Shown here: positions 1-64,000 of the stretch, piece after piece
How positions within the stretch are numbered: the first letter of the stretch is position 1
How the letters are laid out: every line of letters starts with the position of its first letter
Assembly: GCA_039024555.1 (NCBI GenBank)
Contig: JBCCQQ010000006.1
Coordinates: forward strand, 64,001-128,000
DNA: 64,000 nucleotides
Reading direction: 5' to 3'
DNA from: Cyanobacteria bacterium P01_D01_bin.156
GTDB taxonomy: Bacteria > Cyanobacteriota > Cyanobacteriia > Phormidesmidales > Phormidesmidaceae
Notes under the pieces: model-generated
Database searches by the model: none
Told to the model about the DNA's origin: nothing
The model's input: the letters and a program-made list of their open reading frames with translations, nothing else
Made by a program: the position numbers and the translations under genes

Positions 1-534
1 AAGGATCAAATAACGTAACAGGCCAATCTGAGTGATTTTTTCAACGGCTGCAACATCTTTCGCGGCTTTTGAGAAACCTGCCTGATCAAAGACATGACCT
101 ACTACCGGATAGGTAGGCAGTGTTTGGCAGGTAATATCTTCGTGAGATGCCATTTTGAATCCTGTTTTCTGAGCCAGGGTTCGATAATCTGATAACGTTA
201 CACAACTGTCTGCTTGGCCAGAGGTGACTGATATCATCTGGGTTGTGAACTTAGTAATAAACTGTTGTAATGCCTTAAAAATAGGCGTTGACACAAAATC
301 ACAAATGCCTAGGTAGCCACCTGGTCGTAATACTCGCTGAACCTCTTGAAAGAAGCGTTCTCGGCTGGGAAAATGAAAAATGCACTCTACCACGGTCCCA
401 TTAGCCTCATCGGGATTAGCCCAATATCCCTAGTGCACATGATGACCAAAAACCTTCTGTATGCCGAGTTTACCTGAACTTAGCTGCTCTAGCAGACTAT
501 CAAAGTAAGGCATTGGAATATGGGCAGAGCGCAT
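1..534 (-). pseudogene. Class I SAM-dependent methyltransferase pseudogene (runs off window start)
   Basis: Manual translation from ATG 534: MRSAHIPMPYFDSLL...VFGHHVH*GYWANPDEANGTVVECIFHFPSRERFFQEVQRVLRPGGYLGICDFV... In-frame TAG at 430-432 where W is expected (HVHWGYW). No SAM-binding LDVGCG motif between the GYW and VECIFHF motifs. Confidence 0.8.
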
Positions 535-599
535 GATTGTTATCCAAATGAGGGGCTAGACTCAGAAAATCAAAATCGCTAACAGAAGAAATGGTGCGG

Positions 600-1148
600 T
601 TATATGGCTTGTCTCATCTCATAATATACTCGTGCTAGGTCATCAACCTGATAATGAGCGTTAAGACCACTGGGGTTAGGCAGAACCCAAAGGATAGCGT
701 CATATATTCCATGGGGCTGTCGGCCAATTGTTGCCTTGGGCTGATTAAATGCCGTGCGATAGGCGGTGATACCCAGGATAGCTAAAGCCTTAGGCCGATA
801 GTGCTTGATTTTTTGCTCAAGGGTGTGCCGTCCTGCCAATAACTCTTCTTTGGGAAGTTCGTCAGCCCTAGCTGTAGCACGGTCACCAATGTTTGTCATA
901 CCCAATCCAAATGACAGTATTTCTCGATCCTCGGATGGATGCAATACTCGAGGAGTGAACCCTGCAGCATGCAGTGTCTTCCAGAGGCGATTGCCTGGAC
1001 GGGCAAAGTGATATCCTACTGCAGCACTATAAATGCTGGGATTAATTCCACAAAAGAGCACATTTAGATTTGGAGCAATAATATCGGGAACGGTCTTACC
1101 GTAAGCGGCTTGAATTTCGGCTTTTGTGGGTTTTGGAAAAGAGGGCAT
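600..1148 (-). CDS. mug: G/U mismatch-specific uracil-DNA glycosylase
   Basis: GINPS, HFARPGNRLW and VLPNPSGLN motifs. ATG 1148 preferred over the track start at 1175. Confidence 0.92.
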   Translation of the reverse strand: MPSFPKPTKAEIQAAYGKTVPDIIAPNLNVLFCGINPSIYSAAVGYHFARPGNRLWKTLHAAGFTPRVLHPSEDREILSFGLGMTNIGDRATARADELPKEELLAGRHTLEQKIKHYRPKALAILGITAYRTAFNQPKATIGRQPHGIYDAILWVLPNPSGLNAHYQVDDLARVYYEMRQAI

Positions 1149-1240
1149 GGAAATAATGGGGAGTCGAACTGCCAATTCTACTTCACAGTATCTATCCGAT
1201 TGTTTGAACTGAACTGTAATGAATACTCAGTCGAAATATT

Positions 1241-1331
1241 GCCATTGCTGATTTAGAGGATGAAACAATCTGTACACCTAGTCAGAGTGCTGGATTTGGC
1301 AGATAAAATCATCCCGAGGATCAGCAATGCC
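1241..1331 (+). repeat. 91-bp inverted-repeat (MITE/REPIN-like) element, copy 1
   Basis: GCCATTGCTGAT...AAAATCATCCCGAGGATCAGCAATGCC. Homologous to the copies at 4790, 21860 and 37604. Confidence 0.85.
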
Positions 1332-1469
1332 GAAATAATTAGTCTAACTGGCACCACTCAGGCTCCAATGGACTATGGGACGTCCTAAGAATTTTGCAGC
1401 GATGCCTCTGGAAAATCCAGACAAAGATAGAGTACGCTGAGTCGGAATCTTGGCAAGAGGCCCCCGTTA

Positions 1470-2186
1470 ATGGAGCAGACTATCCCAAAACTAAATACGT
1501 CTGCGATTGGCTCCAGGATCGGGTTGCTCAATGAAAAACCGCTCCATGCATCGCTAAAACAATGGTATTCCCAACCAGGGGATCGGTTTGAAGTGCCGAT
1601 GGATGGTTTTGTAATCGATATTGTTCGCGAGCAGCACCTGTTGGAAATTCAGACAGGAAATTTTTCTGCCATCAAGTCAAAGTTGATAAAACTGGTGAAT
1701 TCTCACTCCGTCCGTGTTATCTACCCCATTGCCCAAGAGAAGTGGATTGTTAAACTGTCACAGGATGTCGGTAAAGCTAACACTCGTCGAAAATCTCCTA
1801 AAAAAGGTCGGGTGGAAGATATCTTTTGGGAAATGGTCAGTCTGCCTCAGCTTGTTTCAAACCCTAACTTTTCCCTGGAAGTGTTGATGATCCAGGAAGA
1901 AGAAGTCAGACAGTTTAAGCCAAAGCGACGATGGCGCAGAAACGGATGGTGTACCGAAGAACGACGCTTGCTAAATGTGGTAAACCGACACTTATTTCAG
2001 ACCCCGGCAGACTGGCTAGCGTTTCTGCCTACTGGGATGGAGACATTTACAACAAAAGATATCGCAGATGCCATCCGCATTAGGAGAGAACTGGCTCAGA
2101 AAATAGCCTACACCCTTCGAACAGCAGGGTTAATTGAACTTATTGGCAAACAAGGGCGAGGTAACCTATACGGAGTTGCGACGTAG
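1470..2186 (+). CDS. Hypothetical protein, PD-(D/E)XK nuclease-like N-terminus with C-terminal winged HTH
   Basis: E-K-P-L-H helix, then IDIV...LLEIQT core. C-terminal FTTKDIADAIRIRRELAQKIAYTL...GRGNLY resembles a winged HTH. Confidence 0.55.
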   Translation: MEQTIPKLNTSAIGSRIGLLNEKPLHASLKQWYSQPGDRFEVPMDGFVIDIVREQHLLEIQTGNFSAIKSKLIKLVNSHSVRVIYPIAQEKWIVKLSQDVGKANTRRKSPKKGRVEDIFWEMVSLPQLVSNPNFSLEVLMIQEEEVRQFKPKRRWRRNGWCTEERRLLNVVNRHLFQTPADWLAFLPTGMETFTTKDIADAIRIRRELAQKIAYTLRTAGLIELIGKQGRGNLYGVAT

Positions 2187-2373
2187 TCATAACCATTCCA
2201 TAACGTTCGCCATGTGTTAGTGTAGTAGCTCGCAACTGACTCCCGGTCTATCGTTGCTGCTTTGGAGCTTGCTCACTCAAGTTATTCAACGCAAATCATA
2301 AAATTATTGCTCTTAAGACTGGTCCCAGCATTGTATTTGGGGTAGGGGCACATTTCGGAACCACCAAATCCCC

Positions 2374-3639
2374 ATGAAATTTGAAACTCTAGGTCTTGCA
2401 GCCCCGATTTTACGGGCTGTGACCGAGGAAGGTTACACAGCTGCCACGCCAATTCAGCAGCAGGCCATTCCTCCCATTTTGCAAGGAAATGATGTTTTGG
2501 CCAGTGCCCAGACGGGTACAGGTAAAACAGCAGGGTTTACCCTCCCGTTGCTAAATCACCTCAGCAACGGTCCTACTAAAACGTCGCAGGCCCCGCGAGC
2601 TCTGATCCTGACACCCACCCGTGAACTGGCTGCTCAGGTAAACAGTAGCGTCAGCACCTATGGCAAATATTTACCGATTCAATCAGTGGTGGTGTTTGGT
2701 GGCGTCAGTATTGGCCGCCAAATTAAAGCACTGAAGCAGGGGTGTGACATTGTGGTGGCAACGCCGGGACGGTTGTTGGACCACGTTAACCAAAAGACGA
2801 TTGATCTGTCTCAGATTGAGATACTAGTGCTGGATGAATGCGATCGCATGTTAGACATGGGATTCATCCACGACATTCGTAAGGTGTTGGCCCGGCTGCC
2901 AGAATCACGTCAAACCCTGATGTTTTCTGCCACCTTCTCCACCGGTATCCGCAAGCTGGCCCGGACGCTGCTGTACAACCCAGTGCAGGTTGAAGTAGCT
3001 CCCCGCAATACAGCAGCAGAACAAGTTGAACAGTTTGTGTATCGCGTTGATCGCGCCCGTAAGCGAGAGCTTTTGTCCTATCTCATTGGCTTTAACAACT
3101 GGCGACAGGTACTGGTCTTTACTCGCACCAAACATGGTGCCAATCGTCTGGCCGACCAGTTAGCCAAAGACGGTTTGAAGACCGCTGCAATTCACGGCAA
3201 CAAAAGTCAGGCTGCCCGTACCCGAGCCCTACGAGACTTTAAGCAGGGCAAGGTACGGGTACTGGTGGCTACAGATGTTGCCTCACGAGGGTTAGATATT
3301 GATCAACTGCCCTATGTGGTTAATTTTGAACTACCCAATGTGCCAGAAGACTACGTACACCGCATTGGCCGCACTGGCCGAGCGGGCAACGAAGGTCAGG
3401 CCATGTCCCTAGTCTCCAACGATGAACAATCCCTATTAAAAGGGATCGAAAAGTTACTTAAGCGTAAATTCTCCCAGGCGGTTGTTCCGGGGTATGAACC
3501 CACAGCTGGTGCTAAGTCCGAAGAAGAGAAGCCCAAACGCCAACGTCCTAGTAAGCCACGTCGTAACTCCTCCCCCCCTCGCCCTGCCAGCAAAAAGTCA
3601 TCTAATAACAGCCGTCGTAAACAGCTACGTAGGGCGTAG
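2374..3639 (+). CDS. DEAD-box RNA helicase, RhlE/CrhC-like
   Basis: Q motif, [38 protein letters not shown] and a basic C-terminal tail. Confidence 0.95.
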
Positions 3640-3679
3640 TGGCCAAACCCCACTGTCATGACATAGAAGGATTATCCCT

Positions 3680-4036
3680 ATGACCTACGATGAATTCAAC
3701 CGTTTTTGTCGTTCGTTGCCAGCCACATCCTACGTTATGCAGTGGGGTGGGTCCCATGTGTGGAAGGTGGGCGGCAAAGTGTTTGCCATCGGAGGTCTGG
3801 GAAAAAATGATCGGCCAGCCTTCACCTTTAAGGTCTCAGAGCTGAATTTTGAACTTTTACGAGAAGAGCCGGGGTTTAGACCGGCTCCGTATATGGCATC
3901 CCGTGGACTCAAATGGATACAGCAATATGCAGCCCTTGAAGACGAGCAGCTGAAGCACTACCTAGAAGAATCACACCGCATTGTTTCCCTGGGGCTAACC
4001 AAAAAGAAGCAAAAAGAGCTGGGGCTGAACCAGTAG
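3680..4036 (+). CDS. MmcQ/YjbR family protein
   Basis: WKVGGKVFA and PAPYMA..KWI motifs; 118 aa. Confidence 0.85.
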   Translation: MTYDEFNRFCRSLPATSYVMQWGGSHVWKVGGKVFAIGGLGKNDRPAFTFKVSELNFELLREEPGFRPAPYMASRGLKWIQQYAALEDEQLKHYLEESHRIVSLGLTKKKQKELGLNQ

Positions 4037-4159
4037 TCGTTAGCCTGGATATCAGTCACACGCACGCTCCTGTTAAACGCTAAATTTTCCATTTATCTAG
4101 GAATATACGTACCCATACTGTATAAAGTCCTGTAGTTGGCTTTTTTGGGTTCCTGGCCG

Positions 4160-4738
4160 ATGGCTTCGAAAGGTTCTAATTGGGAAAATGAAACAGATGA
4201 AGCCCTGGTTTTATCTCTGAGGCAGGGCAATAAGGCCGCCTTAGCCATTTTGTACGATCGCTACTCGCGGTTGGTCTACAGCATTGCCTTTCGCATCCTC
4301 AACAGTGGCCCCGAAACTGAAGATCTCACCCAAGAAATTTTTCTGAATCTCTGGCAAAAACAAACCTATGACCCCACCCGCAGTTCCCTAAGCCGATTTT
4401 TAAGCACCGTTACCCGCAATCGTGCCATCGATCGGGTACGCTCCCAAACCAACCGACGGCGAATTCTAAAAGGTATAACGCCGCAGATGCCACCTGTGGA
4501 AACATTCTCCCTGCCCGAAGCGCAAGCCTCCCTGGGAGAACGCTCTGAGCGGGTGCGAGAGGCATTAGTAACGTTACCTGAAAAGCAACGAGAGCTGCTG
4601 TGGCTGGCCTACTATCATGGATTTAGTCAATCCGAAATCGCTAGCCACACGAATATTCCTTTAGGGACTGTCAAATCGCGTATGCGCCAGGGCTTGCTCA
4701 AGCTTAAAGGAACACTTAAAGATTTGGCTGATGCTTAA
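4160..4738 (+). CDS. ECF sigma-70 factor (SigK-like)
   Basis: Region 2 (LYDRYS...EDLTQEIFL...RNRAIDRVR) and region 4 (SQSEIA...PLGTVKSRMR). ATG at 4160. Confidence 0.93.
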   Translation: MASKGSNWENETDEALVLSLRQGNKAALAILYDRYSRLVYSIAFRILNSGPETEDLTQEIFLNLWQKQTYDPTRSSLSRFLSTVTRNRAIDRVRSQTNRRRILKGITPQMPPVETFSLPEAQASLGERSERVREALVTLPEKQRELLWLAYYHGFSQSEIASHTNIPLGTVKSRMRQGLLKLKGTLKDLADA

Positions 4739-4789
4739 ATGATCGTTGCCGAGCTGCAACGGCATTAAATTTAGGTCTGTGATTTTTTC

Positions 4790-4880
4790 GCTGTTGCTGA
4801 TTTATGGGATAGACCGATCTGATGATTCTCAACTGTGCCAGACTCTTTCAGAAAAAATCATCCCGAGGATCAGCAACGCC
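4790..4880 (+). repeat. 91-bp inverted-repeat element, copy 2 (between sigma and anti-sigma genes)
   Basis: GCTGTTGCTGATTTA...AAAATCATCCCGAGGATCAGCAACGCC. Confidence 0.85.
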
Positions 4881-4922
4881 ATTTTTTCTATGCCCTGATG
4901 ATTGACTACCTACTTCTGTCCT

Positions 4923-5663
4923 ATGGCTTCTGAACGAAAATTAGATGAATTAGCCGCTGACTACGTTATTGGCAATCTCTCAGCTGAAGAGGCTGATGAA
5001 TTTGCCCGGTTAATGGTCGAAAATCCTGAGCTGAGGTCAGAGGTGGAAGGTTTGGAAAAAACCGTTGGTTTAATGCTCGACGAGCTACCCATGCTGGAAC
5101 CCCCAAGCCACCTACGGGCAAGTGTTTTAGCAGGGCTTGAAGGGCCACCCGTGGTGCAACCTAGGCGCTCGCGGACCTGGGTGTTGGCGGCTGTGGCCGC
5201 TGGGGCAACGGTCCTATCGCTAGCTCTGGGCCTAAATAACTATCGGTTACGATTGGCCAACCAGCAGCTACAGAATGAACTGTTTGCGGCGGTGCCAGCT
5301 CAGCAAGCCAAGCTGATTTTGCAACAGCCTTCTACTCGCTTTTATGATTTTGCGGGTACTGATGAGGCCCAGGATGCATCCGGCAATATGATTGTGGATA
5401 CGGAGCGGTTAGAGGCTGCGATCGCATTTAAAGACCTTGCCCCCCTATCCACCGATCAAACCTATGCCCTTTGGGTCCGTCACCAGGGTAAGTATGTTCC
5501 CTGTGGCGATTTTCAAACCAGCCAGGATGGTACAGTCTTTGCCACTTTAGATATGCCAGCTGTATATCAATCCAGACCCTGGGTACAAGACGTAATCGTC
5601 ACGGTTGAGTCCACGGATTTACCCACCCAGCCCACCGGTCCAATTGTGGCTCAAACCACCTAG
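4923..5663 (+). CDS. Anti-sigma factor, RskA family
   Basis: N-terminal LAADYVIGNL, PPSHLRASVL, one TM helix, C-terminal YALW...VTVE..P.QPTGP. Lies directly downstream of the ECF sigma gene. Confidence 0.88.
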   Translation: MASERKLDELAADYVIGNLSAEEADEFARLMVENPELRSEVEGLEKTVGLMLDELPMLEPPSHLRASVLAGLEGPPVVQPRRSRTWVLAAVAAGATVLSLALGLNNYRLRLANQQLQNELFAAVPAQQAKLILQQPSTRFYDFAGTDEAQDASGNMIVDTERLEAAIAFKDLAPLSTDQTYALWVRHQGKYVPCGDFQTSQDGTVFATLDMPAVYQSRPWVQDVIVTVESTDLPTQPTGPIVAQTT

Positions 5664-5696
5664 GTTAAAAGGTTTCAAAAAAGTTCAAAAAAAGTT

Positions 5697-5721
5697 CATC
5701 CAATCCACAACGTCACTCGTA
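5697..5721 (+). promoter_or_regulatory. Putative ECF sigma promoter 1 (CATCC-N16-CGTA)
   Basis: CATCC aatccacaacgtcact CGTA. Same spacing as the second site at 5863. Confidence 0.6.
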
Positions 5722-5862
5722 TTGATAGTCAAACAGATAAATAGTTGTTGATGCGGAGCTAAATCAGCTGCTGCTGTTGCACCGGGTGTAATGACCAGCA
5801 GGGTGATTAGTGTGATTATTAAAGGAACTAAACTCTCTTTAGAAAAACCTCAAAAATAATCA

Positions 5863-5887
5863 CATCCAACATCAACCATTATTCGTA
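5863..5887 (+). promoter_or_regulatory. Putative ECF sigma promoter 2 (CATCC-N16-CGTA)
   Basis: CATCC aacatcaaccattatt CGTA, upstream of the RTX gene. Confidence 0.6.
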
Positions 5888-6225
5888 TCTATAACTGAAT
5901 GTTGATTCTGTTCTTCTTAATCCTGTAATAGAACAGCATTCGTTGATCAAATAGGTAGTTCCAATTAGTGCTCAAATGTCAAAGCCTTGTTTCTTAAATT
6001 CTAGAAGAGACTAAATTCAAAGCTTCTAGAATGTAGGATTTTGGAACAAACTCTAAGACGCTAAATGACTTGTTTATATCTGCAAAAGATTGAATAGGTC
6101 TCTACCTAACTCTTTTCTCGTTAAAAATTTGCAAATACCTTGGTGCATCCACCAGGGGCCTTTGAGTGTGCCAAATTTTCTCGAGAATACTCATCTTTGT
6201 CTATCTATAACTATAGGGAACCCCA

Positions 6226-8205
6226 ATGAACACTTTTCTAGCGCTTCTAGTCAATCAGATTGTTGGCACTTTGTTTCAAGATGCACCTGAAATTGAAGAC
6301 CTTGGTGATATCTTCATTGGTGGCAATGGAGATGATAATCTCATAGGAGGCGATCAGGATGATATCTTCCTTAGTCAAGATGGTGATGACACCATTCTAG
6401 GCGGTGCCGGAACCGATATTGTTTTTGCTGACAAAGGTAAGGATACCGTTGTTGGACAAACCGGGAATGACGTCGCTTTTTTGGGAGCAGGCAATGACCG
6501 CTTTATTTGGAATAACGGTGATGGTAGCGACTTCATCAATGGCGGCTCAGGCTACGATACAACCCAAGTAAACGGTGCTGACGGTCCTGGCGATCAGTTT
6601 GACCTCAGGGCAGAGAACGGACGGGCGCTCTTTAATCGCCTCAATTTGGGCCTGTTTACTCTGACTAACGAGAGTATCGAGAAATTTGAGATTAATGGCC
6701 AGGGAGGCGATGACTCGTTAACGGTTGGAGATTTAACCGATAGCGATGTCAAAAAAGTGGTCTTTTCTGGGGGAGATGGCAATGACACTCTAGATGCCCG
6801 TGAAAGCTCCACAAAAATTAAGGCTAAAGGGGGTAAAGGAGATGACCTACTACTGGGTGGCTCCGCTGAAGATATCTTTCTTGCCGGTTCTGGTAACGAT
6901 ATTGTCGTCGGTCAGCGAGGAAATGATAGGGCTAACCTAGGCAGAGGCAATGACCGTTTTATTTGGAACAACGGTGACGGCAGTGACGTTATCAATGGTG
7001 CAGCAGGCTACGATACAACTCAGGTAAATGGTGCCGATGCCGCTGGAGATGAGTTTGAGCTTAGCCAAGAAAATGGTCGAGCAATTTTCAATCGTCTGAA
7101 CCTGGGGCTGTTTACGCTGACTAACAAAAGTATTGAACAGTTTGAGATTAACGGCCAGGGTGGCGATGATTCTTTAGCAGTAGGCGACCTGACCGACAGT
7201 GGCGTGCAAAAAGTCATCTTCTCAGGTGGCGAAGGTAATGATACGTTAGATGCCCGAGAAAGCACCACGACGATTGAAGTCTTTGGTGGTGATGGCGATG
7301 ACCTACTACTGGGGGGCTCAGCTGAAGATACCTTTTTTGCTGGAGCTGGTAATGATATTGTTGTGGGCCAGCGCGGTAACGATACCGCAGACTTAGGGGA
7401 TGGTGACGACCGCTTTATCTGGAATAACGGTGACGGCAGCGACTTTATCAATGGTGCAGATGGGTTTGATGTGACCCAGGTGAATGGTGCCGATGGTCCT
7501 GGCGATGAGTTTGACCTAAGCCAGGTGGATGGTCAGGCTATTTTTAATCGTCTCAATCTAGGATTGTTTACCCTTACTAACGAGGGTATTGAACAGTTTG
7601 AGATCAATGGCCAGGGTGGGAATGATTCGCTTACCATCAACGATCTGACCGGTAGTGACGTCCAGTCCGTACTCTTCTCCGGCGGCGATGGCAATGATTT
7701 CTTAAATGCTAGCGGTACATTTACTCCAGTTACTGCTGATGGTGGCGATGGCAATGATATTCTCATCGGTGGTGCCGGTGACGATATTCTGATTGGTGGT
7801 AATGGGTCCGACTTACTCATTGGGGGTGCCGGTAACAACATTCTGATCGGTGGCAATGGGGCTGATTTCTTTGGCTTTGATACCGGTGCTGTCTTTGATG
7901 CCGATGATATTGGCACGAATCAGATCCAAAACTATGAAGCTATCGACACCATTGTGCTGGATCTTACTGTCTTTGCTCAGTTAACCAGTGCCGTGGGGGG
8001 TGCCCTATCTGCCAGTGAGTTTGCAGTGGTCAATAGCGCCGAAGAAGCGGCTCTCAGTGATGCTCTAATTATCTACGGTGCCGATACCGGAAACCTCTAC
8101 TACAACGCCAATGGTGGTGAAGAGGGCTTTGGTAACGGTGCTCACTTTGCCACCATTGAAGGTGCACCCACCTTGGATGCCAATAGCTTTGTTATTCAGG
8201 CGTAG
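6226..8205 (+). CDS. RTX/hemolysin-type calcium-binding repeat protein
   Basis: Many GGxGxDxLx nonapeptides. Three internal 152-aa (456-bp) modules, marked by G(N/D)DRFIWNNGDGSD at 6490, 6946 and 7402. Confidence 0.92.
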   Translation: MNTFLALLVNQIVGTLFQDAPEIEDLGDIFIGGNGDDNLIGGDQDDIFLSQDGDDTILGGAGTDIVFADKGKDTVVGQTGNDVAFLGAGNDRFIWNNGDGSDFINGGSGYDTTQVNGADGPGDQFDLRAENGRALFNRLNLGLFTLTNESIEKFEINGQGGDDSLTVGDLTDSDVKKVVFSGGDGNDTLDARESSTKIKAKGGKGDDLLLGGSAEDIFLAGSGNDIVVGQRGNDRANLGRGNDRFIWNNGDGSDVINGAAGYDTTQVNGADAAGDEFELSQENGRAIFNRLNLGLFTLTNKSIEQFEINGQGGDDSLAVGDLTDSGVQKVIFSGGEGNDTLDARESTTTIEVFGGDGDDLLLGGSAEDTFFAGAGNDIVVGQRGNDTADLGDGDDRFIWNNGDGSDFINGADGFDVTQVNGADGPGDEFDLSQVDGQAIFNRLNLGLFTLTNEGIEQFEINGQGGNDSLTINDLTGSDVQSVLFSGGDGNDFLNASGTFTPVTADGGDGNDILIGGAGDDILIGGNGSDLLIGGAGNNILIGGNGADFFGFDTGAVFDADDIGTNQIQNYEAIDTIVLDLTVFAQLTSAVGGALSASEFAVVNSAEEAALSDALIIYGADTGNLYYNANGGEEGFGNGAHFATIEGAPTLDANSFVIQA

Positions 8206-8400
8206 TTGTTGCTGATTATCCAGTTAAACAGCAAACCCCAAGCAGGTCAATGCGCTTAAGGCATCATTCTGTTTGGGGCTTGCCGTTGTGTAAGAATTTC
8301 ATCGGATTTTTTAAGGTGAATTTTCACCTGGCAGAATTTAATCTTGCTATCCTAGGGGTGACTTCAGGCATTAATGCTGTGGAGAAAGGAGATACTGACG

Positions 8401-9429
8401 TTGAGCGATCGCAACTCAATTCGGAACAAAACTCGTCGGCAGTTTCTAGCAACCAGCGCCACCACGGCCTTGGGACTGATCGGCGGCTCTACAAGTCAGC
8501 AGCCATCTGCACCTACCGTATCGAGCAATTCGTCTTCGCCTGATACGTCTGCAGCCAATGCGTCGCTAACAACACCGACTACAATGCCGCAGCGGCAACT
8601 GGGGCGTACCCAAGTAGAGTTGCCAATCTTGGGTTTGGGCGGAGCCGGGCGCACGCCACTATCCACCCCTAATCAAGAGCAAGCCGCCACAGAACAGATT
8701 CAACGGGCACTAGAGCTGGGCATTCGTTACTTTGATACAGCCGCAAGCTACGGGCCAAGTGAGCAGTATTTAGGTAACGTGTTGCCCCCCTATCGAAACG
8801 AGCTTTTTCTAGCCACCAAGACAGCCTCCCTCAATTATGACGGTGCTTGGCGCGATTTAGAGCGCTCATTGCGTCGGCTAAATACCGATTATCTCGACCT
8901 TTGGCAGCTGCACCATATTTCCTTTGAGTCTGAGCTGGATACATTGCTCAGTAATGACGGCGCGATCAAAGCATTAGAAGAAGCCAAAGCCCAAGGACTG
9001 GTGCGCTTTAGTGGGATCACGGGTCACCATGAACCCCAGGTAATTGCCACAGCTCTACAGCGCTACCCGTTTGACCATACGTTGATTCCCGTCAACGCAG
9101 CGGATACCCACCATCCTCGACCGTTTATTCCCGTTGTGTTGCCTGTGGCTCAGGCGCAAAATGTTGGAGTAACGGCGATGAAGGTGCCCGCCTATGGTCG
9201 GTTATTAAAACCAGGTGTGCTGGATGGCATGCACCAAGCGTTGGGTTACACATTGTCGCAGTCTGGAGTGCACTGTGCGGTTATTGCTGCCCAAACCATT
9301 GCCCAGTTAGAAGAAAATGTAAAAGCCGCTTCGGAATTTGAAATTCTGGATGAGACGACCCTGGCCAATATTGAGCAGAAAACAGCCGCTGTTTGGCAAG
9401 ACAACACATTCTTTAGAGCCTGGACTTGA
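8401..9429 (+). CDS. Aldo/keto reductase with twin-arginine (Tat) signal
   Basis: TRRQFL, then LGLGG, YFDTAASYG, LATK, SLRRLNTDYLDLWQLH. AAGGAG precedes TTG 8401; ATG 8374 is an alternative start. Confidence 0.88.
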   Translation: MSDRNSIRNKTRRQFLATSATTALGLIGGSTSQQPSAPTVSSNSSSPDTSAANASLTTPTTMPQRQLGRTQVELPILGLGGAGRTPLSTPNQEQAATEQIQRALELGIRYFDTAASYGPSEQYLGNVLPPYRNELFLATKTASLNYDGAWRDLERSLRRLNTDYLDLWQLHHISFESELDTLLSNDGAIKALEEAKAQGLVRFSGITGHHEPQVIATALQRYPFDHTLIPVNAADTHHPRPFIPVVLPVAQAQNVGVTAMKVPAYGRLLKPGVLDGMHQALGYTLSQSGVHCAVIAAQTIAQLEENVKAASEFEILDETTLANIEQKTAAVWQDNTFFRAWT

Positions 9430-9549
9430 AACATTTGTAGAGGCTGCCTTTACAGCCCTATTCAAAATCTTTGCTGGAGCAATGCTCCGATGTCAGAACT
9501 ACTGGAAGTGGGCTAAAATTTCGGCAAGTCCTCGCTGAGATACTACGCT

Positions 9550-11826
9550 ATGACCTCATCTGGTAAGCCTCAACCCAAGCAACCAGCCAGTGAGCAATTA
9601 GCAGACATGGTTCTTAAGGTGGTCAGAACTGGCGGGATTGCTGGTGGTGGCATTGGTGCGTTTTGGCAGCTGTTTCTAAATAGCGATATCCCAAAGGCAA
9701 TTGCATCATTGGTAATCGGTGCTGGCCTTTCCTATGGTGCTAAGTTGTTGATGCCCGTCCATAAAGGAAATGAGAAACGGGCGGAACAGGCTGGAAAAGC
9801 TATCAATGAAGGCATTGATCAAGTCTTTGACCAGATTACTAACCAGGTGATTGCGGCAGCAACTGGGTTTGAGAATAAGTACTTGCTGTGTCAGGCGGCA
9901 GAATGTCAGGCGTTTCGTTCTGAGGGCATGGCCCAGCATGATGGCATTTTTATTCCGCTATTGACGGAAGTATTTGTGCCGTTGGAGCTAGACTCTAGCG
10001 CTATGCAAGCAGGCTTTCACTCGCTAATGCTGGATAGAAATCAAACAAGCCAACGGGAGCTAACTATTTGGACCTTTTTAGCCCAGGCACAAAAGACACC
10101 CACATTTCGTCAGCTAGCCATTCTAGCTTGGGGTGGCTACGGTAAGACCACGCTGTTGCGGCACATTGCTTTTCGCTACGGCACTAAACAGATTCCTAAA
10201 GGAGCACCAAAGTTCATCCCTGTCCTACTGATCCTCAGACAGTATAAGGATTTACTCGCTCAGGATAATCCTCCTGACTTACCACAGTTCATCACTGACC
10301 ATCACCTACCAGATTTGCCCGGTGCCGATAATCTAAAACCACCCAAGGATTGGGCATTGAACCTTCTCAAAAGTGGTCGAGCATTGGTAATGTTGGACGG
10401 CTTTGATGAAGTTGGTACAGATCAGCGTTCAAACGTGGCTAAATGGTTAACGGCTCAAATGCGCCGCTATGGTCAGGCAGTCTTTTTGCTCACATCTCGT
10501 CCCAAAGCTTATAGAGAACAAAAAGCAGGCGCAAGGTTGCAGTTAAGTACATCCCTGTGGGTAAGAGACTTTAATGAGTTACAGAGAAAACAGTTTGTTA
10601 CCCGTTGGTATGAGTGCCAAGAACGTTATGCCAATGCTGGGCGAGAAACCCCAGATGTCAAAAAAACAGCAGATCGTGCATCCCAAAATTTACTTGCACA
10701 AATTGAATCTCAGCAGGCTCTGAAGGATTTGGCAAAAAATCCTTTGTTGCTCAATATGATTGTCACCTTCCATCGCCGGGTGCCAGGTGCGGAACTACCT
10801 AAGCGCAAGGTAGAACTGTATCGAGAAATTTGTCAGCTGCAGTTACTAGACCGCCCTAGAGCTCGTGGTGTAGGGCCTTTGATGACCCAGTACAATGCCC
10901 AGGGGATTTTGCAACAGATTGCCTTTGCCATGATGCAGCGCCAGTGGAAAAGGATTGACCAAAAGGTATTACTGCAAGGGTTAAGTCAAATTATTAAACA
11001 ACAAGACGATCAGTTTTCGGCTAAGGATTTTTTGAAGGAAGTGGTGCAAATTAGTGAGCTGCTAGTAAAGCAAGAAGACCAATATGAATTTGCTCACCTA
11101 AGTTTTCAAGAGTATTTAGCGGCGGCCCATATTGCCCAGACTAGAAAGGAACAGGTACTGTATTCGCAGTTTGACAATGATTGGTGGAAGCCAACAATTT
11201 TACTCTATGCGGGGATAGTAAGTCCAACACAGTTGATGCGAGAGGCCGTTAATCAGGGAGCAACGGATCTGGCTTATCAGTGTTTACAGGAGACGACGAA
11301 GCAGGTGGATGCCTCCCTGGCAGCTGAGCTGAAAACTGTTAAGGCAGTTGTAGTAGATGCTCGCTATGCGAACTTAGAAACGTATTTGAAAAATGGCGAG
11401 TGGGAAAAGGCAGATAATGAAACCTATCGACTGATGATCACTACCGTTGGCAAAGAAGAGAACCAGTTCTTTGAAAACGAAGAACTACTCGAATTTCCCT
11501 GTGAGGAGCTAAAGACTATTGATCAGTTGTGGGTCACCCACAGTAAGGGCAAGTATGGTTTTAGCATACAAAAGAAAATTTATTTAAGCGTTGGTGGTGT
11601 AGCCGATGGCACATATAATGATGAGGCCCATAAACAATTTTGCGATTTAGTGGCTTGGCGAAAGGACGGTTCTTACAGGTTCGAAGATATATTGATGGAT
11701 GGAAGGGGGCCTCACGGACATCTCCCTCGCCCGGTCGTTCCCAGGTTTTGGTTTATAGATCTTATGGGGGTGCTTGGGGGGGGGGTTTGGTTTTTTTTGT
11801 CTCTTCTCTCGCATCGAGACTTGTAG
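9550..11826 (+). CDS. NACHT NTPase with N-terminal hydrophobic helices and C-terminal GUN4 domain
   Basis: Walker A AWGGYGKTT, Walker B LVMLDGFDEV, NPLLL, FAHLSFQEYLAA. GUN4 motifs YANLETYLKNGEWEKADNET, FPCEELKTIDQLW, YGFSIQKKI, GHLP. Confidence 0.9.
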   Translation: MTSSGKPQPKQPASEQLADMVLKVVRTGGIAGGGIGAFWQLFLNSDIPKAIASLVIGAGLSYGAKLLMPVHKGNEKRAEQAGKAINEGIDQVFDQITNQVIAAATGFENKYLLCQAAECQAFRSEGMAQHDGIFIPLLTEVFVPLELDSSAMQAGFHSLMLDRNQTSQRELTIWTFLAQAQKTPTFRQLAILAWGGYGKTTLLRHIAFRYGTKQIPKGAPKFIPVLLILRQYKDLLAQDNPPDLPQFITDHHLPDLPGADNLKPPKDWALNLLKSGRALVMLDGFDEVGTDQRSNVAKWLTAQMRRYGQAVFLLTSRPKAYREQKAGARLQLSTSLWVRDFNELQRKQFVTRWYECQERYANAGRETPDVKKTADRASQNLLAQIESQQALKDLAKNPLLLNMIVTFHRRVPGAELPKRKVELYREICQLQLLDRPRARGVGPLMTQYNAQGILQQIAFAMMQRQWKRIDQKVLLQGLSQIIKQQDDQFSAKDFLKEVVQISELLVKQEDQYEFAHLSFQEYLAAAHIAQTRKEQVLYSQFDNDWWKPTILLYAGIVSPTQLMREAVNQGATDLAYQCLQETTKQVDASLAAELKTVKAVVVDARYANLETYLKNGEWEKADNETYRLMITTVGKEENQFFENEELLEFPCEELKTIDQLWVTHSKGKYGFSIQKKIYLSVGGVADGTYNDEAHKQFCDLVAWRKDGSYRFEDILMDGRGPHGHLPRPVVPRFWFIDLMGVLGGGVWFFLSLLSHRDL

Positions 11827-11903
11827 ACTGTAACAGATAAGCGCTACAGCCCGATCTAAACTTTCTTAAACACAGTCTCTACATACCAATCCTCGTTGTT
11901 TCG

Positions 11904-12680
11904 TCAATTCGTTACCTGGTACCCTGCTAGCTCTCTTGCCAGGTCTGGGTTATAGGCATTGGCCATCAAAAAACGTTCCGTGATATTCTGAATTTCCTCC
12001 ATAGGAGCATCCCATTCTTGCCATAGAGATTTTTGACCAGGGCTAACTTTTTTCTTGGGCTTACCCTTCAATTTCATCCTTGCTAGCAATGTATTTCCCC
12101 AGTAATTTCGCTTTTCTGGCTTTGGCCTTGGTCGATACCGCTCACAAAATTTACGATATATCGTTGCACAGATTTCCAAGGTCGCTCCCAATGCCATAAA
12201 TGCCAGGTGCCATTCGGTAATACCATCCTGGGTCAACCGTTCATAGGTTCCATAATTGCTGAAATCATAGAAAAAGCCCTGCTGCATATTGGCAGCCTTT
12301 GGGTTCCCATGGATATAGCGAATCGTATTCAATGCTCTTCGAGTATCGCTCATCTCAAAGCCGCTGCTGTGATACCGCTTTTCCCAAAAGTGCCCTGTCC
12401 GGTTCAACATTCGGTTAAAACACATGGCACTATACCAGTTCAGCCAGTGCATAATTTTCGGTAACTCTTCTGGCTGCTGCGGCTTTAACAAATAATGGAC
12501 ATGATTGCTCATAATGCACAGAGCATAGAGCCTGAAACCATATTTTTCTCGGCACTTTTGAAGTGCATATAACAATACAGAACGACATTCATACCGCGTC
12601 AATCGAAACTCTCGATTATTGCATCGTATTGTTACGTGACAACAAAGATTAGGACGTAAGTCCCTCAGTTTACGGGCCAT
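11904..12680 (-). mobile_element. REP-associated tyrosine transposase (RAYT / Y1 HUH endonuclease)
   Basis: HVTIRCNN, YALCIMSNHVHYLL (HUH motif), GHFWEKRYHS, IRYIHGNP (catalytic Tyr), FSNY. No tnpB partner and no obvious IS ends. Confidence 0.88.
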
Positions 12681-12777
12681 TGAAAGAGCACATTGCTTTA
12701 CGCTCTGCTTGTTTCTATCATATAAATCCTAATGGTGACACTATCACCTGTCTACAACTTTGACATAAAGTAATTCA

Positions 12778-15700
12778 TCAAAGAAATGTTGCCTGTGTGC
12801 ATTTAAGACTCTCATTATTTTGAGGGAGTATGATTTCAAAATCTGTTGTTCCACTTTCTGCTGAATTCACAGTTAATGTGCCTGCATGTTTTCGAATAAT
12901 GGAATAGCTTACAAATAACCCAAGCCCTTTCCCCTGACCCACTGGTTTTGTTGTAAAGAAAGGCTCAAAGATTTGCTTCTGAAGTTGTTCTGGAATAACA
13001 CTGTTAGTATTGGAAATAATAATCTTCACTTTCCCAGACAAAGCCTGCTCAGTGCGAATCCGAATCTCAGGGGTATCGTCAACACAGGTATTTTCCCGAA
13101 TGGCATCGATTGCATTATTGATGATGTTCAAAAACACTTGGTTGAGCTGATTGGGGTAACACACAACTTTAGGTAATTGAGTATACTGCCGCGTAATTCT
13201 AATTTCCGGTTGCTCGCCTAATGCTTGTAGGCGGTTATTCAAAACTAAGAGGGTACTTTCAATTCCACTATGCAAATTAACAGCTTTAACAGCAGCCTGA
13301 TCTAATCGTGAGAAGTTTCGTAGACTTTGAACAATTTCGTTGATTCTTTCACTACCCACTTCAATAGAGTCCAAAATACTATTGATATCCAAAAATATAT
13401 CATCAGGTTCAATCGCGTTAATTTTTGACTGAAGAGATGGACTAGGTTGAGAATACTCATCCTGATAACTATGGAACAAATCCTGTAAATCTTTAATATA
13501 GTCTTGTAGATGAGGAACATTGCCCATAATAAATCCCACTGGATTATTGATTTCATGGGAAATTCCTGCAACTAGCTGTCCTAGTGATGACATCTTTTCA
13601 GCATGAATAAGATGGGCTTGAGTTTGCTGTAATGTTTGCAATGTTTGTTGCAGATCATTGGCTTTGCGATGAAGATCTTGGGTCTTTTGTTCAACTTCTT
13701 TTTCCAGTTTTTGAGAGTAGTTTTCTGCCTGCTGATATAAGCGGGCATTTTCAATAGAAATCGCTGCCTGACTTGCTAAAAATTGCAAGACTTCTACCCG
13801 TTCATCTGTGAATGCCCCCACCATCAAATTGTTTTCTAAATAGAGCACTCCAATCGTCTTATTCTGGAGTTTTACAGGTATACACAAAACCGACTTAGGT
13901 TTCTGGGTAAGAATATAAGGATCGGCGACAAACTGCTCATCGGCACTCAAGAATTCGAACACAGCTTTCTCTTGAGTCCGGATGACTGAGTAAACAAGAC
14001 GTTTGGGAAGACCTAAATAATGCTCTAAAGAAATATCTATTCGGTTTACCTGATTGGGGGTTGCTTCAACCACTACAGTCCATTGATTATTTTGATAAAG
14101 GAGCAAGTGACCAACTTGTGCTCCTGCATTTGCGATAACTAGATTCATCAAGGTTGTTAGCAATTTCCCAAATTCAATTTCCTGCGAAATTGCTTGCGCC
14201 GCATTTAAGATCGTTGGAATATCCAGTAAACTCTCAATTCCTTGCTTAATACTCAAAGTAGAGTAACCCTCACCTTGGTCTTTGCCCAGCAATTCTACTG
14301 AATAAAAATTTGTCTTCAAGAGATTGGGATAACGCTGTTCCAAGTGATTGAGTTTTGCTTTAGCCCCCCATCGTTTATAGCCATCATAAGCATCTTGTAG
14401 GTAGCCAACGGCCGCTTTTTTCTTGTCCCAATTCAAATAAAATCTGGCAGCTAGTTCATTCGCAAGAGCTTCTTCATAAAGACAATGCTGGGCTCTCGAC
14501 TGTGCGATCGCTTGCTCGTAAGAATCAATAGCGTCAGCATACTGACCAGACAACTTTAATTTCTCTGCTTGAACTAGCAAACATTTATGAGATATATTCT
14601 CAGGGCAGTCTTGCTCCCACTCCTTCAATTTTTTCTCTAGGAGCAAAACTTCTTGCCAATGAGATTTTCGTACCTCTTTATTGTTAGAGACTTCGAAAAT
14701 TGACAAATGCATTAATGCCGCATAGAAAACACTAGAAGGAACCTTTGCATGGCTAGGAATTGTATCCTCAATAATGCTTAACTTAGAAATTAAATCTGCA
14801 TATATGTCCTGCTGGTCAAAGAGGTAGGCATGGCGAATTTTAACAGAATAGAACCAAGCTAGATGATAAGGACTATTGTCATATTTGTGGCAGAAGCTGG
14901 CTTCGTTAAAACTTGTATCATCAAAGCTCTCGACTGTTGTTGTCAGTCCCAGTAAATGGCGAATGGGTTGAATAACACCCACAATCAAAGCATCGCGATT
15001 TTCTAGGCTTTTGATGCGATATAGAAAATCTGAATGGGCTTGAGCTGTTTGATATAACTCCTCCAAGTTTTGACCGTATGTTAATCGGTCCGAACTACTT
15101 AGCATCATTGTAAAGCTCACTGTTAGCCAGTTTCCAGCTTGCATCCCTTGCCTGAGGGCCTCTTCATAGTACACATCCGCTTCTTTAAGAGGGCGGCTCC
15201 AGCTATGAACATCGGCTGCGAATAAGAAATTGGTCATGCCACAAATGTCGGCATTATCAAACTGATCACAAAGGGCAACAGCCGTAGCACCAAAGTGATA
15301 CGCCATAGCAGCATTTCCAAGAAGTGTATTGGCAATTAACCCAAAGCCAACATAGCCAAAGGGAGACATATCACTGTTGCCATGCTGCAGTGATATGGTC
15401 GTCATTTTTGCTAGGGCAAGATACGCTAACTTTGATTGACCATCTAACCATGCTGCATAGAAAAGAACCTGCAAAATGCGTAGCATTTCTGCCACATTCT
15501 CATTCTGCATGATAGGCAAATCAATAATCGATTGGATTGAATTGTGGTTTAGAAAATGTACAACAGCTTCAATCTCACACTTTAACGCTGCATCTAAGTC
15601 AATATCATTTTTGGGTACCGGCCATCCCAATAGTTCAAGACTTTGACGCTGAATAGCAATGGCTTCCTTATTTCTTCCCTGAAGCTGATATTGAGTCATC

Positions 15701-18240
15701 TGCACTCGGTAAATCATGGCTTTGTCGAGTGCCGTTTGCGAATGATCAATAGCTAAAGCATATAGGGTTTCTGCTTGCTCAAAATTGCCACAAAGATAGG
15801 TAGCTTCAGCACCGGCATAATGCAATTGGAACATCAGAGAGTAATCAGTTTGCCAAACCTTTTCAGACAAACAATCAATACCCATAGAGTAATATTGCGC
15901 CGCTACTTCATAGGCGGATGAGGCCTTAGCCTTTTGGCCAGCTTGTAAATTGAGCTTCGCTACCGCTAGCGTCTCTTGAGGAGAAGAAATGAAATTTCGA
16001 CCTAGATTAAACTGATTGACAATAGAAAATAATTGTTCTTCTTTCTGCCTTTGAGAAAACCCTTGTAACAGCAATCGACCAATTTGAAGATGAGTACTTT
16101 GCTTTTGATTATCTGGAATCAATGTGTAGGCAGCTTGTTGAATCCGGTCATGTAAAAATCGGTATCGAATAGCACCATATTCGCCATCGCTTGTGTCATT
16201 TCCCTCCAGATAAAATGCATGTGACGAAGAGTCAGAAAGAATAAACCCCTCTTGAAGACTAATCCATAGTTTCTGGTTGACCGATTCCAGAGCCTCTTCA
16301 CAAATAATCGCTAATGTCTCTAAATCAAAATTGTTACCGATGCAGGCAGATAACTTGAGAACAGTCTGTGTGTCTTGCGGTAGTTTTTGTAAACGACTTA
16401 CCATAAACTGAACGACATTATCCGTCAGAGATAACTGTTGAACAGCACTAAGATCGCACTGCCAACACCTCATATCGCTATTAAAATAAATATTGTTGTC
16501 TCTATGTAAGCCTTTGATAAATTGAATAGTAAAGAAAGGATTTCCCTTTGTCTTACGATGAATTAGCTCAGATAAAGACACTGAGACTGCCGATGGACAC
16601 ATCATCGTATCAGTAATCAAATCAGTAATGTCTCCCTTCGTCAAAAGAGATAACATCATCGTATGAATGACTTTGCCATCTTCTCTCAGGGTATCTAATA
16701 GCCTAATCAAAGGATGGGCAGGATACACCTCGTTATCCCGATAGGCTCCTAATAATAAGAGATACCCCGCTTCTGATTCATCCATAAGAAGCTGAATCAA
16801 ACTCAATGATGCAGAATCTGCCCATTGTAGGTCATCTAAAAAGATAACGAGAGGATGCTCCTTCTTTGTGAAAAGCCTGACAAACTTGCCAAATAATAAA
16901 TTGAATCGATTCTGTTCTGCACCACCGGACAGTTTTATCGTAGGGGGCTGAGGGCCGACGATACATTCTAATTCGGGAATAACATCCGTAATAACTTGCC
17001 CACTATCTCCTAATGCAGATAATATTTTTGTTCTCCAGTGGGTTAGTTCTGCCTCCGATTCCCCAATTAATTGTTCGATCAATCCACGAAATGCCTGTAC
17101 AAATGCAGAGAAAGGTCTATCTTTGTGGAATTGATCAAATTTCCCCTGAATAAAATATCCTTTTTGTCGAGTAATCGGTTTATGAACTTCATTAATAACC
17201 GTTGTTTTACCAATGCCAGAACATCCTGACACCAACATAATTTCTGAGTTACCTTGGGTAACTCGATCAAACGTATTCAATAGACATTGCACTTCTAATT
17301 CTCGGCCATAAAGCTTCTCAGAAATCAAAAAACGATTGCTGATATCTTCTTGTCCAATCTCAAATGGTTCAATCTTTTGAGTTGTCTGAACCTGATGCAA
17401 GCAATTCTCTAAATCATATTTAAGCCCTAAACTACTCTGGTAACGATCTTCCGCATTCTTCGCCATCAGCTTATGAACAATTTGCGAAACGATCGGCGGG
17501 ATGGATTCATTGATATGGTGCAGCGGTTTGGGGATTTGGGCCAAATGACAATGCACTAGTTCTAAGGGAACCATCGATAAGAAGGGAAGTCTGCCCGTAG
17601 CTAATTCATAGAGGGTAACTCCAAGACTATAAAAATCAGTACGATAGTCGATTCCCCTGTTCATTCGTCCAGTTTGTTCTGGAGCTAAATAGGATAGAGT
17701 CCCTTCTAAACTGTTGGGCTTATTTAAGGCTTGCAATTCATAAGATAATAATGAGGCCATACCAAAATCAATGAGCCTGACTTGCTTAGATTGAGGATGG
17801 ATAATGATATTCCCAGGATTAATATTTTTATGAATGATTCGGCATTGATATAAATTATGTAAAATTTCTGAAAGCTGGATAGCAATCTTCAAAGTATCGA
17901 CAAGGGATAAAGAGAATTGCTTCACATAGTCTCTTAGAGCAATACTATTGTAATCTTCCATCACCAAGGCATAACTATTTTCACGTAGCTCAAGGCTAGC
18001 GGCATGAACAATACCAGGAATGAGAAGATTCTTGGTGATCTTATATTCGTTTCGTAATAGCTGCTGTTGTCTAAGGGTTAGATATTCGTCACGCAATAAC
18101 TTAATGACAACAGTTCGGCCCTGACTCTCTTGAATAGCCTGATAAACAATTATTTTTGGGCTACTGTAAAGAGGCTTAGTAGGTGTATATCCAGATAGTT
18201 GAGGCAAGCTATTGTGTTGATAACTGGGAAGCAAGGCCAT
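12778..18240 (-). CDS. Ser/Thr kinase-AAA ATPase-GAF-histidine kinase (HstK-type)
   Basis: Kinase domain (VVIK, DFG, YLAPEQTGRMNR), Walker A GCSGIGKT, LDDLQWAD, GAF (LYLENN), HisKA (HEINNP), HATPase (GKGLGL). Confidence 0.93.
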   Translation of the reverse strand: MALLPSYQHNSLPQLSGYTPTKPLYSSPKIIVYQAIQESQGRTVVIKLLRDEYLTLRQQQLLRNEYKITKNLLIPGIVHAASLELRENSYALVMEDYNSIALRDYVKQFSLSLVDTLKIAIQLSEILHNLYQCRIIHKNINPGNIIIHPQSKQVRLIDFGMASLLSYELQALNKPNSLEGTLSYLAPEQTGRMNRGIDYRTDFYSLGVTLYELATGRLPFLSMVPLELVHCHLAQIPKPLHHINESIPPIVSQIVHKLMAKNAEDRYQSSLGLKYDLENCLHQVQTTQKIEPFEIGQEDISNRFLISEKLYGRELEVQCLLNTFDRVTQGNSEIMLVSGCSGIGKTTVINEVHKPITRQKGYFIQGKFDQFHKDRPFSAFVQAFRGLIEQLIGESEAELTHWRTKILSALGDSGQVITDVIPELECIVGPQPPTIKLSGGAEQNRFNLLFGKFVRLFTKKEHPLVIFLDDLQWADSASLSLIQLLMDESEAGYLLLLGAYRDNEVYPAHPLIRLLDTLREDGKVIHTMMLSLLTKGDITDLITDTMMCPSAVSVSLSELIHRKTKGNPFFTIQFIKGLHRDNNIYFNSDMRCWQCDLSAVQQLSLTDNVVQFMVSRLQKLPQDTQTVLKLSACIGNNFDLETLAIICEEALESVNQKLWISLQEGFILSDSSSHAFYLEGNDTSDGEYGAIRYRFLHDRIQQAAYTLIPDNQKQSTHLQIGRLLLQGFSQRQKEEQLFSIVNQFNLGRNFISSPQETLAVAKLNLQAGQKAKASSAYEVAAQYYSMGIDCLSEKVWQTDYSLMFQLHYAGAEATYLCGNFEQAETLYALAIDHSQTALDKAMIYRVQMTQYQLQGRNKEAIAIQRQSLELLGWPVPKNDIDLDAALKCEIEAVVHFLNHNSIQSIIDLPIMQNENVAEMLRILQVLFYAAWLDGQSKLAYLALAKMTTISLQHGNSDMSPFGYVGFGLIANTLLGNAAMAYHFGATAVALCDQFDNADICGMTNFLFAADVHSWSRPLKEADVYYEEALRQGMQAGNWLTVSFTMMLSSSDRLTYGQNLEELYQTAQAHSDFLYRIKSLENRDALIVGVIQPIRHLLGLTTTVESFDDTSFNEASFCHKYDNSPYHLAWFYSVKIRHAYLFDQQDIYADLISKLSIIEDTIPSHAKVPSSVFYAALMHLSIFEVSNNKEVRKSHWQEVLLLEKKLKEWEQDCPENISHKCLLVQAEKLKLSGQYADAIDSYEQAIAQSRAQHCLYEEALANELAARFYLNWDKKKAAVGYLQDAYDGYKRWGAKAKLNHLEQRYPNLLKTNFYSVELLGKDQGEGYSTLSIKQGIESLLDIPTILNAAQAISQEIEFGKLLTTLMNLVIANAGAQVGHLLLYQNNQWTVVVEATPNQVNRIDISLEHYLGLPKRLVYSVIRTQEKAVFEFLSADEQFVADPYILTQKPKSVLCIPVKLQNKTIGVLYLENNLMVGAFTDERVEVLQFLASQAAISIENARLYQQAENYSQKLEKEVEQKTQDLHRKANDLQQTLQTLQQTQAHLIHAEKMSSLGQLVAGISHEINNPVGFIMGNVPHLQDYIKDLQDLFHSYQDEYSQPSPSLQSKINAIEPDDIFLDINSILDSIEVGSERINEIVQSLRNFSRLDQAAVKAVNLHSGIESTLLVLNNRLQALGEQPEIRITRQYTQLPKVVCYPNQLNQVFLNIINNAIDAIRENTCVDDTPEIRIRTEQALSGKVKIIISNTNSVIPEQLQKQIFEPFFTTKPVGQGKGLGLFVSYSIIRKHAGTLTVNSAESGTTDFEIILPQNNESLKCTQATFL

Positions 18241-18391
18241 TTCTCTCGTCCTTAATCTACCTTGAAGCCTAGATAATTAACGTTAAAGCCATAAAGTATT
18301 TCATAATCTTGACTATGGGTGAAACTTATAGTGTCAAGATTGCTTCTTCACCTGTTGTCATAGTTGTTTCATACAACAGTTGGCGAGAGCT

Positions 18392-19669
18392 TTACTCAAT
18401 GGGCAGCTGAATACAAAACTCTGTCCCTTTACCTTCTTCAGACTCTACCTTTATGTGTCCATCATGAACCTCCATAACGATCTGTTTGGCAACGGCCAAA
18501 CCCAAGCCTGTGCCCTTACCAACACCTTTAGTCGTGTACAGATAGTCAAAAATCTTTTGCTTTATAGTCTGTGGCATTCCTATACCATTGTCTCGAACAT
18601 AGATATGCACATGGTCATTGATCAAAGTTGTTTTTATTAGAATCTGGTTGGAGTCTTGCTCAATCTCCTCATAGGATTTACTCTCATTACTTTCTTCTAA
18701 CGCATCAATGGCATTGGTTAGAATGTTCATAAAGACCTGATTAAGCTGCCCCGGAAAACATTTGATATCTGGTAACTGTTCATATTCTTTCAAGATTTCA
18801 ATATCAGGATGCTGAGTATTTGCTTTGAGTCGATGTTTTAAAATTAGCAGGGTACTATCAATCCCTTCGTGGATATTAAAGTCGATTTTAATATCTTTAT
18901 CTGCCCGAGAAAAAACGCGTAGGCTATTACTGATGCCACAGATGCGTTCACAGCCAGCTTCCATAGACGCTAGCATTTCGGGAATATCTTCCATGAGATA
19001 GGACAGCGTTATTTGTTTAGCATGTTCCTGTATCTCAGGTGTAGTTATCTCTTGATGGCAAAGCTTAAGATGCTCAAATATGGAACTTAAATCTTGCTGC
19101 AGTTCGTCAAGATTTCCACTGATAAAACCAATAGGATTATTGATTTCGTGGGCGACACCAGCCACTAAATTACCCAGTGCTGACATCTTCTCATGCTGAA
19201 CTAACTGCATCTGAGACTCTTGGACTCTTGCCAGTGCTAGCTCTAGGTCCTGCGTCCGAGACATGACCTTTGACTCTAGGGTCTGCTGAATTTGCCGTAA
19301 TTGCAAATGGGTATGTACCCGAGCTAATAGTTCAGCTTCCCTAAAGGGTTTAGTAATGTAATCCACCGCTCCTAATTCAAATCCTTTTACAGTACTATCT
19401 GTATCGGATAATGCTGTAATGAAGATAATTGGAATACTGGCTAAGTCGGGATTTTTCTTAATTTGTTGACAGGTTTCAAAGCCATTAATCCCCGGCATTT
19501 GAATATCTAATAAAATGAGATCTGGGATATGAGATTCGAGTCGTTTCAACGCTCGTTCCCCACTGATAGCGACAGAGACTTGATAGTTTTTGACTGATAA
19601 AATCTCTGTAATTACCTTTAAATTTGCTGGGGTGTCATCCACTACCAAAATTTTTTCGAGATTATCCAT
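18392..19669 (-). CDS. Hybrid receiver-histidine kinase
   Basis: REC domain (ILVVDD, DLILLDIQMP, KPF), then HEINNP, NQVFMN and GTGLGL. Start overlaps the upstream gene's stop. Confidence 0.93.
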   Translation of the reverse strand: MDNLEKILVVDDTPANLKVITEILSVKNYQVSVAISGERALKRLESHIPDLILLDIQMPGINGFETCQQIKKNPDLASIPIIFITALSDTDSTVKGFELGAVDYITKPFREAELLARVHTHLQLRQIQQTLESKVMSRTQDLELALARVQESQMQLVQHEKMSALGNLVAGVAHEINNPIGFISGNLDELQQDLSSIFEHLKLCHQEITTPEIQEHAKQITLSYLMEDIPEMLASMEAGCERICGISNSLRVFSRADKDIKIDFNIHEGIDSTLLILKHRLKANTQHPDIEILKEYEQLPDIKCFPGQLNQVFMNILTNAIDALEESNESKSYEEIEQDSNQILIKTTLINDHVHIYVRDNGIGMPQTIKQKIFDYLYTTKGVGKGTGLGLAVAKQIVMEVHDGHIKVESEEGKGTEFCIQLPIE

Positions 19670-21548
19670 TAACCAATAACTCTCTTAAACTAGCCTGTAA
19701 TAAGTCTTCTATTTCTTCGACCTGAAACTGCTCGGCCAACTGAAGGATAGGCGCTGCAAAAGATGTATATTTAATATCTTGTGTCACTAATGCATCTAAT
19801 TGTTCTTGAACGGATTTTAAGTCTGCTTGTTGGGCCGCATTTAAAAGTGCTTCGAGAGATGCACTAGATGGTAAAACCACTTCTACTGGCGTTGTCTTTG
19901 ACGATTCAGCACTGTCTTCTACATCATTAAAAATCCAATCTAACTCTAAGTGAGTTTCTAAAATATCCAAGAGTTCACCAACATCTACAGGCTTACTCAG
20001 GAAAGCATCACCTCCTTTTTCTAGAGACAGTTGTTGATCTTCTAATGATACTGATGCTGATGAAACAATTACTTTGCTTTGATGTAAGGCATCTGCACTA
20101 CGAACATGCTGTAGAAACTCAAACCCATCCATCACAGGCATTGCCAGATCAGTAATTACTAAGTCAGGAGAATCTGCAAGGAGCTTTTTCAACCCTTCTT
20201 GTCCATTTTTAGCTTCAATCACATTGAACTGTAGAGGCTCTAATAAATTTTTAACTACAGCTCGATTTTCCCAGCGATCATCCACCACTAGGATCTTCAA
20301 AGTCTCACCTTTATAGCCAATGATGTGTTCATTTTCTGCTCGATTGACCTGTTGAATTGCCCAATCATTTTCTATTGGTAAGTCTACAGAGAAGTAGAAT
20401 TCACTTCCTTGGTTCAACTGGCTTTTGACCTGAATCTCCCCTCCCATCAAGTGGATGATTCTCTGGCTAATGGCTAATCCCAAGCCGGTTCCTTCAGATT
20501 GTTTTTTCCGATCACCGACCTGTTCGAAAGCCTGAAATAATTGAGATATGTCTGATTCAGCAATACCAATACCAGTGTCAATGACTTGAAATAGCAAGGA
20601 TGCCTGTGTGTTTGAGTCTCTCAATACATCAACCCTCAGAGTGATACTGCCATGGGCCGTAAACTTAATGGCGTTTCCTAGTAAATTTATAAGAACTTGG
20701 CGAAGACGTTTTTCATCAGCCTGGATGCCATTGGGTAGACGAGAACTAGGCTGATAAATAAAGTCAAGCCCTTTTTGCTCTGCTCGAATTCGACACATCT
20801 CAACAACGCTTTGAAGTAGAGAAGGGAGATGTAACGCTTTGGGCATCAACTCTAGTTTGCGAGCCTCAATTTTTGAGAGATCTAGAATATCATTGATAAG
20901 GGTTAGCAAATGAGAGCCGCATTGATGAATGACATTTACTCCTTCCCTTTCTTTTTTAGATAATGTTTGGGAACGTCCTAAAATTTGGGCATAGCCTAGG
21001 ATGCCATTTAAGGGCGTACGGAGTTCATGGCTCATGTTAGCCAAGAATTCACTTTTTGCTTGACTTGCTTGATTTGCTGCACTTTCTGCTTCTTTGTAAG
21101 GTGTAATGTCTTGTAAGATACCCACTAAACCAGCAACATTCCCAGAAGTATCATGAAATGGGGCCTTGCTAGTTTCGATCCAAATTTCGTTGCCATCTGC
21201 CAGTTGTTGATGCTCTACAACGCCCAAGTCTGGAGCATTAGCATCCATAACTCGGCGATCTCCTGCCTCACAAATTGGAGCTTCGCCTTCAACCCAGGGC
21301 ATATCGTAATCGGTTTTGCCAACCACCTCTTCAACGCTCATTCCAGCAGCTTTAGCAAAGCTCTGGTTACAGCCCAAATAGACGCTATTGCGATCTTTCC
21401 AAAAAATGGATTGGGGCAAACTATTCGTTAACTGATCTAGCAGTTGGCGCGTTTCAAATAATTGCTGGGTCAGTTTTTCCACTTGTTGTTCAAGTGAAAT
21501 AGCTGCACTGTCTGAAGCTTCGGGATGACTGCTTAAGCTTGGACTCAT
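19662..21548 (-). CDS. PAS-containing hybrid sensor histidine kinase/response regulator
   Basis: PAS (FWKD..YLGCN, GKTDYD), SHELRTPLN, NAIKFT, GTGLGL, REC (ILVVDD, DLAMPVMDG). Confidence 0.93.
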   Translation of the reverse strand: MSPSLSSHPEASDSAAISLEQQVEKLTQQLFETRQLLDQLTNSLPQSIFWKDRNSVYLGCNQSFAKAAGMSVEEVVGKTDYDMPWVEGEAPICEAGDRRVMDANAPDLGVVEHQQLADGNEIWIETSKAPFHDTSGNVAGLVGILQDITPYKEAESAANQASQAKSEFLANMSHELRTPLNGILGYAQILGRSQTLSKKEREGVNVIHQCGSHLLTLINDILDLSKIEARKLELMPKALHLPSLLQSVVEMCRIRAEQKGLDFIYQPSSRLPNGIQADEKRLRQVLINLLGNAIKFTAHGSITLRVDVLRDSNTQASLLFQVIDTGIGIAESDISQLFQAFEQVGDRKKQSEGTGLGLAISQRIIHLMGGEIQVKSQLNQGSEFYFSVDLPIENDWAIQQVNRAENEHIIGYKGETLKILVVDDRWENRAVVKNLLEPLQFNVIEAKNGQEGLKKLLADSPDLVITDLAMPVMDGFEFLQHVRSADALHQSKVIVSSASVSLEDQQLSLEKGGDAFLSKPVDVGELLDILETHLELDWIFNDVEDSAESSKTTPVEVVLPSSASLEALLNAAQQADLKSVQEQLDALVTQDIKYTSFAAPILQLAEQFQVEEIEDLLQASLRELLVNG

Positions 21549-21859
21549 GAGTTTAGAAGATACTTAAATGGAATAAGTGAAATTTGAGTTTGATATCCTT
21601 TCACGATTTCATCAACCGTAGTAGTTGCTTCATGTTCTCAAACCCACATTAATATTCCCTTTTTAGACCCTGACATCTGGGTTTCAATAGATTTCTAAAA
21701 AACTTCTACGACAGAGTAGCCCTAACAAACTGTTACACAAACACTCGCATGACGATTTGTCCAAGACTAGGTATTCACCACAATCGATTACAAAGCAAGA
21801 TTTACAACACGCTTGAAGTGTCTGAGCTATCAGGCCACACGATTCTGTTTAATAATTCT

Positions 21860-21950
21860 GGCGTTGCTGATCCGCAAGATGATTTTATCTGTCATATCTA
21901 GACAACTGTAAGTTCCACAGATCGTTATCATCTCCTAAATCAGCAACAGC
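21860..21950 (-). repeat. 91-bp inverted-repeat element, copy 3 (opposite orientation)
   Basis: GGCGTTGCTGATCCGCAAGATGATTTTATCTG...AAATCAGCAACAGC. Reverse complement aligns with copies 1 and 2. Confidence 0.85.
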
Positions 21951-22037
21951 ATGATTCTTATGTAGCAGGTCGAGTCTAAATAACATTTTGCAGTTACTGT
22001 ATTCCTGCTTTCTTTTAGATAAGAATATTTTGCCAAT

Positions 22038-24068
22038 TTAGCGTTTCATACCCTGGTCATAATCTTCTAAGGGCATCGCTGCAAAATGTTCTTGCAAGGT
22101 TCTGTGCAAAAAGCGAAAGCGACCCCCAATCCGCTGAAGCAACAGACGCTCTGTACAATAATTGAGAAAGTTGACATAGAGATAAGGGAGTTTACCAGAG
22201 CGAGCCAGAACAAAACGGAGGGCATAGTGTCGGAGATACGCTTCACCACCGCCTTGATCTATTGTCTTTAATAAAAGAATGGTCATTAAAATATGGGCAA
22301 TGGCAAAAATCTGTTCCTCATCTAGCTGTGTCCAGCTGATATCCACTAGATTCAGTGCAGATGGAAGCCATATGCGAATAATAACAGCGATAGGAAGTAC
22401 TAAACATATCAGCACTAAAACATTTCTACCTGAGTTAAGAATCCCTTGGTTAGGCTTCACTTGAGTTTGAATATCGGCCTTTAAACTTTCAATCAGGCCC
22501 CAAATTAGTCCCCAAGGTAGGCCTGTTATTAATCCCCAAATTACTCCCCAAAGGATAATTACATAAAATAGACCACCCACCATAAGGCTCAAAGATGCAC
22601 CTGCCACGAGACCTAAAATTAAGCCCAAAACAGTTGCTATGGTTAGTTTCTCTAAAAAGACTTTTAGCACATTGGCTGAAAAACTTATTTTCAGAACTTC
22701 AACAGTATCGATTGGCTTTAAGCTTCGGATTAGCGCCCAGGCCATCCCTAGGCTTAAACTAAACTGCACAAAGACAGCACTAGATGATGTTGCTGCTGGG
22801 CCTAAGATAATGGCTAACGTGACTACTATAATGGCCCCTACAGCCATAATGACCAGTAAACGCATTTGCCACTGGTTACGAGCAGTGGTTAACAACGTTG
22901 GCTGCAGTTTTTCTACTAAAAACTCATCCTGCTCTATTGTCTGGGCAAGCCAAACTAACCATTGCCGTGTCTGTTTCGCTGTCGGCATTTGATTGGGTTT
23001 ATAGTAGTCACTGGCTAACCGACCGTGTAACCGTGAGCTAATGTAAGCATCCAGTAACATTGTCAATCGTTCTTGAGAGGTTGCTGACTTTTGCCAATGG
23101 TTGGGGTCTAGCCTACTGTAGGCTAGCGTTAAAACGCTTAACCATAGAGGAACTGACAGGAGTTCCAAAAGCTCGGATTCTTGACTCACAACATCCCAAA
23201 TTCTTGGATGCCCAGACTGTTGTAGATATTCCCTAACTTGGTCTAATTTTAGGGGTTGTAAGCAAATTGCTCCATTCAACTCCAGTACAGTTGAGTAAGT
23301 CTCATACTCCTGAAGGCGACTACAAATAACAACTTGGTTTGCCCGTTCTTCAGACTTTAACCAGCTATTAATGGCCTTAGCGCAAGGTTCCTGGCGCTGT
23401 GATGTGAGTTCATCTAACCCATCCAACAAGGGTAATAGGTTTTGCTCATCCAGTAACGTTTTACCAATGGTTTCCCTTACGCCATATTTAGTCTTTAGCT
23501 CTTTTACCAACCACTGGGCAATAGGCTGCTTATCATCTTGCCAACTCGATAAATTAAACAATACCGGAATAGGCAGATCCACAGTTTGACCCGCTTGCTC
23601 CACTAATGCCTTAGCCAGCTCTACTAGAGTTGTTGTTTTTCCTGCCCCTGGATGCCCTAGAATCAAAAGCTTGCCAGCAATATCCTCTCGGCAAAATACA
23701 TCCATGATGCTTTTGTCATTGGGAATAGCTTCTGGCTCTCGATTTCCAATCTTGACTTCCGCATCCCATGGGCGGCTCACCTGCTCCGGAGTTTGCTGCT
23801 TTCCTAGTTCGATAAAGATTTGATTATGTAACGACTGTCGCAGGCGGTCTTTAACTTCGTTTTCTACTTGGGCTAGTAGCTGTCTTTCTAAGCGAGGACG
23901 TTTCTCTGGGGACGTTTGTTGAATAACGACAGTACTTGCGAGGACATTGTTGTCGCCAATAATAGCTTGATTACCCTGCCCCTGCACTGTGCGATTACTA
24001 TCGCCCTGCACCACATTGGTGTCTTTTACGGTGGCGTCGTTGATTTCAAACTCGCGATCGGACGGCAT
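22038..24068 (-). CDS. NACHT domain protein with C-terminal multi-TM region
   Basis: GHPGAGKTT, LLDGLDEL, several hydrophobic helices, C-terminal LLQRIGGRFRFLHRTLQEHFA. Confidence 0.9.
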   Translation of the reverse strand: MPSDREFEINDATVKDTNVVQGDSNRTVQGQGNQAIIGDNNVLASTVVIQQTSPEKRPRLERQLLAQVENEVKDRLRQSLHNQIFIELGKQQTPEQVSRPWDAEVKIGNREPEAIPNDKSIMDVFCREDIAGKLLILGHPGAGKTTTLVELAKALVEQAGQTVDLPIPVLFNLSSWQDDKQPIAQWLVKELKTKYGVRETIGKTLLDEQNLLPLLDGLDELTSQRQEPCAKAINSWLKSEERANQVVICSRLQEYETYSTVLELNGAICLQPLKLDQVREYLQQSGHPRIWDVVSQESELLELLSVPLWLSVLTLAYSRLDPNHWQKSATSQERLTMLLDAYISSRLHGRLASDYYKPNQMPTAKQTRQWLVWLAQTIEQDEFLVEKLQPTLLTTARNQWQMRLLVIMAVGAIIVVTLAIILGPAATSSSAVFVQFSLSLGMAWALIRSLKPIDTVEVLKISFSANVLKVFLEKLTIATVLGLILGLVAGASLSLMVGGLFYVIILWGVIWGLITGLPWGLIWGLIESLKADIQTQVKPNQGILNSGRNVLVLICLVLPIAVIIRIWLPSALNLVDISWTQLDEEQIFAIAHILMTILLLKTIDQGGGEAYLRHYALRFVLARSGKLPYLYVNFLNYCTERLLLQRIGGRFRFLHRTLQEHFAAMPLEDYDQGMKR

Positions 24069-24715
24069 GGGGCTAGAGATATTCGTTCTTTTTGTGCGTA
24101 ATCAGTGCTGAGTTAGCTCTTATGAAATAGGAGTTACCCTAACCTATGTCTTACATGGTTAGATTTTCTTTGAAAGATAGAGTTCTTAATCGAATGCGGC
24201 AAGCCAGGTTTTGTATCCTATGAGAATGAGTGCTGTTTGTCAGCATCTTCCATAGCCGTGGGTGTGCGTAGCTATCAATTTTTTGATGTTGCAGATCTTC
24301 AGGATAATTTTAGTTTCTAAAATCTGATCCTTAAAAGCTTCTACAGAATGTTTAATCTCCTAAAGTCAATAACGACCCAATTTTTGGTTGGGTTATTGGA
24401 AGAGGGGGTAGGCAATCTAAGTTGAACTATGGTTGGAAAATGGAATAAGAATTTTCAATATCTCTTCTATCACTGCAGAAACCCATGCTGTGTTTTAAGT
24501 TTAGAACTACTGACCAATAGTTAAAATATGAAAAAAGCTTGTTATTCTAATGAATTGTTCATATCAAAAGTAACATGTACGTAATACCATTTTTTGTATG
24601 GAATATCGGCTTTCTGTACTAAAAAAATACGTAAAACCTCGTGTCCTTCAGAGATTTTTTACCCAATCGAAGATCAGGCCATAGAGACTAGGAATATGTC
24701 AATTATAAAAGCCGT

Positions 24716-24922
24716 ATGTCTATAGAAGAATTTGAGAGGTATTATCGGGAATCGATGAGTAGTGCCCTTAATCAGCTACAACGTATGACACTGTTGTCGT
24801 CAAATTTGCAAGAAACTGTAGATGAGATCAATACTTCCTTGCAAAGACTGAACCAAACAACGGAAGACTTCATCCAGAGTCAGCGCCAAAATTCTGAGGA
24901 TGGGTCTGGTCCTGTATCCTGA
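24716..24922 (+). CDS. Small coiled-coil hypothetical protein
   Basis: 68-aa ORF with ATG start and heptad pattern. The 3' end overlaps the convergent response regulator gene. Confidence 0.55.
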   Translation: MSIEEFERYYRESMSSALNQLQRMTLLSSNLQETVDEINTSLQRLNQTTEDFIQSQRQNSEDGSGPVS

Positions 24923-25335
24923 TTAAGGTTCTCTTGATCAATCGGTGTGGGCGCTACTTTGACTAAGTTTAGAATCTTACTATTGAGTGTAGTTGGCATG
25001 ATGGGCTTAACAAGGTAATCAGACGCTCCAGCTGCGATCGCACGTTGTCGATCTGACTGAAATGCATAGCCGCTTACCACGAGTATCGGTAAGTCTTTAA
25101 ATTTAGGATGGTTGCGAATCGTTTTTATCAGGGTTAAGCCATCAATTCTAGGAAGTTTGATATCCAATAGGACGAGATGGGGCATGAACTCATGCATCAT
25201 TTCCAAGCAGTTATCACCGTCTGCTAAGGGTAAAACTTGATAACCACAGTGTTCTAAAAAGTCTGTAAACAGAACACGATTGCCATAGTCGTCCTCAATT
25301 AGCAAAATGCGGCGTTGCTCTTCTGGAAAGTTCAT
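24880..25335 (-). CDS. Single-domain response regulator (DivK/CheY-like)
   Basis: ILLIEDD, VLLDIKLPRIDG, KP motifs. Confidence 0.9.
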   Translation of the reverse strand: MNFPEEQRRILLIEDDYGNRVLFTDFLEHCGYQVLPLADGDNCLEMMHEFMPHLVLLDIKLPRIDGLTLIKTIRNHPKFKDLPILVVSGYAFQSDRQRAIAAGASDYLVKPIMPTTLNSKILNLVKVAPTPIDQENLNQDTGPDPSSEFWR

Positions 25336-25680
25336 AGACGACCGCAGGGTACGGGGGCATTGGAAGATATGTAGAGTGGAAAAATAAATATTCCACTGGC
25401 TTCGGGAAGGTTACGCTTACTGACTCAGGGTGTCTTTGCCTGGATAGAAAATGCCCGTATTCTAAGTGGATGCTGTTGTACGGGGAACACGTTACACATA
25501 GATAATAATGCTATGTGCATATTCTCTATCCTATAGACCATGCCTCTGGCCGACAACCTAATGGTGAATCTTGATGGAAAAAGCTATCAAATTTGGTGCT
25601 TAATGTTCGAATGTGTGGATAAAACGACGCTATCACATATAAAGCTTTTTCCAATGTCAGTATGGTAACGTTTTCAACGT

Positions 25681-26853
25681 TTAATGGTAGTTTTTGATAA
25701 ATTCCATAATCTTTTGAGCGGCATTTTCGAGTACGTTGGGGGGCTGCACCAGAGCAAAGCGCACATATCCTTCACCACATTTTCCGAATCCTCGACCAGG
25801 CGCTAGCGCAATACCTGTTGCTTCTACCAAGTTGACACAGAAGTCGATGGAGTTGTGAAAGCCTTCTGGTAGCCTAGCCCAAAGGTACATGGTGGCGGCA
25901 GGGCTAGGGACAGACCAGCCATAGTCATTTAAGGCACTGACCATAGCATCGCGACGGGTTTGAAATGTTTTGACGGTGGTTTGTACACAGTCCTGAGGAC
26001 CTTCGAGGGCTGCGATCGCACCCTGTAAAATTCCTTGATATTGGTTAAAGTCCACCGTAGCTTTCACCTGCCGCAACGCCAGAATGAGCTCTCGGTTACC
26101 AATGGCATAGGCAATCCGAAAACCACCCATGTTGTAAGCCTTGGAAAAGCTAAAAAACTCAATAGAGCAAGTTTTATCAGGATCAGCCTGGAGTACAGAA
26201 GGTGCAGGCTGGCCATCGAAGCAATGATCGGCATAGGGAAAGTCGTGGGCCAGCACCAAATTATGGCGCTGACAAAAGGCCACTGTCTGTTTCAAAAAGT
26301 CTAGGGAGGCTATTCCCGTCGTTGGGTTGTGGGGATAGCTCAGCACCATTAGCCGTGCCTGCTCTAGAACCGCCATTGGAATATCATCTAAAACAGGCAA
26401 AAAGTTGTTTTCCGCCAGCAGTGGCATGGCATAAATTTGCCCATTGGCCAGGTGAATCCCCCCGGCATGGGAGGGATAGCAGGGATCCGTCAGTAGGGCA
26501 AAATCCCCAGGGTCTAAAATGGCCAGGGGCAAATGGGCAGTGCCTTCCTGGGAGCCAATGAGGGGCAGTACCTCTGTTTCTGGATCAACGACAATGCCAA
26601 ACTTTTGGGTGTACCAGCGGGCGGCAGCCTGACGAAACGAACGGGTGCTTTCAAACAGGTTATAGCCATGGGTAGCCGGATCGCGTAGGGCGACTGCGAT
26701 CGCATCTAGCACATGCTTGGGTGTATCTAAATCCGAAGAGCCCAGGGATAACTCCACCACCGTTTTACCCGCTGCCCGCGCCCGTGCCTTGGCTCGATCC
26801 ATATCGGCAAAAACATTGGTCTGGAGCGGCGCAAGGCGAGCGGCGAATTGCAT
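25681..26853 (-). CDS. PLP-dependent class I/II aminotransferase (LL-diaminopimelate aminotransferase-like)
   Basis: GSQEG, YPHNPT, HDFPY and SFSKAYNMGGFRI (PLP-binding lysine). Confidence 0.88.
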   Translation of the reverse strand: MQFAARLAPLQTNVFADMDRAKARARAAGKTVVELSLGSSDLDTPKHVLDAIAVALRDPATHGYNLFESTRSFRQAAARWYTQKFGIVVDPETEVLPLIGSQEGTAHLPLAILDPGDFALLTDPCYPSHAGGIHLANGQIYAMPLLAENNFLPVLDDIPMAVLEQARLMVLSYPHNPTTGIASLDFLKQTVAFCQRHNLVLAHDFPYADHCFDGQPAPSVLQADPDKTCSIEFFSFSKAYNMGGFRIAYAIGNRELILALRQVKATVDFNQYQGILQGAIAALEGPQDCVQTTVKTFQTRRDAMVSALNDYGWSVPSPAATMYLWARLPEGFHNSIDFCVNLVEATGIALAPGRGFGKCGEGYVRFALVQPPNVLENAAQKIMEFIKNYH

Positions 26854-26961
26854 TTGGTTCAGGTTAATAGGGAATGGGCAGCAGAGCTCGACACCAGACT
26901 ATTTGCAGTGAAGAGTGCTCATAAATTGTAACCCCGCTCCCTATTGCCCAGTGGGCCGTGT

Positions 26962-27735
26962 CTACAGATTATCCAACTCTCGTTTGAGGGCTTCTAGTTC
27001 TGCATCAACTGCGGTGTTCACAGGGGCATCCACAGGCTGAGTATCGGCTGGGGGGAGAGCTTCCTGGCCGACAGAACCACCGCTGAGCTGAGCTTTCATG
27101 GCAGCTAGCTCAGATTCCACATCGCTACCGGCCTCTAGGCTCACAAACTGACTTTCTAAATCAGCACCCGCCAATTCTGCAGCAGCCTGCCCACGAGCCT
27201 CCATCTCTAGAATCTTTTCTTCCATGCGCTCAAAGGCACCGACAGAGCTATTGGTGCTGAGGTTGCCCACGGTATTTTGTAGCTTTTCGTTGGCCTTCGC
27301 TGCACTGGCGCGGGCCTTGAGCATGTCTTTCTTGGTTTTATATTCAGAAATCTTGCTCTCTAGACCAATGAGGTTGCGCTTTAGGGTGTCCACCGAGTTA
27401 CTCTGCTGGTCTAGCTGGGTCTTGAGCGCAGCAGCAGTTTCAGCATGGTTTTTCTTACGGACGAGGGCCTGACGGGCCAGCTCTTCTTCACCTTTTTCTA
27501 AGGCTAGCTTTGCCCGCTGGGTCCAGTGGCTAGCTTCGGACTGGGCTTTTTCATACTGTCGCTCGACTTTCTTTTGACTCGCGATCGCACCTGCCACAGC
27601 TTGACGCATCTGAGCCAGATCCTCCCTCATATCCTCGATACTTTGCTCAAGAATCTTTTCAGGATCTTCGGCCTTGCTTATAGCATCATTAACATTGGCG
27701 CGGATAAGTCGGCTAACGCGATCAAATAACCCCAT
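26962..27735 (-). CDS. vipp1: PspA/IM30 family protein Vipp1
   Basis: MGLFDRVSRLIRAN, EDPEKILEQ, AFERMEEK and the Vipp1 C-terminal extension VDAELEALKRELDNL. Start taken at ATG 27735. Confidence 0.92.
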   Translation of the reverse strand: MGLFDRVSRLIRANVNDAISKAEDPEKILEQSIEDMREDLAQMRQAVAGAIASQKKVERQYEKAQSEASHWTQRAKLALEKGEEELARQALVRKKNHAETAAALKTQLDQQSNSVDTLKRNLIGLESKISEYKTKKDMLKARASAAKANEKLQNTVGNLSTNSSVGAFERMEEKILEMEARGQAAAELAGADLESQFVSLEAGSDVESELAAMKAQLSGGSVGQEALPPADTQPVDAPVNTAVDAELEALKRELDNL

Positions 27736-28130
27736 TGGTCTTTCTTGTCCTTGATGAGTTTGTAGTTGAGCGGTTCGAGAGCTGGCTATATTCTCGACAT
27801 AGCACCTGACGGTGCCTAGCGCTTTAGTTTTAGCATAGGTTGCCAAATCCCAAAGCTATAGAAACACGTCCATACACATCTTCTAGAATCTCTAAAGAAA
27901 TGATGTTGCGGCTGGTTCCACTACAAAATTTTAGATCTGAACCACAAATATGGTTGCCAAACCACCGCAGATTTAATAGCGCACAGGCGAGTCCTGTCCG
28001 ACACATATTTTTTGATGAATGCGTGGGCATACTAGCCCTAACCAGGCGCCAGTAGGCTAACTACCGTCCCTAATCCACAGGGTGACGACAAGCAACACCG
28101 ATTACATTCAGCTGCCAATAAAATAAATAG

Positions 28131-30497
28131 ATGTACTTGTATTTTCTTAGATATCGTCTTGGGTCAAGATTATCCGCCGTGACAGCGCTTCTTCCCAACC
28201 GAATTAAACGACAGTTGGGCTGGGTAGTACTCAGTTTGTTTTTGGCTCTGGGTTGGTCATTGTTGGGAGGATTACACCCCGCATTGGCCCATCGTCCCCA
28301 CGATGTGGTCACTCAAATCAAACTATCTCCTGTCTACAGTCAGGACCAAACAGCCTACGCCCTAGTACGTGGCAACCTATTCAAAACCGAAGATGGTGGA
28401 GATAACTGGCGGCGTTTGGTGCAGGGTCTCGATACCCTCAAACCATTTTCTTCATTGACTGTGAATCAATCTGGCAAACTGGTTTTGGGGACCCAGGGAG
28501 ATGGTATCTACCTATCCAGTGATAACGGTGAAACCTGGCAGCGCTCGAATCAGGGATTGGGCACCTTGGACATTAGCTTGGTGTATGTGCTCAACAATTC
28601 TCAAGTGATGCTGGCAGCAGGAACAGCAGGGGGGCTATTCCGCAGCGTAGATAGTGGTCAAACCTGGGCAGCGGTGGTAGACGCTAGTCAAGAATTTTCC
28701 ACACTGGACGAAGCCGATGGCACCCTGTGGGCTGGGGATGTAACGGGACAATTACTAAAATCTGAAGACAGCGGTCAAAGCTGGCAGTCTGTTGTAACCA
28801 TAGTGGATGCCCCCATTAATGCATTAAGCGCCACGAGTCAGGTGGTTTATGTGGCTACGGCATCTAAAGGCGTGTTTCGTTTAGACTCCCAAACCTTAGA
28901 AGTGGTGGAGCTGAACAAAGGGTTAGACGATCTGCGAATTCAGGATGTTCAAACCTTGCCCGGAGATACCCGTGGAGTGATGATTTCCAGCTGGGACCGA
29001 GGCATTTCCATGTCCTTAGATAGCGGTGCAACCTGGACAGACTATCCCAAGGGCTTGCTGAAGGATAAGCAGGCGGATGAATTTGAAACCCATCACTTTG
29101 AAGAAATTGCCCTGTCAGATAATTTTGCAGAGGACAAAACAGCTTTCCTAGGTGGCTTTAATGGTTTATATAAGTCCACCCAGGGAGGACAGCAATGGCA
29201 GGAGATGGAAACCCTGGCTCGGGGGGTGGTGGTGTCCATGGCTGTGTCTCCCAACTACGCGGAAGATGGCACCCTGGCCCTCAATACCTATGTGGGCAAA
29301 ACGATGATGAGTCGCGACCAGGGGCAAACCTGGGAACTCACCATGCAGGGGGCTGAAGTGCCTAGACTGAATCGTAGTTTTGCACCGTCCTATCAAGATC
29401 CACGACGTTTTTTTGATATTGCTTTTTCTCCGGATTACGCCACCGATAAAACATTATTCTCGTCAGGATTGTGGACAAAGTTCTTACGGTCCACAAATGG
29501 GGGACAATCCTGGTCAATCCATGCCTTGGGTACCGAGGCGCGGGGTCTCACTCTGTTGGTATCGCCTAACTTTAGCCGAGATAAAACTCTCTTTGTCGGC
29601 ACCCAAAAAGGACTCCTCTTTCGCTCTACTAATGGTGGAAAAACGTTAGAGAAATTACCCCAGTTGCCCTGGGAACGGGGGAATGACAGCCCTTCTATGG
29701 TGATTTCACCCGCCTTTGCAGAGGATAAAACCCTGTATACGGTCGCAGAGACTGGCGTATACAGATCGAGGGATGCGGGAGACTCCTGGGAATCAGTGAC
29801 GGAAGCTACCCCCATTGCAGATGCCTGGAATCTCCATATTGAAATTTCGCCAAGTTATCCCCAAGACAAAACGCTGTACGTTAGTAGCCACGATGGGTTG
29901 TTTAAATCTACCAACGCCGGAGATAGCTGGCAGCAGGTGGCAATCGCAGATGTGGAGCCGGAACGTACCTTTCTAGAGGGTGTGGCCCTGTCCCCCAATT
30001 ATGCTAAGGATGGCACAGTACTTGTGAGTCTGCGGGGTAAAGGTCTGTACAAAAGTGTGGATAAGGGAGCGAACTTTGCACCCATCGGCGATGCTAGCCT
30101 CGCTTTTTCCCGAATGTACAACGTACCCTGTGCTGGTCGCCCCATTGAGTTTTCACCCAACTATGCAGAAGACAGCACTATTTTTGGCTTTGGTACTGCT
30201 TCAACAGATATTTATCGTTCCACTGATGGTGGTGCAACCTGGGAAATTTTTGAGGCACCGGATGTGGAGCCCCCTGTTGAGGTAAGTGGTGTCCAGCGGC
30301 TGATCATTGCGGCCGAACTCTACCGCGGCAGAATGCTCAAACTACTTTTGGCGGCGATTGCTGCGATAGTTGCCTATTTTGTTGTAGGGATGTTGCGTTT
30401 GGACAAGGCTCTAAAACTCAATCAGCCGCTGTTGCAAGGGGGAGCTGCCCTAACCACGTTTGCTGTTGCCCTAGTTGTTGTTCTTAAAGTGCTTTGA
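28131..30497 (+). CDS. BNR/Asp-box repeat beta-propeller protein, membrane anchored
   Basis: Signal peptide ending ALA-H. Repeated S-x-D/N-x-G-x-T/S-W and SP-N-Y/F-x-x-D motifs. Two C-terminal TM helices. Start codon uncertain. Confidence 0.8.
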   Translation: MYLYFLRYRLGSRLSAVTALLPNRIKRQLGWVVLSLFLALGWSLLGGLHPALAHRPHDVVTQIKLSPVYSQDQTAYALVRGNLFKTEDGGDNWRRLVQGLDTLKPFSSLTVNQSGKLVLGTQGDGIYLSSDNGETWQRSNQGLGTLDISLVYVLNNSQVMLAAGTAGGLFRSVDSGQTWAAVVDASQEFSTLDEADGTLWAGDVTGQLLKSEDSGQSWQSVVTIVDAPINALSATSQVVYVATASKGVFRLDSQTLEVVELNKGLDDLRIQDVQTLPGDTRGVMISSWDRGISMSLDSGATWTDYPKGLLKDKQADEFETHHFEEIALSDNFAEDKTAFLGGFNGLYKSTQGGQQWQEMETLARGVVVSMAVSPNYAEDGTLALNTYVGKTMMSRDQGQTWELTMQGAEVPRLNRSFAPSYQDPRRFFDIAFSPDYATDKTLFSSGLWTKFLRSTNGGQSWSIHALGTEARGLTLLVSPNFSRDKTLFVGTQKGLLFRSTNGGKTLEKLPQLPWERGNDSPSMVISPAFAEDKTLYTVAETGVYRSRDAGDSWESVTEATPIADAWNLHIEISPSYPQDKTLYVSSHDGLFKSTNAGDSWQQVAIADVEPERTFLEGVALSPNYAKDGTVLVSLRGKGLYKSVDKGANFAPIGDASLAFSRMYNVPCAGRPIEFSPNYAEDSTIFGFGTASTDIYRSTDGGATWEIFEAPDVEPPVEVSGVQRLIIAAELYRGRMLKLLLAAIAAIVAYFVVGMLRLDKALKLNQPLLQGGAALTTFAVALVVVLKVL

Positions 30498-30523
30498 AGC
30501 TCAGGTGGGTGAACCATCCTAGA

Positions 30524-30564
30524 AGCAACACATCGTAAGACCATGGTTTTACAGATGTGTTGCT
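30524..30564. terminator. Hairpin between convergent genes
   Basis: AGCAACACATC...GATGTGTTGCT inverted repeat. Confidence 0.55.
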
Positions 30565-30610
30565 AGACCGTGCGTCTTCTATAACCAACAATAGTCTCTT
30601 AGTTTTGTGA

Positions 30611-31957
30611 TTAGGCGGTTTTGCTGCTCATCCGCTTTAGACAGGTTTTTCGACTCCAAACATAGGCCCCAGTACCCACCAATAGATTAGCAACTGATGC
30701 GGCTATAAAAATCCCCAAGGGACCAGCGATACGTCCCCCTAGATAGGCCATGGGAATGTAGCAGCCCATCATATGGGTTGCCGTTAGGGTAATGGACGGT
30801 ATGGGTTTTCCCATAGCATTAAAGGCAGAACTCGTTATCTGCATCAGCCCGGCTGTTCCATAGCTAATGGGTACTAACCATAGATACCGGGAGGCAATGG
30901 TCACCACGGCAGGATCGGGATTAAAGAGTGCGGCTAAAAATGGAGCCCCCAACCCCAGCACAATAGCCATTGTCAGTCCCCACCCCAAGCAAAACCGATA
31001 GCCCTGACTCAAGGCCTGACGCACCCGCTCAATTTTTTGCGCTCCCCAGTTTTGCCCCACAAAAGGTCCCATACTGGAGGCGAGGGCCATAGTCGCAATA
31101 AGCGCTAAGGATTCCACCCGTGAAGCTAGACCAAACCCTGCCACTGCTGCAGCCCCGTGCACCGCTAAAAAGCTGGTAATAACGCCAATGGACATGGGGG
31201 TAATCATACTGGCAGCAGCAGCAGGCAGGCCCACAGTCAAAATGTCTCGCCAACACCAAAGGGTTTCCTGCAGGTCAGGAATTTGGGTGGATAGCAGATT
31301 CTCTTTAAAGCGCAACACTAACAACGCTGCCACTAGGGAAATAGCCCGAGCGATCACCGTTGCTAGGGCTGCTCCCTGTAGTTCTAACCGAGGAAATCCG
31401 AGGGCACCGTTAATCAACAGTGGGTCTAGCACGATGTTAGTTCCTGCTGCCACTGTCATGATAATGCTGGGAGTGAGGGTGTTACCCGCCGCTCGGATAG
31501 CGCTATTCCCCACCATGGGAACGACCAAGAACACAATACCAAAGTACCAAATTCGCATATATTCGCGAATAAAAGGCAAAGTATCAGGGCCTGCCCCCAA
31601 TGCCTTAAATAAGGGGTCGATGGTAAATAAACCGACGGTAGCAAACAAAAAGACTGCCGTTAATGCCAGGGTAAGGCTGTTAGTGGTGAATCGTTGTACC
31701 CGCCGCATGTCCCCTTCACCAATGGCCCTGGCAATGACCGATGTGGCCCCAACGCCTAGCCCAAAGGCTAGATTTCCCAGGGTTAAAACCACTGGAAACG
31801 TAAAGCTCATGGCGGCTAATTGTGCGGTGCCCAGCTGTCCTACAAAGTAAGTGTCTACCAAGTTAAAGGCAATCAAGGCAAAAAGACCCCACACCATGGG
31901 CAGGGTGAGCTTTACCAGTTGAGAACCCACAGGACCTTCGGTCAAGTCACGTTGCAT
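30611..31957 (-). CDS. MATE family efflux transporter
   Basis: DLTEGPV, VDTYFVGQLG, NIVLDPLLI.G, GAALAT, GQNWGA; about 12 TM helices. Confidence 0.93.
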   Translation of the reverse strand: MQRDLTEGPVGSQLVKLTLPMVWGLFALIAFNLVDTYFVGQLGTAQLAAMSFTFPVVLTLGNLAFGLGVGATSVIARAIGEGDMRRVQRFTTNSLTLALTAVFLFATVGLFTIDPLFKALGAGPDTLPFIREYMRIWYFGIVFLVVPMVGNSAIRAAGNTLTPSIIMTVAAGTNIVLDPLLINGALGFPRLELQGAALATVIARAISLVAALLVLRFKENLLSTQIPDLQETLWCWRDILTVGLPAAAASMITPMSIGVITSFLAVHGAAAVAGFGLASRVESLALIATMALASSMGPFVGQNWGAQKIERVRQALSQGYRFCLGWGLTMAIVLGLGAPFLAALFNPDPAVVTIASRYLWLVPISYGTAGLMQITSSAFNAMGKPIPSITLTATHMMGCYIPMAYLGGRIAGPLGIFIAASVANLLVGTGAYVWSRKTCLKRMSSKTA

Positions 31958-32059
31958 AAAGTAGTAGCATTAGCGTTTCTGCCTCAATTTACCTCGTTTA
32001 GGCATGGTTCAGCTGTTACCAGTGCAGCGGAATTCTCAGGGCACTACTAAATTCAGAAA

Positions 32060-33484
32060 CTAGAGAACAACGTCACTAAGATCAACGGTGTAATGACCAA
32101 TGAGAGTAATCCGCTCATAGGACATGAGATAAATGTGGAGAAGATTTTGATTTTGATTATCGCGATGCATTACTAGCCCGTTGATGCCAATGTCTTTACG
32201 ATAATCAATTACCTGATTTTTGCTGTCCAGTAATACTGCAAAAAATGGACTCTCATCAGGGCGATTTTGTTCTAGCTCTGAATAGTCTTGAGTAAACGGG
32301 GTGCCAAAGCCCAGGGGCATGTATACACCGTCAGAGTAATCCTGAGGTTGTAACTGAGGCACCTGTGCCAAATCGATACCACTCACAACAAACTGACGTA
32401 GCTCACCCTCTGCATTAGCAAAGTTTAACTGTACTTCTGTTAGGGACTTTTCAGCTAAAGGAGAAACTATCTGGCGTGCCGTAGCCTGGGTAACTTCGGT
32501 CAGTTGGCTAAAGTCAGATTTCCAAAGATGCCGAGGGGCATAAATTCCAGGTGGCACAAAACTTTGAAACGCCAGGGCTGTCTGTCTTAGCTCTTCCCAT
32601 GTACGAATCCTGCTGTTTTCCCCATTTGGATTAAAAATTAAACCTGCTTTAGACTCTTGTTCCCTAGCGATCAAAATCTCCTCTGATTTTAGGTCGTCTA
32701 CAGGGACAATTTGTTCTGATTCTACGGTTCTCAGGTTAGATAAACTAAATTTTAGCCCTGACAGAAATCTAAAGCCAGGCCAAGCTTCCATAGTACGGGC
32801 CTGTTGCCAATAGCGAGTTGGATTAAGCTGGTGGACTAAATCAGCGTAAGCTCGCCGAGAAAATGTAAAGTATCCTTGATAAATTTTCTCGTTACCTGTT
32901 TCTGTTTGGGCGTAAACTGCCAGTTCCCAATAGCCAGCCCCGAGACAGTTGTTTGTCAGTGCAATAGAAATGTCCTCAAGGGCATAATTTCCCAGGCCTG
33001 TAGGTAATTGAATGTGAGATGAACCGGTCTCAAAGATAACCCGCTGACGATTAAACTCGCGCTCTGTCAAAAACCATTGGGTTAATGCCTCATTATCCCT
33101 AGCCATTGTTGGCACTGTAGGAATCATCAGACTTAAATCAATATCTTGTAGTCTGAGTTTAGTGGTTGTATCCCCATGGTTGAGAGTAAAGTCGACATTA
33201 AACTGATAATTTTCGATTTGTTCAAAAGTAATATCTTCTCCAACCCAACTATGTCCCTCAATGGCTTCGGTCTCTAGAGGAAGTTCAGCTAAGCTGGATT
33301 GTCCATATCGTTGATAAACTACGCCTGTTGCTGTGCCTACGAATGCTAGAGCTGTTAAACCAATCCCCCATTTGCGTAGCTTAGCCCAGGAGGCTGGAGT
33401 TAATGACATTCTATTGAGAAATTCATTAACCTCAGGATTGAGGATTGGATTCGTCTTTTTTAGAGGTGGCTGAAGCTGCTGCAT
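32060..33484 (-). CDS. Hypothetical exported or membrane-anchored protein
   Basis: 474-aa ORF with one N-terminal TM helix. No motif recognised. Confidence 0.7.
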   Translation of the reverse strand: MQQLQPPLKKTNPILNPEVNEFLNRMSLTPASWAKLRKWGIGLTALAFVGTATGVVYQRYGQSSLAELPLETEAIEGHSWVGEDITFEQIENYQFNVDFTLNHGDTTTKLRLQDIDLSLMIPTVPTMARDNEALTQWFLTEREFNRQRVIFETGSSHIQLPTGLGNYALEDISIALTNNCLGAGYWELAVYAQTETGNEKIYQGYFTFSRRAYADLVHQLNPTRYWQQARTMEAWPGFRFLSGLKFSLSNLRTVESEQIVPVDDLKSEEILIAREQESKAGLIFNPNGENSRIRTWEELRQTALAFQSFVPPGIYAPRHLWKSDFSQLTEVTQATARQIVSPLAEKSLTEVQLNFANAEGELRQFVVSGIDLAQVPQLQPQDYSDGVYMPLGFGTPFTQDYSELEQNRPDESPFFAVLLDSKNQVIDYRKDIGINGLVMHRDNQNQNLLHIYLMSYERITLIGHYTVDLSDVVL

Positions 33485-33896
33485 AGGTAGATTCTCCGTC
33501 TTAGCGCGTCGTTCTGGTGTTGTATCTATACACAGGGATCGCTATCCCTAAAGTGCGCTTTGTTGCCCCGAAAATTAGTAATCTTTCGTAAAGCTTCTGT
33601 GAATTAGCCTACGATTTTTGAACTTATGGTTTTGCGTGAATATTCGCTTGTTTAGCTTGTTTCTGTATGTAGTAGGTAATGTGTTTTGTCCATAGCAGAA
33701 AGCGATTTAGCTTAAAAAGCTAAGCATGTAGAACGCCTTAAGGCACGGCATATTTGTTTGAGTTGTTGTGCCTACGGTACTCTGTAAATTCCCTAGGGTT
33801 ACGTTTGACCCGTACATAGCTACTACTATCTGAAGCCTTTAAAGATCGCCTATGGCCTGAACTATAGCGCCTCGCTCTATTTACACACTTAATGAA

Positions 33897-33945
33897 AGTC
33901 CCTGGTCAACGTTAGGTATTGAATACCTAACGTTGACCAGGGACT
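33897..33945. terminator. Perfect 24-bp-arm inverted repeat downstream of the flotillin operon
   Basis: AGTCCCTGGTCAACGTTAGGTATT-G-AATACCTAACGTTGACCAGGGACT. Confidence 0.7.
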
Positions 33946-33986
33946 CTATTTCAAAAAATGTTATCTAAGTATTAGTGGCCTCCGCC

Positions 33987-35216
33987 CTACGGCGTTTTAG
34001 TAAGGTTGTTTACAGCATTGGCAATGTCTAGACCGGTACTTTGCTTTAGCTGTTCTATAATTGCGATCGCTTGTTTCGCAGTCCCACTATTTTGACCATC
34101 AATCATAGTCAAGTTTTGCACCTCCACATCGGGCACTGTAGCACTCAGTGTTTTCAGTAACATTTCCAGCTTTTGCAACAAGAAAATGTCCCGTGCATTC
34201 TCACCGGCTGCTCGCCAAGATGCTGCCAGTTGTTTAGTACCCTCGGCCTGGGCCTTGCCATCCTCGATAATTTGAGCCGCATCCCCTTTGGCCTCTGCCA
34301 TAGCCCGTTTACAGTTCGCTTCAGCGGGCGCGATGACATCTGCCTTGAGCTGTTCAGTTACCTGTTTAATTCGTTCCTGCTGTACCGGTATTTCTGCCTG
34401 GATGCGTACCAATTCAGAGGCAATTTCTGCTTCCACTTCAGCAACAACGGCACCACGCTTAGTCAGCGCATCCTGAATGCGCCTCTCGGCTTCGGCTTCT
34501 GCAATGCCAGTGTCTCGCCCAATTCGACGCACAGAAGTGATTTTTTCATTTTCTGCTGTTTGAATTGCAGAAGCTGATTGGGCTTTAGCTTCTGCAATGC
34601 GAGCATCCCGCTGTAGTTGGGCCTGCTGTTTACGCCCGATAGAATCTAGGTAGCGCACATTGTCAGAAATGTTCTGAATCTGTAATGTGTCTAGAACTAG
34701 ACCTAGCTTTTCAAGATCCTCTTCTGCTTCATCTAAGAGGCTTTTTGCAAAGGCGATTTTATCTTCATTTACCTGCTCCGGTGTCAAGCTGGCAAGAACT
34801 CCGCGTAGATTGCCCTCTAGAGTCTCTTTAGCAATCTTTTCAATCTCTTTTCGACTCTTGCCTAATAGTCTTTCAATAGCGTTGTGAATGGCAGGTTCCT
34901 CACCAGCTACCTTAATGTTGGCAACGCCATCTACCTGTAATGGAATTCCCCCTTTGGAGTAAGCGTTGGTCACCTTGAGTTCAATAATCATGTTGGTGAG
35001 ATCCATGCGCATTGCTCTCTCCAAGAGGGGTTTACGAATACTGCTACCGCCTTTTACCAGGCGGTAGCCCACATTTTTTTGCCCCAGACGTTGTTGACCT
35101 CCAGCAAAAATTAGCACTTCATTGGGCTGACAGATATAGTACAGATTTCGAATAATCAGGGAGATAACTCCAGAACCACCCCCGAGAATCAGTAGTAAAA
35201 GAATGAGAACTGGCAT
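33987..35216 (-). CDS. Flotillin/SPFH family protein 2
   Basis: N-terminal TM helix, ICQPNEVLIF, ETLEGNLRGVL, AEA-rich coiled coil. GGAGG precedes ATG 35216. Confidence 0.92.
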   Translation of the reverse strand: MPVLILLLLILGGGSGVISLIIRNLYYICQPNEVLIFAGGQQRLGQKNVGYRLVKGGSSIRKPLLERAMRMDLTNMIIELKVTNAYSKGGIPLQVDGVANIKVAGEEPAIHNAIERLLGKSRKEIEKIAKETLEGNLRGVLASLTPEQVNEDKIAFAKSLLDEAEEDLEKLGLVLDTLQIQNISDNVRYLDSIGRKQQAQLQRDARIAEAKAQSASAIQTAENEKITSVRRIGRDTGIAEAEAERRIQDALTKRGAVVAEVEAEIASELVRIQAEIPVQQERIKQVTEQLKADVIAPAEANCKRAMAEAKGDAAQIIEDGKAQAEGTKQLAASWRAAGENARDIFLLQKLEMLLKTLSATVPDVEVQNLTMIDGQNSGTAKQAIAIIEQLKQSTGLDIANAVNNLTKTP

Positions 35217-35308
35217 TAGTATGTGCCCTCCAAAAGGTTGCAAATCATGCGATAGGTTATTCCAGATCCACCGACAACAATAATCAGAAGAAAGAGTACC
35301 CCTGGCAT
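35216..35308 (-). CDS. 30-aa membrane mini-ORF paralogous to the flotillin-2 N-terminus
   Basis: MPGVLFLLIIVVGGSGITYRMICNLLEGTY*. TAATG stop/start overlaps at both ends, and GGAGG upstream. Confidence 0.6.
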   Translation of the reverse strand: MPGVLFLLIIVVGGSGITYRMICNLLEGTY

Positions 35309-36744
35309 TAGTCGTTATCCTCCACCAGCACCTCAATAGCAGGTGCTGGTCGAAAGTCTAAGCTTTGGTGTAGAGTGCCGGTCACATCAATGCCTAAAGT
35401 ATCGTCTACTTGTTGTAGGAACTGTTTCACTACATCGGGATAAACACTTACAAGACTGGCAATAGATTGGCCATCACCGTTATCGATCACGTTGACATTC
35501 TTCAAATGAATGCGACCAGGAATTTTAGCCGCTTCCCGCAGCACCATATCAATTTGCTGAATCAAAAAGACTTGAGTCGCATCTCTACCTGTTTCCGCCC
35601 AGACTTCTGCGAGCATGTCATTCACTAGAGCTGCAGCCTTTGCATTTTCTTCTAGAGCAGCGGCTTGGCCCTTTGCATGCAATTCCTGGGCCTGTTTGGC
35701 TGCTTGGGCTGGCAACACCTCATCGGCCTGTAGACGAAGGCGTTCTAGCTCTGCCCGTACGGTTTGTAGCTGTTGTTCTGCCCGAGCTCGAGCTTCCTTA
35801 GCGGCGGCTGTAGTGCGTTCCTCTTCAGATTTAGCCCGTTCTTCCAGTTCGGCCTTAATTTTTCGTAGCTCATTTTGTTTTTGTTGCACGACTGTTAGAG
35901 CTTGGGTCTTGGCTACTGCTGCCTGTTTTTGACAGTCCGCTTCAATGCGATCTGCTTCACCAATGGCTTCGGCTTCGGCAATTTCTGCATCGCGAATGAT
36001 GTTAGCAATCTGACGACGGCCAATGGAGCTTAGATAGTCTGCATCGTCAGTCACACTTTGAATTTTTAAGGTGTCCAAATGCAAACCCAGCTTGGCTAGA
36101 TCTTTGGCCACATCAGCGGCAATGCGCTCAGCAAAGTTTAAGCGGTCTTCGTTTACCTGTTCTGGGGTGAGCAGCGCCACGACACCACGCAAATTGCCTT
36201 CTAATGTTTCTCGCACCACGCGGCGAATTTCGGAACGATTGCGTCCTAGAAAACGCTCAATGGCATTACCAACAACGCTACGGTTACTGGAAATTTTTAC
36301 ATTGGCAATAGCTTGAATATTGAGCGGTGTTCCCCCTTTAGCATAGGAATTTGTAACCTCAACGGGAATGGGCATGGTGGTCATGTCCATGCTCTGTACT
36401 CGCTCAATAATGGGGATAACCAGGGTACGGCCACCAAAAACTACGCGATAGCCGACAGACTGCCCTCGGTTGTTTTTGTATTTACGACCCGAGATAATTA
36501 AAATTTGGTTGGGGTTACAAATACGGAGACAGGTTTTTAACAGAACAATCAGGGCACCAACGCCCACCAAACCTAAAACTAAAGCACTACCTCCGATAAA
36601 GGCACCAATTTGTGCTGTATTTTGACTGGCTTGGCTCAAAGGAATAGCTTGGGCAATTTCGTAGTTAACAACCTGTGTGGTTTCGGTCTTATTGGTTTGG
36701 GCCAGTGACGTTTGCCCCAACGATGAGAAGGGAGTGTGTGTCAT
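35308..36744 (-). CDS. Flotillin/SPFH family protein 1
   Basis: TM helix, ICNPNQILII, ETLEGNLRGVV, coiled coil. ATG 36744 taken as start. Confidence 0.9.
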   Translation of the reverse strand: MTHTPFSSLGQTSLAQTNKTETTQVVNYEIAQAIPLSQASQNTAQIGAFIGGSALVLGLVGVGALIVLLKTCLRICNPNQILIISGRKYKNNRGQSVGYRVVFGGRTLVIPIIERVQSMDMTTMPIPVEVTNSYAKGGTPLNIQAIANVKISSNRSVVGNAIERFLGRNRSEIRRVVRETLEGNLRGVVALLTPEQVNEDRLNFAERIAADVAKDLAKLGLHLDTLKIQSVTDDADYLSSIGRRQIANIIRDAEIAEAEAIGEADRIEADCQKQAAVAKTQALTVVQQKQNELRKIKAELEERAKSEEERTTAAAKEARARAEQQLQTVRAELERLRLQADEVLPAQAAKQAQELHAKGQAAALEENAKAAALVNDMLAEVWAETGRDATQVFLIQQIDMVLREAAKIPGRIHLKNVNVIDNGDGQSIASLVSVYPDVVKQFLQQVDDTLGIDVTGTLHQSLDFRPAPAIEVLVEDND

Positions 36745-36796
36745 GGTACGAATTAAAAGAGTATAAAGTAGTGTTGCTAATTGATAACAGTGCAGT

Positions 36797-37489
36797 TTAG
36801 GTATGGGCGGCGTTTTCGTTTGAGACAACCCAAAGACGGTTGTTATCGACGTTGACAACAAGGACTTTGTCCCCCGGAACAAAGTCCTTGTTGTCGTCTG
36901 TGAGGGCCATCATGTGCAGCACACTGCCGCGTATTTCTAGCCGCACTTTGCCTTTACTTTGAGCATCAAAAGGCAGTTCTACAATGCCTAAACGTCCAGC
37001 AAAATCTTCGGTACGAATTAGGCTATCAGCGTGTCGGCGGGCTAAGTGGCGTAGGGCAATGGCCAACGTCCCCCCTAGCAAAGTGCCCATCATAAGCGCC
37101 GTAATAAATACGACCAACGATGACAAGTTAGGCTCTACCCAGCCGAGACTCAGGCCCGTAATCCCAAAGAAAAATCCGCCTACGGTCCAGAATTTGAAAC
37201 TAGTGAGGATATTGAGGCTAAAGGTGTAGACTCCTTTAACTTTTTGTAAAAGCTGGAGGTCGGTATCTATTTCCGCGTCAAAGCCAGCATCTGGAGCAAT
37301 ATCAGGTGTGTCGCCATCTAGGGCCAGATCACCGTCTAGCTCTAAATCGGCATCCAGGTCCAGATCGGCGTCTAGATCAGCATCAAAGTCAGCACCAGCA
37401 TCAAAGTCGGCATCACCTGCGCCGCCCAAAGTGGCGATCGCAACAAATATGCCACCGATCACAAAACAAAACCAATAAACTGACTGCAC
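36797..37489 (-). CDS. NfeD-like membrane protein
   Basis: TM helices, acidic DADFDADLD repeat loop, C-terminal OB-fold GKVRLEI.GS. AAGGAG precedes the GTG start. Typical flotillin partner. Confidence 0.85.
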   Translation of the reverse strand: MQSVYWFCFVIGGIFVAIATLGGAGDADFDAGADFDADLDADLDLDADLELDGDLALDGDTPDIAPDAGFDAEIDTDLQLLQKVKGVYTFSLNILTSFKFWTVGGFFFGITGLSLGWVEPNLSSLVVFITALMMGTLLGGTLAIALRHLARRHADSLIRTEDFAGRLGIVELPFDAQSKGKVRLEIRGSVLHMMALTDDNKDFVPGDKVLVVNVDNNRLWVVSNENAAHT

Positions 37490-37603
37490 GGTATCTCCTT
37501 AGGGTGTTATTCCCTAGTGATATCTAGATACAGTGTGTGACCTCAAAATTTCTGATATCTCTTAAAGATTCTGGTTTTTAGTTTGGTGTCACAACCTGCC
37601 CTG

Positions 37604-37694
37604 ATCGTTGCTGATTGGAAGAATGAACTGAGGTGCTTACAAGGCTATTTAGCGGTATTGCTTGAATAAAAGCACCCCGAAGATCGGCAATGTC
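37604..37694 (+). repeat. 91-bp inverted-repeat element, copy 4 (degenerate)
   Basis: ATCGTTGCTGATTGG...ATAAAAGCACCCCGAAGATCGGCAATGTC. Same length as the other copies. Confidence 0.7.
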
Positions 37695-37723
37695 CTGATC
37701 TTTTTAGTTTGTTAAGCGCTCAT

Positions 37724-37751
37724 AAAAAAAGGCACTCCAAATAGAGTGCCT
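37724..37751 (-). terminator. Intrinsic terminator of nrdJ
   Basis: Minus strand reads AGGCACTC-TATTTG-GAGTGCCT followed by a T run. Confidence 0.75.
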
Positions 37752-37822
37752 GTCGCTTATCTTCTACTAAACATGTCTCTATTCAGCGGAAGGTTTGATT
37801 CACAAGGAGAACGATGAACCAG

Positions 37823-40000
37823 TTAGTTCGGTTTCTTCTCTGGCAGTAAACACTTATCCGAATCACAGCCAGCAGGCCCCGCTTCAATTAGCTCACCAGC
37901 ATCGTAGCGCTCCAGGGCCAAATGAAAGTTCTCAGTGGAGCGCCGAGCCAAAACCTCGTTACATAACTCATCAAATCGAGCTTTATCAATGGGCTCAAAA
38001 GGCAGACGAGGGAATGTTTGTAGGTCATCAAATCGAGCCAACAAAGCTGAAGAAATGTATCCTTCATCGTTCTCTACGGCCTGATGGATACGCTGGGCCA
38101 GGGGCTCAATTTCGTTTTCACGAAACTCAATTGTGGCAGAAGTGTTGTGGGCCGTGTAGTTGCTTTGTACCTGCATGTAGAAATCAAACTGGGCCAGCGC
38201 CGAGAATTTTTCAATGGCCACCTCGTCAGCACCCGGCAGATTTGCCCAGGGAACTTCCACAGGCATTTCCACCAACCATTCAGTACAGCGAGGGTCAAAC
38301 GGATCGTTTAGCAGATTACCGTTTTCATCCTTGTCAGATTGGGAAGGGACTACTGAGTAACCATAGTCAATGCAGGCCAATGCGACTGGGTCATCCTTAC
38401 GGAAGGTAATACGACGAATAAATCGCTGAGATTTGGGAGGATGCCAACCGGAGGATGCACCACTCAGCAGACTCTTGGTTCCGGCAGGCTGCACAGTTGT
38501 ACAGCGGTTAGGACGCTTAATGCCATGGCGATCGCAATAGTCCCAAACAGTTTCATGGACAATGGCTTTCCATCGGCTTAGGTACTCCTTTTCCTTGGCC
38601 TTAAAGTCCAGACCCTGCATGGTGTTGGGGCGACCCGCTTCCCACCACTTGAGCCAGTCTACGCCAAATGCCTTAACAAAAAAGTCAAACAGTCCGGTAA
38701 ATGAGACACCCACAATGGGATCCTCTAGACGGGACTTCTGGTAACGTGCCTCAATAAACTGATGGTTGAGTAGAGCCGCCACTGCGATCGCACCAGCTCG
38801 AAACGCATCTTCCTGATCCTGCAGATTCTTTGGATCGATTTGATTCAGATGGATTTCTGCTAAGTTGCAGTGAAAATTTTGTCCAATAATTTCACCGCAG
38901 GGATTTAGACCATAGCGCCCTTCACCTTGGGCACGACGCTCAGCCTCACCAGCCCATTGGATAGCCCCTTCACCCGAGTAAAACTGCTTGCGTACTGCAG
39001 TGGTCATTTCCTCCAAGGAAGGCTTGGTATGAAACACTCGGGTATGGTTAGCCATACGTAACGCATCCCGTTCTGGGTCAATTCGCCAGTTACCCTCAGC
39101 ATCTTGCTGCCACAAGTTGTCCTTAGCCATGGTGGCAAGCTCATCGTGGCTATCAAACTGGCGCATGCCTGCGGAGCGCCGAATATTTCCAGCGACTACG
39201 CAAGCAGCAGCCTCATCAATCAGTAGACAGCACTCTAAAGAATTAAGCTTGCGACCGATGGCCTTGTTCAAAATATTGGCGCAGCGCTCATACAAATCAG
39301 GGAGTTTCACAGGGTTTGCCATACCCCCAAAGCCCTTTAACTTTTCTCCAGCAGGGCGAATGTCGCTGAGATCAACGATTACGTTTAAATCACCTGTAAA
39401 AGCCTCATCGCTGGAAAGTTCTAAAATCTTCTGATACGACTTGACCCAACCGTTGCGGCTATCGCCCACATAAACCGTTACCTGGTTGCCATCTATGGCA
39501 ATTTCCGTTTCCTCCCGTCGTTGGGCTACGGGCGTGGCACCCACTGCGCCAGCCATGGTAACAGTGAGGCGATTACAAATGGCAGGTAGCTGGTTGATGT
39601 ACTTGGGCTCTAGCACTGCGCCTGTACCGCAGCCCATCATGGCTAGATCCATCATCAAGCCAAAGGCGCGCCAATCTACCACATTGGTACTAGTGCAGTT
39701 GTAAGCGCCGGAAAAGTTCTTTTGCTGTTTGCTCCACTCGGTACCACCGACCCAGAGCCAGCGACCGGAGGGGAGTGCCTTTAACTCCCGCTGCATGCGC
39801 TGTACCAAGGCTTTTTCATCGATGGTCAGCTGGCCCAATTCCATAAGGCCGCCTAGGGTGCGATCGCACACATCTTCCCAAGACTCTCGACCACCATCAT
39901 CTAAACGACGGCTGTAGGTGCGATAAAAAACCGGATAGGCCGCTGGTGCAGCTTCAGGGAAAGGCGTTTTTGTCCGTAGCCGTTCTAACTCTTGAACCAT
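37823..40000 (-). CDS. nrdJ: Adenosylcobalamin-dependent ribonucleoside-triphosphate reductase (class II)
   Basis: RTYSR, PSGRWLW, YNC, NPCGE..C, TTVQPAGTKSL and C-terminal CDSDKC. Confidence 0.95.
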   Translation of the reverse strand: MVQELERLRTKTPFPEAAPAAYPVFYRTYSRRLDDGGRESWEDVCDRTLGGLMELGQLTIDEKALVQRMQRELKALPSGRWLWVGGTEWSKQQKNFSGAYNCTSTNVVDWRAFGLMMDLAMMGCGTGAVLEPKYINQLPAICNRLTVTMAGAVGATPVAQRREETEIAIDGNQVTVYVGDSRNGWVKSYQKILELSSDEAFTGDLNVIVDLSDIRPAGEKLKGFGGMANPVKLPDLYERCANILNKAIGRKLNSLECCLLIDEAAACVVAGNIRRSAGMRQFDSHDELATMAKDNLWQQDAEGNWRIDPERDALRMANHTRVFHTKPSLEEMTTAVRKQFYSGEGAIQWAGEAERRAQGEGRYGLNPCGEIIGQNFHCNLAEIHLNQIDPKNLQDQEDAFRAGAIAVAALLNHQFIEARYQKSRLEDPIVGVSFTGLFDFFVKAFGVDWLKWWEAGRPNTMQGLDFKAKEKEYLSRWKAIVHETVWDYCDRHGIKRPNRCTTVQPAGTKSLLSGASSGWHPPKSQRFIRRITFRKDDPVALACIDYGYSVVPSQSDKDENGNLLNDPFDPRCTEWLVEMPVEVPWANLPGADEVAIEKFSALAQFDFYMQVQSNYTAHNTSATIEFRENEIEPLAQRIHQAVENDEGYISSALLARFDDLQTFPRLPFEPIDKARFDELCNEVLARRSTENFHLALERYDAGELIEAGPAGCDSDKCLLPEKKPN

Positions 40001-40262
40001 TCGTTCGAGCTTCCTTGCGAATTTAGGGGGTTAAGTGGTGTGCAATCATTGCCGAATGCGTTCAGCTCATGACCGCTAACGAGGCTTTAAGGAATTACCT
40101 TGGACCATGCGCGCGAAGCCAAAATTACTCCCGCTGAATGAAAGAATGAACCAATATGCAAACCATGCCACGAAGCACAATCTTGCAGATGAAATCATGT
40201 CCTGGAGCAGAGCAGCTACTGAATTTCACCATTCATACCTTTGGAATATTCCAAACGCAAAT

Positions 40263-40399
40263 GCGCCACATATAGCGTTAGCAATAGTCGCAATAATCGT
40301 TAACACTCTAAATGTGCTTTGCACATGGAAATAAAGACTAGCATCACCAACCAAAAAAATCTAGCGTTTATATAGAAGGCAAAACGCTAGATATAGTGA
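40263..40399. promoter_or_regulatory. NrdR boxes upstream of nrdJ
   Basis: GCGCCACATATAGCGT (40263) and ACGCTAGATATAGTGA (40384) match acaCwAtATaTwGtgt. Weaker partners at 40305 (+42) and 40352 (-32). Confidence 0.7.
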
Positions 40400-40616
40400 A
40401 TTTCTTTTTTGAGAGAACTAATCGTTAGAAGAACTTAGTCAAGATTAAGAACATAGATGAGCCCATATTGTGTGAGCACAAATTCTTAAGAGTTATGATC
40501 CTTAGCCATTAATACTTCAATACTCCAACAATGATGACTATCAAATTCTTCACGAGAACTTAGCTAAAGTTGGCTCCCAGTTCCTGTCATAATACTGTGA
40601 ATCTACTGATTGCCCA

Positions 40617-41627
40617 ATGAGCCATTCAGTCGTGGTGTCCTCTTCCCAAAAAGAGATAGTGCATCGGCCATGTGATTTCACCATCGCAATTTGCACCTAT
40701 AACGGTGCCCAGCGTATTCCGGCTGTGCTCGACCTTCTTCTACAGCAGGTGGGCACCCAGAGTATACGTTGGGAGGTGTTCGTAGTTGATAACAATAGCA
40801 GTGACATGACAGCAGAGGTCGTGCAGCAATATCAACAAAATTGGCCTGCGGAAACTCCATTAAGATACTTTTTTGAAAAGCGTCAGGGAGCTGCCTATGC
40901 ACGGCAGTTGGCCATAAAGTCAGCCCAAAGTGAATTGGTAGGCTTTTTGGATGACGATAATTTACCCCATCCAACCTGGGTAACCGCCGCCTACGAATTT
41001 AGTCAAAATCATCCCCATGTGGGTGCCTACGGTAGCCAGATACATGGCCAGTTTGATTGTGAACTGCCTGATGATTTTGAGCGGATTCGTTCCTTTTTTG
41101 CCCTTACACAACGTGGCGAGTCAGCCCATGTTTATCAACCTCGACGGCGAGTATTACCGCCATCAGCTGGGTTGGTGGTACGGCGTGATGCCTGGCTAAG
41201 CAATGTCCCCGAGCAGCTAATTCTGACCGGACGTCATGATGAACAAATGCTCACCGGAGAAGACCTGGAAGCCATTTCCCATATTCGTCGTGGTAATTGG
41301 GAAATCTGGCACAATCCAGCGATGAAAGTTCGCCATCAGATTCCATCCCATCGGCTACAGCGCAGCTATCTGCTATCTTTTTTCCGAGGTATTGGCCTTA
41401 GTCGCCACGTGACTCGTATGATCAATGTCCCTCTGTGGCAGCGACCGTTGGCATTTTGGGTCTATATGGCAAATGATTTACGTAAAACTTTGCTACATAT
41501 ATTGACCTATGGCTCCCTACTTAAGACTCACACCGTACTAGCTTGCGAACTTCAACTTTATTGCAGCAGCTTAGTTAGTCCTCTCTACATTTGGTGGTTA
41601 CTTTGGTTTAAACGTCGCTCGTTGTAG
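40617..41627 (+). CDS. hpsE: GT2 glycosyltransferase, HpsE-like
   Basis: DFTIAICTYNGA, VVDNNS, FLDDDN, LPPSAGLVVR, GIGLSRH; hps locus context. Confidence 0.8.
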   Translation: MSHSVVVSSSQKEIVHRPCDFTIAICTYNGAQRIPAVLDLLLQQVGTQSIRWEVFVVDNNSSDMTAEVVQQYQQNWPAETPLRYFFEKRQGAAYARQLAIKSAQSELVGFLDDDNLPHPTWVTAAYEFSQNHPHVGAYGSQIHGQFDCELPDDFERIRSFFALTQRGESAHVYQPRRRVLPPSAGLVVRRDAWLSNVPEQLILTGRHDEQMLTGEDLEAISHIRRGNWEIWHNPAMKVRHQIPSHRLQRSYLLSFFRGIGLSRHVTRMINVPLWQRPLAFWVYMANDLRKTLLHILTYGSLLKTHTVLACELQLYCSSLVSPLYIWWLLWFKRRSL

Positions 41628-41848
41628 CTTAGTCAGAACAATTCCACGTAGTGCTACAAATCAAATGATGGGACTCCTAGGAAAACAAGATAGTGACATG
41701 GCATCGGGGGTACATTACAAATAGTGGATGCTTCGTCTTCTGCCATGCTGAGGACAAAGTTCTACCAGGGCATAGACAATCTGAGTCTGCGCAACGTGTA
41801 TAACAACTCTACAGCACGAAATCTAAGGAGCAAGGGATTGGAGGCAAA

Positions 41849-42799
41849 ATGGCCCTGGATCTGTCAGTAGTAATTCCTACCTACAACGGCACAGAACGAA
41901 TACCAGCCGTGCTTGACCGCCTGAAGCAACAGAATACGCCAGCATCTATTTCATGGGAAGTATTGGTGGTTGACAACAACAGTGATGACCATATTGCCGA
42001 GTTAATTTCAGATTATCAACACAGTTGGCTCGAGCACGTACCGCTTCGATACATGCTCGAATCCCGTCAAGGGACTGCATATGCACGCCAATGCGGTGTA
42101 GAAAACACTTCTGGAAACTTCATTGGCTTTATTGATGATGATAATTGGCCTGTTGAAAGCTGGGTAGCTAAAGCAGTCGAATTTGGTCGTCACATGCCAA
42201 AAGCAGGGGCTTTTGGCAGTCGAGTTATTGGAGCATTCGAGCAAGAACCGGATGAAACCGTCAAGCCCCTATTAACTTTCTTAGCTGTTCGTGACATAGG
42301 TAAATCACCCAAACAGTTTTATCCAAGTAAGTTACAGTTACCGGCAGGAGCGGGCTTAGTTGTTCGTAGGGATGCTTGGATGGAATCCATTCCCAGCGTT
42401 CTTAAAAATATTTCTAGACCAGGTGAGGATTACGAAATTTCCGTTCGTCTGGCAAAGAAAGGTTGGGAAATTTGGTACAACCCTGAAATGCAGGTTGAGC
42501 ACTTTATCCCAGCAAATAGGTTAGAGCGGACATATCTGCTTAAGCTAGCCCATCTATATGGTGCATGTACATGTAACCTGTTGATGCTCCAAAATCCTGA
42601 ATGGAAAAAATCTTATGTACTAGGAAAAGCGTTTCTTGGTAGTCTACGCCGTATTTTGGCTCATCAAATACGTTACCCATGGTATGAACATCAAAACCTG
42701 GAAGCCGAATGTCAGTTAGCTTTTCATATGGGTAACTTAAAGAGCCCTATCTTATACCTATTAAATCGTTTTGACCGCCTTGCCAGAGAGTTCCCTTAA
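41849..42799 (+). CDS. GT2 glycosyltransferase (HpsE/F-like paralogue)
   Basis: VVIPTYNG, VVDNNS, FIDDDN, LPAGAGLVVR. Confidence 0.88.
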   Translation: MALDLSVVIPTYNGTERIPAVLDRLKQQNTPASISWEVLVVDNNSDDHIAELISDYQHSWLEHVPLRYMLESRQGTAYARQCGVENTSGNFIGFIDDDNWPVESWVAKAVEFGRHMPKAGAFGSRVIGAFEQEPDETVKPLLTFLAVRDIGKSPKQFYPSKLQLPAGAGLVVRRDAWMESIPSVLKNISRPGEDYEISVRLAKKGWEIWYNPEMQVEHFIPANRLERTYLLKLAHLYGACTCNLLMLQNPEWKKSYVLGKAFLGSLRRILAHQIRYPWYEHQNLEAECQLAFHMGNLKSPILYLLNRFDRLAREFP

Positions 42800-42839
42800 G
42801 ACTTTTTGCTTGAATTGAATGAATTGAAGGTACTGAATT

Positions 42840-43850
42840 ATGGTTCAAATATCGGTTGTTGTCCCAGCTTACAATGCCGAATCAACTATCAAGGAAACCA
42901 TTCAGTCAGTTTTGGTGCAAACCTTTACTGACTTTGAGCTGATTATCATCAATGATGGTTCTACAGACAGGACACAGTCAATTGTTGAATCATTTTCAGA
43001 TACTAGAATTCGCAGCTTCACTTTCTCTAATGCTGGCCCCCAAAAAAGCCGAAATCGAGGTATCGAGAGATCAATTGGCGAATATATTAGCTTTCTAGAT
43101 GCAGACGACCTTTGGACCCCAGATAAGCTGGAAAGTCAACTTACAGCGCTAAATGATATGCCTGAAGCTGGAGTTGCTTACAGTTGGACAGATGTTATCG
43201 ATGAAGAAGGGAAATTTGTTCGCAGAGGCGGCCACCTTTCCTACCAAGGAAACATTCTTTTAGAATTGGCGTTAGTGAACTTCCTTGAAAGTGGTTCAAA
43301 TCCACTAATTAAAACTTCTATCATTAGAGCAATTGACGGATTTGATGAAGATATTTTAGCTGGTCAAGATTGGGATACTTGGTTGCGCTTAGCAGCTACT
43401 TGTAAATTCACTGTTGTCAGGAAATCTCAAGTCCTTTACCGAAAGACCTTTAAGAAAGCTTCCTGGTCATCCAAAATCAAACGTCAATTAGCAGGATGCC
43501 AGCACGTTATGCACAAGCTCATCTCTCAATCCTATAAACAGTTAGATGGGTACAAAAATCACATTTTTGCCAACTGTTACAGATATCTTTTGGCAGAATC
43601 TTTGCAACGCCAGCCTTCGCGAAAACAAACTTTGTTAGCGGGTCGTATTTTGGGAATGATTGTTTTTAACGATCCACTTTTTGTGACGAAGAAAGTCTTT
43701 CTAAAGGTACTAGCTAGAATGCTGGTTTTGATGGCGTTTGGCCAAAACACTCCACTGTATGTTTCGAGATTATTGAACAATCTCTTAGATGTAACCAGCA
43801 TTTACGGATACCAAAAAATTCTTACGGATCACAGCTCTGACGCTGCATAG
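42840..43850 (+). CDS. GT2 glycosyltransferase
   Basis: VVVPAYN, INDGSTD, FLDADDLW. Confidence 0.92.
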   Translation: MVQISVVVPAYNAESTIKETIQSVLVQTFTDFELIIINDGSTDRTQSIVESFSDTRIRSFTFSNAGPQKSRNRGIERSIGEYISFLDADDLWTPDKLESQLTALNDMPEAGVAYSWTDVIDEEGKFVRRGGHLSYQGNILLELALVNFLESGSNPLIKTSIIRAIDGFDEDILAGQDWDTWLRLAATCKFTVVRKSQVLYRKTFKKASWSSKIKRQLAGCQHVMHKLISQSYKQLDGYKNHIFANCYRYLLAESLQRQPSRKQTLLAGRILGMIVFNDPLFVTKKVFLKVLARMLVLMAFGQNTPLYVSRLLNNLLDVTSIYGYQKILTDHSSDAA

Positions 43851-43868
43851 TGTAACTTCCTTACTAAA

Positions 43869-44810
43869 ATGACACTGATTTCTGTAATAGTTCCGGTTTA
43901 CAACGGCGAAAATACGATTGCTCAGACAATCGAGTCGGTCCTTTCCCAAAAGCATTCGCAGCTTGAACTCATCGTTATTAATGACGGTTCAACGGATAAA
44001 ACTGTATCGATTGTTGATTCATTTACAGATGTGCGTATTCGTCTTATCTCTCACCCTAACCAAGGTACGTCGGCAAGTCGAAACCGCGGCATCCGTGAAG
44101 CTATTGGACAGTATCTCGCCTTTCTCGATGCCGATGACTTATGGACATCTGACAAGCTAGCAGATCAGCTTAAAGCATTAGAAAACTGTCCAGAAGCTGG
44201 TCTTGCCTATAGCTGGACTGACCAAATCGACACCGACGGAAAGTTTTTGAGGCCCGGCCTACATATGTCTGTTGACAACAATCCACTAAATAGCCTGTTC
44301 CTCAGAAATTTTATAGAAAGTGGTTCAAATGCACTTATTCGAAGCTCTGTATTTAAGACCGTCGGCAATTTTAACGAAAAAGTGAAATATGTAGAAGATT
44401 GGGAAATGTGGTTGAGAATCGCAGCTAAGTATGACTTCGTGTGTGTTCCAAAGCCTCAGGTTTTCTACCGAATTTACCCTGGTTCAATGTCATGCAACGT
44501 CGCTCAGGCAGAAAAACATTTGATGCACGTCATGGAACAAGCGCTGGCGCTACACCCAGACATAGGACCAGTTGTGCGAAAAAAGGCTTACGCCGATAGG
44601 TATCGCTACCTTGCTTTAAAGGCAGTTAATAATGGCCCCATACTTCAGAATAAACGGCTTGCACTTCGCTGTTTCATCAATTCATTGCGCTACGAACCTG
44701 TCTGGTGGCTGAGCCGAGGGCAAAATACGATGATTTTTCTACTAAGGCTACTGTTTAACCCTTTCTTAAATCAGCTCATCGCGACGCAAAAAGCTATTAG
44801 TGTCAGATGA
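43869..44810 (+). CDS. GT2 glycosyltransferase (tandem paralogue of the preceding gene)
   Basis: VIVPVYN, INDGSTD, FLDADDLW, EDWEMWLR. Confidence 0.92.
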   Translation: MTLISVIVPVYNGENTIAQTIESVLSQKHSQLELIVINDGSTDKTVSIVDSFTDVRIRLISHPNQGTSASRNRGIREAIGQYLAFLDADDLWTSDKLADQLKALENCPEAGLAYSWTDQIDTDGKFLRPGLHMSVDNNPLNSLFLRNFIESGSNALIRSSVFKTVGNFNEKVKYVEDWEMWLRIAAKYDFVCVPKPQVFYRIYPGSMSCNVAQAEKHLMHVMEQALALHPDIGPVVRKKAYADRYRYLALKAVNNGPILQNKRLALRCFINSLRYEPVWWLSRGQNTMIFLLRLLFNPFLNQLIATQKAISVR

Positions 44811-44854
44811 TTTAAGCATCTTCTTAAACATGACTATGTAATCTACTTTTTCAA

Positions 44855-45808
44855 ATGAAACTTCCTAACTTTTTTGTCGTTGGTGCAGCCAAAGCAGGTA
44901 CAACAGCATTATGTGAGTATATATCGCAGCACCCCCAGATTTATATTAGTCCTATTAAAGAGCCTAACTTTTTTGCGACGGAGAATGGCGATTTAGAATG
45001 CAGTTTTACAGGGCATGGTGTTGCGAGTAACCAACTTTGGATTCAGACAAACCAAATAGTCACCAGCTGGCCTGAATATGAAAAGCTTTTTCAAAAAGTT
45101 TCAGGGGAGAAGGCTATTGGCGAAGGGTCAACTATCTATTTATATAGTAAACACACTGCTCGGCGAATATTCGACTATTCTCAGCAGGCAAAAATTATCA
45201 TAGTCCTTAGGAATCCTGTCGAGAGGGCGTACTCCCATTATTTATTCCGCATTCGCCACAATCAAGAACCTGTCAATGTGTTTTCCGACGCTCTAGACCT
45301 AGAAAACCAGCGGATAGAAGATAACTGGGGTCCCCCATGGCACTATCAGCGACGTAGCTTTTATTATGAGCAGGTAAAGCGCTACTTAGATATCTTTGGC
45401 CTGACCCAGGTTCGAATATATCTTTTTGAAGATTTCAAGCATGATACCCATACCCTTTTAGAGGATATTTATCGTTTTTTGCGGGTTGCCCCCAACTTCA
45501 AAGCCGATACACAGATTCAATACAACCCTTCGGGAATTCCTAAAAATGCAAAACTACAGACCTTTTTAGAGGGACTCAATGATGCTCAACATCCGCTACG
45601 CGTTGGTTTTCGTTCACTGATACCAGAGGGAATCCGTAAACGGACCAAAGTCTCCCGTGAGCGGGCCAAGGTAAAGTTAATGAAAAACAACTTAGCACAG
45701 CCTCCCCTTTCACCAGAGGTTAGGGCTCAGCTAATTAATGTTTTTCGCGAAGATATTTTGAAACTGCAAGATATGATTCAAAGAGACCTGTCAGCCTGGC
45801 TGGTGTAG
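44855..45808 (+). CDS. Sulfotransferase (Sulfotransfer_1/3-like)
   Basis: PAPS-binding motifs GAAKAGTT and LRNPVERAYS; KEPNFF. Confidence 0.9.
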   Translation: MKLPNFFVVGAAKAGTTALCEYISQHPQIYISPIKEPNFFATENGDLECSFTGHGVASNQLWIQTNQIVTSWPEYEKLFQKVSGEKAIGEGSTIYLYSKHTARRIFDYSQQAKIIIVLRNPVERAYSHYLFRIRHNQEPVNVFSDALDLENQRIEDNWGPPWHYQRRSFYYEQVKRYLDIFGLTQVRIYLFEDFKHDTHTLLEDIYRFLRVAPNFKADTQIQYNPSGIPKNAKLQTFLEGLNDAQHPLRVGFRSLIPEGIRKRTKVSRERAKVKLMKNNLAQPPLSPEVRAQLINVFREDILKLQDMIQRDLSAWLV

Positions 45809-45927
45809 AGATAATATGCGTAGAGAGAATATAGTTAACGATTTCTAGGATGCTGGTGTGATATTTTCTCTAAGAGGGTGGCTTGCTAAGTTGCTGAAGT
45901 CAACTTCCAGGGGCAATAGCGATATCG

Positions 45928-45943
45928 GTTGGGTAATCCGAAC
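45928..45943 (+). promoter_or_regulatory. Putative K-box (Rre1-type heat-shock element) upstream of htpG
   Basis: GTTGGG-TAAT-CCGAAC against the consensus GTTCGG-NNAN-CCNNAC (one mismatch). Confidence 0.6.
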
Positions 45944-46042
45944 CTTCAGGATGGCAATCCGCTCTTGTTCTTAACAGGATCTTGATAGAAAACAGTATAA
46001 GAATTCACTTACGGTCGCTTATACTCCCCCCAATCGAGTCCT

Positions 46043-48025
46043 ATGGCAACGATTCTTGAGCAAGGTAACATCAGTATTCATACTGAGAATATTTTTCCGA
46101 TTATCAAAAAATGGCTTTATTCTGACCATGAAATTTTTCTGCGGGAGCTGATTTCCAATGGTGTTGACGCCATCAGCAAGCTCAACATGGTGTCCCGCAG
46201 CTCCGACTTCACGGGCGAAGTGGGCGAGCCGGAAATTTCCATCGCCATCGATAAAGACGCCAAAACCATCAGCATCACCGACAACGGCATAGGCATGACC
46301 GCCGATGAGGTGAAAAAATACATTAACCAGGTGGCCTTTTCCAGTGCAGAAGAATTCGTTACCAAATTCAAAGACAGCACTGATGAAAATATCATTGGTC
46401 ACTTTGGTCTAGGTTTCTACTCCTCCTTTATGGTGTCCGACCAGGTAGAAATCGATACCCTGTCCTATCAGGAAGGTGCAACCCCCGTTCACTGGAGCTG
46501 CGATGGCACCACCACCTTTGAGCTCAGCGACTCTGAACGCACGGAGCGAGGTACCACCATCACCCTGCACCTGATGGAGGACGAGACTGAATATCTAGAA
46601 ACCTCCCGTATTCAGCAGCTGATCAAAACCTACTGCGACTTCATGCCGGTGCCCATCAAGTTGGATGGGGAAGATGCCAATAAGAAGAACGCTCCTTGGA
46701 AGCAGTCCCCCAGTAGCCTCACCGACGAGGATTACCTAGAACTGTACCGCTACCTATATCCATTCCAGGAAGATCCCCTACTGTGGGTTCACCTCAACAC
46801 CGACTATCCCTTTGTAGTTAACGGCATTCTCTACTTTCCCAAGCTCAAGCCCGATGTAGATGTCACAAAGGGCCAGATCAAGCTGTTCTGTAATCAGGTC
46901 TTTGTTAGTGACAACTGTGAGGAAATAATTCCTCAGTTTCTGTTACCTTTGCGCGGTGTTGTCGATAGTAGTGACATCCCCCTCAATGTATCCCGTAGTT
47001 TTTTACAAAACGATCGAACCGTTCGTCGCATCGCCGACTATATTGCTAAGAAAGTGGGAGATCGACTTAAGGAGCTATATCGTACTGATAAAGCTAAGTA
47101 CATTGAGTGCTGGCAGGATCTAGGAACCTTTGTGAAGTTTGGTTCTCTTAATAACGATAAGTTTAAGCAGCAAATTGCTGACTTTATTATTTTCCGTACT
47201 ACAGCTGAAACGGAAAAGAGTAATGAGCCCAAAATTGAAGTACAAGCTGCAGAGGATGACGCCTGGCAGTCTACCGATGGAGAAAGCGATTTAGCCGTAG
47301 ATGCAAAAGGGAATCTTTACACCACACTGAAGGAGTATTTGGAGCGCAATAAAGAGAAGCACGAAAACCGTGTTTTTTATGCAACAGATGAAGTTTCTCA
47401 AGCCACTTACATCGATTTGCATAAACGTCAAGGGCTGGAAGTGCTCTATCTCGATTCCTTTATTGACACACACTTTGTCCCATTCCTAGAGCGGGAGTAT
47501 TCGGATGTTAAGTTTTCCCGAGTTGACTCTGATCTGGACAATACTCTGATTGATGAGTCCGCCAGTGGCGATATCGTGGATCCTACGACTAACCAAACAA
47601 AAGCTGAACGTGTCAAAGAGTTATTTGAAAAGGCTTTGGATCAACCTAAAGTGACTATTCGTACCGATGCCCTAAAATCTGATGATGTTCAATCTGCACC
47701 GCCAGCTATTGTTCTGCTCCCGGAAGAAATGCGCCGTATGCAGGAAATGATGGCCATGATGCAGCAGCAGACGGCACAGTTTCCCGAGGAACATACGCTG
47801 TTAGTGAATACCGCGCATCCGCTGATTCAGAACCTGTTGGATATGAGTCAAGGAACCATTGTTCAAGCCGACGGTAGTGAATCTCCTACTTCGACTATGG
47901 CTACTATGATCTGTCAGCATGTTTATGATTTAGCTCTGATGGCTCAAAAGGGATTTGATGCTGATGGTATGAAATCCTTTGTGGAACGCTCCAACAGCCT
48001 CTTAACTGGATTAACTAAGGCTTGA
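46043..48025 (+). CDS. htpG: Hsp90 chaperone HtpG
   Basis: IFLRELISN, DNGIGMT, IGHFGLGFYS, PLNVSRS. Confidence 0.97.
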   Translation: MATILEQGNISIHTENIFPIIKKWLYSDHEIFLRELISNGVDAISKLNMVSRSSDFTGEVGEPEISIAIDKDAKTISITDNGIGMTADEVKKYINQVAFSSAEEFVTKFKDSTDENIIGHFGLGFYSSFMVSDQVEIDTLSYQEGATPVHWSCDGTTTFELSDSERTERGTTITLHLMEDETEYLETSRIQQLIKTYCDFMPVPIKLDGEDANKKNAPWKQSPSSLTDEDYLELYRYLYPFQEDPLLWVHLNTDYPFVVNGILYFPKLKPDVDVTKGQIKLFCNQVFVSDNCEEIIPQFLLPLRGVVDSSDIPLNVSRSFLQNDRTVRRIADYIAKKVGDRLKELYRTDKAKYIECWQDLGTFVKFGSLNNDKFKQQIADFIIFRTTAETEKSNEPKIEVQAAEDDAWQSTDGESDLAVDAKGNLYTTLKEYLERNKEKHENRVFYATDEVSQATYIDLHKRQGLEVLYLDSFIDTHFVPFLEREYSDVKFSRVDSDLDNTLIDESASGDIVDPTTNQTKAERVKELFEKALDQPKVTIRTDALKSDDVQSAPPAIVLLPEEMRRMQEMMAMMQQQTAQFPEEHTLLVNTAHPLIQNLLDMSQGTIVQADGSESPTSTMATMICQHVYDLALMAQKGFDADGMKSFVERSNSLLTGLTKA

Positions 48026-48080
48026 TGGTTCCTATCATCCGAATAAAAATGACTTAGAGTCATCAATATCGTTCTCTCAG

Positions 48081-48138
48081 TTTTATTCTGCTATTCATGA
48101 GTAAGATTTATGGTCTGCTCCTGACTAGCAGAATAAAA
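48081..48138. terminator. Hairpin after htpG
   Basis: TTTTATTCTGCTA...TAGCAGAATAAAA. Confidence 0.5.
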
Positions 48139-48196
48139 TTTAAGGGCACACTCTACCAGGGTGGAATTTCAATCTGTAAACCAGGTCTTAGAGAGC

Positions 48197-48910
48197 ATGA
48201 TCATTTCTCATAAGCATAAGTTCATTTTTATCAAAACCACAAAGACTGCAGGTACTAGCGTTGAGATTGCCCTGTCTAGATTTTGTGGCGAAGATGATGT
48301 AGTCACGCCTCTTATGCAAAAAGATGAGGTAATGAGGAAGGAGTACGGTGGCCATGGACCACAAAACTTTGAGCGTGCTTGTAAATTAACAGAGTACTCT
48401 AAAGGAGATTGGTGGCGTTTATTATCCCAAGGCAAGCGGTCAAAAGTTTCCTTATTTTGGAATCACATCACAGCAAATCAAATCAAATCAAGAATTTCCC
48501 CTGATCAGTGGGATAGCTATTATAAATTCTGTTTTGTACGGAATCCTTGGGATAGAGCGGTCTCAAGATATTTTTGGAATATTGAGAGAGATGGCATTCA
48601 TGAAAACTTAGATGAATCTCTCAAAAACAACAACCCTAACTCTAACTTTGGGATCTACTCAATTAATGGTCAAGTAGTTGTGGATTTTGTTGGTAAGTAC
48701 GAGAACCTTATGGCAGATTTCATGACGATTTGTCAGACATTAAAGATTCCCTTTGATGGAGAACTACCAAGAGCTAAGAGTACATCGAGAAAAACCAAAA
48801 AACATTATTCGGAAATCTTAAGCTCCGCTCAGGCAGAGTATATCCGTCAAAAGTGCTCTCAAGAGGTTGAACTCTTCGGTTACCAGTACGCAAAAGCTAG
48901 TCACGTTTAA
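48197..48910 (+). CDS. Sulfotransferase family 2 protein
   Basis: FIFIKTTKTAGTS, FCFVRNPWDRAVS, DFVGKYENL. ATG at 48197. Confidence 0.88.
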   Translation: MIISHKHKFIFIKTTKTAGTSVEIALSRFCGEDDVVTPLMQKDEVMRKEYGGHGPQNFERACKLTEYSKGDWWRLLSQGKRSKVSLFWNHITANQIKSRISPDQWDSYYKFCFVRNPWDRAVSRYFWNIERDGIHENLDESLKNNNPNSNFGIYSINGQVVVDFVGKYENLMADFMTICQTLKIPFDGELPRAKSTSRKTKKHYSEILSSAQAEYIRQKCSQEVELFGYQYAKASHV

Positions 48911-49114
48911 AGTGAGTTTTTATAGCTTGAGAATCAACGCTTTAAAGGCGCTGTACAGTCTATTGCTACGTTGCGCTGTATTCCAATCATTAGTACACTA
49001 GTAGACTACTCAACTAATTTGCCAGTCCGAAGAGTGCTATCTATGGGTGAGGCAAAATCAAAATGAGTTTAGATAGTAGTTTGGGTTGCTTCATTTCTTT
49101 AGGAGTTGGTTTTT

Positions 49115-49351
49115 ATGAGTCGTAAATGTGATTTGACTGGCAAAAAAGCAAACAATGCATTTGCAGTGTCTCACTCTCATCGGCGTACTAAGCGTCTTCA
49201 GGGTGCAAACTTGCAGGACAAGAGGGTTTGGTGGCCGAGTGGTAAGCGTTGGGTGAAGCTGCGTCTCTCTACAAAAGCTATTAAGACCCTCGAGAAAAAA
49301 GGAATCGAGGCTATGGCAAGAGATGCAGGCATCGATCTAAGTAAGTTTTAA
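49115..49351 (+). CDS. rpmB: 50S ribosomal protein L28
   Basis: [39 protein letters not shown] upstream. Confidence 0.97.
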
Positions 49352-49458
49352 AGTATTTCTCAGGCCTTTTTCTACAAGCAAGTTTTGTGGCTGTTGGTCA
49401 ATATTGTTAGCCTGCGCTTGGCTTTAGCCATTTAAAAACGATTCTAAATAGTTATGCT

Positions 49459-49495
49459 GCGGTCGTTCAAATTTGGTTGAGCGACCGCGTATTTT
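49459..49495 (+). terminator. Probable terminator after rpmB
   Basis: GCGGTCGTTCAA...TTGAGCGACCGC followed by GTATTTT. Confidence 0.6.
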
Positions 49496-50030
49496 ATGGG
49501 CATGATTGCTTAATCCGTAACCTTATAAATGCACTAACTAAGCCTTGGAATTTAGCTATGCTGAGGGCATGTACGCAAGAACGTCTTTAGCAGGTGGGTG
49601 GATGTACTGATTTTTGACGATTTCATAAAAGTTTTGCTACAACAGTTTAGGGACAATCAAATCCATAAAAATCAGGAACGTTCATAATAAATTTATGATT
49701 TCTTAAACGCTTGTCACCGATTCTGTTTTTGAAGCCTAAAGCTTTTAACGCTGGGAAAGTTTCTCAGATATTCAAGCGGCTTTTGTATATGCATTAACCT
49801 AGTATTCCGAGTTAATTTTTATCTTTTGGATAGAGGTTATGTCCGGAGCATTATCTGAAATTAAAATTATTGGAAGTATTTATCGCTGAATGGGGTAACC
49901 TCTAGCTTGCATGTTAACGGTTTGTCTCAGGTTGATACTCCTGTAATTTGTGTCCCTGTTGATGAAAGTCGCGATCTCAAATTGCGAGTAGTATTTGAGT
50001 ACCTGATCATCCTCTGTTTTTGATTGACTT

Positions 50031-53000
50031 ATGGGCCGTCGGAACTTTAAGTGGCAAAGAATTAAGAAGCATCCGCTTAATTACGTGATGTCAAGCGCGT
50101 TGCGTTGGCTACTGTTGCTTTCAAAAACCGCTAAAACATCAAGTGCAGGGTTTGTACTGCCCACTACGGTGCTTTTGCTACTGGTTGTGAGTTTAACGAT
50201 GGGAGCATTGAGCTTCCGCTCTTTTAGTCGAGTTGAAAGAACTATCGCAATTCGCGAGCAGAAAATTGTTGACTCTTTCGCTGCTCCTGCTATTGATAGG
50301 GCTAAAGCAAAACTAGAGTACCTATTTACCGAAGATGATCGAGTAGCTAGTAAGCGCCCGCCTTCTAGCAATGACCTGTTTGGTGCATTGACCAGTCAGA
50401 CGGATAAAGGAGCTGGTATTGACCCATACACATTGCCAGATGAAACAGCTCTAGACATTACTGGCGACAATGTCCTTGATCCGGCTTGGGCATTCGATTC
50501 TAATGGCAATACCGTTATTTATTCCTTGCTAGTTGCCCACGAAAATGATGATTCCAGTGGTACAACTGTCTCTTTATTTGATAATGATGCCAAAGCTAAG
50601 GCAGATGTATTAGTTACTCGGAACGCTCCAATCAATACAGCAGAAGCAAATACTAACTGTCCAGTTTCTCGTTTAGCAGGTGATGGTTGGCAGGAAACAG
50701 CTGCCAATCTGCAAAAGAATTTTCAAGTTGACGTGCTCACCGTCACGGGTAATGGCACACCTAACAAGACGGTGAGCGCTGCTGAATATCAGCAGGTACG
50801 GAATTCACCAAAGGGTAATAAGTTTGGCGCATATTTCCGGTATGACCTAGATATTTCTCCAGGTGATCCATTCCGGTGGAATGGATCAATGCATTCAGAA
50901 TCTAATATTATTGCCGGACGGAATTTGCAGGCATACTTGGTTAGTTCTCCGGAATCCTGTATTTTTGCACCAGACAGTTCTGAAATTACCATCAGTGAAT
51001 CTGATTTTAATGGTGATGAGACTATTGACTACAAAGGTAATCTGATTGCAGGTGTTGTTCGTGACAATGACTTTGATATCGATGGTGCGGTCAGATTTCA
51101 TACTGATGTTGCGGTTGATGCTGGTAAGTCTCCTAATGCGAATGTAACTGTCACTGAAACTAATTTTGATCAAACTATAGATTCAGTTGATGAAGACGAC
51201 GATTCTCAGAATTTAGATGATACCTATGCTGACCCGGTTAAAATTTTCACAGAAGATATTACAGAACAGTTAGACGACAGTACATGGGACTTTGAGATTC
51301 CTATTGGTGATGCGAATAAAAACCTTTTAGGGGATCGTGTTCTTAATAAGGAGGATACAGACCTGCGTCCGTTTTTGGATGATGGTTTCAGAGCAGATAA
51401 TCGCTATGGGCCGAAGCCTCGTTACAACGCTGCAAGAGATCTGGATGGTCAGCTTATTGGAACTTCCATACCCACAACTGATACTGAGTTAGTCGGGTTC
51501 GACAAGGCTGCGGGTGAGTATGGTTTGGATGGTTATTGGGAACGGCGTTCTATTGCAGAGGGTTTGAGAATTATTGTTGGTCAGCGGCTGGAACTTGGTA
51601 ACGCATTTGGTTGGGAAGAAGATAGTAATTTGACTGATGATGACGATAAGGAGTCGCTATATCCTCCTTATGAAATTGAAGAGTTAACTCGAATCAGTGA
51701 TAACAAGCGTCTGAAAGGACCTTCTGAAGCTAGGCACCAAATAAGTTTAAGAGACAACCTTGCTGCTGTTCAGGGAATGGTGGTTTATCACTACTCCATA
51801 GACGACGGTGAAGTGCCGTATATGTGCATGGCCTCAACTGTGCATCCAGGAACTCAAGCATCCCTGGCTAATAGCCGTACCTTTGGAACGTATGCAAGTA
51901 CAGGTGCTAAACGTATTGACTTTTTAACCGGTAATGGAACTAACGGTTGGGAATTTGATTTTCAAGGTAAGTATGCGGATGCTAGTGCCTTTGCAGCGGC
52001 TGTTCAGTCAGGTCAACCGTTGGGTAAAGCCTTACGTAACCTCGCGCACTTTGCCGGAGATCCCTACGGTGGTGCTCCTTCGTTTACTCCTGTGCAGGGT
52101 ATTAGTACAACTGCAGCCGGTAATTCGATAAATCCTGACGATAATTTTGTTCACCCCTATCCCTATCTATCTATGTGGGGTGATTTTTCAGTGCTGCGAC
52201 GTATTTTGTTTAGTACACCAAACGCTACAACTGCGGCTGAAACTGATTTAGTCGGCTCAACGGTTGCTTACGATGCATTGAGCCCTGCAGATAAAGCATC
52301 TCTACATTCGGCGGCTTGTACCCTTGGAATGTTGGCTTCTAATCTAGAAACTTTGGAAGCTGAGTATGATTCAATTCGGAACGATACAACAGATGTTGGT
52401 GGTGGTGAAACAGTTATTGATAAAATAGCTTCAGCTCTAAGTGCTGTCTCTGGCTTACCAACAGAATCTAAGGATTGGATAGCCGGTTTACCTGCTGGAT
52501 TTGCATATCTAGAGGAGGCCGAAAACCTGGCGCGTTATCTGCAAGTTCTTAGGGATAGAGCAAATGGTTTTGAATTTGCATCTGCAGATACGTGTGTAGC
52601 GGCGGACTTTCCTGGTTTAACCAATTCAGCTGATGCGTCAAGCATTATCAACGCATTTTGTTCGACGACGCAGCCGGCCTACTATCCATCTCTCTACTAT
52701 CTATTTCCGCTAGTTGCTCATAACCAGGATGGTGCGGGAACTCAGGCAAGTGAATATATCACCGAGGGTGGAGCTTCTGATAAGTACGTTTTTGATAGTG
52801 GAACAAATGTTGGCGTCAACGACGATGTAACCTATCAGGTGCTTGATACAACAACGCCTGCCAACCTAGGCGGCTTGGCGCTTACACCTTTAACCGTTGG
52901 GACTTTTAAGCAGCCCACTGCTTCTGGGAGTGATTTGGTAGCCCCCAATGTCCTTGATGATGTTGGTAATGCGACTCCTCCGAGTGACACTGATGTTCGC

Positions 53001-54689
53001 GCCAGTCTTACACAAAGTGAGATTGTGGATGGCTCTACTGTTTACGAGCTTGCTTTTCTAGACAAAGCCATGCTGGATGGTCGTCAGCTAATTAATGCTA
53101 GGGTTCTAGACTTGGATATCGGTAAGCTGACCTCTGATACACCGTCTGTGTTCGGTACGGACACCAATGGTAATGCAGTTACCTGGATTCCTGAGGAAGA
53201 AGGTCTTGTCTATGCCGCTCGCGAAGACGCGGTTCGGGAGGATAGTATAGTTCGGCCTCGACGAGAAACCTGGGCTAACTGCAAAGCCTTTACTAGTTTA
53301 GTAACTGGCAACTGTGTGATGAAAATTGATCCAACCCAACCCAATCAGGTTGGCACGTTTGATCCACCATTAAATGCCGGTGATTCATCAGTAAGTCCAT
53401 CTGTACCGGCTAATTCCATTAGTCCCAAGCCTGTGGATATGTATCCCGATCCGGATCGGCGTCCCTATGGTTTCAGACTCTTTAATGGCTACAACTTAAA
53501 TCGTTCGAATGATGAACAGGCTGCAGGTATTTCTTTTATCACAGATAACCCGGCCTATATCTATGGCGATTTTAATCTGCATCAAGATAAATCCGATATC
53601 AAGAATCCCTTGACTGATACCCCGAATGTGATTGAAGAGTTTGTCAACGGCGATGGTCATAATGCTGAGCTTTTGGGGACTCAGTTTGCGTCTTTTACTG
53701 CGGCGGAAGAAGCTAATGCCAAAAAACTGTTCTACAGTCGTAAAAACATAAACGAGGACTTTGCCAGTGGTGCGGGTGATTCTTGGCGGCCCTCTGAAAT
53801 TTTTGCTGATGCGATTACTATTCTTTCCACTAATTTTAGGGATGGTTGGGTAGAAGATGCCTATGTTTACGATTTTGGAACTGCCGTCGGAAATCCCCGA
53901 GTGGCGTCTTCCTATCTGAACTACAACCGTATCCACCTAGAGGATACGGCTAAGACTGTTACCGCTGATGGTATTGTTCTTGCTCGTGATCGTTTGCTGC
54001 GTGAGGATAATGAAACTACTGATCAGTGTGGTACTGCTAATGGTGGCGACTGTGATTTGCCCATTCTATTTAATCGCAACGGTATTCCTAAAAAGTGGAG
54101 GAATAATCCCCATTCCTCCGGTGCGCCATGTTTAGCAGGTTTTCGAGACTATCCAAACTGTCATAATGATGACTTTACCGACAATTTCGACGATGCTGGC
54201 GGCAACATAGACAACATAAAAGTTGAACGCTATAAAGATCAGGTGGAACCACTGGCTAACGCTCGTGTTAATGCCTTGTTGGTGGCTGGTATTGTGCCAA
54301 TGCGTCAGAATCAAACCTATGGCGGTATTCAGAATTTCCCAAGGCTTTTGGAGGAGTGGGAGGATAAAAACCTAATTATTTCGGGCGGGTTCTTCCAGTT
54401 AAACTTCAGCACGCAAGCGACGGCTCCACAGGATCAAGATGCCTTGGAACCTGGAGCTACGCCTGTTTCAGGAGTTAACAGAAACCTCTTCTATAACGCG
54501 GCAAAGCGTATTTGGGGTTATGACGTTGCGTTCCAGTACACTAGCGTAGCTCCCGTTGCTCAACGATTTGTTTCAGTGGGTCGTCCCCGAAGTGAGTTCT
54601 ATCGAGAGCTTCCCCTAGGTGATGCCTACATTCAGAATCTATGTAATGCAAGAGATTCTGGCAATACTCCTGTTATTTCTTGTGATTAG
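50031..54689 (+). CDS. hpsA: Hormogonium polysaccharide biosynthesis protein HpsA-like
   Basis: Pilin-like AGFVLPTTVLLLLVV, PAIDRAKAKLEYLF, GYWERR, GLRIIVGQRLELGN, DPDRRPYGFRL, NFPRLLE; 1552 aa; followed by pseudopilin genes. Confidence 0.88.
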   Translation: MGRRNFKWQRIKKHPLNYVMSSALRWLLLLSKTAKTSSAGFVLPTTVLLLLVVSLTMGALSFRSFSRVERTIAIREQKIVDSFAAPAIDRAKAKLEYLFTEDDRVASKRPPSSNDLFGALTSQTDKGAGIDPYTLPDETALDITGDNVLDPAWAFDSNGNTVIYSLLVAHENDDSSGTTVSLFDNDAKAKADVLVTRNAPINTAEANTNCPVSRLAGDGWQETAANLQKNFQVDVLTVTGNGTPNKTVSAAEYQQVRNSPKGNKFGAYFRYDLDISPGDPFRWNGSMHSESNIIAGRNLQAYLVSSPESCIFAPDSSEITISESDFNGDETIDYKGNLIAGVVRDNDFDIDGAVRFHTDVAVDAGKSPNANVTVTETNFDQTIDSVDEDDDSQNLDDTYADPVKIFTEDITEQLDDSTWDFEIPIGDANKNLLGDRVLNKEDTDLRPFLDDGFRADNRYGPKPRYNAARDLDGQLIGTSIPTTDTELVGFDKAAGEYGLDGYWERRSIAEGLRIIVGQRLELGNAFGWEEDSNLTDDDDKESLYPPYEIEELTRISDNKRLKGPSEARHQISLRDNLAAVQGMVVYHYSIDDGEVPYMCMASTVHPGTQASLANSRTFGTYASTGAKRIDFLTGNGTNGWEFDFQGKYADASAFAAAVQSGQPLGKALRNLAHFAGDPYGGAPSFTPVQGISTTAAGNSINPDDNFVHPYPYLSMWGDFSVLRRILFSTPNATTAAETDLVGSTVAYDALSPADKASLHSAACTLGMLASNLETLEAEYDSIRNDTTDVGGGETVIDKIASALSAVSGLPTESKDWIAGLPAGFAYLEEAENLARYLQVLRDRANGFEFASADTCVAADFPGLTNSADASSIINAFCSTTQPAYYPSLYYLFPLVAHNQDGAGTQASEYITEGGASDKYVFDSGTNVGVNDDVTYQVLDTTTPANLGGLALTPLTVGTFKQPTASGSDLVAPNVLDDVGNATPPSDTDVRASLTQSEIVDGSTVYELAFLDKAMLDGRQLINARVLDLDIGKLTSDTPSVFGTDTNGNAVTWIPEEEGLVYAAREDAVREDSIVRPRRETWANCKAFTSLVTGNCVMKIDPTQPNQVGTFDPPLNAGDSSVSPSVPANSISPKPVDMYPDPDRRPYGFRLFNGYNLNRSNDEQAAGISFITDNPAYIYGDFNLHQDKSDIKNPLTDTPNVIEEFVNGDGHNAELLGTQFASFTAAEEANAKKLFYSRKNINEDFASGAGDSWRPSEIFADAITILSTNFRDGWVEDAYVYDFGTAVGNPRVASSYLNYNRIHLEDTAKTVTADGIVLARDRLLREDNETTDQCGTANGGDCDLPILFNRNGIPKKWRNNPHSSGAPCLAGFRDYPNCHNDDFTDNFDDAGGNIDNIKVERYKDQVEPLANARVNALLVAGIVPMRQNQTYGGIQNFPRLLEEWEDKNLIISGGFFQLNFSTQATAPQDQDALEPGATPVSGVNRNLFYNAAKRIWGYDVAFQYTSVAPVAQRFVSVGRPRSEFYRELPLGDAYIQNLCNARDSGNTPVISCD

Positions 54690-54690
54690 T

Positions 54691-55422
54691 ATGGACTGGT
54701 CAATAATCTTCAAAACTTGGTTTAGATGCAAACTCAACCGACTTGGAGCTAACACAGCCTCTCCCATCGGTGATTCTAATACTGATGGATTAACGTTGAT
54801 TGAGTGTTTAGTGGCCATCGCAGTCATTGGTATATCCATGGCTGTCACGGCACCTATGATTGTTTTATCGGTGGCTACACGAACCCAAACTCAACGAGCT
54901 GATCAAGCGTTGCAGATTGCTCAGGCAGAGATTGATCGTGTCAGATTTACCGTTATTAACAATGACACTTATACGGTTTCGGCAGCAACGGTGACAGCTA
55001 ACAGTACTGCAAACTTTGATACTGTAGTTGAGCCTCCCGAGAATATCAGTACCAACTATTCAACAACATCAGATTCGCCTGACGCCAAAGGAGTTGATAT
55101 TGATGGAGATGGTAATGCAGACTACGCAGCCCAGATATTTAGGACTGTGGGTAGTACTGTTGGCACGACTCCTGTGGCGTTTAATCTTGGTGTTAGGGTC
55201 TATGATGCTGCCGCTGTAAATAGTAGATCAAAAGATGATTTGGGTGTAGAGACAGCGAGGCTTGGTTTGACGAGTGGTCGTGGGGATGGGTATGTAAGAC
55301 CGCTGGCTGTTCTGTACACTACTGTGATTAAGAGCGACACAGCTAGCTCACTCTGTGACTATAACAACTTTATCAACAGTGTGAATGGGACCTCGATTTC
55401 AGCTCCTTCCCAGTGCAACTAA
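54691..55422 (+). CDS. hpsB: Prepilin-type pseudopilin, HpsB-like
   Basis: GLTLIECLVAI, ATRTQTQR, RPLAVLYT; directly after hpsA. Start uncertain. Confidence 0.75.
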   Translation: MDWSIIFKTWFRCKLNRLGANTASPIGDSNTDGLTLIECLVAIAVIGISMAVTAPMIVLSVATRTQTQRADQALQIAQAEIDRVRFTVINNDTYTVSAATVTANSTANFDTVVEPPENISTNYSTTSDSPDAKGVDIDGDGNADYAAQIFRTVGSTVGTTPVAFNLGVRVYDAAAVNSRSKDDLGVETARLGLTSGRGDGYVRPLAVLYTTVIKSDTASSLCDYNNFINSVNGTSISAPSQCN

Positions 55423-55452
55423 CTACTATGGTTCTCCGTAACGACTTGATAT

Positions 55453-56445
55453 ATGGCTAATTCTTCAAGATCACTTCTATTGCTCCATGCCTTACGAGAG
55501 GCAAAGCAGCAAAAGTCTGCGGCCAATCAAGGGTTTACACTGATTGAGATTTTAATCTCGTTATTTATTGCTGGCATTGTTGTGTCGGGTCTTCTGTTTA
55601 TTGTTGTGGAGCTGCTCCGAGTTGATCAGCGTGAGGTCGTTTTAGACCAAGTGCAAAGTGATATGCAGCGGTCCATAGACTACATTGCCGATGACCTTAA
55701 AGAGGCCATTTACGTCTACAGTAATCCTACAGACGTTACAGACCAGCTGATTAACTTAAACAATGACATAACCACTAATAGCGGAGTGCCTGTTTTAGCC
55801 TTTTGGCGAACTGATCCAATCGATGCTACTGACATCGCCTCCCTGCCAACGGGAAGTGAGCCAGATGGTTGTCCTACGAATGACTTGACTTGTGCTGTGC
55901 TCAAGCGTCGCAGAGCTACCTATACCTTGGTTGCTTATTACCAAACAGCTCAATATGGTGTTTGGGAAGGCAATACATTGAAACGCTACGAGTTAGATCA
56001 CTATAAGGATCTGGCAACTTATAGTGTCAGTGGAGGCTTTGCAGAGCCATTTAATTCGTCAGGGGCTGCTAATGATTTTGCAGGATGGAGCGCAGCCAGT
56101 ACCACTGAGGATGATGGCACTCGTTCAGTTTTAGTTGATTATGTAGCAGATATAAAAAACACAACAAACGATGGTTCTGAGCCAGTCTTAGACTGTGAAA
56201 CATTCACTGGAGACCCTAGCCACGTACTTTCTCCAGTAGATGCTACTGAGAATACAGGCTTTTTTGCATGCATAAGACCTACGGATGCAACAAGTGGTTT
56301 TAGAACAAACCAGGATGTGTTTCTTTTCTTGAGGGGAGATGCAACGCCCGCAAGTCAATTTCTTCAGCCGGCTAGTGAAGGTAGTCGACTACCGATTTTA
56401 CAGACTCAAGTTAAGCTGGGCGGTGTAATCGATCGAGATGATTAG
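55453..56445 (+). CDS. hpsC: Prepilin-type pseudopilin, HpsC-like
   Basis: GFTLIEILISL, DYIADDLKEAIYVY, PVLAFW, QDVFLFLRGD. Confidence 0.75.
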   Translation: MANSSRSLLLLHALREAKQQKSAANQGFTLIEILISLFIAGIVVSGLLFIVVELLRVDQREVVLDQVQSDMQRSIDYIADDLKEAIYVYSNPTDVTDQLINLNNDITTNSGVPVLAFWRTDPIDATDIASLPTGSEPDGCPTNDLTCAVLKRRRATYTLVAYYQTAQYGVWEGNTLKRYELDHYKDLATYSVSGGFAEPFNSSGAANDFAGWSAASTTEDDGTRSVLVDYVADIKNTTNDGSEPVLDCETFTGDPSHVLSPVDATENTGFFACIRPTDATSGFRTNQDVFLFLRGDATPASQFLQPASEGSRLPILQTQVKLGGVIDRDD

Positions 56446-56483
56446 TAATAAGTTTTAGCTGTATAGGCGTGGAAAAGTTAAAA

Positions 56484-57029
56484 ATGGCAAAAAAAAGACT
56501 ATTTAAGTCTGCTTCGAGTACATCTGGCTTTTCTTTGCTAGAGGCGTTAGTAGTGGTGGCGCTTGTTGGTATCATATCCGCATTTGCGGGACCAGGGTGG
56601 TTAACCTATTTAAACCGTCGACAAGTGAGTAGTGCTCGTACGGACTTACTTCAGGCACTACGACAGGCCCAAACGGATGCACGTCAGCAGAACTCCTCTA
56701 GGGTGGTGAATATTGTTTCGACCACCAATCCTCCACAAATACAGATAGGTTCTACAGCTGGTAGTGGTCGAGTAGTTGATTTGGGGGAGGAAAATGCGGC
56801 GGCTTCTTTATCGGTAAATGGTGGTTCTTTAGCAGGTGGTGCAGCTTCCTCCGTTACATTTGACTATAAAGGAACATTGGATGATGATGTTGTTCCCTTT
56901 GTCTTTAGTGTAACTAGCGATAAGCTTAACGATGGTGGAGTGCGCTGTGTTGTCGTTACCACTCTTTTAGGTAATCTGATTCAGGCCGAGGGCGATAATT
57001 GCAACAACCTTGCAGGTTATGAGAATTAG
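56484..57029 (+). CDS. Prepilin-type (FimT/HpsD-like) pseudopilin
   Basis: GFSLLEALVVV, FDYKG, RCVVVTTLLG. Confidence 0.8.
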   Translation: MAKKRLFKSASSTSGFSLLEALVVVALVGIISAFAGPGWLTYLNRRQVSSARTDLLQALRQAQTDARQQNSSRVVNIVSTTNPPQIQIGSTAGSGRVVDLGEENAAASLSVNGGSLAGGAASSVTFDYKGTLDDDVVPFVFSVTSDKLNDGGVRCVVVTTLLGNLIQAEGDNCNNLAGYEN

Positions 57030-57072
57030 GCAATTGACTGAAATAGTTTTGTTTGTCAGTCAATTGCTTTTT
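57030..57072 (+). terminator. Intrinsic terminator after the pseudopilin operon
   Basis: GCAATTGACTGA...TCAGTCAATTGC-TTTTT. Confidence 0.7.
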
Positions 57073-57154
57073 GAGTGTTCCAAGTAGCTTAAAGTGTGAG
57101 TTTTTTCTCTCCCTTGGCAACCCTTGAAGTAGCTTGGTTTATGGCTATCGGGGT

Positions 57155-57703
57155 ATGTCTAGAAAGCTGTTTTTAGTTGACAATAGAGAATCTGCTCGAT
57201 CGGGGTTTTCACTTATAGAGATTTTGGTTGTAGTAACTATAGTCGGTTTCTTAGCATCTATGGTATTACCTGCCTGGGGTAAAGCTTTAGCACGATGGCA
57301 GGTTTTCAACGCACGTCAACAACTAGTATTAGCCATTCGTAAGACACAGACGAACGCTCAGCGTAATCACACTAACTGGCAATTTAGTATTTATGAGGTA
57401 TCGTCTGGACATGTGCAATGGGCCAGTCATCCACAAAATGAAGTGCCTACTTTATGGACAGTAGCAGGTAATCATTTGATAGATATTGATTTAGCGGATA
57501 CGACTCTCGATAGTAAAAGTGGAATTTACTATATCCGTTTTGATTACAAGGGAAACTTAGCTTCTCGGACCCGGACATTAACACTAACGCATCAAAATTC
57601 TTCAAGTATTAAGCGATGCTTGATTATGTCCACCATACTAGGAAAAATCCGTTTAGCCGACGAGCGGGAAAAACTTAGTTCGTCTGGACGGTTGTGTTAT
57701 TGA
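57155..57703 (+). CDS. Prepilin-type pseudopilin (FimT-like)
   Basis: GFSLIEILVVV, RFDYKGN, KRCLIMSTILG. Confidence 0.8.
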   Translation: MSRKLFLVDNRESARSGFSLIEILVVVTIVGFLASMVLPAWGKALARWQVFNARQQLVLAIRKTQTNAQRNHTNWQFSIYEVSSGHVQWASHPQNEVPTLWTVAGNHLIDIDLADTTLDSKSGIYYIRFDYKGNLASRTRTLTLTHQNSSSIKRCLIMSTILGKIRLADEREKLSSSGRLCY

Positions 57704-57731
57704 AGTTCTATGAGTTTGAACTTGTTGATTC

Positions 57732-58364
57732 ATGGACCAACTAACTGACATCGACAATTTTATTTTTGATTTAGGCGGTGTGATTGTTAACCTCGATTAT
57801 GGGCTGACAATTCAGGCATTTAGTGAGCTAGTGGGCTATGACATCACACGGCAGTATAGTCAGCAAAGCCAGGCGGATATTTTTTCTCAGTTTGAAGTAG
57901 GTAGTATTTCTGCGACCGAATTTCGTCAAGGCTTAATGGACTTGTTAAAGTTTGAGGCCAGTGATGATGCGATTAATCATGCTTGGAGTGCATTGATTCT
58001 GGATTTTCTGCCGGAGCGGGTGGCCTTAGTAAGGCAGCTGGCCCAGCGGAAGCGAATATTTTTACTGTCTAATATTAATGAACTGCATTTAGCGACTAGC
58101 GATCTCAAATTTACTGAAGCTATGGGCACAGGTACCCTAGCAGATCAGTTTGAGCGGGCCTATTACTCTCATTTAGTGGGCGATCGCAAACCAAACACCA
58201 GCATTTTTCAAAGGGTCATTAATGAGAATAATCTGGATCCAGCAAAAACCTTATTTTTAGACGATACTGCTCACAATTTAGTAGGTGCACAGCAAGTAGG
58301 GTTACAAACGCTACTTGTGACTCAAGAAAACCCGATTGAAAGCTTGAATCTGTTGGGTATGTAA
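57732..58364 (+). CDS. HAD family phosphatase
   Basis: FDLGGV, LLSN, KP, FLDD. Confidence 0.9.
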   Translation: MDQLTDIDNFIFDLGGVIVNLDYGLTIQAFSELVGYDITRQYSQQSQADIFSQFEVGSISATEFRQGLMDLLKFEASDDAINHAWSALILDFLPERVALVRQLAQRKRIFLLSNINELHLATSDLKFTEAMGTGTLADQFERAYYSHLVGDRKPNTSIFQRVINENNLDPAKTLFLDDTAHNLVGAQQVGLQTLLVTQENPIESLNLLGM

Positions 58365-58435
58365 GCGATTCCTAACGTATTAGAGAACAGAGGGAAGTAT
58401 AGAATAGTTAATGGCCCTTTTGTTATCACGATCGA

Positions 58436-59248
58436 ATGAGCTATCTAGATTTTGCCCTGTTTGCCCTGCTTGGCATTGGTACTGGCACCATGGCTGGCAT
58501 GCTTGGCATCGGCGGGGGCATGATCATAGTACCGGGTCTATTTTATCTATTTTCATTGATGGACCTGCCCAGCTACACTTTGATGCATCTAGCAGCAGGT
58601 AGTGCCATGTGCATCATGATTTTTACCTCTGCCTCGTCTACGTTTTCCCATCACATGCGGGGAGATGTACAGTGGGACATCTTTGGCCGCGTTATTGCTG
58701 CCATTGGTGTGGGTGTCGTTTTGGGTAACTTACTCTCTAATCATTTAGATACCCATTGGTTAGAGATTATTTTTGGTGCGTTTCTTTTGTTTGTGTCGAT
58801 CAAAATCCTATTGGATTGGAAACCGGCATTTGAAGAAACGTCTTTACCACCTTTGTGGGTAACCGCCTTGATTGGTACTCTCATAGGTTTTAAGTCCGGT
58901 ATTCTCGGCATTGGTGGTGGGGCCATTAGTGTGCCGTTCTTGTTATATTGCGGTTTACCCATGAGCAAGGCCAGCGGCACCTCGGCATCGTTTACACTGC
59001 CCATTGCCATAGTTGGCACCCTATCATTTCTCCTCTTTTCGCAGGGGTATACCGATATTGAATGGGCCACTGGCTATATTTACTGGCCAGCAGTAGCTTT
59101 GGTTGCTCCCTTTACCGTTATTGGCGCACCTATTGGCACCAAGCTCTCCCATGTGATTTCTCCCCAGCAGCTGCGACGTATTTTTGGTTGGTTGCTGGTG
59201 GTGATTGGGTTACGTATGTTTGGTGGTGGTATTCAGTTTTTCGCCTAA
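58436..59248 (+). CDS. Sulfite exporter TauE/SafE family protein
   Basis: Duplicated AGMLGIGGG / SGILGIGGG motifs; about 8 TM helices. Confidence 0.9.
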   Translation: MSYLDFALFALLGIGTGTMAGMLGIGGGMIIVPGLFYLFSLMDLPSYTLMHLAAGSAMCIMIFTSASSTFSHHMRGDVQWDIFGRVIAAIGVGVVLGNLLSNHLDTHWLEIIFGAFLLFVSIKILLDWKPAFEETSLPPLWVTALIGTLIGFKSGILGIGGGAISVPFLLYCGLPMSKASGTSASFTLPIAIVGTLSFLLFSQGYTDIEWATGYIYWPAVALVAPFTVIGAPIGTKLSHVISPQQLRRIFGWLLVVIGLRMFGGGIQFFA

Positions 59249-59264
59249 ATTTTCGGTCTAAACT

Positions 59265-59296
59265 TCATGGGGATGTTGCATGCAACATCCCCATGA
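59265..59296. repeat. Perfect 32-bp palindrome (REP/small dispersed repeat-like)
   Basis: TCATGGGGATGTTGCATGCAACATCCCCATGA between convergent genes. Confidence 0.75.
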
Positions 59297-59323
59297 GAAA
59301 CAGATTATCTAACCTTGTATCTA

Positions 59324-61351
59324 TTAGCTGGCGGCCACTTCAGCAACAATCTTTTCCTTGAGTCTTTCAGGAACGGCATTCAGGTGATCGTACTGCCAGC
59401 TAAAGAAACCTACACCCATGCTGAGCGATCGCAACTCTAAAATTAGGGTTTGCATTTCTGCCACAGGCAACTGGGCTGAGACATCATCCCAACCGGGCCA
59501 GTTTTCCTTGTTGTCATAGCCCATTACCTGACCACGACGACCGCTAATTAGGGTTAACACATTGGAGGTAAATCGATTGGGAACCGATACCGACAGTGAG
59601 GCAATAGGTTCTAACAGGGTGGGCTGACAATCGGGCAAGCCGCTTTGCATGGCAATCCGAGCCGCCTGCTTAAAGGCTTGGTCGGAACTATCTACATGGT
59701 GATAAGACCCATTTTTGAGGGTAACGGAAACATCCACGACAGGAAAACCCAGTGGTCCCTGTTTGAGAAATTCTCGTACGCCGGTTTCGACGCTAGGAAT
59801 ATACTGTTTAGGCACAACGCCGCCAACAATTTTCTCAGCAAATTTAAATCCTTCTCCTCTTGGTAGGGGATTAATGTCGATGTAGATATCACCAAATTGT
59901 CCGTGGCCACCGGTTTGATGCTTATAGCGCCCTCGAATATCGGATTTGGCATGGCGGATGGTTTCTTTGTAAGCCACCTGGGGAGTGTGGGTGCTCATGG
60001 GCACATTGTATTTGCGCCGTAGCCAGTCCATGGCGATTTTTAGATGTACGTCGCCCTGACCCCACAAAATAACTTCGTGGGTGTCGCCATGCTGCTCCCA
60101 ATGAAGGGCAGGATCTTCTTCCACTAGTTTATTGAGGGCACCGCTGAGTTTTACTTCGTCGTTGCGGTTTTCAGCGGTTACAGCCAGGGAATACACGGCG
60201 GGTAAAATGTCTGCTTTTGGCAGGATTTTACTGGTTTCTGTGGTGCTGAGGGTGTCACCGGTTTTAGCGTTTTCTAAGCGAGCGATCGCAACGATGCTAC
60301 CGGCTTCCGCCGCACTCAGACTTTGTTGTTGATTGCCCATCAGGGAGTACAAGCCCCCCATGCGGTCTTCTCTAAGGCTGGCTCCATCTTTCAGGGTGCC
60401 GCGCCACAGCCTTGCTAAAGATAGTTTTCCTCCCTGGGGACTGTAATAGGTTTTTAGAATTTGTACCAGAGGCTCGTTTGATTTGATGTCAATGCCTCGC
60501 CGTTCAGCAGTAACTTGCGGTTCTGGAGTTTCTCTTACCAGCGCATCCAATAGGGGGCGTACGCCATAGTCTTGGGAAGCCACACCAACAAAGACGGGCA
60601 CCACCAAATCTGCGCCCAGCTCCATTTTTAGATCCTGGATAATTTCATCTTCAGGAGGATCAATTTCTTCTAGCAGTTCTTCTAACAGGTGGTCGTCAAA
60701 GTCTGCCAGGGTTTCTAGCATTTCTGTACGGGCCGCTTTTTCTTCCTCGGCTAACTCCTCGGGCAGTGGTACCGGATCGGCGGCAGCGCCTGCATGATAG
60801 TGATAGGCCTGTTCACTCACAAGGTCGATAAAACCGACTAAATCTTCTCCAAAGCCAATGGGATATTGGTGAGGAACCAAGGGACGGCTGGAGACAGATT
60901 TCAACGCATCGAGGACTTCTGCAAAGGGCGCACTGGCTCGATCCATTTTGTTGAGATAGAGGACGTGGGGAATTTCCCACTTATCGAGGAAGTGCAGCAG
61001 CGGTGATACGGTAAGCACGCGACTAGGATTCGGTTCGCACACCACAATGGCGGCATCTACTCCCATCAGGACATGAAGTGGTTCCTGGAGTAGTTCGATG
61101 GAACCAGGGCAGTCGAGGAATGTAAAACGAATGCCGCCGTACTCAGTACAGGCGGCATTCGTTTCAACCGTCATTTGGCGATTGCGAGCTTCGGGCGTAT
61201 GGTCACCAGTCGTATTGCCCTCTGGGATGGAGCCCTTACGTGAAATTGCACCAGTGACCGAAAGCAGACTCTCAAGTAATGTTGTTTTTCCACTTGAGTA
61301 AGGACCCACAATCGCCACGTTTCGTGAACGAGAGACAGCGGCTTTTGCCAT
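59324..61351 (-). CDS. fusA: Elongation factor G paralogue (EF-G2-like)
   Basis: GPYSSGKTT, DCPG, NKMD, EEDP, KHQTGGHGQFG, GSYHHVDSS. The divergent G1 motif indicates a secondary copy. Confidence 0.88.
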   Translation of the reverse strand: MAKAAVSRSRNVAIVGPYSSGKTTLLESLLSVTGAISRKGSIPEGNTTGDHTPEARNRQMTVETNAACTEYGGIRFTFLDCPGSIELLQEPLHVLMGVDAAIVVCEPNPSRVLTVSPLLHFLDKWEIPHVLYLNKMDRASAPFAEVLDALKSVSSRPLVPHQYPIGFGEDLVGFIDLVSEQAYHYHAGAAADPVPLPEELAEEEKAARTEMLETLADFDDHLLEELLEEIDPPEDEIIQDLKMELGADLVVPVFVGVASQDYGVRPLLDALVRETPEPQVTAERRGIDIKSNEPLVQILKTYYSPQGGKLSLARLWRGTLKDGASLREDRMGGLYSLMGNQQQSLSAAEAGSIVAIARLENAKTGDTLSTTETSKILPKADILPAVYSLAVTAENRNDEVKLSGALNKLVEEDPALHWEQHGDTHEVILWGQGDVHLKIAMDWLRRKYNVPMSTHTPQVAYKETIRHAKSDIRGRYKHQTGGHGQFGDIYIDINPLPRGEGFKFAEKIVGGVVPKQYIPSVETGVREFLKQGPLGFPVVDVSVTLKNGSYHHVDSSDQAFKQAARIAMQSGLPDCQPTLLEPIASLSVSVPNRFTSNVLTLISGRRGQVMGYDNKENWPGWDDVSAQLPVAEMQTLILELRSLSMGVGFFSWQYDHLNAVPERLKEKIVAEVAAS

Positions 61352-61734
61352 AGGTTTACCCCTTTTCATTATAAAGAGAAGACTATTGGCCAAGCTCAGA
61401 TTGGATTTTCTAGGTTATGGGACGTCTGAACTTGTAGAGCAGGGGAGAATACCTCTCAACGGATAGTGTGGGCAAAATCAAAGGTTAAGAATGTGCTGAT
61501 CCCCTGGAATATATTGCTAGCCTAGCGCTGCTACAAGTCTCCAATAACAAGGTGTTTGAAAAAGTTCACCAGGTTAAGAAGCGTAAGGGGGTTTGAAGTT
61601 TTTAGGTTTAACTGTTGAGTTTTGAAATAGACACTAACTCAACACAGAATGATTTCTCAATGTAAAATTCGGAATTTTGAAGTTTCTCCATTTCTGAACT
61701 CTGATTTCCAAACTCCGAATTCTGTCTCACCAGA

Positions 61735-61851
61735 CTATTTCCAGTTGTTGTTAACGCCAATCAAGTTGCCAAACAGCATAATAAAGCCACTGATTGAAAT
61801 GATGACGGCCAGAATCACGAAAATGCCATCGTAGGCGGCTAGGTCTTCCAT
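61735..61851 (-). CDS. 38-aa single-TM small protein
   Basis: MEDLAAYDGIFVILAVIISISGFIMLFGNLIGVNNNWK*. Below the ORF-track length cutoff. Confidence 0.55.
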   Translation of the reverse strand: MEDLAAYDGIFVILAVIISISGFIMLFGNLIGVNNNWK

Positions 61852-62098
61852 GGTGCTGCTCTGAATTTTCTACTTCTATAGTTTAGAGGTCAGGGTAGCG
61901 TTAAGGGCACGCTACCCTCCGAATTAATCGATGATGGTGTCGCTGTAGTGAGTGGTATTTATAATCTACGCGGTTGGTTAATGGCCAGACGCTAAGTATG
62001 GTAAACGCTTACCCCTTAGATGGCTCCAGCAAAATATCGAATAGGGCTTGTTTGCTGATGCTAAGCCAAAGAAATAATTGAATGCTGGATGTTGACAG

Positions 62099-63100
62099 CT
62101 AGAGATTCCCCTGGGGAGGAATTGGCCTTGAGCACTCAATTAGATTTATCAGGGTGACTTCCCACACTAACCGGGGCTGCACATAGCGCAGTAGTTGCTT
62201 CCTGGCGAGTTCCAGCTGTTGCATCCCCTGGGCATATCTCTGCTGCCAGCGGTTTTGCTGCAGATATTCTAATAACCATAGCTGGGATTCGGGCTCTAGG
62301 GTTTGGGTAATTTGGCGGGCTAGGGTCAGGGCTTGACGCACATCTGGCAGGGGCTGAGTAACTTGATAGATTAGATCTGGAGGAATGGTTTGTAACTGTT
62401 GCCAACTTGAGATCGCACTGCCCGGACTGCCCTGGGCCAAACCTAGTACTTCGGCTGACTCCAAAATATCGCCATGGCCTGTTTGGGTAAGGACTTGGGT
62501 CAAATCAGCCGGGCTTAAGCGGCGAAAAGGGATGGTTTGACATCGAGAAATTAGCGTTGGTAATAAGGTCTGCTGATCCGGGGCCATCAAAATCAATGTT
62601 GCCTGACCGGGTTCTTCCAGGGTTTTGAGTAAACCATTAGCAGCAGCTTCTGCAATTAGTTCCGCTGCTTCAATTACTACCACTGAACGAGTTGCTTCTA
62701 GTGGGGGGCGGCTTAAAAAACGCGCAATATCCCGAATTTGCTCTAAACGCACCTGGGGGCGTCCGCGTCGTTTTAATCCAGTTGCTTGGGCTTCGGCAAC
62801 GCTCAGCAGTTTACCCTGATGTAGATAGGTGGGTTCTACCCACATCAGATCAGGATGGTTGCGGGACTCAATGCGACGTTTCAGGTTATTTGAGGAACTA
62901 TGTCCATCCTGTAACAATAGGGTAGTGAAAGCGGTTGCCACCAGACTACGTCCTATACCTGCAGGTCCAACAAATAAATATCCTGGCGCAATCCGTTGCC
63001 TGATAGTTGCTTGTACCAGCAGCTCAATTGCCTGAGATTGACCAACTACATGGGCGAATGTCTGCAGCAGCAATGATTTATTGGGTGATGTTACGGACAT
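62099..63100 (-). CDS. holB: DNA polymerase III subunit delta'
   Basis: YLFVGPAGIGR, NHPDL, AANGLLKTLEEP, LLPTLISRCQ; directly after tmk. Confidence 0.93.
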   Translation of the reverse strand: MSVTSPNKSLLLQTFAHVVGQSQAIELLVQATIRQRIAPGYLFVGPAGIGRSLVATAFTTLLLQDGHSSSNNLKRRIESRNHPDLMWVEPTYLHQGKLLSVAEAQATGLKRRGRPQVRLEQIRDIARFLSRPPLEATRSVVVIEAAELIAEAAANGLLKTLEEPGQATLILMAPDQQTLLPTLISRCQTIPFRRLSPADLTQVLTQTGHGDILESAEVLGLAQGSPGSAISSWQQLQTIPPDLIYQVTQPLPDVRQALTLARQITQTLEPESQLWLLEYLQQNRWQQRYAQGMQQLELARKQLLRYVQPRLVWEVTLINLIECSRPIPPQGNL

Positions 63101-63101
63101 A

Positions 63102-63758
63102 CTAAAGGCCATACCATGATTGCAAGTGCTGAGAGACAATGGCTTGAATTTGTTTAGCCACATCTGTTTGGGTTAGGCTAGCATCCACGGTCACAAACCC
63201 ATTCGCTTGGGCCGCAAACCCCTGATGTACCCGACGATGGAACTCAAGACCAGCCTGTTCGATGCGGTCTGCTTTTCCCCGTGCACTCATTCGAGCCAAG
63301 CCCTGTTCCACATCTATTTTTAACCAGAGGGTGAGGTCGCTGGTCAGACCTCCGGTGGCAATGGCATTGAGCTGTTTAATCAGGTCTAAATTTAGCTGAC
63401 GACCATAGCCTTGGTAGGCAATCGTGGAAGCGATATAGCGATCGCACAGAACTAAATGACCGTTTTCCAGTGCAGGTAACAGGATTTGTGCCACATGCTG
63501 AGCGCGATCAGCTGCGTATAACAATAGCTCTGATGTACTGAAAAGAGACTCTGAGTCTGACGAAGGAGTCAGCAATATTTGCCTAATGTGTTGGCCAATA
63601 CTAGTACCACCAGGCTGACGGGTGATCGTCACACCCGTTGGACAGTTGGCTAATGGACAGTCAGTCAAGATGGGGAGCAACCACCGATATAAATCTTGAA
63701 GCTGAGTGGTTTTTCCACTTCCTTCGATACCTTCAAAGACGATGAATTTACCACGCAT
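63102..63758 (-). CDS. tmk: Thymidylate kinase
   Basis: FEGIEGSGKTT, LLYAADRAQH, CDRY..STIAYQG. Confidence 0.96.
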   Translation of the reverse strand: MRGKFIVFEGIEGSGKTTQLQDLYRWLLPILTDCPLANCPTGVTITRQPGGTSIGQHIRQILLTPSSDSESLFSTSELLLYAADRAQHVAQILLPALENGHLVLCDRYIASTIAYQGYGRQLNLDLIKQLNAIATGGLTSDLTLWLKIDVEQGLARMSARGKADRIEQAGLEFHRRVHQGFAAQANGFVTVDASLTQTDVAKQIQAIVSQHLQSWYGL

Positions 63759-63773
63759 TAGTCAGTCTAAAAT

Positions 63774-63807
63774 TCTGATTGCCAACACTGTCTGATTGCC
63801 AACATTG
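63774..63807. repeat. 17-bp tandem direct repeat upstream of tmk
   Basis: TCTGATTGCCAACACTG TCTGATTGCCAACATTG. Confidence 0.8.
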
Positions 63808-64000
63808 TGAGAATAGAAATACGTATTCAAGAATTTCAATAATACTTTTATACGGCAATCCCTATGGGGACGCAGCTTATAATGCCCGTGGCTTCAAAGG
63901 ATAACTATTGTGTTTTCTAGACAGCTAAATAGCCTTAGAGTACTCTAACTATTGTGTACGTGTAAATGGCAAGGTCTTGAATTACACAGATATCAATTTA

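Follow-up and report, generated by a model that had tools for sequence, protein, structure and literature searches.

A RAYT-linked candidate system for untemplated rewriting of a GUN4-domain loop in cyanobacteria

The closest precedent for the locus described here comes from marine picocyanobacteria, in which procA genes face a tnpA-REP gene (Laurenceau et al., bioRxiv 10.1101/2020.03.09.984088). The RAYTs of the two systems are sisters, 43–47% identical, and those facing procA were assigned in that preprint to group 1/subclass 2.1. Both arrangements combine tail-to-tail genes, conserved spacer DNA, a variable 3' coding segment with indels, and RAYT 3' remnants beside targets. They also share a TACCTGG box, which lies at a fixed 45–49 nt from the procA hairpin and recurs at the 3' end of the prochlorosin-facing sister RAYTs. 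The target there is a lanthipeptide accompanied by a hairpin, whereas here we find a GUN4 domain, a G/T bias, a three-frame tail, and no conserved hairpin. The preprint, which lists targeted prokaryotic diversifiers, finds causality neither strongly supported nor strongly contradicted and leaves GUN4 unmentioned.

Cyanobacterial diversity-generating retroelements (DGRs; PMC7517822) likewise place a hypervariable C-terminal ligand-binding segment on kinase, caspase, and TIR N-termini in dispersed paralogs. Our locus differs from these in having no template repeat that we could find, no adenine-specific change, a variable segment length, an HUH enzyme instead of a local reverse transcriptase (RT), and a GUN4 rather than a C-type lectin fold. 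The REPtrons of E. coli (4ER8; PMC8266576) share the fold, the HUH motif with one Tyr, and a CT at the inferred cut, but in place of REP/REPIN flanks or a conserved hairpin we see a low-copy, fixed-length element abutting a coding segment. With IS200/IS605 elements (PMC5027513) it shares Y1 HUH chemistry (predicted here), strand-specific cleavage of an element end (inferred here), and sporadic occurrence on plasmids; it differs in that no tnpB, left end, or subterminal hairpin was seen and that it always lies beside one kind of target. NACHT-GUN4 is among the bacterial NACHT architectures listed by Kibby et al. (bioRxiv 10.1101/2022.07.19.500537), for whom chlorophyll derivatives are the predicted ligands of GUN4; in our locus an apparently randomized loop replaces the bilin motif, which is closer to the "antigen-receptor" class.

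A RAYT gene facing the 3' end of a NACHT-GUN4 gene

The window, meaning the whole 64,000-nt stretch analyzed from Cyanobacteria bacterium P01_D01_bin.156, carries on its plus strand an ORF for a 758-aa NACHT-GUN4 protein (9550..11826). This comprises a NACHT NTPase domain (aa 196–354; 10135..10611; Pfam PF05729, E = 5.9e-15) and a GUN4-like domain that ends at a GHLP motif (aa 603–727; 11356..11730; PF05419, E = 4.9e-30). On the minus strand lies a gene for a 258-aa RAYT/TnpA-REP-like Y1 HUH nuclease (11904..12680), with a Y1_Tnp domain (aa 11–124; PF01797, E = 6.7e-18) and predicted catalytic residues H60 (12501–12503), H62 (12495–12497), and Y122 (12315–12317). The ORF list and Pfam confirm what an earlier note on this DNA had described, two ORFs tail to tail with a gap of 77 bp and no tnpB adjoining the RAYT. 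Its description of the RAYT as single-copy did not hold: the host genome (G000) contains three full copies, every one facing a GUN4 end.

The Y1_Tnp domain, HUH motif, and one catalytic Tyr place the predicted protein among RAYT/TnpA-REP enzymes, and H60, H62, and Y122 are invariant in 52/52 homologs. E. coli TnpA-REP (4ER8) is the top Foldseek match of its structural model (E = 2.4e-6); matches to Thg1 (E = 3.9e-4, rmsd 12–22) we read as a common palm-like fold only. An atlas search with the C-terminal half of the RAYT returned its own family and weak leads only, one with Bac_DnaA_C in 21% of its members. Genomes from across the cyanobacteria show this RAYT facing a GUN4 end. In a check set beforehand, the arrangement recurred at 74 of the 80 best homolog loci and at 54 of 80 in a second set, in which 23 of the 26 misses have <500 bp of contig. 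Five plasmid records carry the module; no phage record did at E ≤ 1e-20.

The earlier note had seen neither REP doublets nor IS ends. No REP doublet was present among the repeats at the locus, and no common motif was visible by eye in the 160 nt upstream of the RAYT in 80 homologs, nor did the upstream regions of 80 loci, also read by eye, show a left end of the module. The 3' side requires an amendment, since it holds a one-sided, conserved cis element that is nearly gap-free and, judged from spacing across loci, of fixed length (11800..11923). This runs from an anchor to the TACCTGG box (11912..11923), which is conserved at homolog loci, with an anchor-to-box spacing of 112–113 bp in 86/91, and lies beyond the RAYT ORF in 38/65 parsed loci. 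Aligned homologs yielded no consensus hairpin or fold in the element on either strand, and Rfam no match at E ≤ 1. One of its column pairs (38:50) is pairable in 61/61 sequences; neighboring columns are not. A promoter and terminator scan gave chance-level results. We rejected classification as a REPtron (groups 2/3), given the lack of flanking high-copy GTAG-hairpin REPs or REPINs and of a consensus hairpin and the presence of four element copies in G000, and as an IS200/IS605 insertion sequence, given that no ends with subterminal hairpins were found and that 74/80 loci face GUN4, not unrelated sites.

The segment after GHLP

The GHLP codons (11716..11727) form the 5' constant boundary of a 72-nt variable segment (11728..11799) that is 79% G+T and, on the RAYT strand, C/A-rich; at the Pro codon of GHLP the wobble base already has the composition of the variable segment. 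The base counts of the segment are T29, G28, C10, and A5, and its 57 G+T are reached by 16 of 183,716 non-overlapping 72-nt windows taken from both strands of the whole genome. It had been called an A-poor homopolymer segment. A-poor it is, but C-poor as well, hence G/T-rich, and "homopolymer" overstated the case, as run lengths in 95 homolog segments approximate those of shuffles (excess longest run in 7/95). These 95 segments, 20–172 nt long, have a composition of G43 T32 A14 C11 (percent) at all three codon positions, that is, no codon periodicity. In 18 of them the two commonest bases are not G and T. Internal direct repeats occur in 14 (2 expected), and direct copies of the anchor start in 7 (1.5 expected), 5 of which begin at the anchor's first base.

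In the genomes compared, selection keeps the reading frame of the segment open: 5/95 segments contain an in-frame stop versus 44 expected, with 35 and 39 in the other frames. Stop-codon selection was rejected as the source of A-depletion; A stands at 14% at all three positions and C is depleted too. Downstream, the anchor and tail (11800..11840) provide stops at 11824–11826, 11831–11833, and 11838–11840, and from 11800 read SLLSHRDL, LFSRIETCRL, or SSLASRLVDCNR, each followed by a stop. The tail had been described as frame-tolerant, and across genomes it does end the protein in any frame, with homologs using all three (24/43/28 of 95).

The model of the GUN4-like domain matches 4XKC, 4XKB, and 7E2T (Z 19.4, rmsd 1.9, 137 aligned). 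The stand-alone gun4 of the same genome (contig C38) has, after GHLP, the LxNxLR bilin-binding motif defined in PMC10156173, which the variable segment replaces in NACHT-GUN4. By sequence and model, then, the variable segment is at the position of the canonical GUN4 bilin-binding loop, and we rejected a GUN4 ortholog acting as Mg-chelatase cofactor, as LxNxLR is missing after GHLP.

Variable and frozen alleles

A second check set beforehand, comparing near-identical loci and protein clusters, bore out that the variation does not extend beyond the segment following GHLP. Among 17 evaluable near-identical locus pairs (RAYT identity at least 97%), 13 have wholly unrelated segments (shuffle p at least 0.07); 10 of these 13 come from five related loci, so that the 13 pairs amount to four independent groups. 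Loci L118 and L120 are identical over flanks of 744/744, 60/60, and 110/110 and differ in their segments, as do tandem copies in one single-contig complete genome (RAYT 734/738). Segments likewise differ in 5/5 RAYT-linked protein clusters: 4/170 member pairs share a segment in three of them, and two further clusters are all-distinct. Across these genomes, random-looking DNA with no detectable donor takes the place of the entire loop after GHLP. Rewriting would be episodic at most, because the remaining 4/17 pairs share an identical segment and one RAYT-linked protein is unchanged on 46 contigs. Shared segment starts (three short ones and one repeated allele among 210 pairs) were too few for a test of rewriting from the anchor side.

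Unlike in the procA preprint, loss of the RAYT or of the anchor accompanies freezing here. Clusters from genomes without an intact RAYT have one segment each (5/5), as in an example in which 14/14 members carry the same segment on protein bodies down to 382/425 identical, and in one cluster with the RAYT intact and the anchor lost, 4/4 share theirs. These genomes show the segment frozen in both states. Lineage is confounded with RAYT status, because the six frozen clusters all belong to a single genus (g5), from which we obtained no multi-member active cluster (locus L115 was a singleton and L080 was absent from the collection). RAYT status in this test is that of the query genomes, and 18 of the 30 proteins looked up in the cluster collection were singletons.

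Contigs of one sequencing run that carry the locus, possibly the run from which it derives, showed no alternative allele. They break at 11789 (depth 20 versus 13), which we did not use as evidence because contigs also end within frozen segments. Should the alleles be assembly artefacts of low-complexity DNA, such breaks would be expected (X1 at this position, an N-gap in L061, and P0063/P0064 ending within a frozen segment). However, as many as 14 separate proteins yield the same frozen segment, stops are purged in frame only, and different segments occur within a single-contig genome; at the family level this explanation is refuted, and its probability negligible.

The RAYT might instead move a GUN4-end cassette or promote recombination at the anchor, so that gene conversion or horizontal transfer passes ready-made segments between strains. 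This would suit the finding of one tail on unlike protein bodies (P0011/P0014 and P0021), the varied N-terminal domains bearing the module, and the plasmid records, and it also accounts for freezing without the RAYT. It leaves the source of random, codon-blind G/T DNA unexplained, and neither G000 nor the complete genome G071 yielded a silent donor, nor was a left end seen. Almost every allele, moreover, is private (13/15 and 13/14 distinct), and we regard exchange as unlikely. Quite unlikely, too, is a RAYT-independent contingency locus, in which slippage or host repair acts at the G/T tract and anchor and the RAYT is a passenger inserted there. RAYT-less elements are indeed common: of 44 element-bearing genomes, 22 gave no RAYT at E ≤ 1e-10 and have G/T-rich segments all the same, which counts against the diversifier favored below as well. 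There is also an excess of internal direct repeats, and the frozen controls all belong to one genus. But near-shuffle run lengths speak against slippage, and alleles that differ are unalignable, not length variants or repeat-unit changes on a common tract. In addition, where the RAYT is missing, G/T-rich segments stay frozen although the protein body drifts by as much as 10%, and the RAYT catalytic triad is invariant.

The earlier comparison with a DGR target stands as a functional analogy; wholesale replacement with length change, and no adenine-specific copying, sets the mechanism apart. A remote DGR could be proposed from the resemblance of an A-poor segment to a mutagenized variable repeat and from cyanobacterial DGR targets at the 3' ends of multidomain signaling genes, sometimes near IS200/IS605 genes (PMC7517822). 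Segment lengths, C depletion equal to that of A, the lack of a non-A skeleton common to alleles, the GUN4 rather than C-type lectin fold, and the failure to find an RT in G000 or a template repeat in G000 or G071 largely refute it, leaving it highly improbable.

A putative nick and a proposed untemplated writer

We favor, with a probability of about 0.7, a RAYT-dependent two-part diversifier that rewrites the GUN4 loop without a template; RAYT-driven diversification after GHLP, as the earlier note proposed, is largely supported by the sequence comparisons. The module would be a half-element retaining the 3' ("right") end only. The RAYT would bind the cis element and nick one strand at the anchor edge, producing a 5'-phosphotyrosine and a free 3'-OH that a host enzyme would trim and then extend without a template, with short re-copying excursions, before repair or RAYT strand transfer closed the gap to give a new loop. 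The anchor starts TC·TCTT: of 95 sequences, 72 retain the leading T, 68 the C, and at least 91 the bases that follow, one C/T position excepted, which suggests a nick within ~2 nt of 11800–11802. A simple anneal-and-repair model fails to explain why old 5' parts of segments are seldom common to alleles.

Given this framework, our tentative leading version has the RAYT-coding strand nicked and PNPase, which is present in G000, writing a C/A-rich tail. On ssDNA PNPase prefers dCDP ~ dADP >> dTDP ~ dGDP (PMC3241651). The minus-strand composition of the 95 segments (C43 A32 T14 G11) agrees, in a post hoc match expected about 1 in 3 times by chance (top two bases, either strand). The unbiased variable segments of picocyanobacterial sister systems (A27 C23 G26 T24) and the 18/95 segments without G and T on top argue against PNPase as a universal writer.

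A second version of the diversifier would have the GUN4-sense strand nicked and extended by a G/T-preferring writer, which might be the RAYT itself, a Y-family polymerase, or an RT in trans. C·T is the cleavage site of E. coli TnpA-REP (PMC8266576), the anchor start offers this dinucleotide, and the anchor-start copies fit nick-primed read-through; the GTAG hairpin that guides such cleavage has no conserved counterpart here. The absence of a local RT was claimed earlier. None was found in G000, which gave no match to RVT_1, Prim-Pol, LigD, or PolX-thumb (149 contigs, 99% complete, repeats may be missing), but an RT could act in trans, RTs of whatever type occurring in 5/5 complete module-bearing genomes checked. 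G000 also has three Y-family genes. We identified no G/T-preferring terminal transferase, and, shadow frames apart, the only third-gene family to recur across the 80 loci, which we take to be Uma2-like, is found in 10 and 7 of them. An RT-dependent writer following a sense-strand nick at the C·T of the anchor edge is, as a separate rival, very unlikely.

The products are probably NACHT, caspase, TIR, and kinase sensors in which a former bilin pocket has acquired a randomized lid, with an immune-type function. TdT adds N nucleotides in V(D)J recombination in a comparable way, joining a site-directed break to an insertion that is base-biased, made without a template, placed in a ligand-binding loop, and screened for frame. 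The likeness is one of working only; here there is no segment joining and no RAG or TdT homolog, inserts are longer, and the three-frame tail rescues the frame. The known targeted prokaryotic diversifiers, to our knowledge, reshuffle or miscopy existing DNA. With a single small nuclease gene and ~125 bp of DNA in cis, this module seems instead to create coding sequence afresh, without a template, at a set position. The fullest scenario, possible though doubtful, is a domesticated half-transposon whose RAYT nicks its own right end, after which PNPase would add tens of deoxynucleotides without a template where GUN4 proteins of the NLR, caspase, TIR, and kinase types once had their bilin loop. 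There, the three-frame tail would make any length viable and RAYT loss would lock a selected specificity; prochlorosin cores and a second picocyanobacterial target family would owe their diversity to this enzyme clade too.

If the diversifier is real, a large unexplained RAYT group would gain a function and the many GUN4 paralogs without the bilin motif would be accounted for. The question of prochlorosin diversity would become directly testable with a sister enzyme, and the module suggests a compact in vivo generator of random loops. Natural on and off states (RAYT lost, anchor lost) are already available as controls. Together, these genomes point to an undescribed route to sensor diversity in many cyanobacteria.

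Linkage of a RAYT gene to GUN4 ends

In the window, a NACHT-GUN4 gene (9550–11826, plus strand, 758 aa) faces a Y1/HUH gene of the TnpA-REP-like (RAYT) type (11904–12680, minus strand, 258 aa), both assigned by ORF and Pfam; as the earlier note described, they lie tail to tail, their stops 77 bp apart. Directly 3' of the GHLP codons (11716–11727, plus strand) is a 72-nt segment (11728–11799, plus strand; T29 G28 C10 A5) whose G+T richness is equaled in just 16 of 183,716 windows of the source genome. From 11800, a tail on the plus strand terminates the protein in every frame (SLLSHRDL, LFSRIETCRL or SSLASRLVDCNR, each followed by a stop), bearing out its proposed frame tolerance. One tail frame (11800–11826; LLSHRDL/LLSHPDL) resembles the canonical ending, LLCHPAW, of the gun4 gene on contig C38, which suggests that this constant sequence, termed the anchor, may derive from the gene's own last helix.

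The predicted enrichment of RAYT homologs beside GUN4 ends was borne out in 74 of the best 80 of 408 stretches in species genomes, with GUN4 on the opposite strand about 100–560 bp from the RAYT stop. Four of the six unlinked stretches had <150 bp of contig remaining; locus L065 carries the anchor with no GUN4 detected, and L078 carries neither. Among metagenome loci, linkage was found in 54 of 80, and <500 bp of contig remained in 23 of the 26 misses. Thirteen scanned target N-termini comprised NACHT (5), caspase (4), TIR (2), kinase (1) and one unassigned domain. No recurrent third gene was found at homolog loci, nor was a common motif visible upstream of RAYT; the window's RTX-repeat and kinase-AAA-GAF-histidine kinase neighbors (6226–8205, 12778–18240) did not recur beside the homologs examined.

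The source genome (149 contigs) encodes three full RAYT copies (100, 82 and 66% identity), each opposite a GUN4 end that carries this tail, plus one fragment. In a fourth GUN4 gene the tail survives together with a remnant of RAYT, and two more, one of them the stand-alone gun4, are without the tail. By inspection, L003:224–2353 (contig C60) holds a TIR-like GUN4 gene with anchor and RAYT 3' remnant; inside the remnant, an unrelated shorter RAYT-like gene with a REP-like hairpin faces the GUN4 gene. At L004 (contig C121:4508–4985), a GUN4 gene whose segment is no longer G/T-rich ends in IFSRIAVH, resembling a decayed tail, and is probably an old, extinct copy.

Rewriting of the segment after GHLP

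We parsed 100 segments among 164 loci, yielding 95 unique sequences of 20–172 nt (median 53). Their composition (G43 T32 A14 C11) is equal at every codon position, and in-frame stops are depleted (5 observed versus 44 expected; 35 and 39 in the other frames), so the base bias is mutational and the open frame is maintained by selection. All three tail frames are used (24/43/28). The homopolymer character ascribed to the segment was overstated: run lengths are near random, which disfavors simple slippage as its origin.

Of 24 locus pairs with at least 97% RAYT identity, 17 were evaluable, and in 13, representing four independent groups, segments were no more alike than shuffles, consistent with the predicted confinement of variation. 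L118 and L120 have identical flanks (744/744, 60/60, 110/110), yet their segments are unrelated. The other four pairs are identical from end to end, possibly representing duplicate assemblies of one DNA. In one single-contig genome, tandem copies share 734/738 RAYT positions and differ in their segments. Searches turned up no donor: the source genome gave longest matches of 12–15 nt (12–17 nt in shuffles), and G071, a complete module-bearing genome, gave the self-match alone.

Short direct re-copies exceed expectation at the anchor start (7 of 95 segments versus 1.5, five beginning at its first base), from the 5' flank (7 versus 1.3) and internally (14 versus 2). In one relative (run X3, record 18), 30 nt of anchor and 23 new G/T-rich nt precede a complete anchor; from its sequence, this appears to be a snapshot of an anchor-start duplication. 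At L229, L212, L217 and L053, the sense strand of the RAYT-linked segment is instead rich in A and C, and in some of them the 5' flank is repeated in series; this may reflect either a different writing mode or the opposite strand.

A fixed element and its natural loss states

The anchor start lies 112–113 bp from a TACCTGG box (11912–11923 in the window) in 86 of 91 loci, and 61 copies of this interval align nearly gaplessly at 69% identity. Because the box often falls outside the RAYT ORF (38 of 65 parsed loci, from 80), the conservation is that of a DNA element rather than a coding constraint. Neither a consensus fold on either strand nor an Rfam match was found for it. Across 401 genomes from the phylum, a two-part pattern located the element in 44 (reversed control, 0 matches), an undercount since it misses the diverged anchor of genus g20 (0/9); fetched matches were GUN4 ends in 29 of 30. 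All 20 g20 genomes have 4–19 GUN4 matches each, some tandem within one ORF. At L228, L223, L048 and L138/L139 the anchor is deleted and the GUN4 frame fused to the box or RAYT end, possibly as by-products of nicking.

Thirty target proteins fell into 11 multi-member 90% clusters and 18 singletons, with one absent; the two largest clusters, with 89 and 162 members, were represented by 15 each. In five clusters whose query locus has both RAYT and anchor, 13/15, 13/14, 3/3, 2/2 and 3/3 listed or parsed members had distinct tails, despite bodies as alike as 464/466; in the first three, 4 of 170 pairs of listed members had a segment in common. Where no intact RAYT was found, each cluster had one segment (5/5), the five query genomes giving no match to a 52-sequence RAYT profile or distant or fragmentary ones (E 2e-15 to 6e-9). 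These comprised 14/14 listed members (one substitution; bodies down to 382/425), 7/7 full-length members (alongside two partial ones that were compatible and a fragment that was unrelated), and three clusters of 2/2 (bodies 398/436, 391/425, 287/287). At one locus with intact RAYT and a destroyed anchor, the segment was also frozen (4/4). All six frozen clusters belong to one genus and the active multi-member clusters come from elsewhere, with RAYT status scored in query genomes rather than per member. One RAYT-linked protein was unchanged across 46 contigs. Of the 44 element-bearing genomes, 22 have no RAYT match yet retain G/T-rich segments; because RAYT remnants terminate at varying points, these loci are probably relics. 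At the level of sequence comparison, the natural loss-of-function states support causation by RAYT, and we put the probability of RAYT-dependent, largely untemplated rewriting at roughly 70%.

RAYT residues H60, H62 and Y122 are invariant in 52/52 sequences, and its structure model (pLDDT 73) is nearest E. coli TnpA-REP (4ER8). HUH enzymes are described as leaving a 5'-phosphotyrosine and a 3'-OH (PMC8266576, in part), and IS200/IS605 cleavage as strand-specific at element ends (PMC5027513, in part); viewed on the RAYT-coding strand, our element is a 3' end without a partner end. The first anchor base is retained in 72 of 95 segments, the second in 68 and the following four in 91–95, a sharp edge that would place a RAYT nick within about 2 nt of 11800–11802. 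New DNA on the RAYT-coding strand is C43 A32 T14 G11. PNPase, encoded in the source genome, trims and extends single-stranded 3' ends without template, preferring dCDP ~ dADP >> dTDP ~ dGDP (PMC3241651, in part). Given RAYT-dependent rewriting, our leading, post hoc and still tentative version is that PNPase would trim and extend the nicked RAYT-coding strand, writing C/A-rich DNA. The 5' edge may be fixed by GHLP selection or a second cut. Contradicting it, picocyanobacterial sister-system segments are unbiased (A27 C23 G26 T24, 12 segments), and 18 of 95 segments have top two bases other than G and T. The duplications would be explained just as well by a sense-strand nick between C and T, extended by a writer that prefers G and T. 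Searches of the source genome matched no RT, Prim-Pol, LigD or PolX, but reverse transcriptases occur in 5/5 complete module-bearing genomes.

Relation to known systems and the sensor

The Laurenceau preprint (bioRxiv 10.1101/2020.03.09.984088) reports procA facing tnpA-REP and proposes diversifying recombination, then notes that strong evidence is missing in both directions; its main text mentions neither GUN4 nor a second target family that we observed. These procA-facing RAYTs share 43–47% identity with ours and the same TACCTGG box. The second family, faced by sister RAYTs at L168, L170, L171, L172, L173, L178 and L179 (picocyanobacteria, f18), is a secreted-looking protein with a constant RDVRVHD-like motif near its end and a variable Cys-containing tail; the L172 member (335 aa) had no Pfam match. 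The portions seen of the cyanobacterial DGR paper (PMC7517822), conflict-system papers and RAYT classifications contain no RAYT-GUN4 link, and a full-text search, with subscription journals outside its coverage, found no paper describing the module. The suggested DGR analogy stands in that the module works like a DGR target, but by its features the module does not classify as a DGR, an IS, a REPtron or a repeat tract. No characterized system is known to rewrite like this; the module would be a variant of the procA type if that unproven proposal counts as a known kind.

The GUN4 model (pLDDT 87 overall, 54–58 within the segment) aligns with structures of GUN4 bound to porphyrin and bilin (Z 19.4, rmsd 1.9, 137 aligned). 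The source genome's own gun4 reads GHLP-LSNQLR, and LxNxLR is described as a bilin-binding motif missing from GUN4 paralogs (PMC10156173, in part); from the model match and this position after GHLP, the segment is therefore predicted to be positioned at the ligand pocket's lid. The RAYT-linked hypervariable sensor loop is real and widespread, and by analogy, from their N-terminal domains and Kibby et al. (bioRxiv 10.1101/2022.07.19.500537), its NACHT/caspase/TIR/kinase-GUN4 targets may have an immune role.

What the first reader, a model, noticed from the sequence alone, without database searches (positions are those of the whole stretch)
11799..11840. GUN4 tail encodes a plausible C-terminus in all three reading frames
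Seen: GTCTCTTCTCTCGCATCGAGACTTGTAGACTGTAACAGATAA reads SLLSHRDL* (current frame, stop ends 11826), LFSRIETCRL* (stop ends 11833) and VSSLASRLVDCNR* (stop ends 11840). The stops are staggered by exactly 7 nt. From memory, not from a search, all three ending types (LLSRRDL, LFSRVETCKL, SSLASRLVxCN) occur on cyanobacterial GUN4-domain proteins. Inference: the DNA rather than a single peptide is conserved. It tolerates any upstream indel and may also act as a cis recognition site.
Basis: partly seen in the sequence, partly recalled or inferred. Interest (0 to 1): 0.85.

Follow-up and report, generated by a model that had tools for sequence, protein, structure and literature searches.

The report
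Three-frame DNA ending of GUN4 genes
The last 41 bases of this cyanobacterial immune-type (NACHT-GUN4) gene are a nearly fixed stretch of DNA that related genes read in all three frames, after a short stretch that differs completely from gene to gene and before a transposase-like gene.

Summary
Window 11799-11840 reads SLLSHRDL*, LFSRIETCRL* and VSSLASRLVDCNR*, with stops 7 nt apart. The core 21-mer occurs 96 times in 60 of 401 Cyanobacteriota genomes, against 0 for the reversed control. Of 154 loci, 140 follow a GUN4 domain. Long upstream ORFs use the three frames 58/38/37 times, with 21 unclear.

Bases +24 to +37 are equally conserved whether translated or past the stop, so the DNA is conserved, not one peptide. 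Conservation starts sharply at -3. Upstream lies a G/T-rich spacer, median 53 nt and 122 of 132 unique. It replaces the Gun4 segment that carries the porphyrin-binding arginines.

Downstream lie conserved non-coding DNA, an imperfect hairpin, and a convergent RAYT-like (HUH/Tyr) gene or its 3' remnant. This copy is not a frameshift error.

Two caveats apply. One frame (LFSR..C) is also conserved as protein in diverged copies. Most spacers hold off-frame stops.

The function as a cis site of the nuclease, and any active rewriting of the spacer, are inferred and not shown. This scan reported the same module before on other genomes.

The parts
9550..11826 (+). NACHT-GUN4 gene (758 aa): N-terminal Gly-rich hydrophobic region, NACHT NTPase (aa 196-354), GUN4 domain (aa 603-727)
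   Evidence: ORF; Pfam; GUN4 fold Z 19.2 to 4XKB
11356..11730 (+). GUN4 core domain, matched to Pfam positions 5-124 of 141. It ends at the GHLP codons (11716-11727), and the canonical last helix is not matched.
11728..11799 (+). Spacer of 72 nt between the GHLP codons and the block. It is unique to this gene, G/T-rich, and holds G10 (11776-11785) and T8 (11791-11798).
   Evidence: It has no other copy in the own genome.
11800..11840 (+). Near-invariant 41-nt block (-3 to +37), open in three frames, with stops at 11824-26, 11831-33 and 11838-40. It holds a small TCTCG/CGAGA stem and a GTAG tag (11823-11826).
11828..11849 (.). Imperfect 7-bp hairpin (C-TGTAAC / G-c-TACAG), loop 11835-11842
   Evidence: 69% of cells paired against 32-43% when slid, with A:U to G:C covariation at one pair. 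Not found by RNAalifold.
11841..11903 (.). Conserved non-coding DNA between the third stop and the stop of the convergent gene
   Evidence: It is 77.7% identical between the paralogous loci C6 and C40, starting exactly at the block.
11904..12680 (-). Convergent RAYT-like Y1 (HUH) gene, 258 aa. HUH = SNHVHYLL and the Tyr motif = RYIHGNP. The DNA of its last codons (11910-11922, CGTTACCTGGTAC) is kept even where the gene has decayed.

Best explanation
The end of this NACHT-GUN4 gene is one copy of a module that recurs in Cyanobacteriia. The parts, in order, are as follows. (a) The GUN4 core up to the GHLP motif. (b) A spacer of 13-152 nt that is unique to each gene, G/T-rich and prone to slippage. 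(c) A block of about 41 nt, conserved as DNA, that finishes the reading frame with a short helix-forming peptide and a stop in whichever frame the spacer delivers. (d) About 80 nt of conserved non-coding DNA with an imperfect hairpin. (e) A convergent RAYT-like HUH/tyrosine nuclease gene, or its 3' remnant.

Shown: the block is conserved as nucleotides, independently of the frame used. All three frames are in natural use. The window's frame (LLSH) is one of them and is not an error. The spacer takes the place of the Gun4 segment that carries the porphyrin-binding Arg214 and Arg217.

Inferred: the block is kept because it is a cis site (a GTAR tag plus hairpin, REP-like) for the neighbouring nuclease, or for a relative acting in trans. 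The three-frame ending lets the length of a ligand-contact segment of an immune-type sensor change without loss of the protein's last helix. How spacers are replaced is not shown. The possibilities are a nick at the block followed by local resynthesis, slippage, or recombination.
For: Spread and specificity: 96 exact hits in 60 of 401 genomes against 0 for the control. 140 of 154 blocks follow a GUN4 domain, and 9 of the 14 misses have under 300 nt of upstream DNA. In the own genome 4 of 4 blocks follow one.

Frames: 58/38/37, with 21 unclear, of 154, and 54/35/34 after removing duplicates.

DNA-level constraint: identity to the consensus at +24 to +30 and +31 to +37 is .886/.820 where untranslated (LLSR users) and .887/.819 where translated (SLAS users). 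All three stops are present in 103 of 123 loci. Conservation continues into non-coding DNA to about +120.

Sharp edge: information content falls from 1.74 at -1 to about 0.1 at -4. In metagenome contigs, unlike G/T-rich sequences join at 11802.

Spacer: 122 of 132 are unique, with composition A .17, C .11, G .40, T .32. Only one homologous pair was found, and no template elsewhere in the own genome. Loci 86-95% identical in the GUN4 domain carry unrelated spacers of different length, and 17 of 36 such pairs differ in frame. Homopolymers of 6 or more occur in 32 of 122 spacers against 5 of 103 controls. Direct repeats of 10 nt or more occur in 10 of 122 against 1 of 106.

Nuclease link: all 3 full copies of this Y1 subfamily in the own genome sit convergently 80-123 nt beyond position +21 of a block. 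The fourth own block is followed by a second Y1 type. Across the 154 loci, 21 have a full copy and 26 have partial hits, mostly C-terminal pieces that abut the block. In five other genomes, 5 of 7 substantial Y1 hits lie next to a GUN4 gene end. The best family is REP-associated tyrosine transposase. The HUH motif is invariant and the Tyr motif (RYIHxNP) is kept in at least 80% of 20 copies.

Structure: AF2 models of an LLSH-type tail (the window) and a SLAS-type tail (L010) both end in a helix after a low-confidence spacer. Both fit Gun4 structures over their whole length.

Position of the spacer: by the alignment offsets and Verdecia 2005 (PMC1084334, passages read), Arg214 and Arg217 lie 6 and 9 residues after the proline of GHLP.
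Against: G366 has 3 exact blocks but no window-type Y1 was found there with this query. Its second-type Y1 genes are not adjacent to the blocks. 2 of 7 Y1 copies, which are one orthologous locus in two congeners, are not beside a GUN4 gene.

Spacers are not always replaced. L016 and L040 are 93.5% identical upstream yet share an identical spacer.

RNAalifold finds no consensus structure. The hairpin is imperfect: 3 of its 7 pairs are unpaired in 39-59% of sequences.

The invariance of columns 1-20 is partly imposed by the search pattern. In a sample chosen by GUN4 domain from 12 relatives, only 3 of 16 non-canonical GUN4 gene ends had a block-like sequence with up to 8 of 37 mismatches.

The LFSR excess, and the protein-level conservation of that motif in diverged copies, show that the peptide matters in at least one frame.

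No read-level data were available, so no variation within a culture has been seen.
Confidence: 0.55

Rival explanations
1. This copy is a simple frameshift allele or a sequencing or assembly error in the G10 or T8 run. The true C-terminus would be LFSRIETCRL.
For: Homopolymers sit directly upstream. LFSR is the commonest frame (58 of 133 assigned), and it is the frame conserved as protein in diverged copies. Logan contigs break at 11789, between the two runs.
Against: Logan's independent contigs reproduce G10 and T8 with no differences and no indels. 38 loci, among them two own paralogues without homopolymers (C40 and C60, SLLSHPGL*), use the same frame on long ORFs. This frame reads LLSH(R/P), like the canonical Gun4 end LLSHPAW. 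AF2 places the tail where the canonical last helix lies.
Confidence: 0.07
2. The block and the Y1 gene together are an IS200/IS605-type transposon, or its relic, that has inserted into the 3' ends of GUN4 genes. The block would be its terminal sequence, and the frame would be an accident of insertion.
For: Similarity between paralogous loci starts exactly at the block and runs through the Y1 gene (77.7% over 851 nt). There is a series of 5'-truncated Y1 remnants that keep the end next to the block. A subterminal imperfect hairpin is present. The protein matches the Y1_Tnp Pfam family.
Against: Similarity stops about 30 nt short of the Y1 start, so there is no conserved far end. The block is found only at GUN4 gene ends, whereas the short target sites of this IS family (recalled, from no call) could not give such specificity. 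The protein scores as RAYT (61 bits) rather than IS200 (23 bits). In one frame the block reads like the native Gun4 C-terminus, and diverged tails exist without any Y1, so the block looks native to the gene.
Confidence: 0.12
3. There is no special mechanism. The spacer is an unconstrained linker that drifts by ordinary indels and by recombination between paralogues. The block is kept for an RNA-level or gene-expression role, such as the 3' end of two convergent transcripts, or through gene conversion.
For: Conserved non-coding DNA lies between convergent genes. One contig from an RNA library covers 11802-11923. Some related loci keep identical spacers. Blocks persist where no window-type Y1 was found.
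Against: At 86-95% flank identity a neutral linker should still align, yet the spacers are unrelated. No spacer is shared between different flanks. There is no consensus RNA structure, no Rfam match and no terminator-like site at the block. The strong and specific link to the Y1 subfamily is left unexplained.
Confidence: 0.22

Closest known systems
REP elements with their RAYT (REP-associated tyrosine transposase, TnpA-REP), e.g. E. coli YafM; Di Nocera 2013 (PMC3733652) and Bertels 2017 (PMC5581495), passages read
   Same: The enzyme is a single-domain HUH/Tyr protein whose best family match is RAYT. It is low-copy and housekeeping-like. It lies next to a short conserved DNA with a GTAG/GTAA tag directly 5' of an imperfect hairpin. 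Per PMC3733652, RAYT cuts single-stranded REP DNA at GTAG. Per PMC5581495, RAYT group 4 is common in cyanobacteria.
   Different: The score is below NCBIfam's cut-off (61 against 80 bits). The cis element is not a dispersed high-copy repeat (4 copies in 6.6 Mb). It lies on one side of the gene only. It overlaps the end of a protein-coding gene and always the same kind of gene. The protein has a 130-aa C-terminal extension.
Diversity-generating retroelements on C-terminal sensor domains of cyanobacterial kinase/caspase/NACHT proteins (PMC7517822; PMC7159879, passages read)
   Same: A hypervariable stretch sits at the 3' end of a multidomain conflict or signalling gene, next to a fixed DNA element. 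In these architectures GUN4 and the DGR-targeted FGS domain occupy the same position.
   Different: The spacer has no template repeat in the genome. Spacers differ in length and in their whole sequence, not at adenine-templated positions only. The neighbouring gene is an HUH nuclease, not a reverse transcriptase.
Simple-sequence contingency loci (phase variation by slipped-strand mispairing)
   Same: Homopolymeric G and T tracts lie inside the coding end: G10 and T8 here, and runs of 6 or more in 32 of 122 spacers against 5 of 103 controls. Frame changes occur between relatives.
   Different: A frame change here does not switch the gene off, because every frame ends in a short helix-forming tail within 14 codons. 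Most spacers (90 of 122) have no long tract. Spacers are replaced wholesale.
Bacterial NACHT (NLR-related) proteins with 'other C-terminal sensor domains' (Kibby et al. 2022 preprint, 10.1101/2022.07.19.500537, passages read)
   Same: The architecture is NACHT plus a C-terminal GUN4 sensor in cyanobacteria, which the preprint names explicitly.
   Different: The passages read say nothing of a variable tail, of the three-frame ending or of the nuclease neighbour.

Membership tests
GUN4 domain (PF05419) | Profile match above the gathering score, and the Gun4 fold | tested here: met
   105 bits against a cut-off of 29.2. The AF2 model aligns to 4XKB at Z 19.2, rmsd 2.2 A, 144 residues.
GUN4 domain (PF05419) | Canonical segment after GHLP that carries Arg214 and Arg217, and the end hhxHPAW | tested here: not met
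   The Pfam match stops at position 124 of 141. The segment is replaced by the spacer. The end SLLSHRDL only resembles LLSHPAW.
NACHT NTPase (PF05729) | Profile match above the gathering score | tested here: met
   55.9 bits against 26.7.
RAYT / REP-associated tyrosine transposase (NF047646) | Curated score cut-off | tested here: not met
   61.3 bits against a cut-off of 80. It is still the best family, with IS200 at 22.7 bits.
RAYT / REP-associated tyrosine transposase (NF047646) | HUH motif and catalytic tyrosine | tested here: met
   SNHvHYL is invariant in 20 copies. RYIHxNP is conserved in at least 80% of them.
RAYT / REP-associated tyrosine transposase (NF047646) | Flanked by its own dispersed, high-copy REP hairpins with a GTAG tag | tested here: not met
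   The block occurs 4 times in the own genome and only at GUN4 gene ends. A GTAR tag plus an imperfect hairpin is present on one side.
RAYT / REP-associated tyrosine transposase (NF047646) | Binds and cuts its single-stranded REP | not testable with these tools
   This needs purified protein and oligonucleotides.
IS200/IS605 transposon | Two conserved ends (LE and RE) around tnpA, and several near-identical copies | tested here: not met
   Paralogous loci are only 77.7% identical, and the similarity ends before the Y1 start.
Diversity-generating retroelement | A template repeat homologous to the variable region | tested here: not met
   The own spacers hit only themselves in the own genome.
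Diversity-generating retroelement | A reverse transcriptase nearby | not tested
   No search for a reverse transcriptase was run.
Contingency locus (phase variation) | A repeat tract in the coding region | tested here: met
   G10 and T8 in the window.
Contingency locus (phase variation) | Tract length varies within a population | not testable with these tools
   Only contigs, not reads, were on hand. They show no indel.

The most novel reading that the evidence does not exclude
A diversification system without a reverse transcriptase. A domesticated RAYT-like HUH nuclease would nick single-stranded DNA at the fixed block. This would trigger replacement or re-synthesis of the adjoining spacer, which forms the ligand-contact segment of GUN4 sensors on NACHT, kinase and caspase immune-type proteins. 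The three-frame block would guarantee a finished protein whatever length results.
Probability: 0.2. Interest if true: 0.95.

Novelty: new variant of a known kind. Interest (0 to 1): 0.78.

Why it matters
A stretch of DNA kept for its nucleotides yet translated in all three frames by different natural genes is very unusual. I found no description of it in print. Full-text searches were GUN4 + cyanobacteria + transposase, GUN4 + hypervariable, RAYT + cyanobacteria + REP, and PD-T4-6 + GUN4.

The finding marks the segment of the GUN4 sensor that replaces the porphyrin-binding arginines as a hot spot of change in bacterial NLR-like proteins. It also gives cyanobacterial RAYTs, whose function is unknown, a concrete candidate substrate that can be tested. 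If the nuclease drives the change, this would be a new kind of targeted protein diversification. For annotation it means two things: these gene ends should not be 'corrected' as frameshifts, and protein families will show three unrelated-looking C-termini.

Tried and rejected
RNAalifold on 145 sequences (-6 to +125) gave no consensus structure: -0.42 kcal/mol and 3 trivial pairs.

Rfam with E up to 1 on window 11600-12100 gave nothing.

The terminator and promoter scan found no site at the block.

Single-strand DNA folds of the window element were no better than shuffles, with z -0.09 and -0.42. For L016 z was -1.8 and -2.0.

Sequencing runs were served only as Logan contigs, so heterogeneity at G10 and T8 within a population could not be assessed.

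Earlier findings looked up by place and by sequence returned nothing.

The search for a spacer template in the own genome found only self-hits and matches of 19 nt or less at E about 0.3.

The PDB sequence search with the Y1 protein gave no hit at E up to 1.

Congeners (G401-G408) proved too diverged, at 73-77% nucleotide identity, for a fine-scale comparison of the orthologous spacer.

The idea that the spacer is stop-free in all frames ('adenine-free') was rejected as a general rule: 31 of 103 spacers, and 33 against 40 stops per kb.

No 5'-to-3' composition gradient worth the name was seen in the spacer, with G going from .37 to .42.

Programmed ribosomal frameshifting was considered and dropped. 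The spacer is not conserved, so no shared slippery site can exist.

Full report
OBSERVATION. It gives SLLSHRDL* in the frame of ORF 9550-11826, LFSRIETCRL* and VSSLASRLVDCNR*. The stops end at 11826, 11833 and 11840. The ORF is a 758-aa protein with a NACHT NTPase and a C-terminal GUN4 domain. This architecture is already described for cyanobacterial NLR-like proteins (Kibby 2022 preprint, passages; Kaur 2020 and 2021, passages). G10 (11776-85) and T8 (11791-98) lie just upstream.

THE BLOCK IS A CONSERVED PIECE OF DNA AT GUN4 GENE ENDS.
- In the window's own genome (6.6 Mb) the block occurs four times with up to 9 of 39 mismatches. Each copy is at the 3' end of a GUN4-domain gene. Three are read as SLLSH... 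and one as LFSRIQACKV.
- The 21-mer CTTCTCTCGCRTCSAGRCTTG hits 96 places in 60 of 401 genomes sampled from the phylum (31 of 156 genera). All 60 are of the window's own class (Cyanobacteriia) or family. The reversed pattern hits none.
All were cyanobacterial records except one 'uncultured bacterium'. One MAG is labelled Sericytochromatia.
- I oriented 154 loci. A few are the same genome held in two collections, and about 40 have only some 300 nt of flank. Of these, 140 have a GUN4-like tblastn hit ending within 400 nt upstream. Of the 14 misses, 9 have under 300 nt of upstream DNA.

ALL THREE FRAMES ARE USED.
- The long upstream ORF enters the block in the LFSR frame in 58 loci, the LLSR frame in 38 and the SLAS frame in 37, with 21 unclear. 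After removing duplicates the counts are 54, 35 and 34.
- Many of these ORFs are over 445 aa and show the GHLP motif of GUN4.
- Among 36 locus pairs at least 85% identical over at least 350 nt of the GUN4 domain, 17 differ in frame. Four of the 36 pairs are 100% identical and are probably the same genome.

DNA, NOT PEPTIDE.
- Columns +21 to +37, which my pattern did not fix, carry 1-1.8 bits except +25 and +34.
- Identity to the consensus at +24 to +30 and +31 to +37 is .886 and .820 in genes whose stop is already at +21 to +23. It is .887 and .819 in genes that translate these bases.
- 103 of 123 loci keep all three stops, whichever one they use.
- Conservation runs on through non-coding DNA to about +120. 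It includes the motif CGATACCTGGCAC, which is the reverse complement of the last codons of the neighbouring gene and survives where that gene is gone.
- Caveat: columns 1-20 were largely fixed by the search pattern. The freest unselected columns (+25, +34, then +31, +37, +22) are third positions of the SLAS frame, so some codon-like periodicity exists.

SHARP EDGE AND A SPACER UNIQUE TO EACH GENE.
- Information content drops from 1.74 bits at -1 to about 0.1 at -4.
- Between the GHLP codons and the block lies a spacer with a median of 53 nt (range 13-152). Of 132 spacers, 122 are unique. Composition is A .17, C .11, G .40, T .32.
- Only one pair of spacers is homologous. The four own spacers have no other copy in the own genome.
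- Loci whose GUN4 domains are 86-95% identical carry unrelated spacers of different length, for example L050/L057 at 95.4% and the tandem paralogues L086/L087 at 93.8%. L016 and L040 (93.5%) share an identical spacer, so replacement is not constant.
- Spacers are rich in G and T homopolymers: runs of 6 or more in 32 of 122 against 5 of 103 controls. The window's G10 is the longest. They are also rich in local direct repeats (10 of 122 against 1 of 106), some of which duplicate the GHLP codons.
- Spacers are not generally stop-free. Only 31 of 103 are open in all frames, against 10 of 103 controls.
- In a metagenome that holds this locus, Logan contigs reproduce G10 and T8 without differences. 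Many other contigs with unlike G/T-rich sequence join at 11802.

WHAT THE SPACER REPLACES.
- Canonical Gun4 continues after GHLP with L-(S/T)-NQLRGV(R/Q)...LL(S/C/N)HPAW.
- By the alignment offsets, the two arginines 6 and 9 residues after the proline of GHLP are Arg214 and Arg217 of Synechocystis Gun4. This mapping assumes no internal gaps. Verdecia et al. 2005 place these residues on the alpha6/alpha7 loop, model them on the porphyrin carboxylates, and find Arg214 essential for binding (PMC1084334, passages).
- In the fusion-type genes exactly this segment is the variable spacer.

ORIGIN OF THE BLOCK AND THE ROLE OF THE PEPTIDE.
- In a sample chosen by GUN4 domain from 12 relatives I examined 27 fetched loci out of 60 matches. 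The 11 canonical Gun4 genes end in hhxH(P/A/K)A(W/I), with ordinary synonymous variation. In the window's genus this reads (F)LLSHPAW, the same residues as the block's LLSH frame, at 13-15 of 21 nt.
- Of the 16 other GUN4 gene ends, only 3 have a block-like sequence with up to 8 of 37 mismatches. Eight end in a related peptide of the LFSR type (LFSRMDACH, IFSRIKTCEV, LFSRIHACKS, FLNRLITCDM and others), encoded with different codons. One carries the motif internally, between two GUN4 domains.
- So one frame is conserved as protein where the DNA block has decayed. LLSHP and FSRIQ are two readings of the same bases.
- AF2 with 89-sequence alignments predicts a terminal helix after a low-confidence spacer for both tail types. 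For the window's LLSH-type tail pLDDT is 50-60 in the spacer and 73 at the end. For the SLAS-type tail of L010 it is 80-89.
- Both models fit Gun4 structures over their whole length. The window model aligns to 4XKB at Z 19.2, model residues 1-165 on chain 45-228. L010 gives TM 0.78-0.80 over 163-165 columns. This is prediction, not proof.

THE NEIGHBOUR.
- Right after the block, convergent, lies a 258-aa Y1_Tnp protein. Its best NCBIfam match is REP-associated tyrosine transposase, at 61.3 bits below the cut-off of 80. IS200 scores 22.7 bits.
- The own genome has three full copies of this subfamily, and all three are next to blocks. The fourth block is followed by a second, 191-aa Y1 type.
- Nucleotide similarity between the paralogous loci C6 and C40 begins exactly at the block. 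It runs through the Y1 gene (77.7% over 851 nt) and ends about 30 nt before its start.
- Across the 154 loci, 21 have a full copy and 26 have partial hits. Most of these are C-terminal remnants that keep the end next to the block.
- The HUH motif is invariant and the Tyr motif (RYIHxNP) is kept in at least 80% of 20 copies.
- In five other genomes, 5 of 7 substantial hits lie beside a GUN4 gene end. One of these has a one-mismatch block and one a disrupted block. The other 2 of 7, one orthologous locus in two congeners, do not.
- G366 has three exact blocks but no window-type Y1 was found with this query. Its second-type Y1 genes are not adjacent.
- The block contains GTAR (GTAG in 30 and GTAA in 109 of 139 sequences) directly 5' of an imperfect 7-bp hairpin. 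The hairpin is 69% paired against 32-43% in slid controls. One pair covaries A:U to G:C, and 0 of 500 shuffles reach the covariation score.
- This resembles GTAG-tagged REPs, which E. coli RAYT cuts as single-stranded DNA (PMC3733652, passages). RAYT group 4 is common in cyanobacteria (PMC5581495, passages).

READING.
- Shown: a DNA-level conserved, three-frame gene end; a spacer unique to each gene at a ligand-contact position; and a strong though not absolute link to a RAYT-like gene.
- Inferred: the block is the nuclease's cis site, and the arrangement lets the sensor's tip change length without loss of the last helix. Whether spacers are actively rewritten is open.
- Rivals: a sequencing error (rejected), an IS relic, and passive drift combined with an RNA-level role. 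They are weighed in their own sections.

PRIOR WORK. I found no paper that describes this (searches; only passages of the cited papers were read, and no supplements). This scan has reported the same module on other genomes. Those notes agree with what I tested here independently.

Noticed in passing
window 11203-11736 (aa 552-729 of the NACHT-GUN4 protein): The PADLOC model PD-T4-6, a model from an anti-phage defence library, matches the GUN4 region at E 2.3e-32 (profile 255-426 of 450). No paper in the library holds both 'PD-T4-6' and 'GUN4'.
   Followed up: partly
L003:224-799 (own genome contig C60): A second, 191-aa Y1/RAYT-like type sits convergently after the C60 block. Its homologues in five other genomes, at most 46% identical, lie away from the exact blocks.
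   Followed up: partly
own genome C37:40116-40244: An isolated fragment of the window-type Y1 gene (aa 20-62, 56% identical), not next to a block.
   Followed up: no
L183 (G409:C82:107987-108862): One ORF holds two tandem GUN4 domains. The first ends with the motif LLHRIEACNL internally, which shows that the LFSR-type motif belongs to the domain.
   Followed up: partly
L086 and L087 (Dolichospermum planctonicum NIES-80, NZ_BJCF01000007.1): Two GUN4 gene ends about 2.4 kb apart have domains 93.8% identical but unrelated spacers (52 and 90 nt) and different frames (SLAS and LFSR).
   Followed up: partly
L159 (G240:C73:1-3200): A GUN4 gene ends ...VLFSLL* about 360 nt from a Y1 gene. The block appears to be disrupted, and the gap holds palindromic repeats of the type GGGTTGAGGTACAAAAYCCAAC.
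   Followed up: no
L076 and L066: A MAG labelled Candidatus Sericytochromatia carries a block and flank nearly identical to those of a Cyanobacteriota MAG. This could be mis-binning or transfer.
   Followed up: no
L114 (Nostoc linckia NIES-25 plasmid1, AP018223.1): One copy of the module lies on a 1.78-Mb plasmid record.
   Followed up: no
window 11789: The two Logan contigs that tile the locus meet exactly between G10 and T8, with depths 20.3 and 13. The cause is unknown. It could be a branch in the assembly graph at the shared block or a drop in coverage at the homopolymers.
   Followed up: no
window 12778-18240 (-): An 1820-aa multidomain protein, by its sequence a kinase-like N-terminus followed by ATPase, GAF and histidine-kinase parts, ends 97 nt upstream of the Y1 start codon. 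I did not study it.
   Followed up: no
L100, L131, L062, L151 downstream of the block: Runs of the heptamer AAAAGTC interrupt the conserved downstream element in several Nostocales loci.
   Followed up: no
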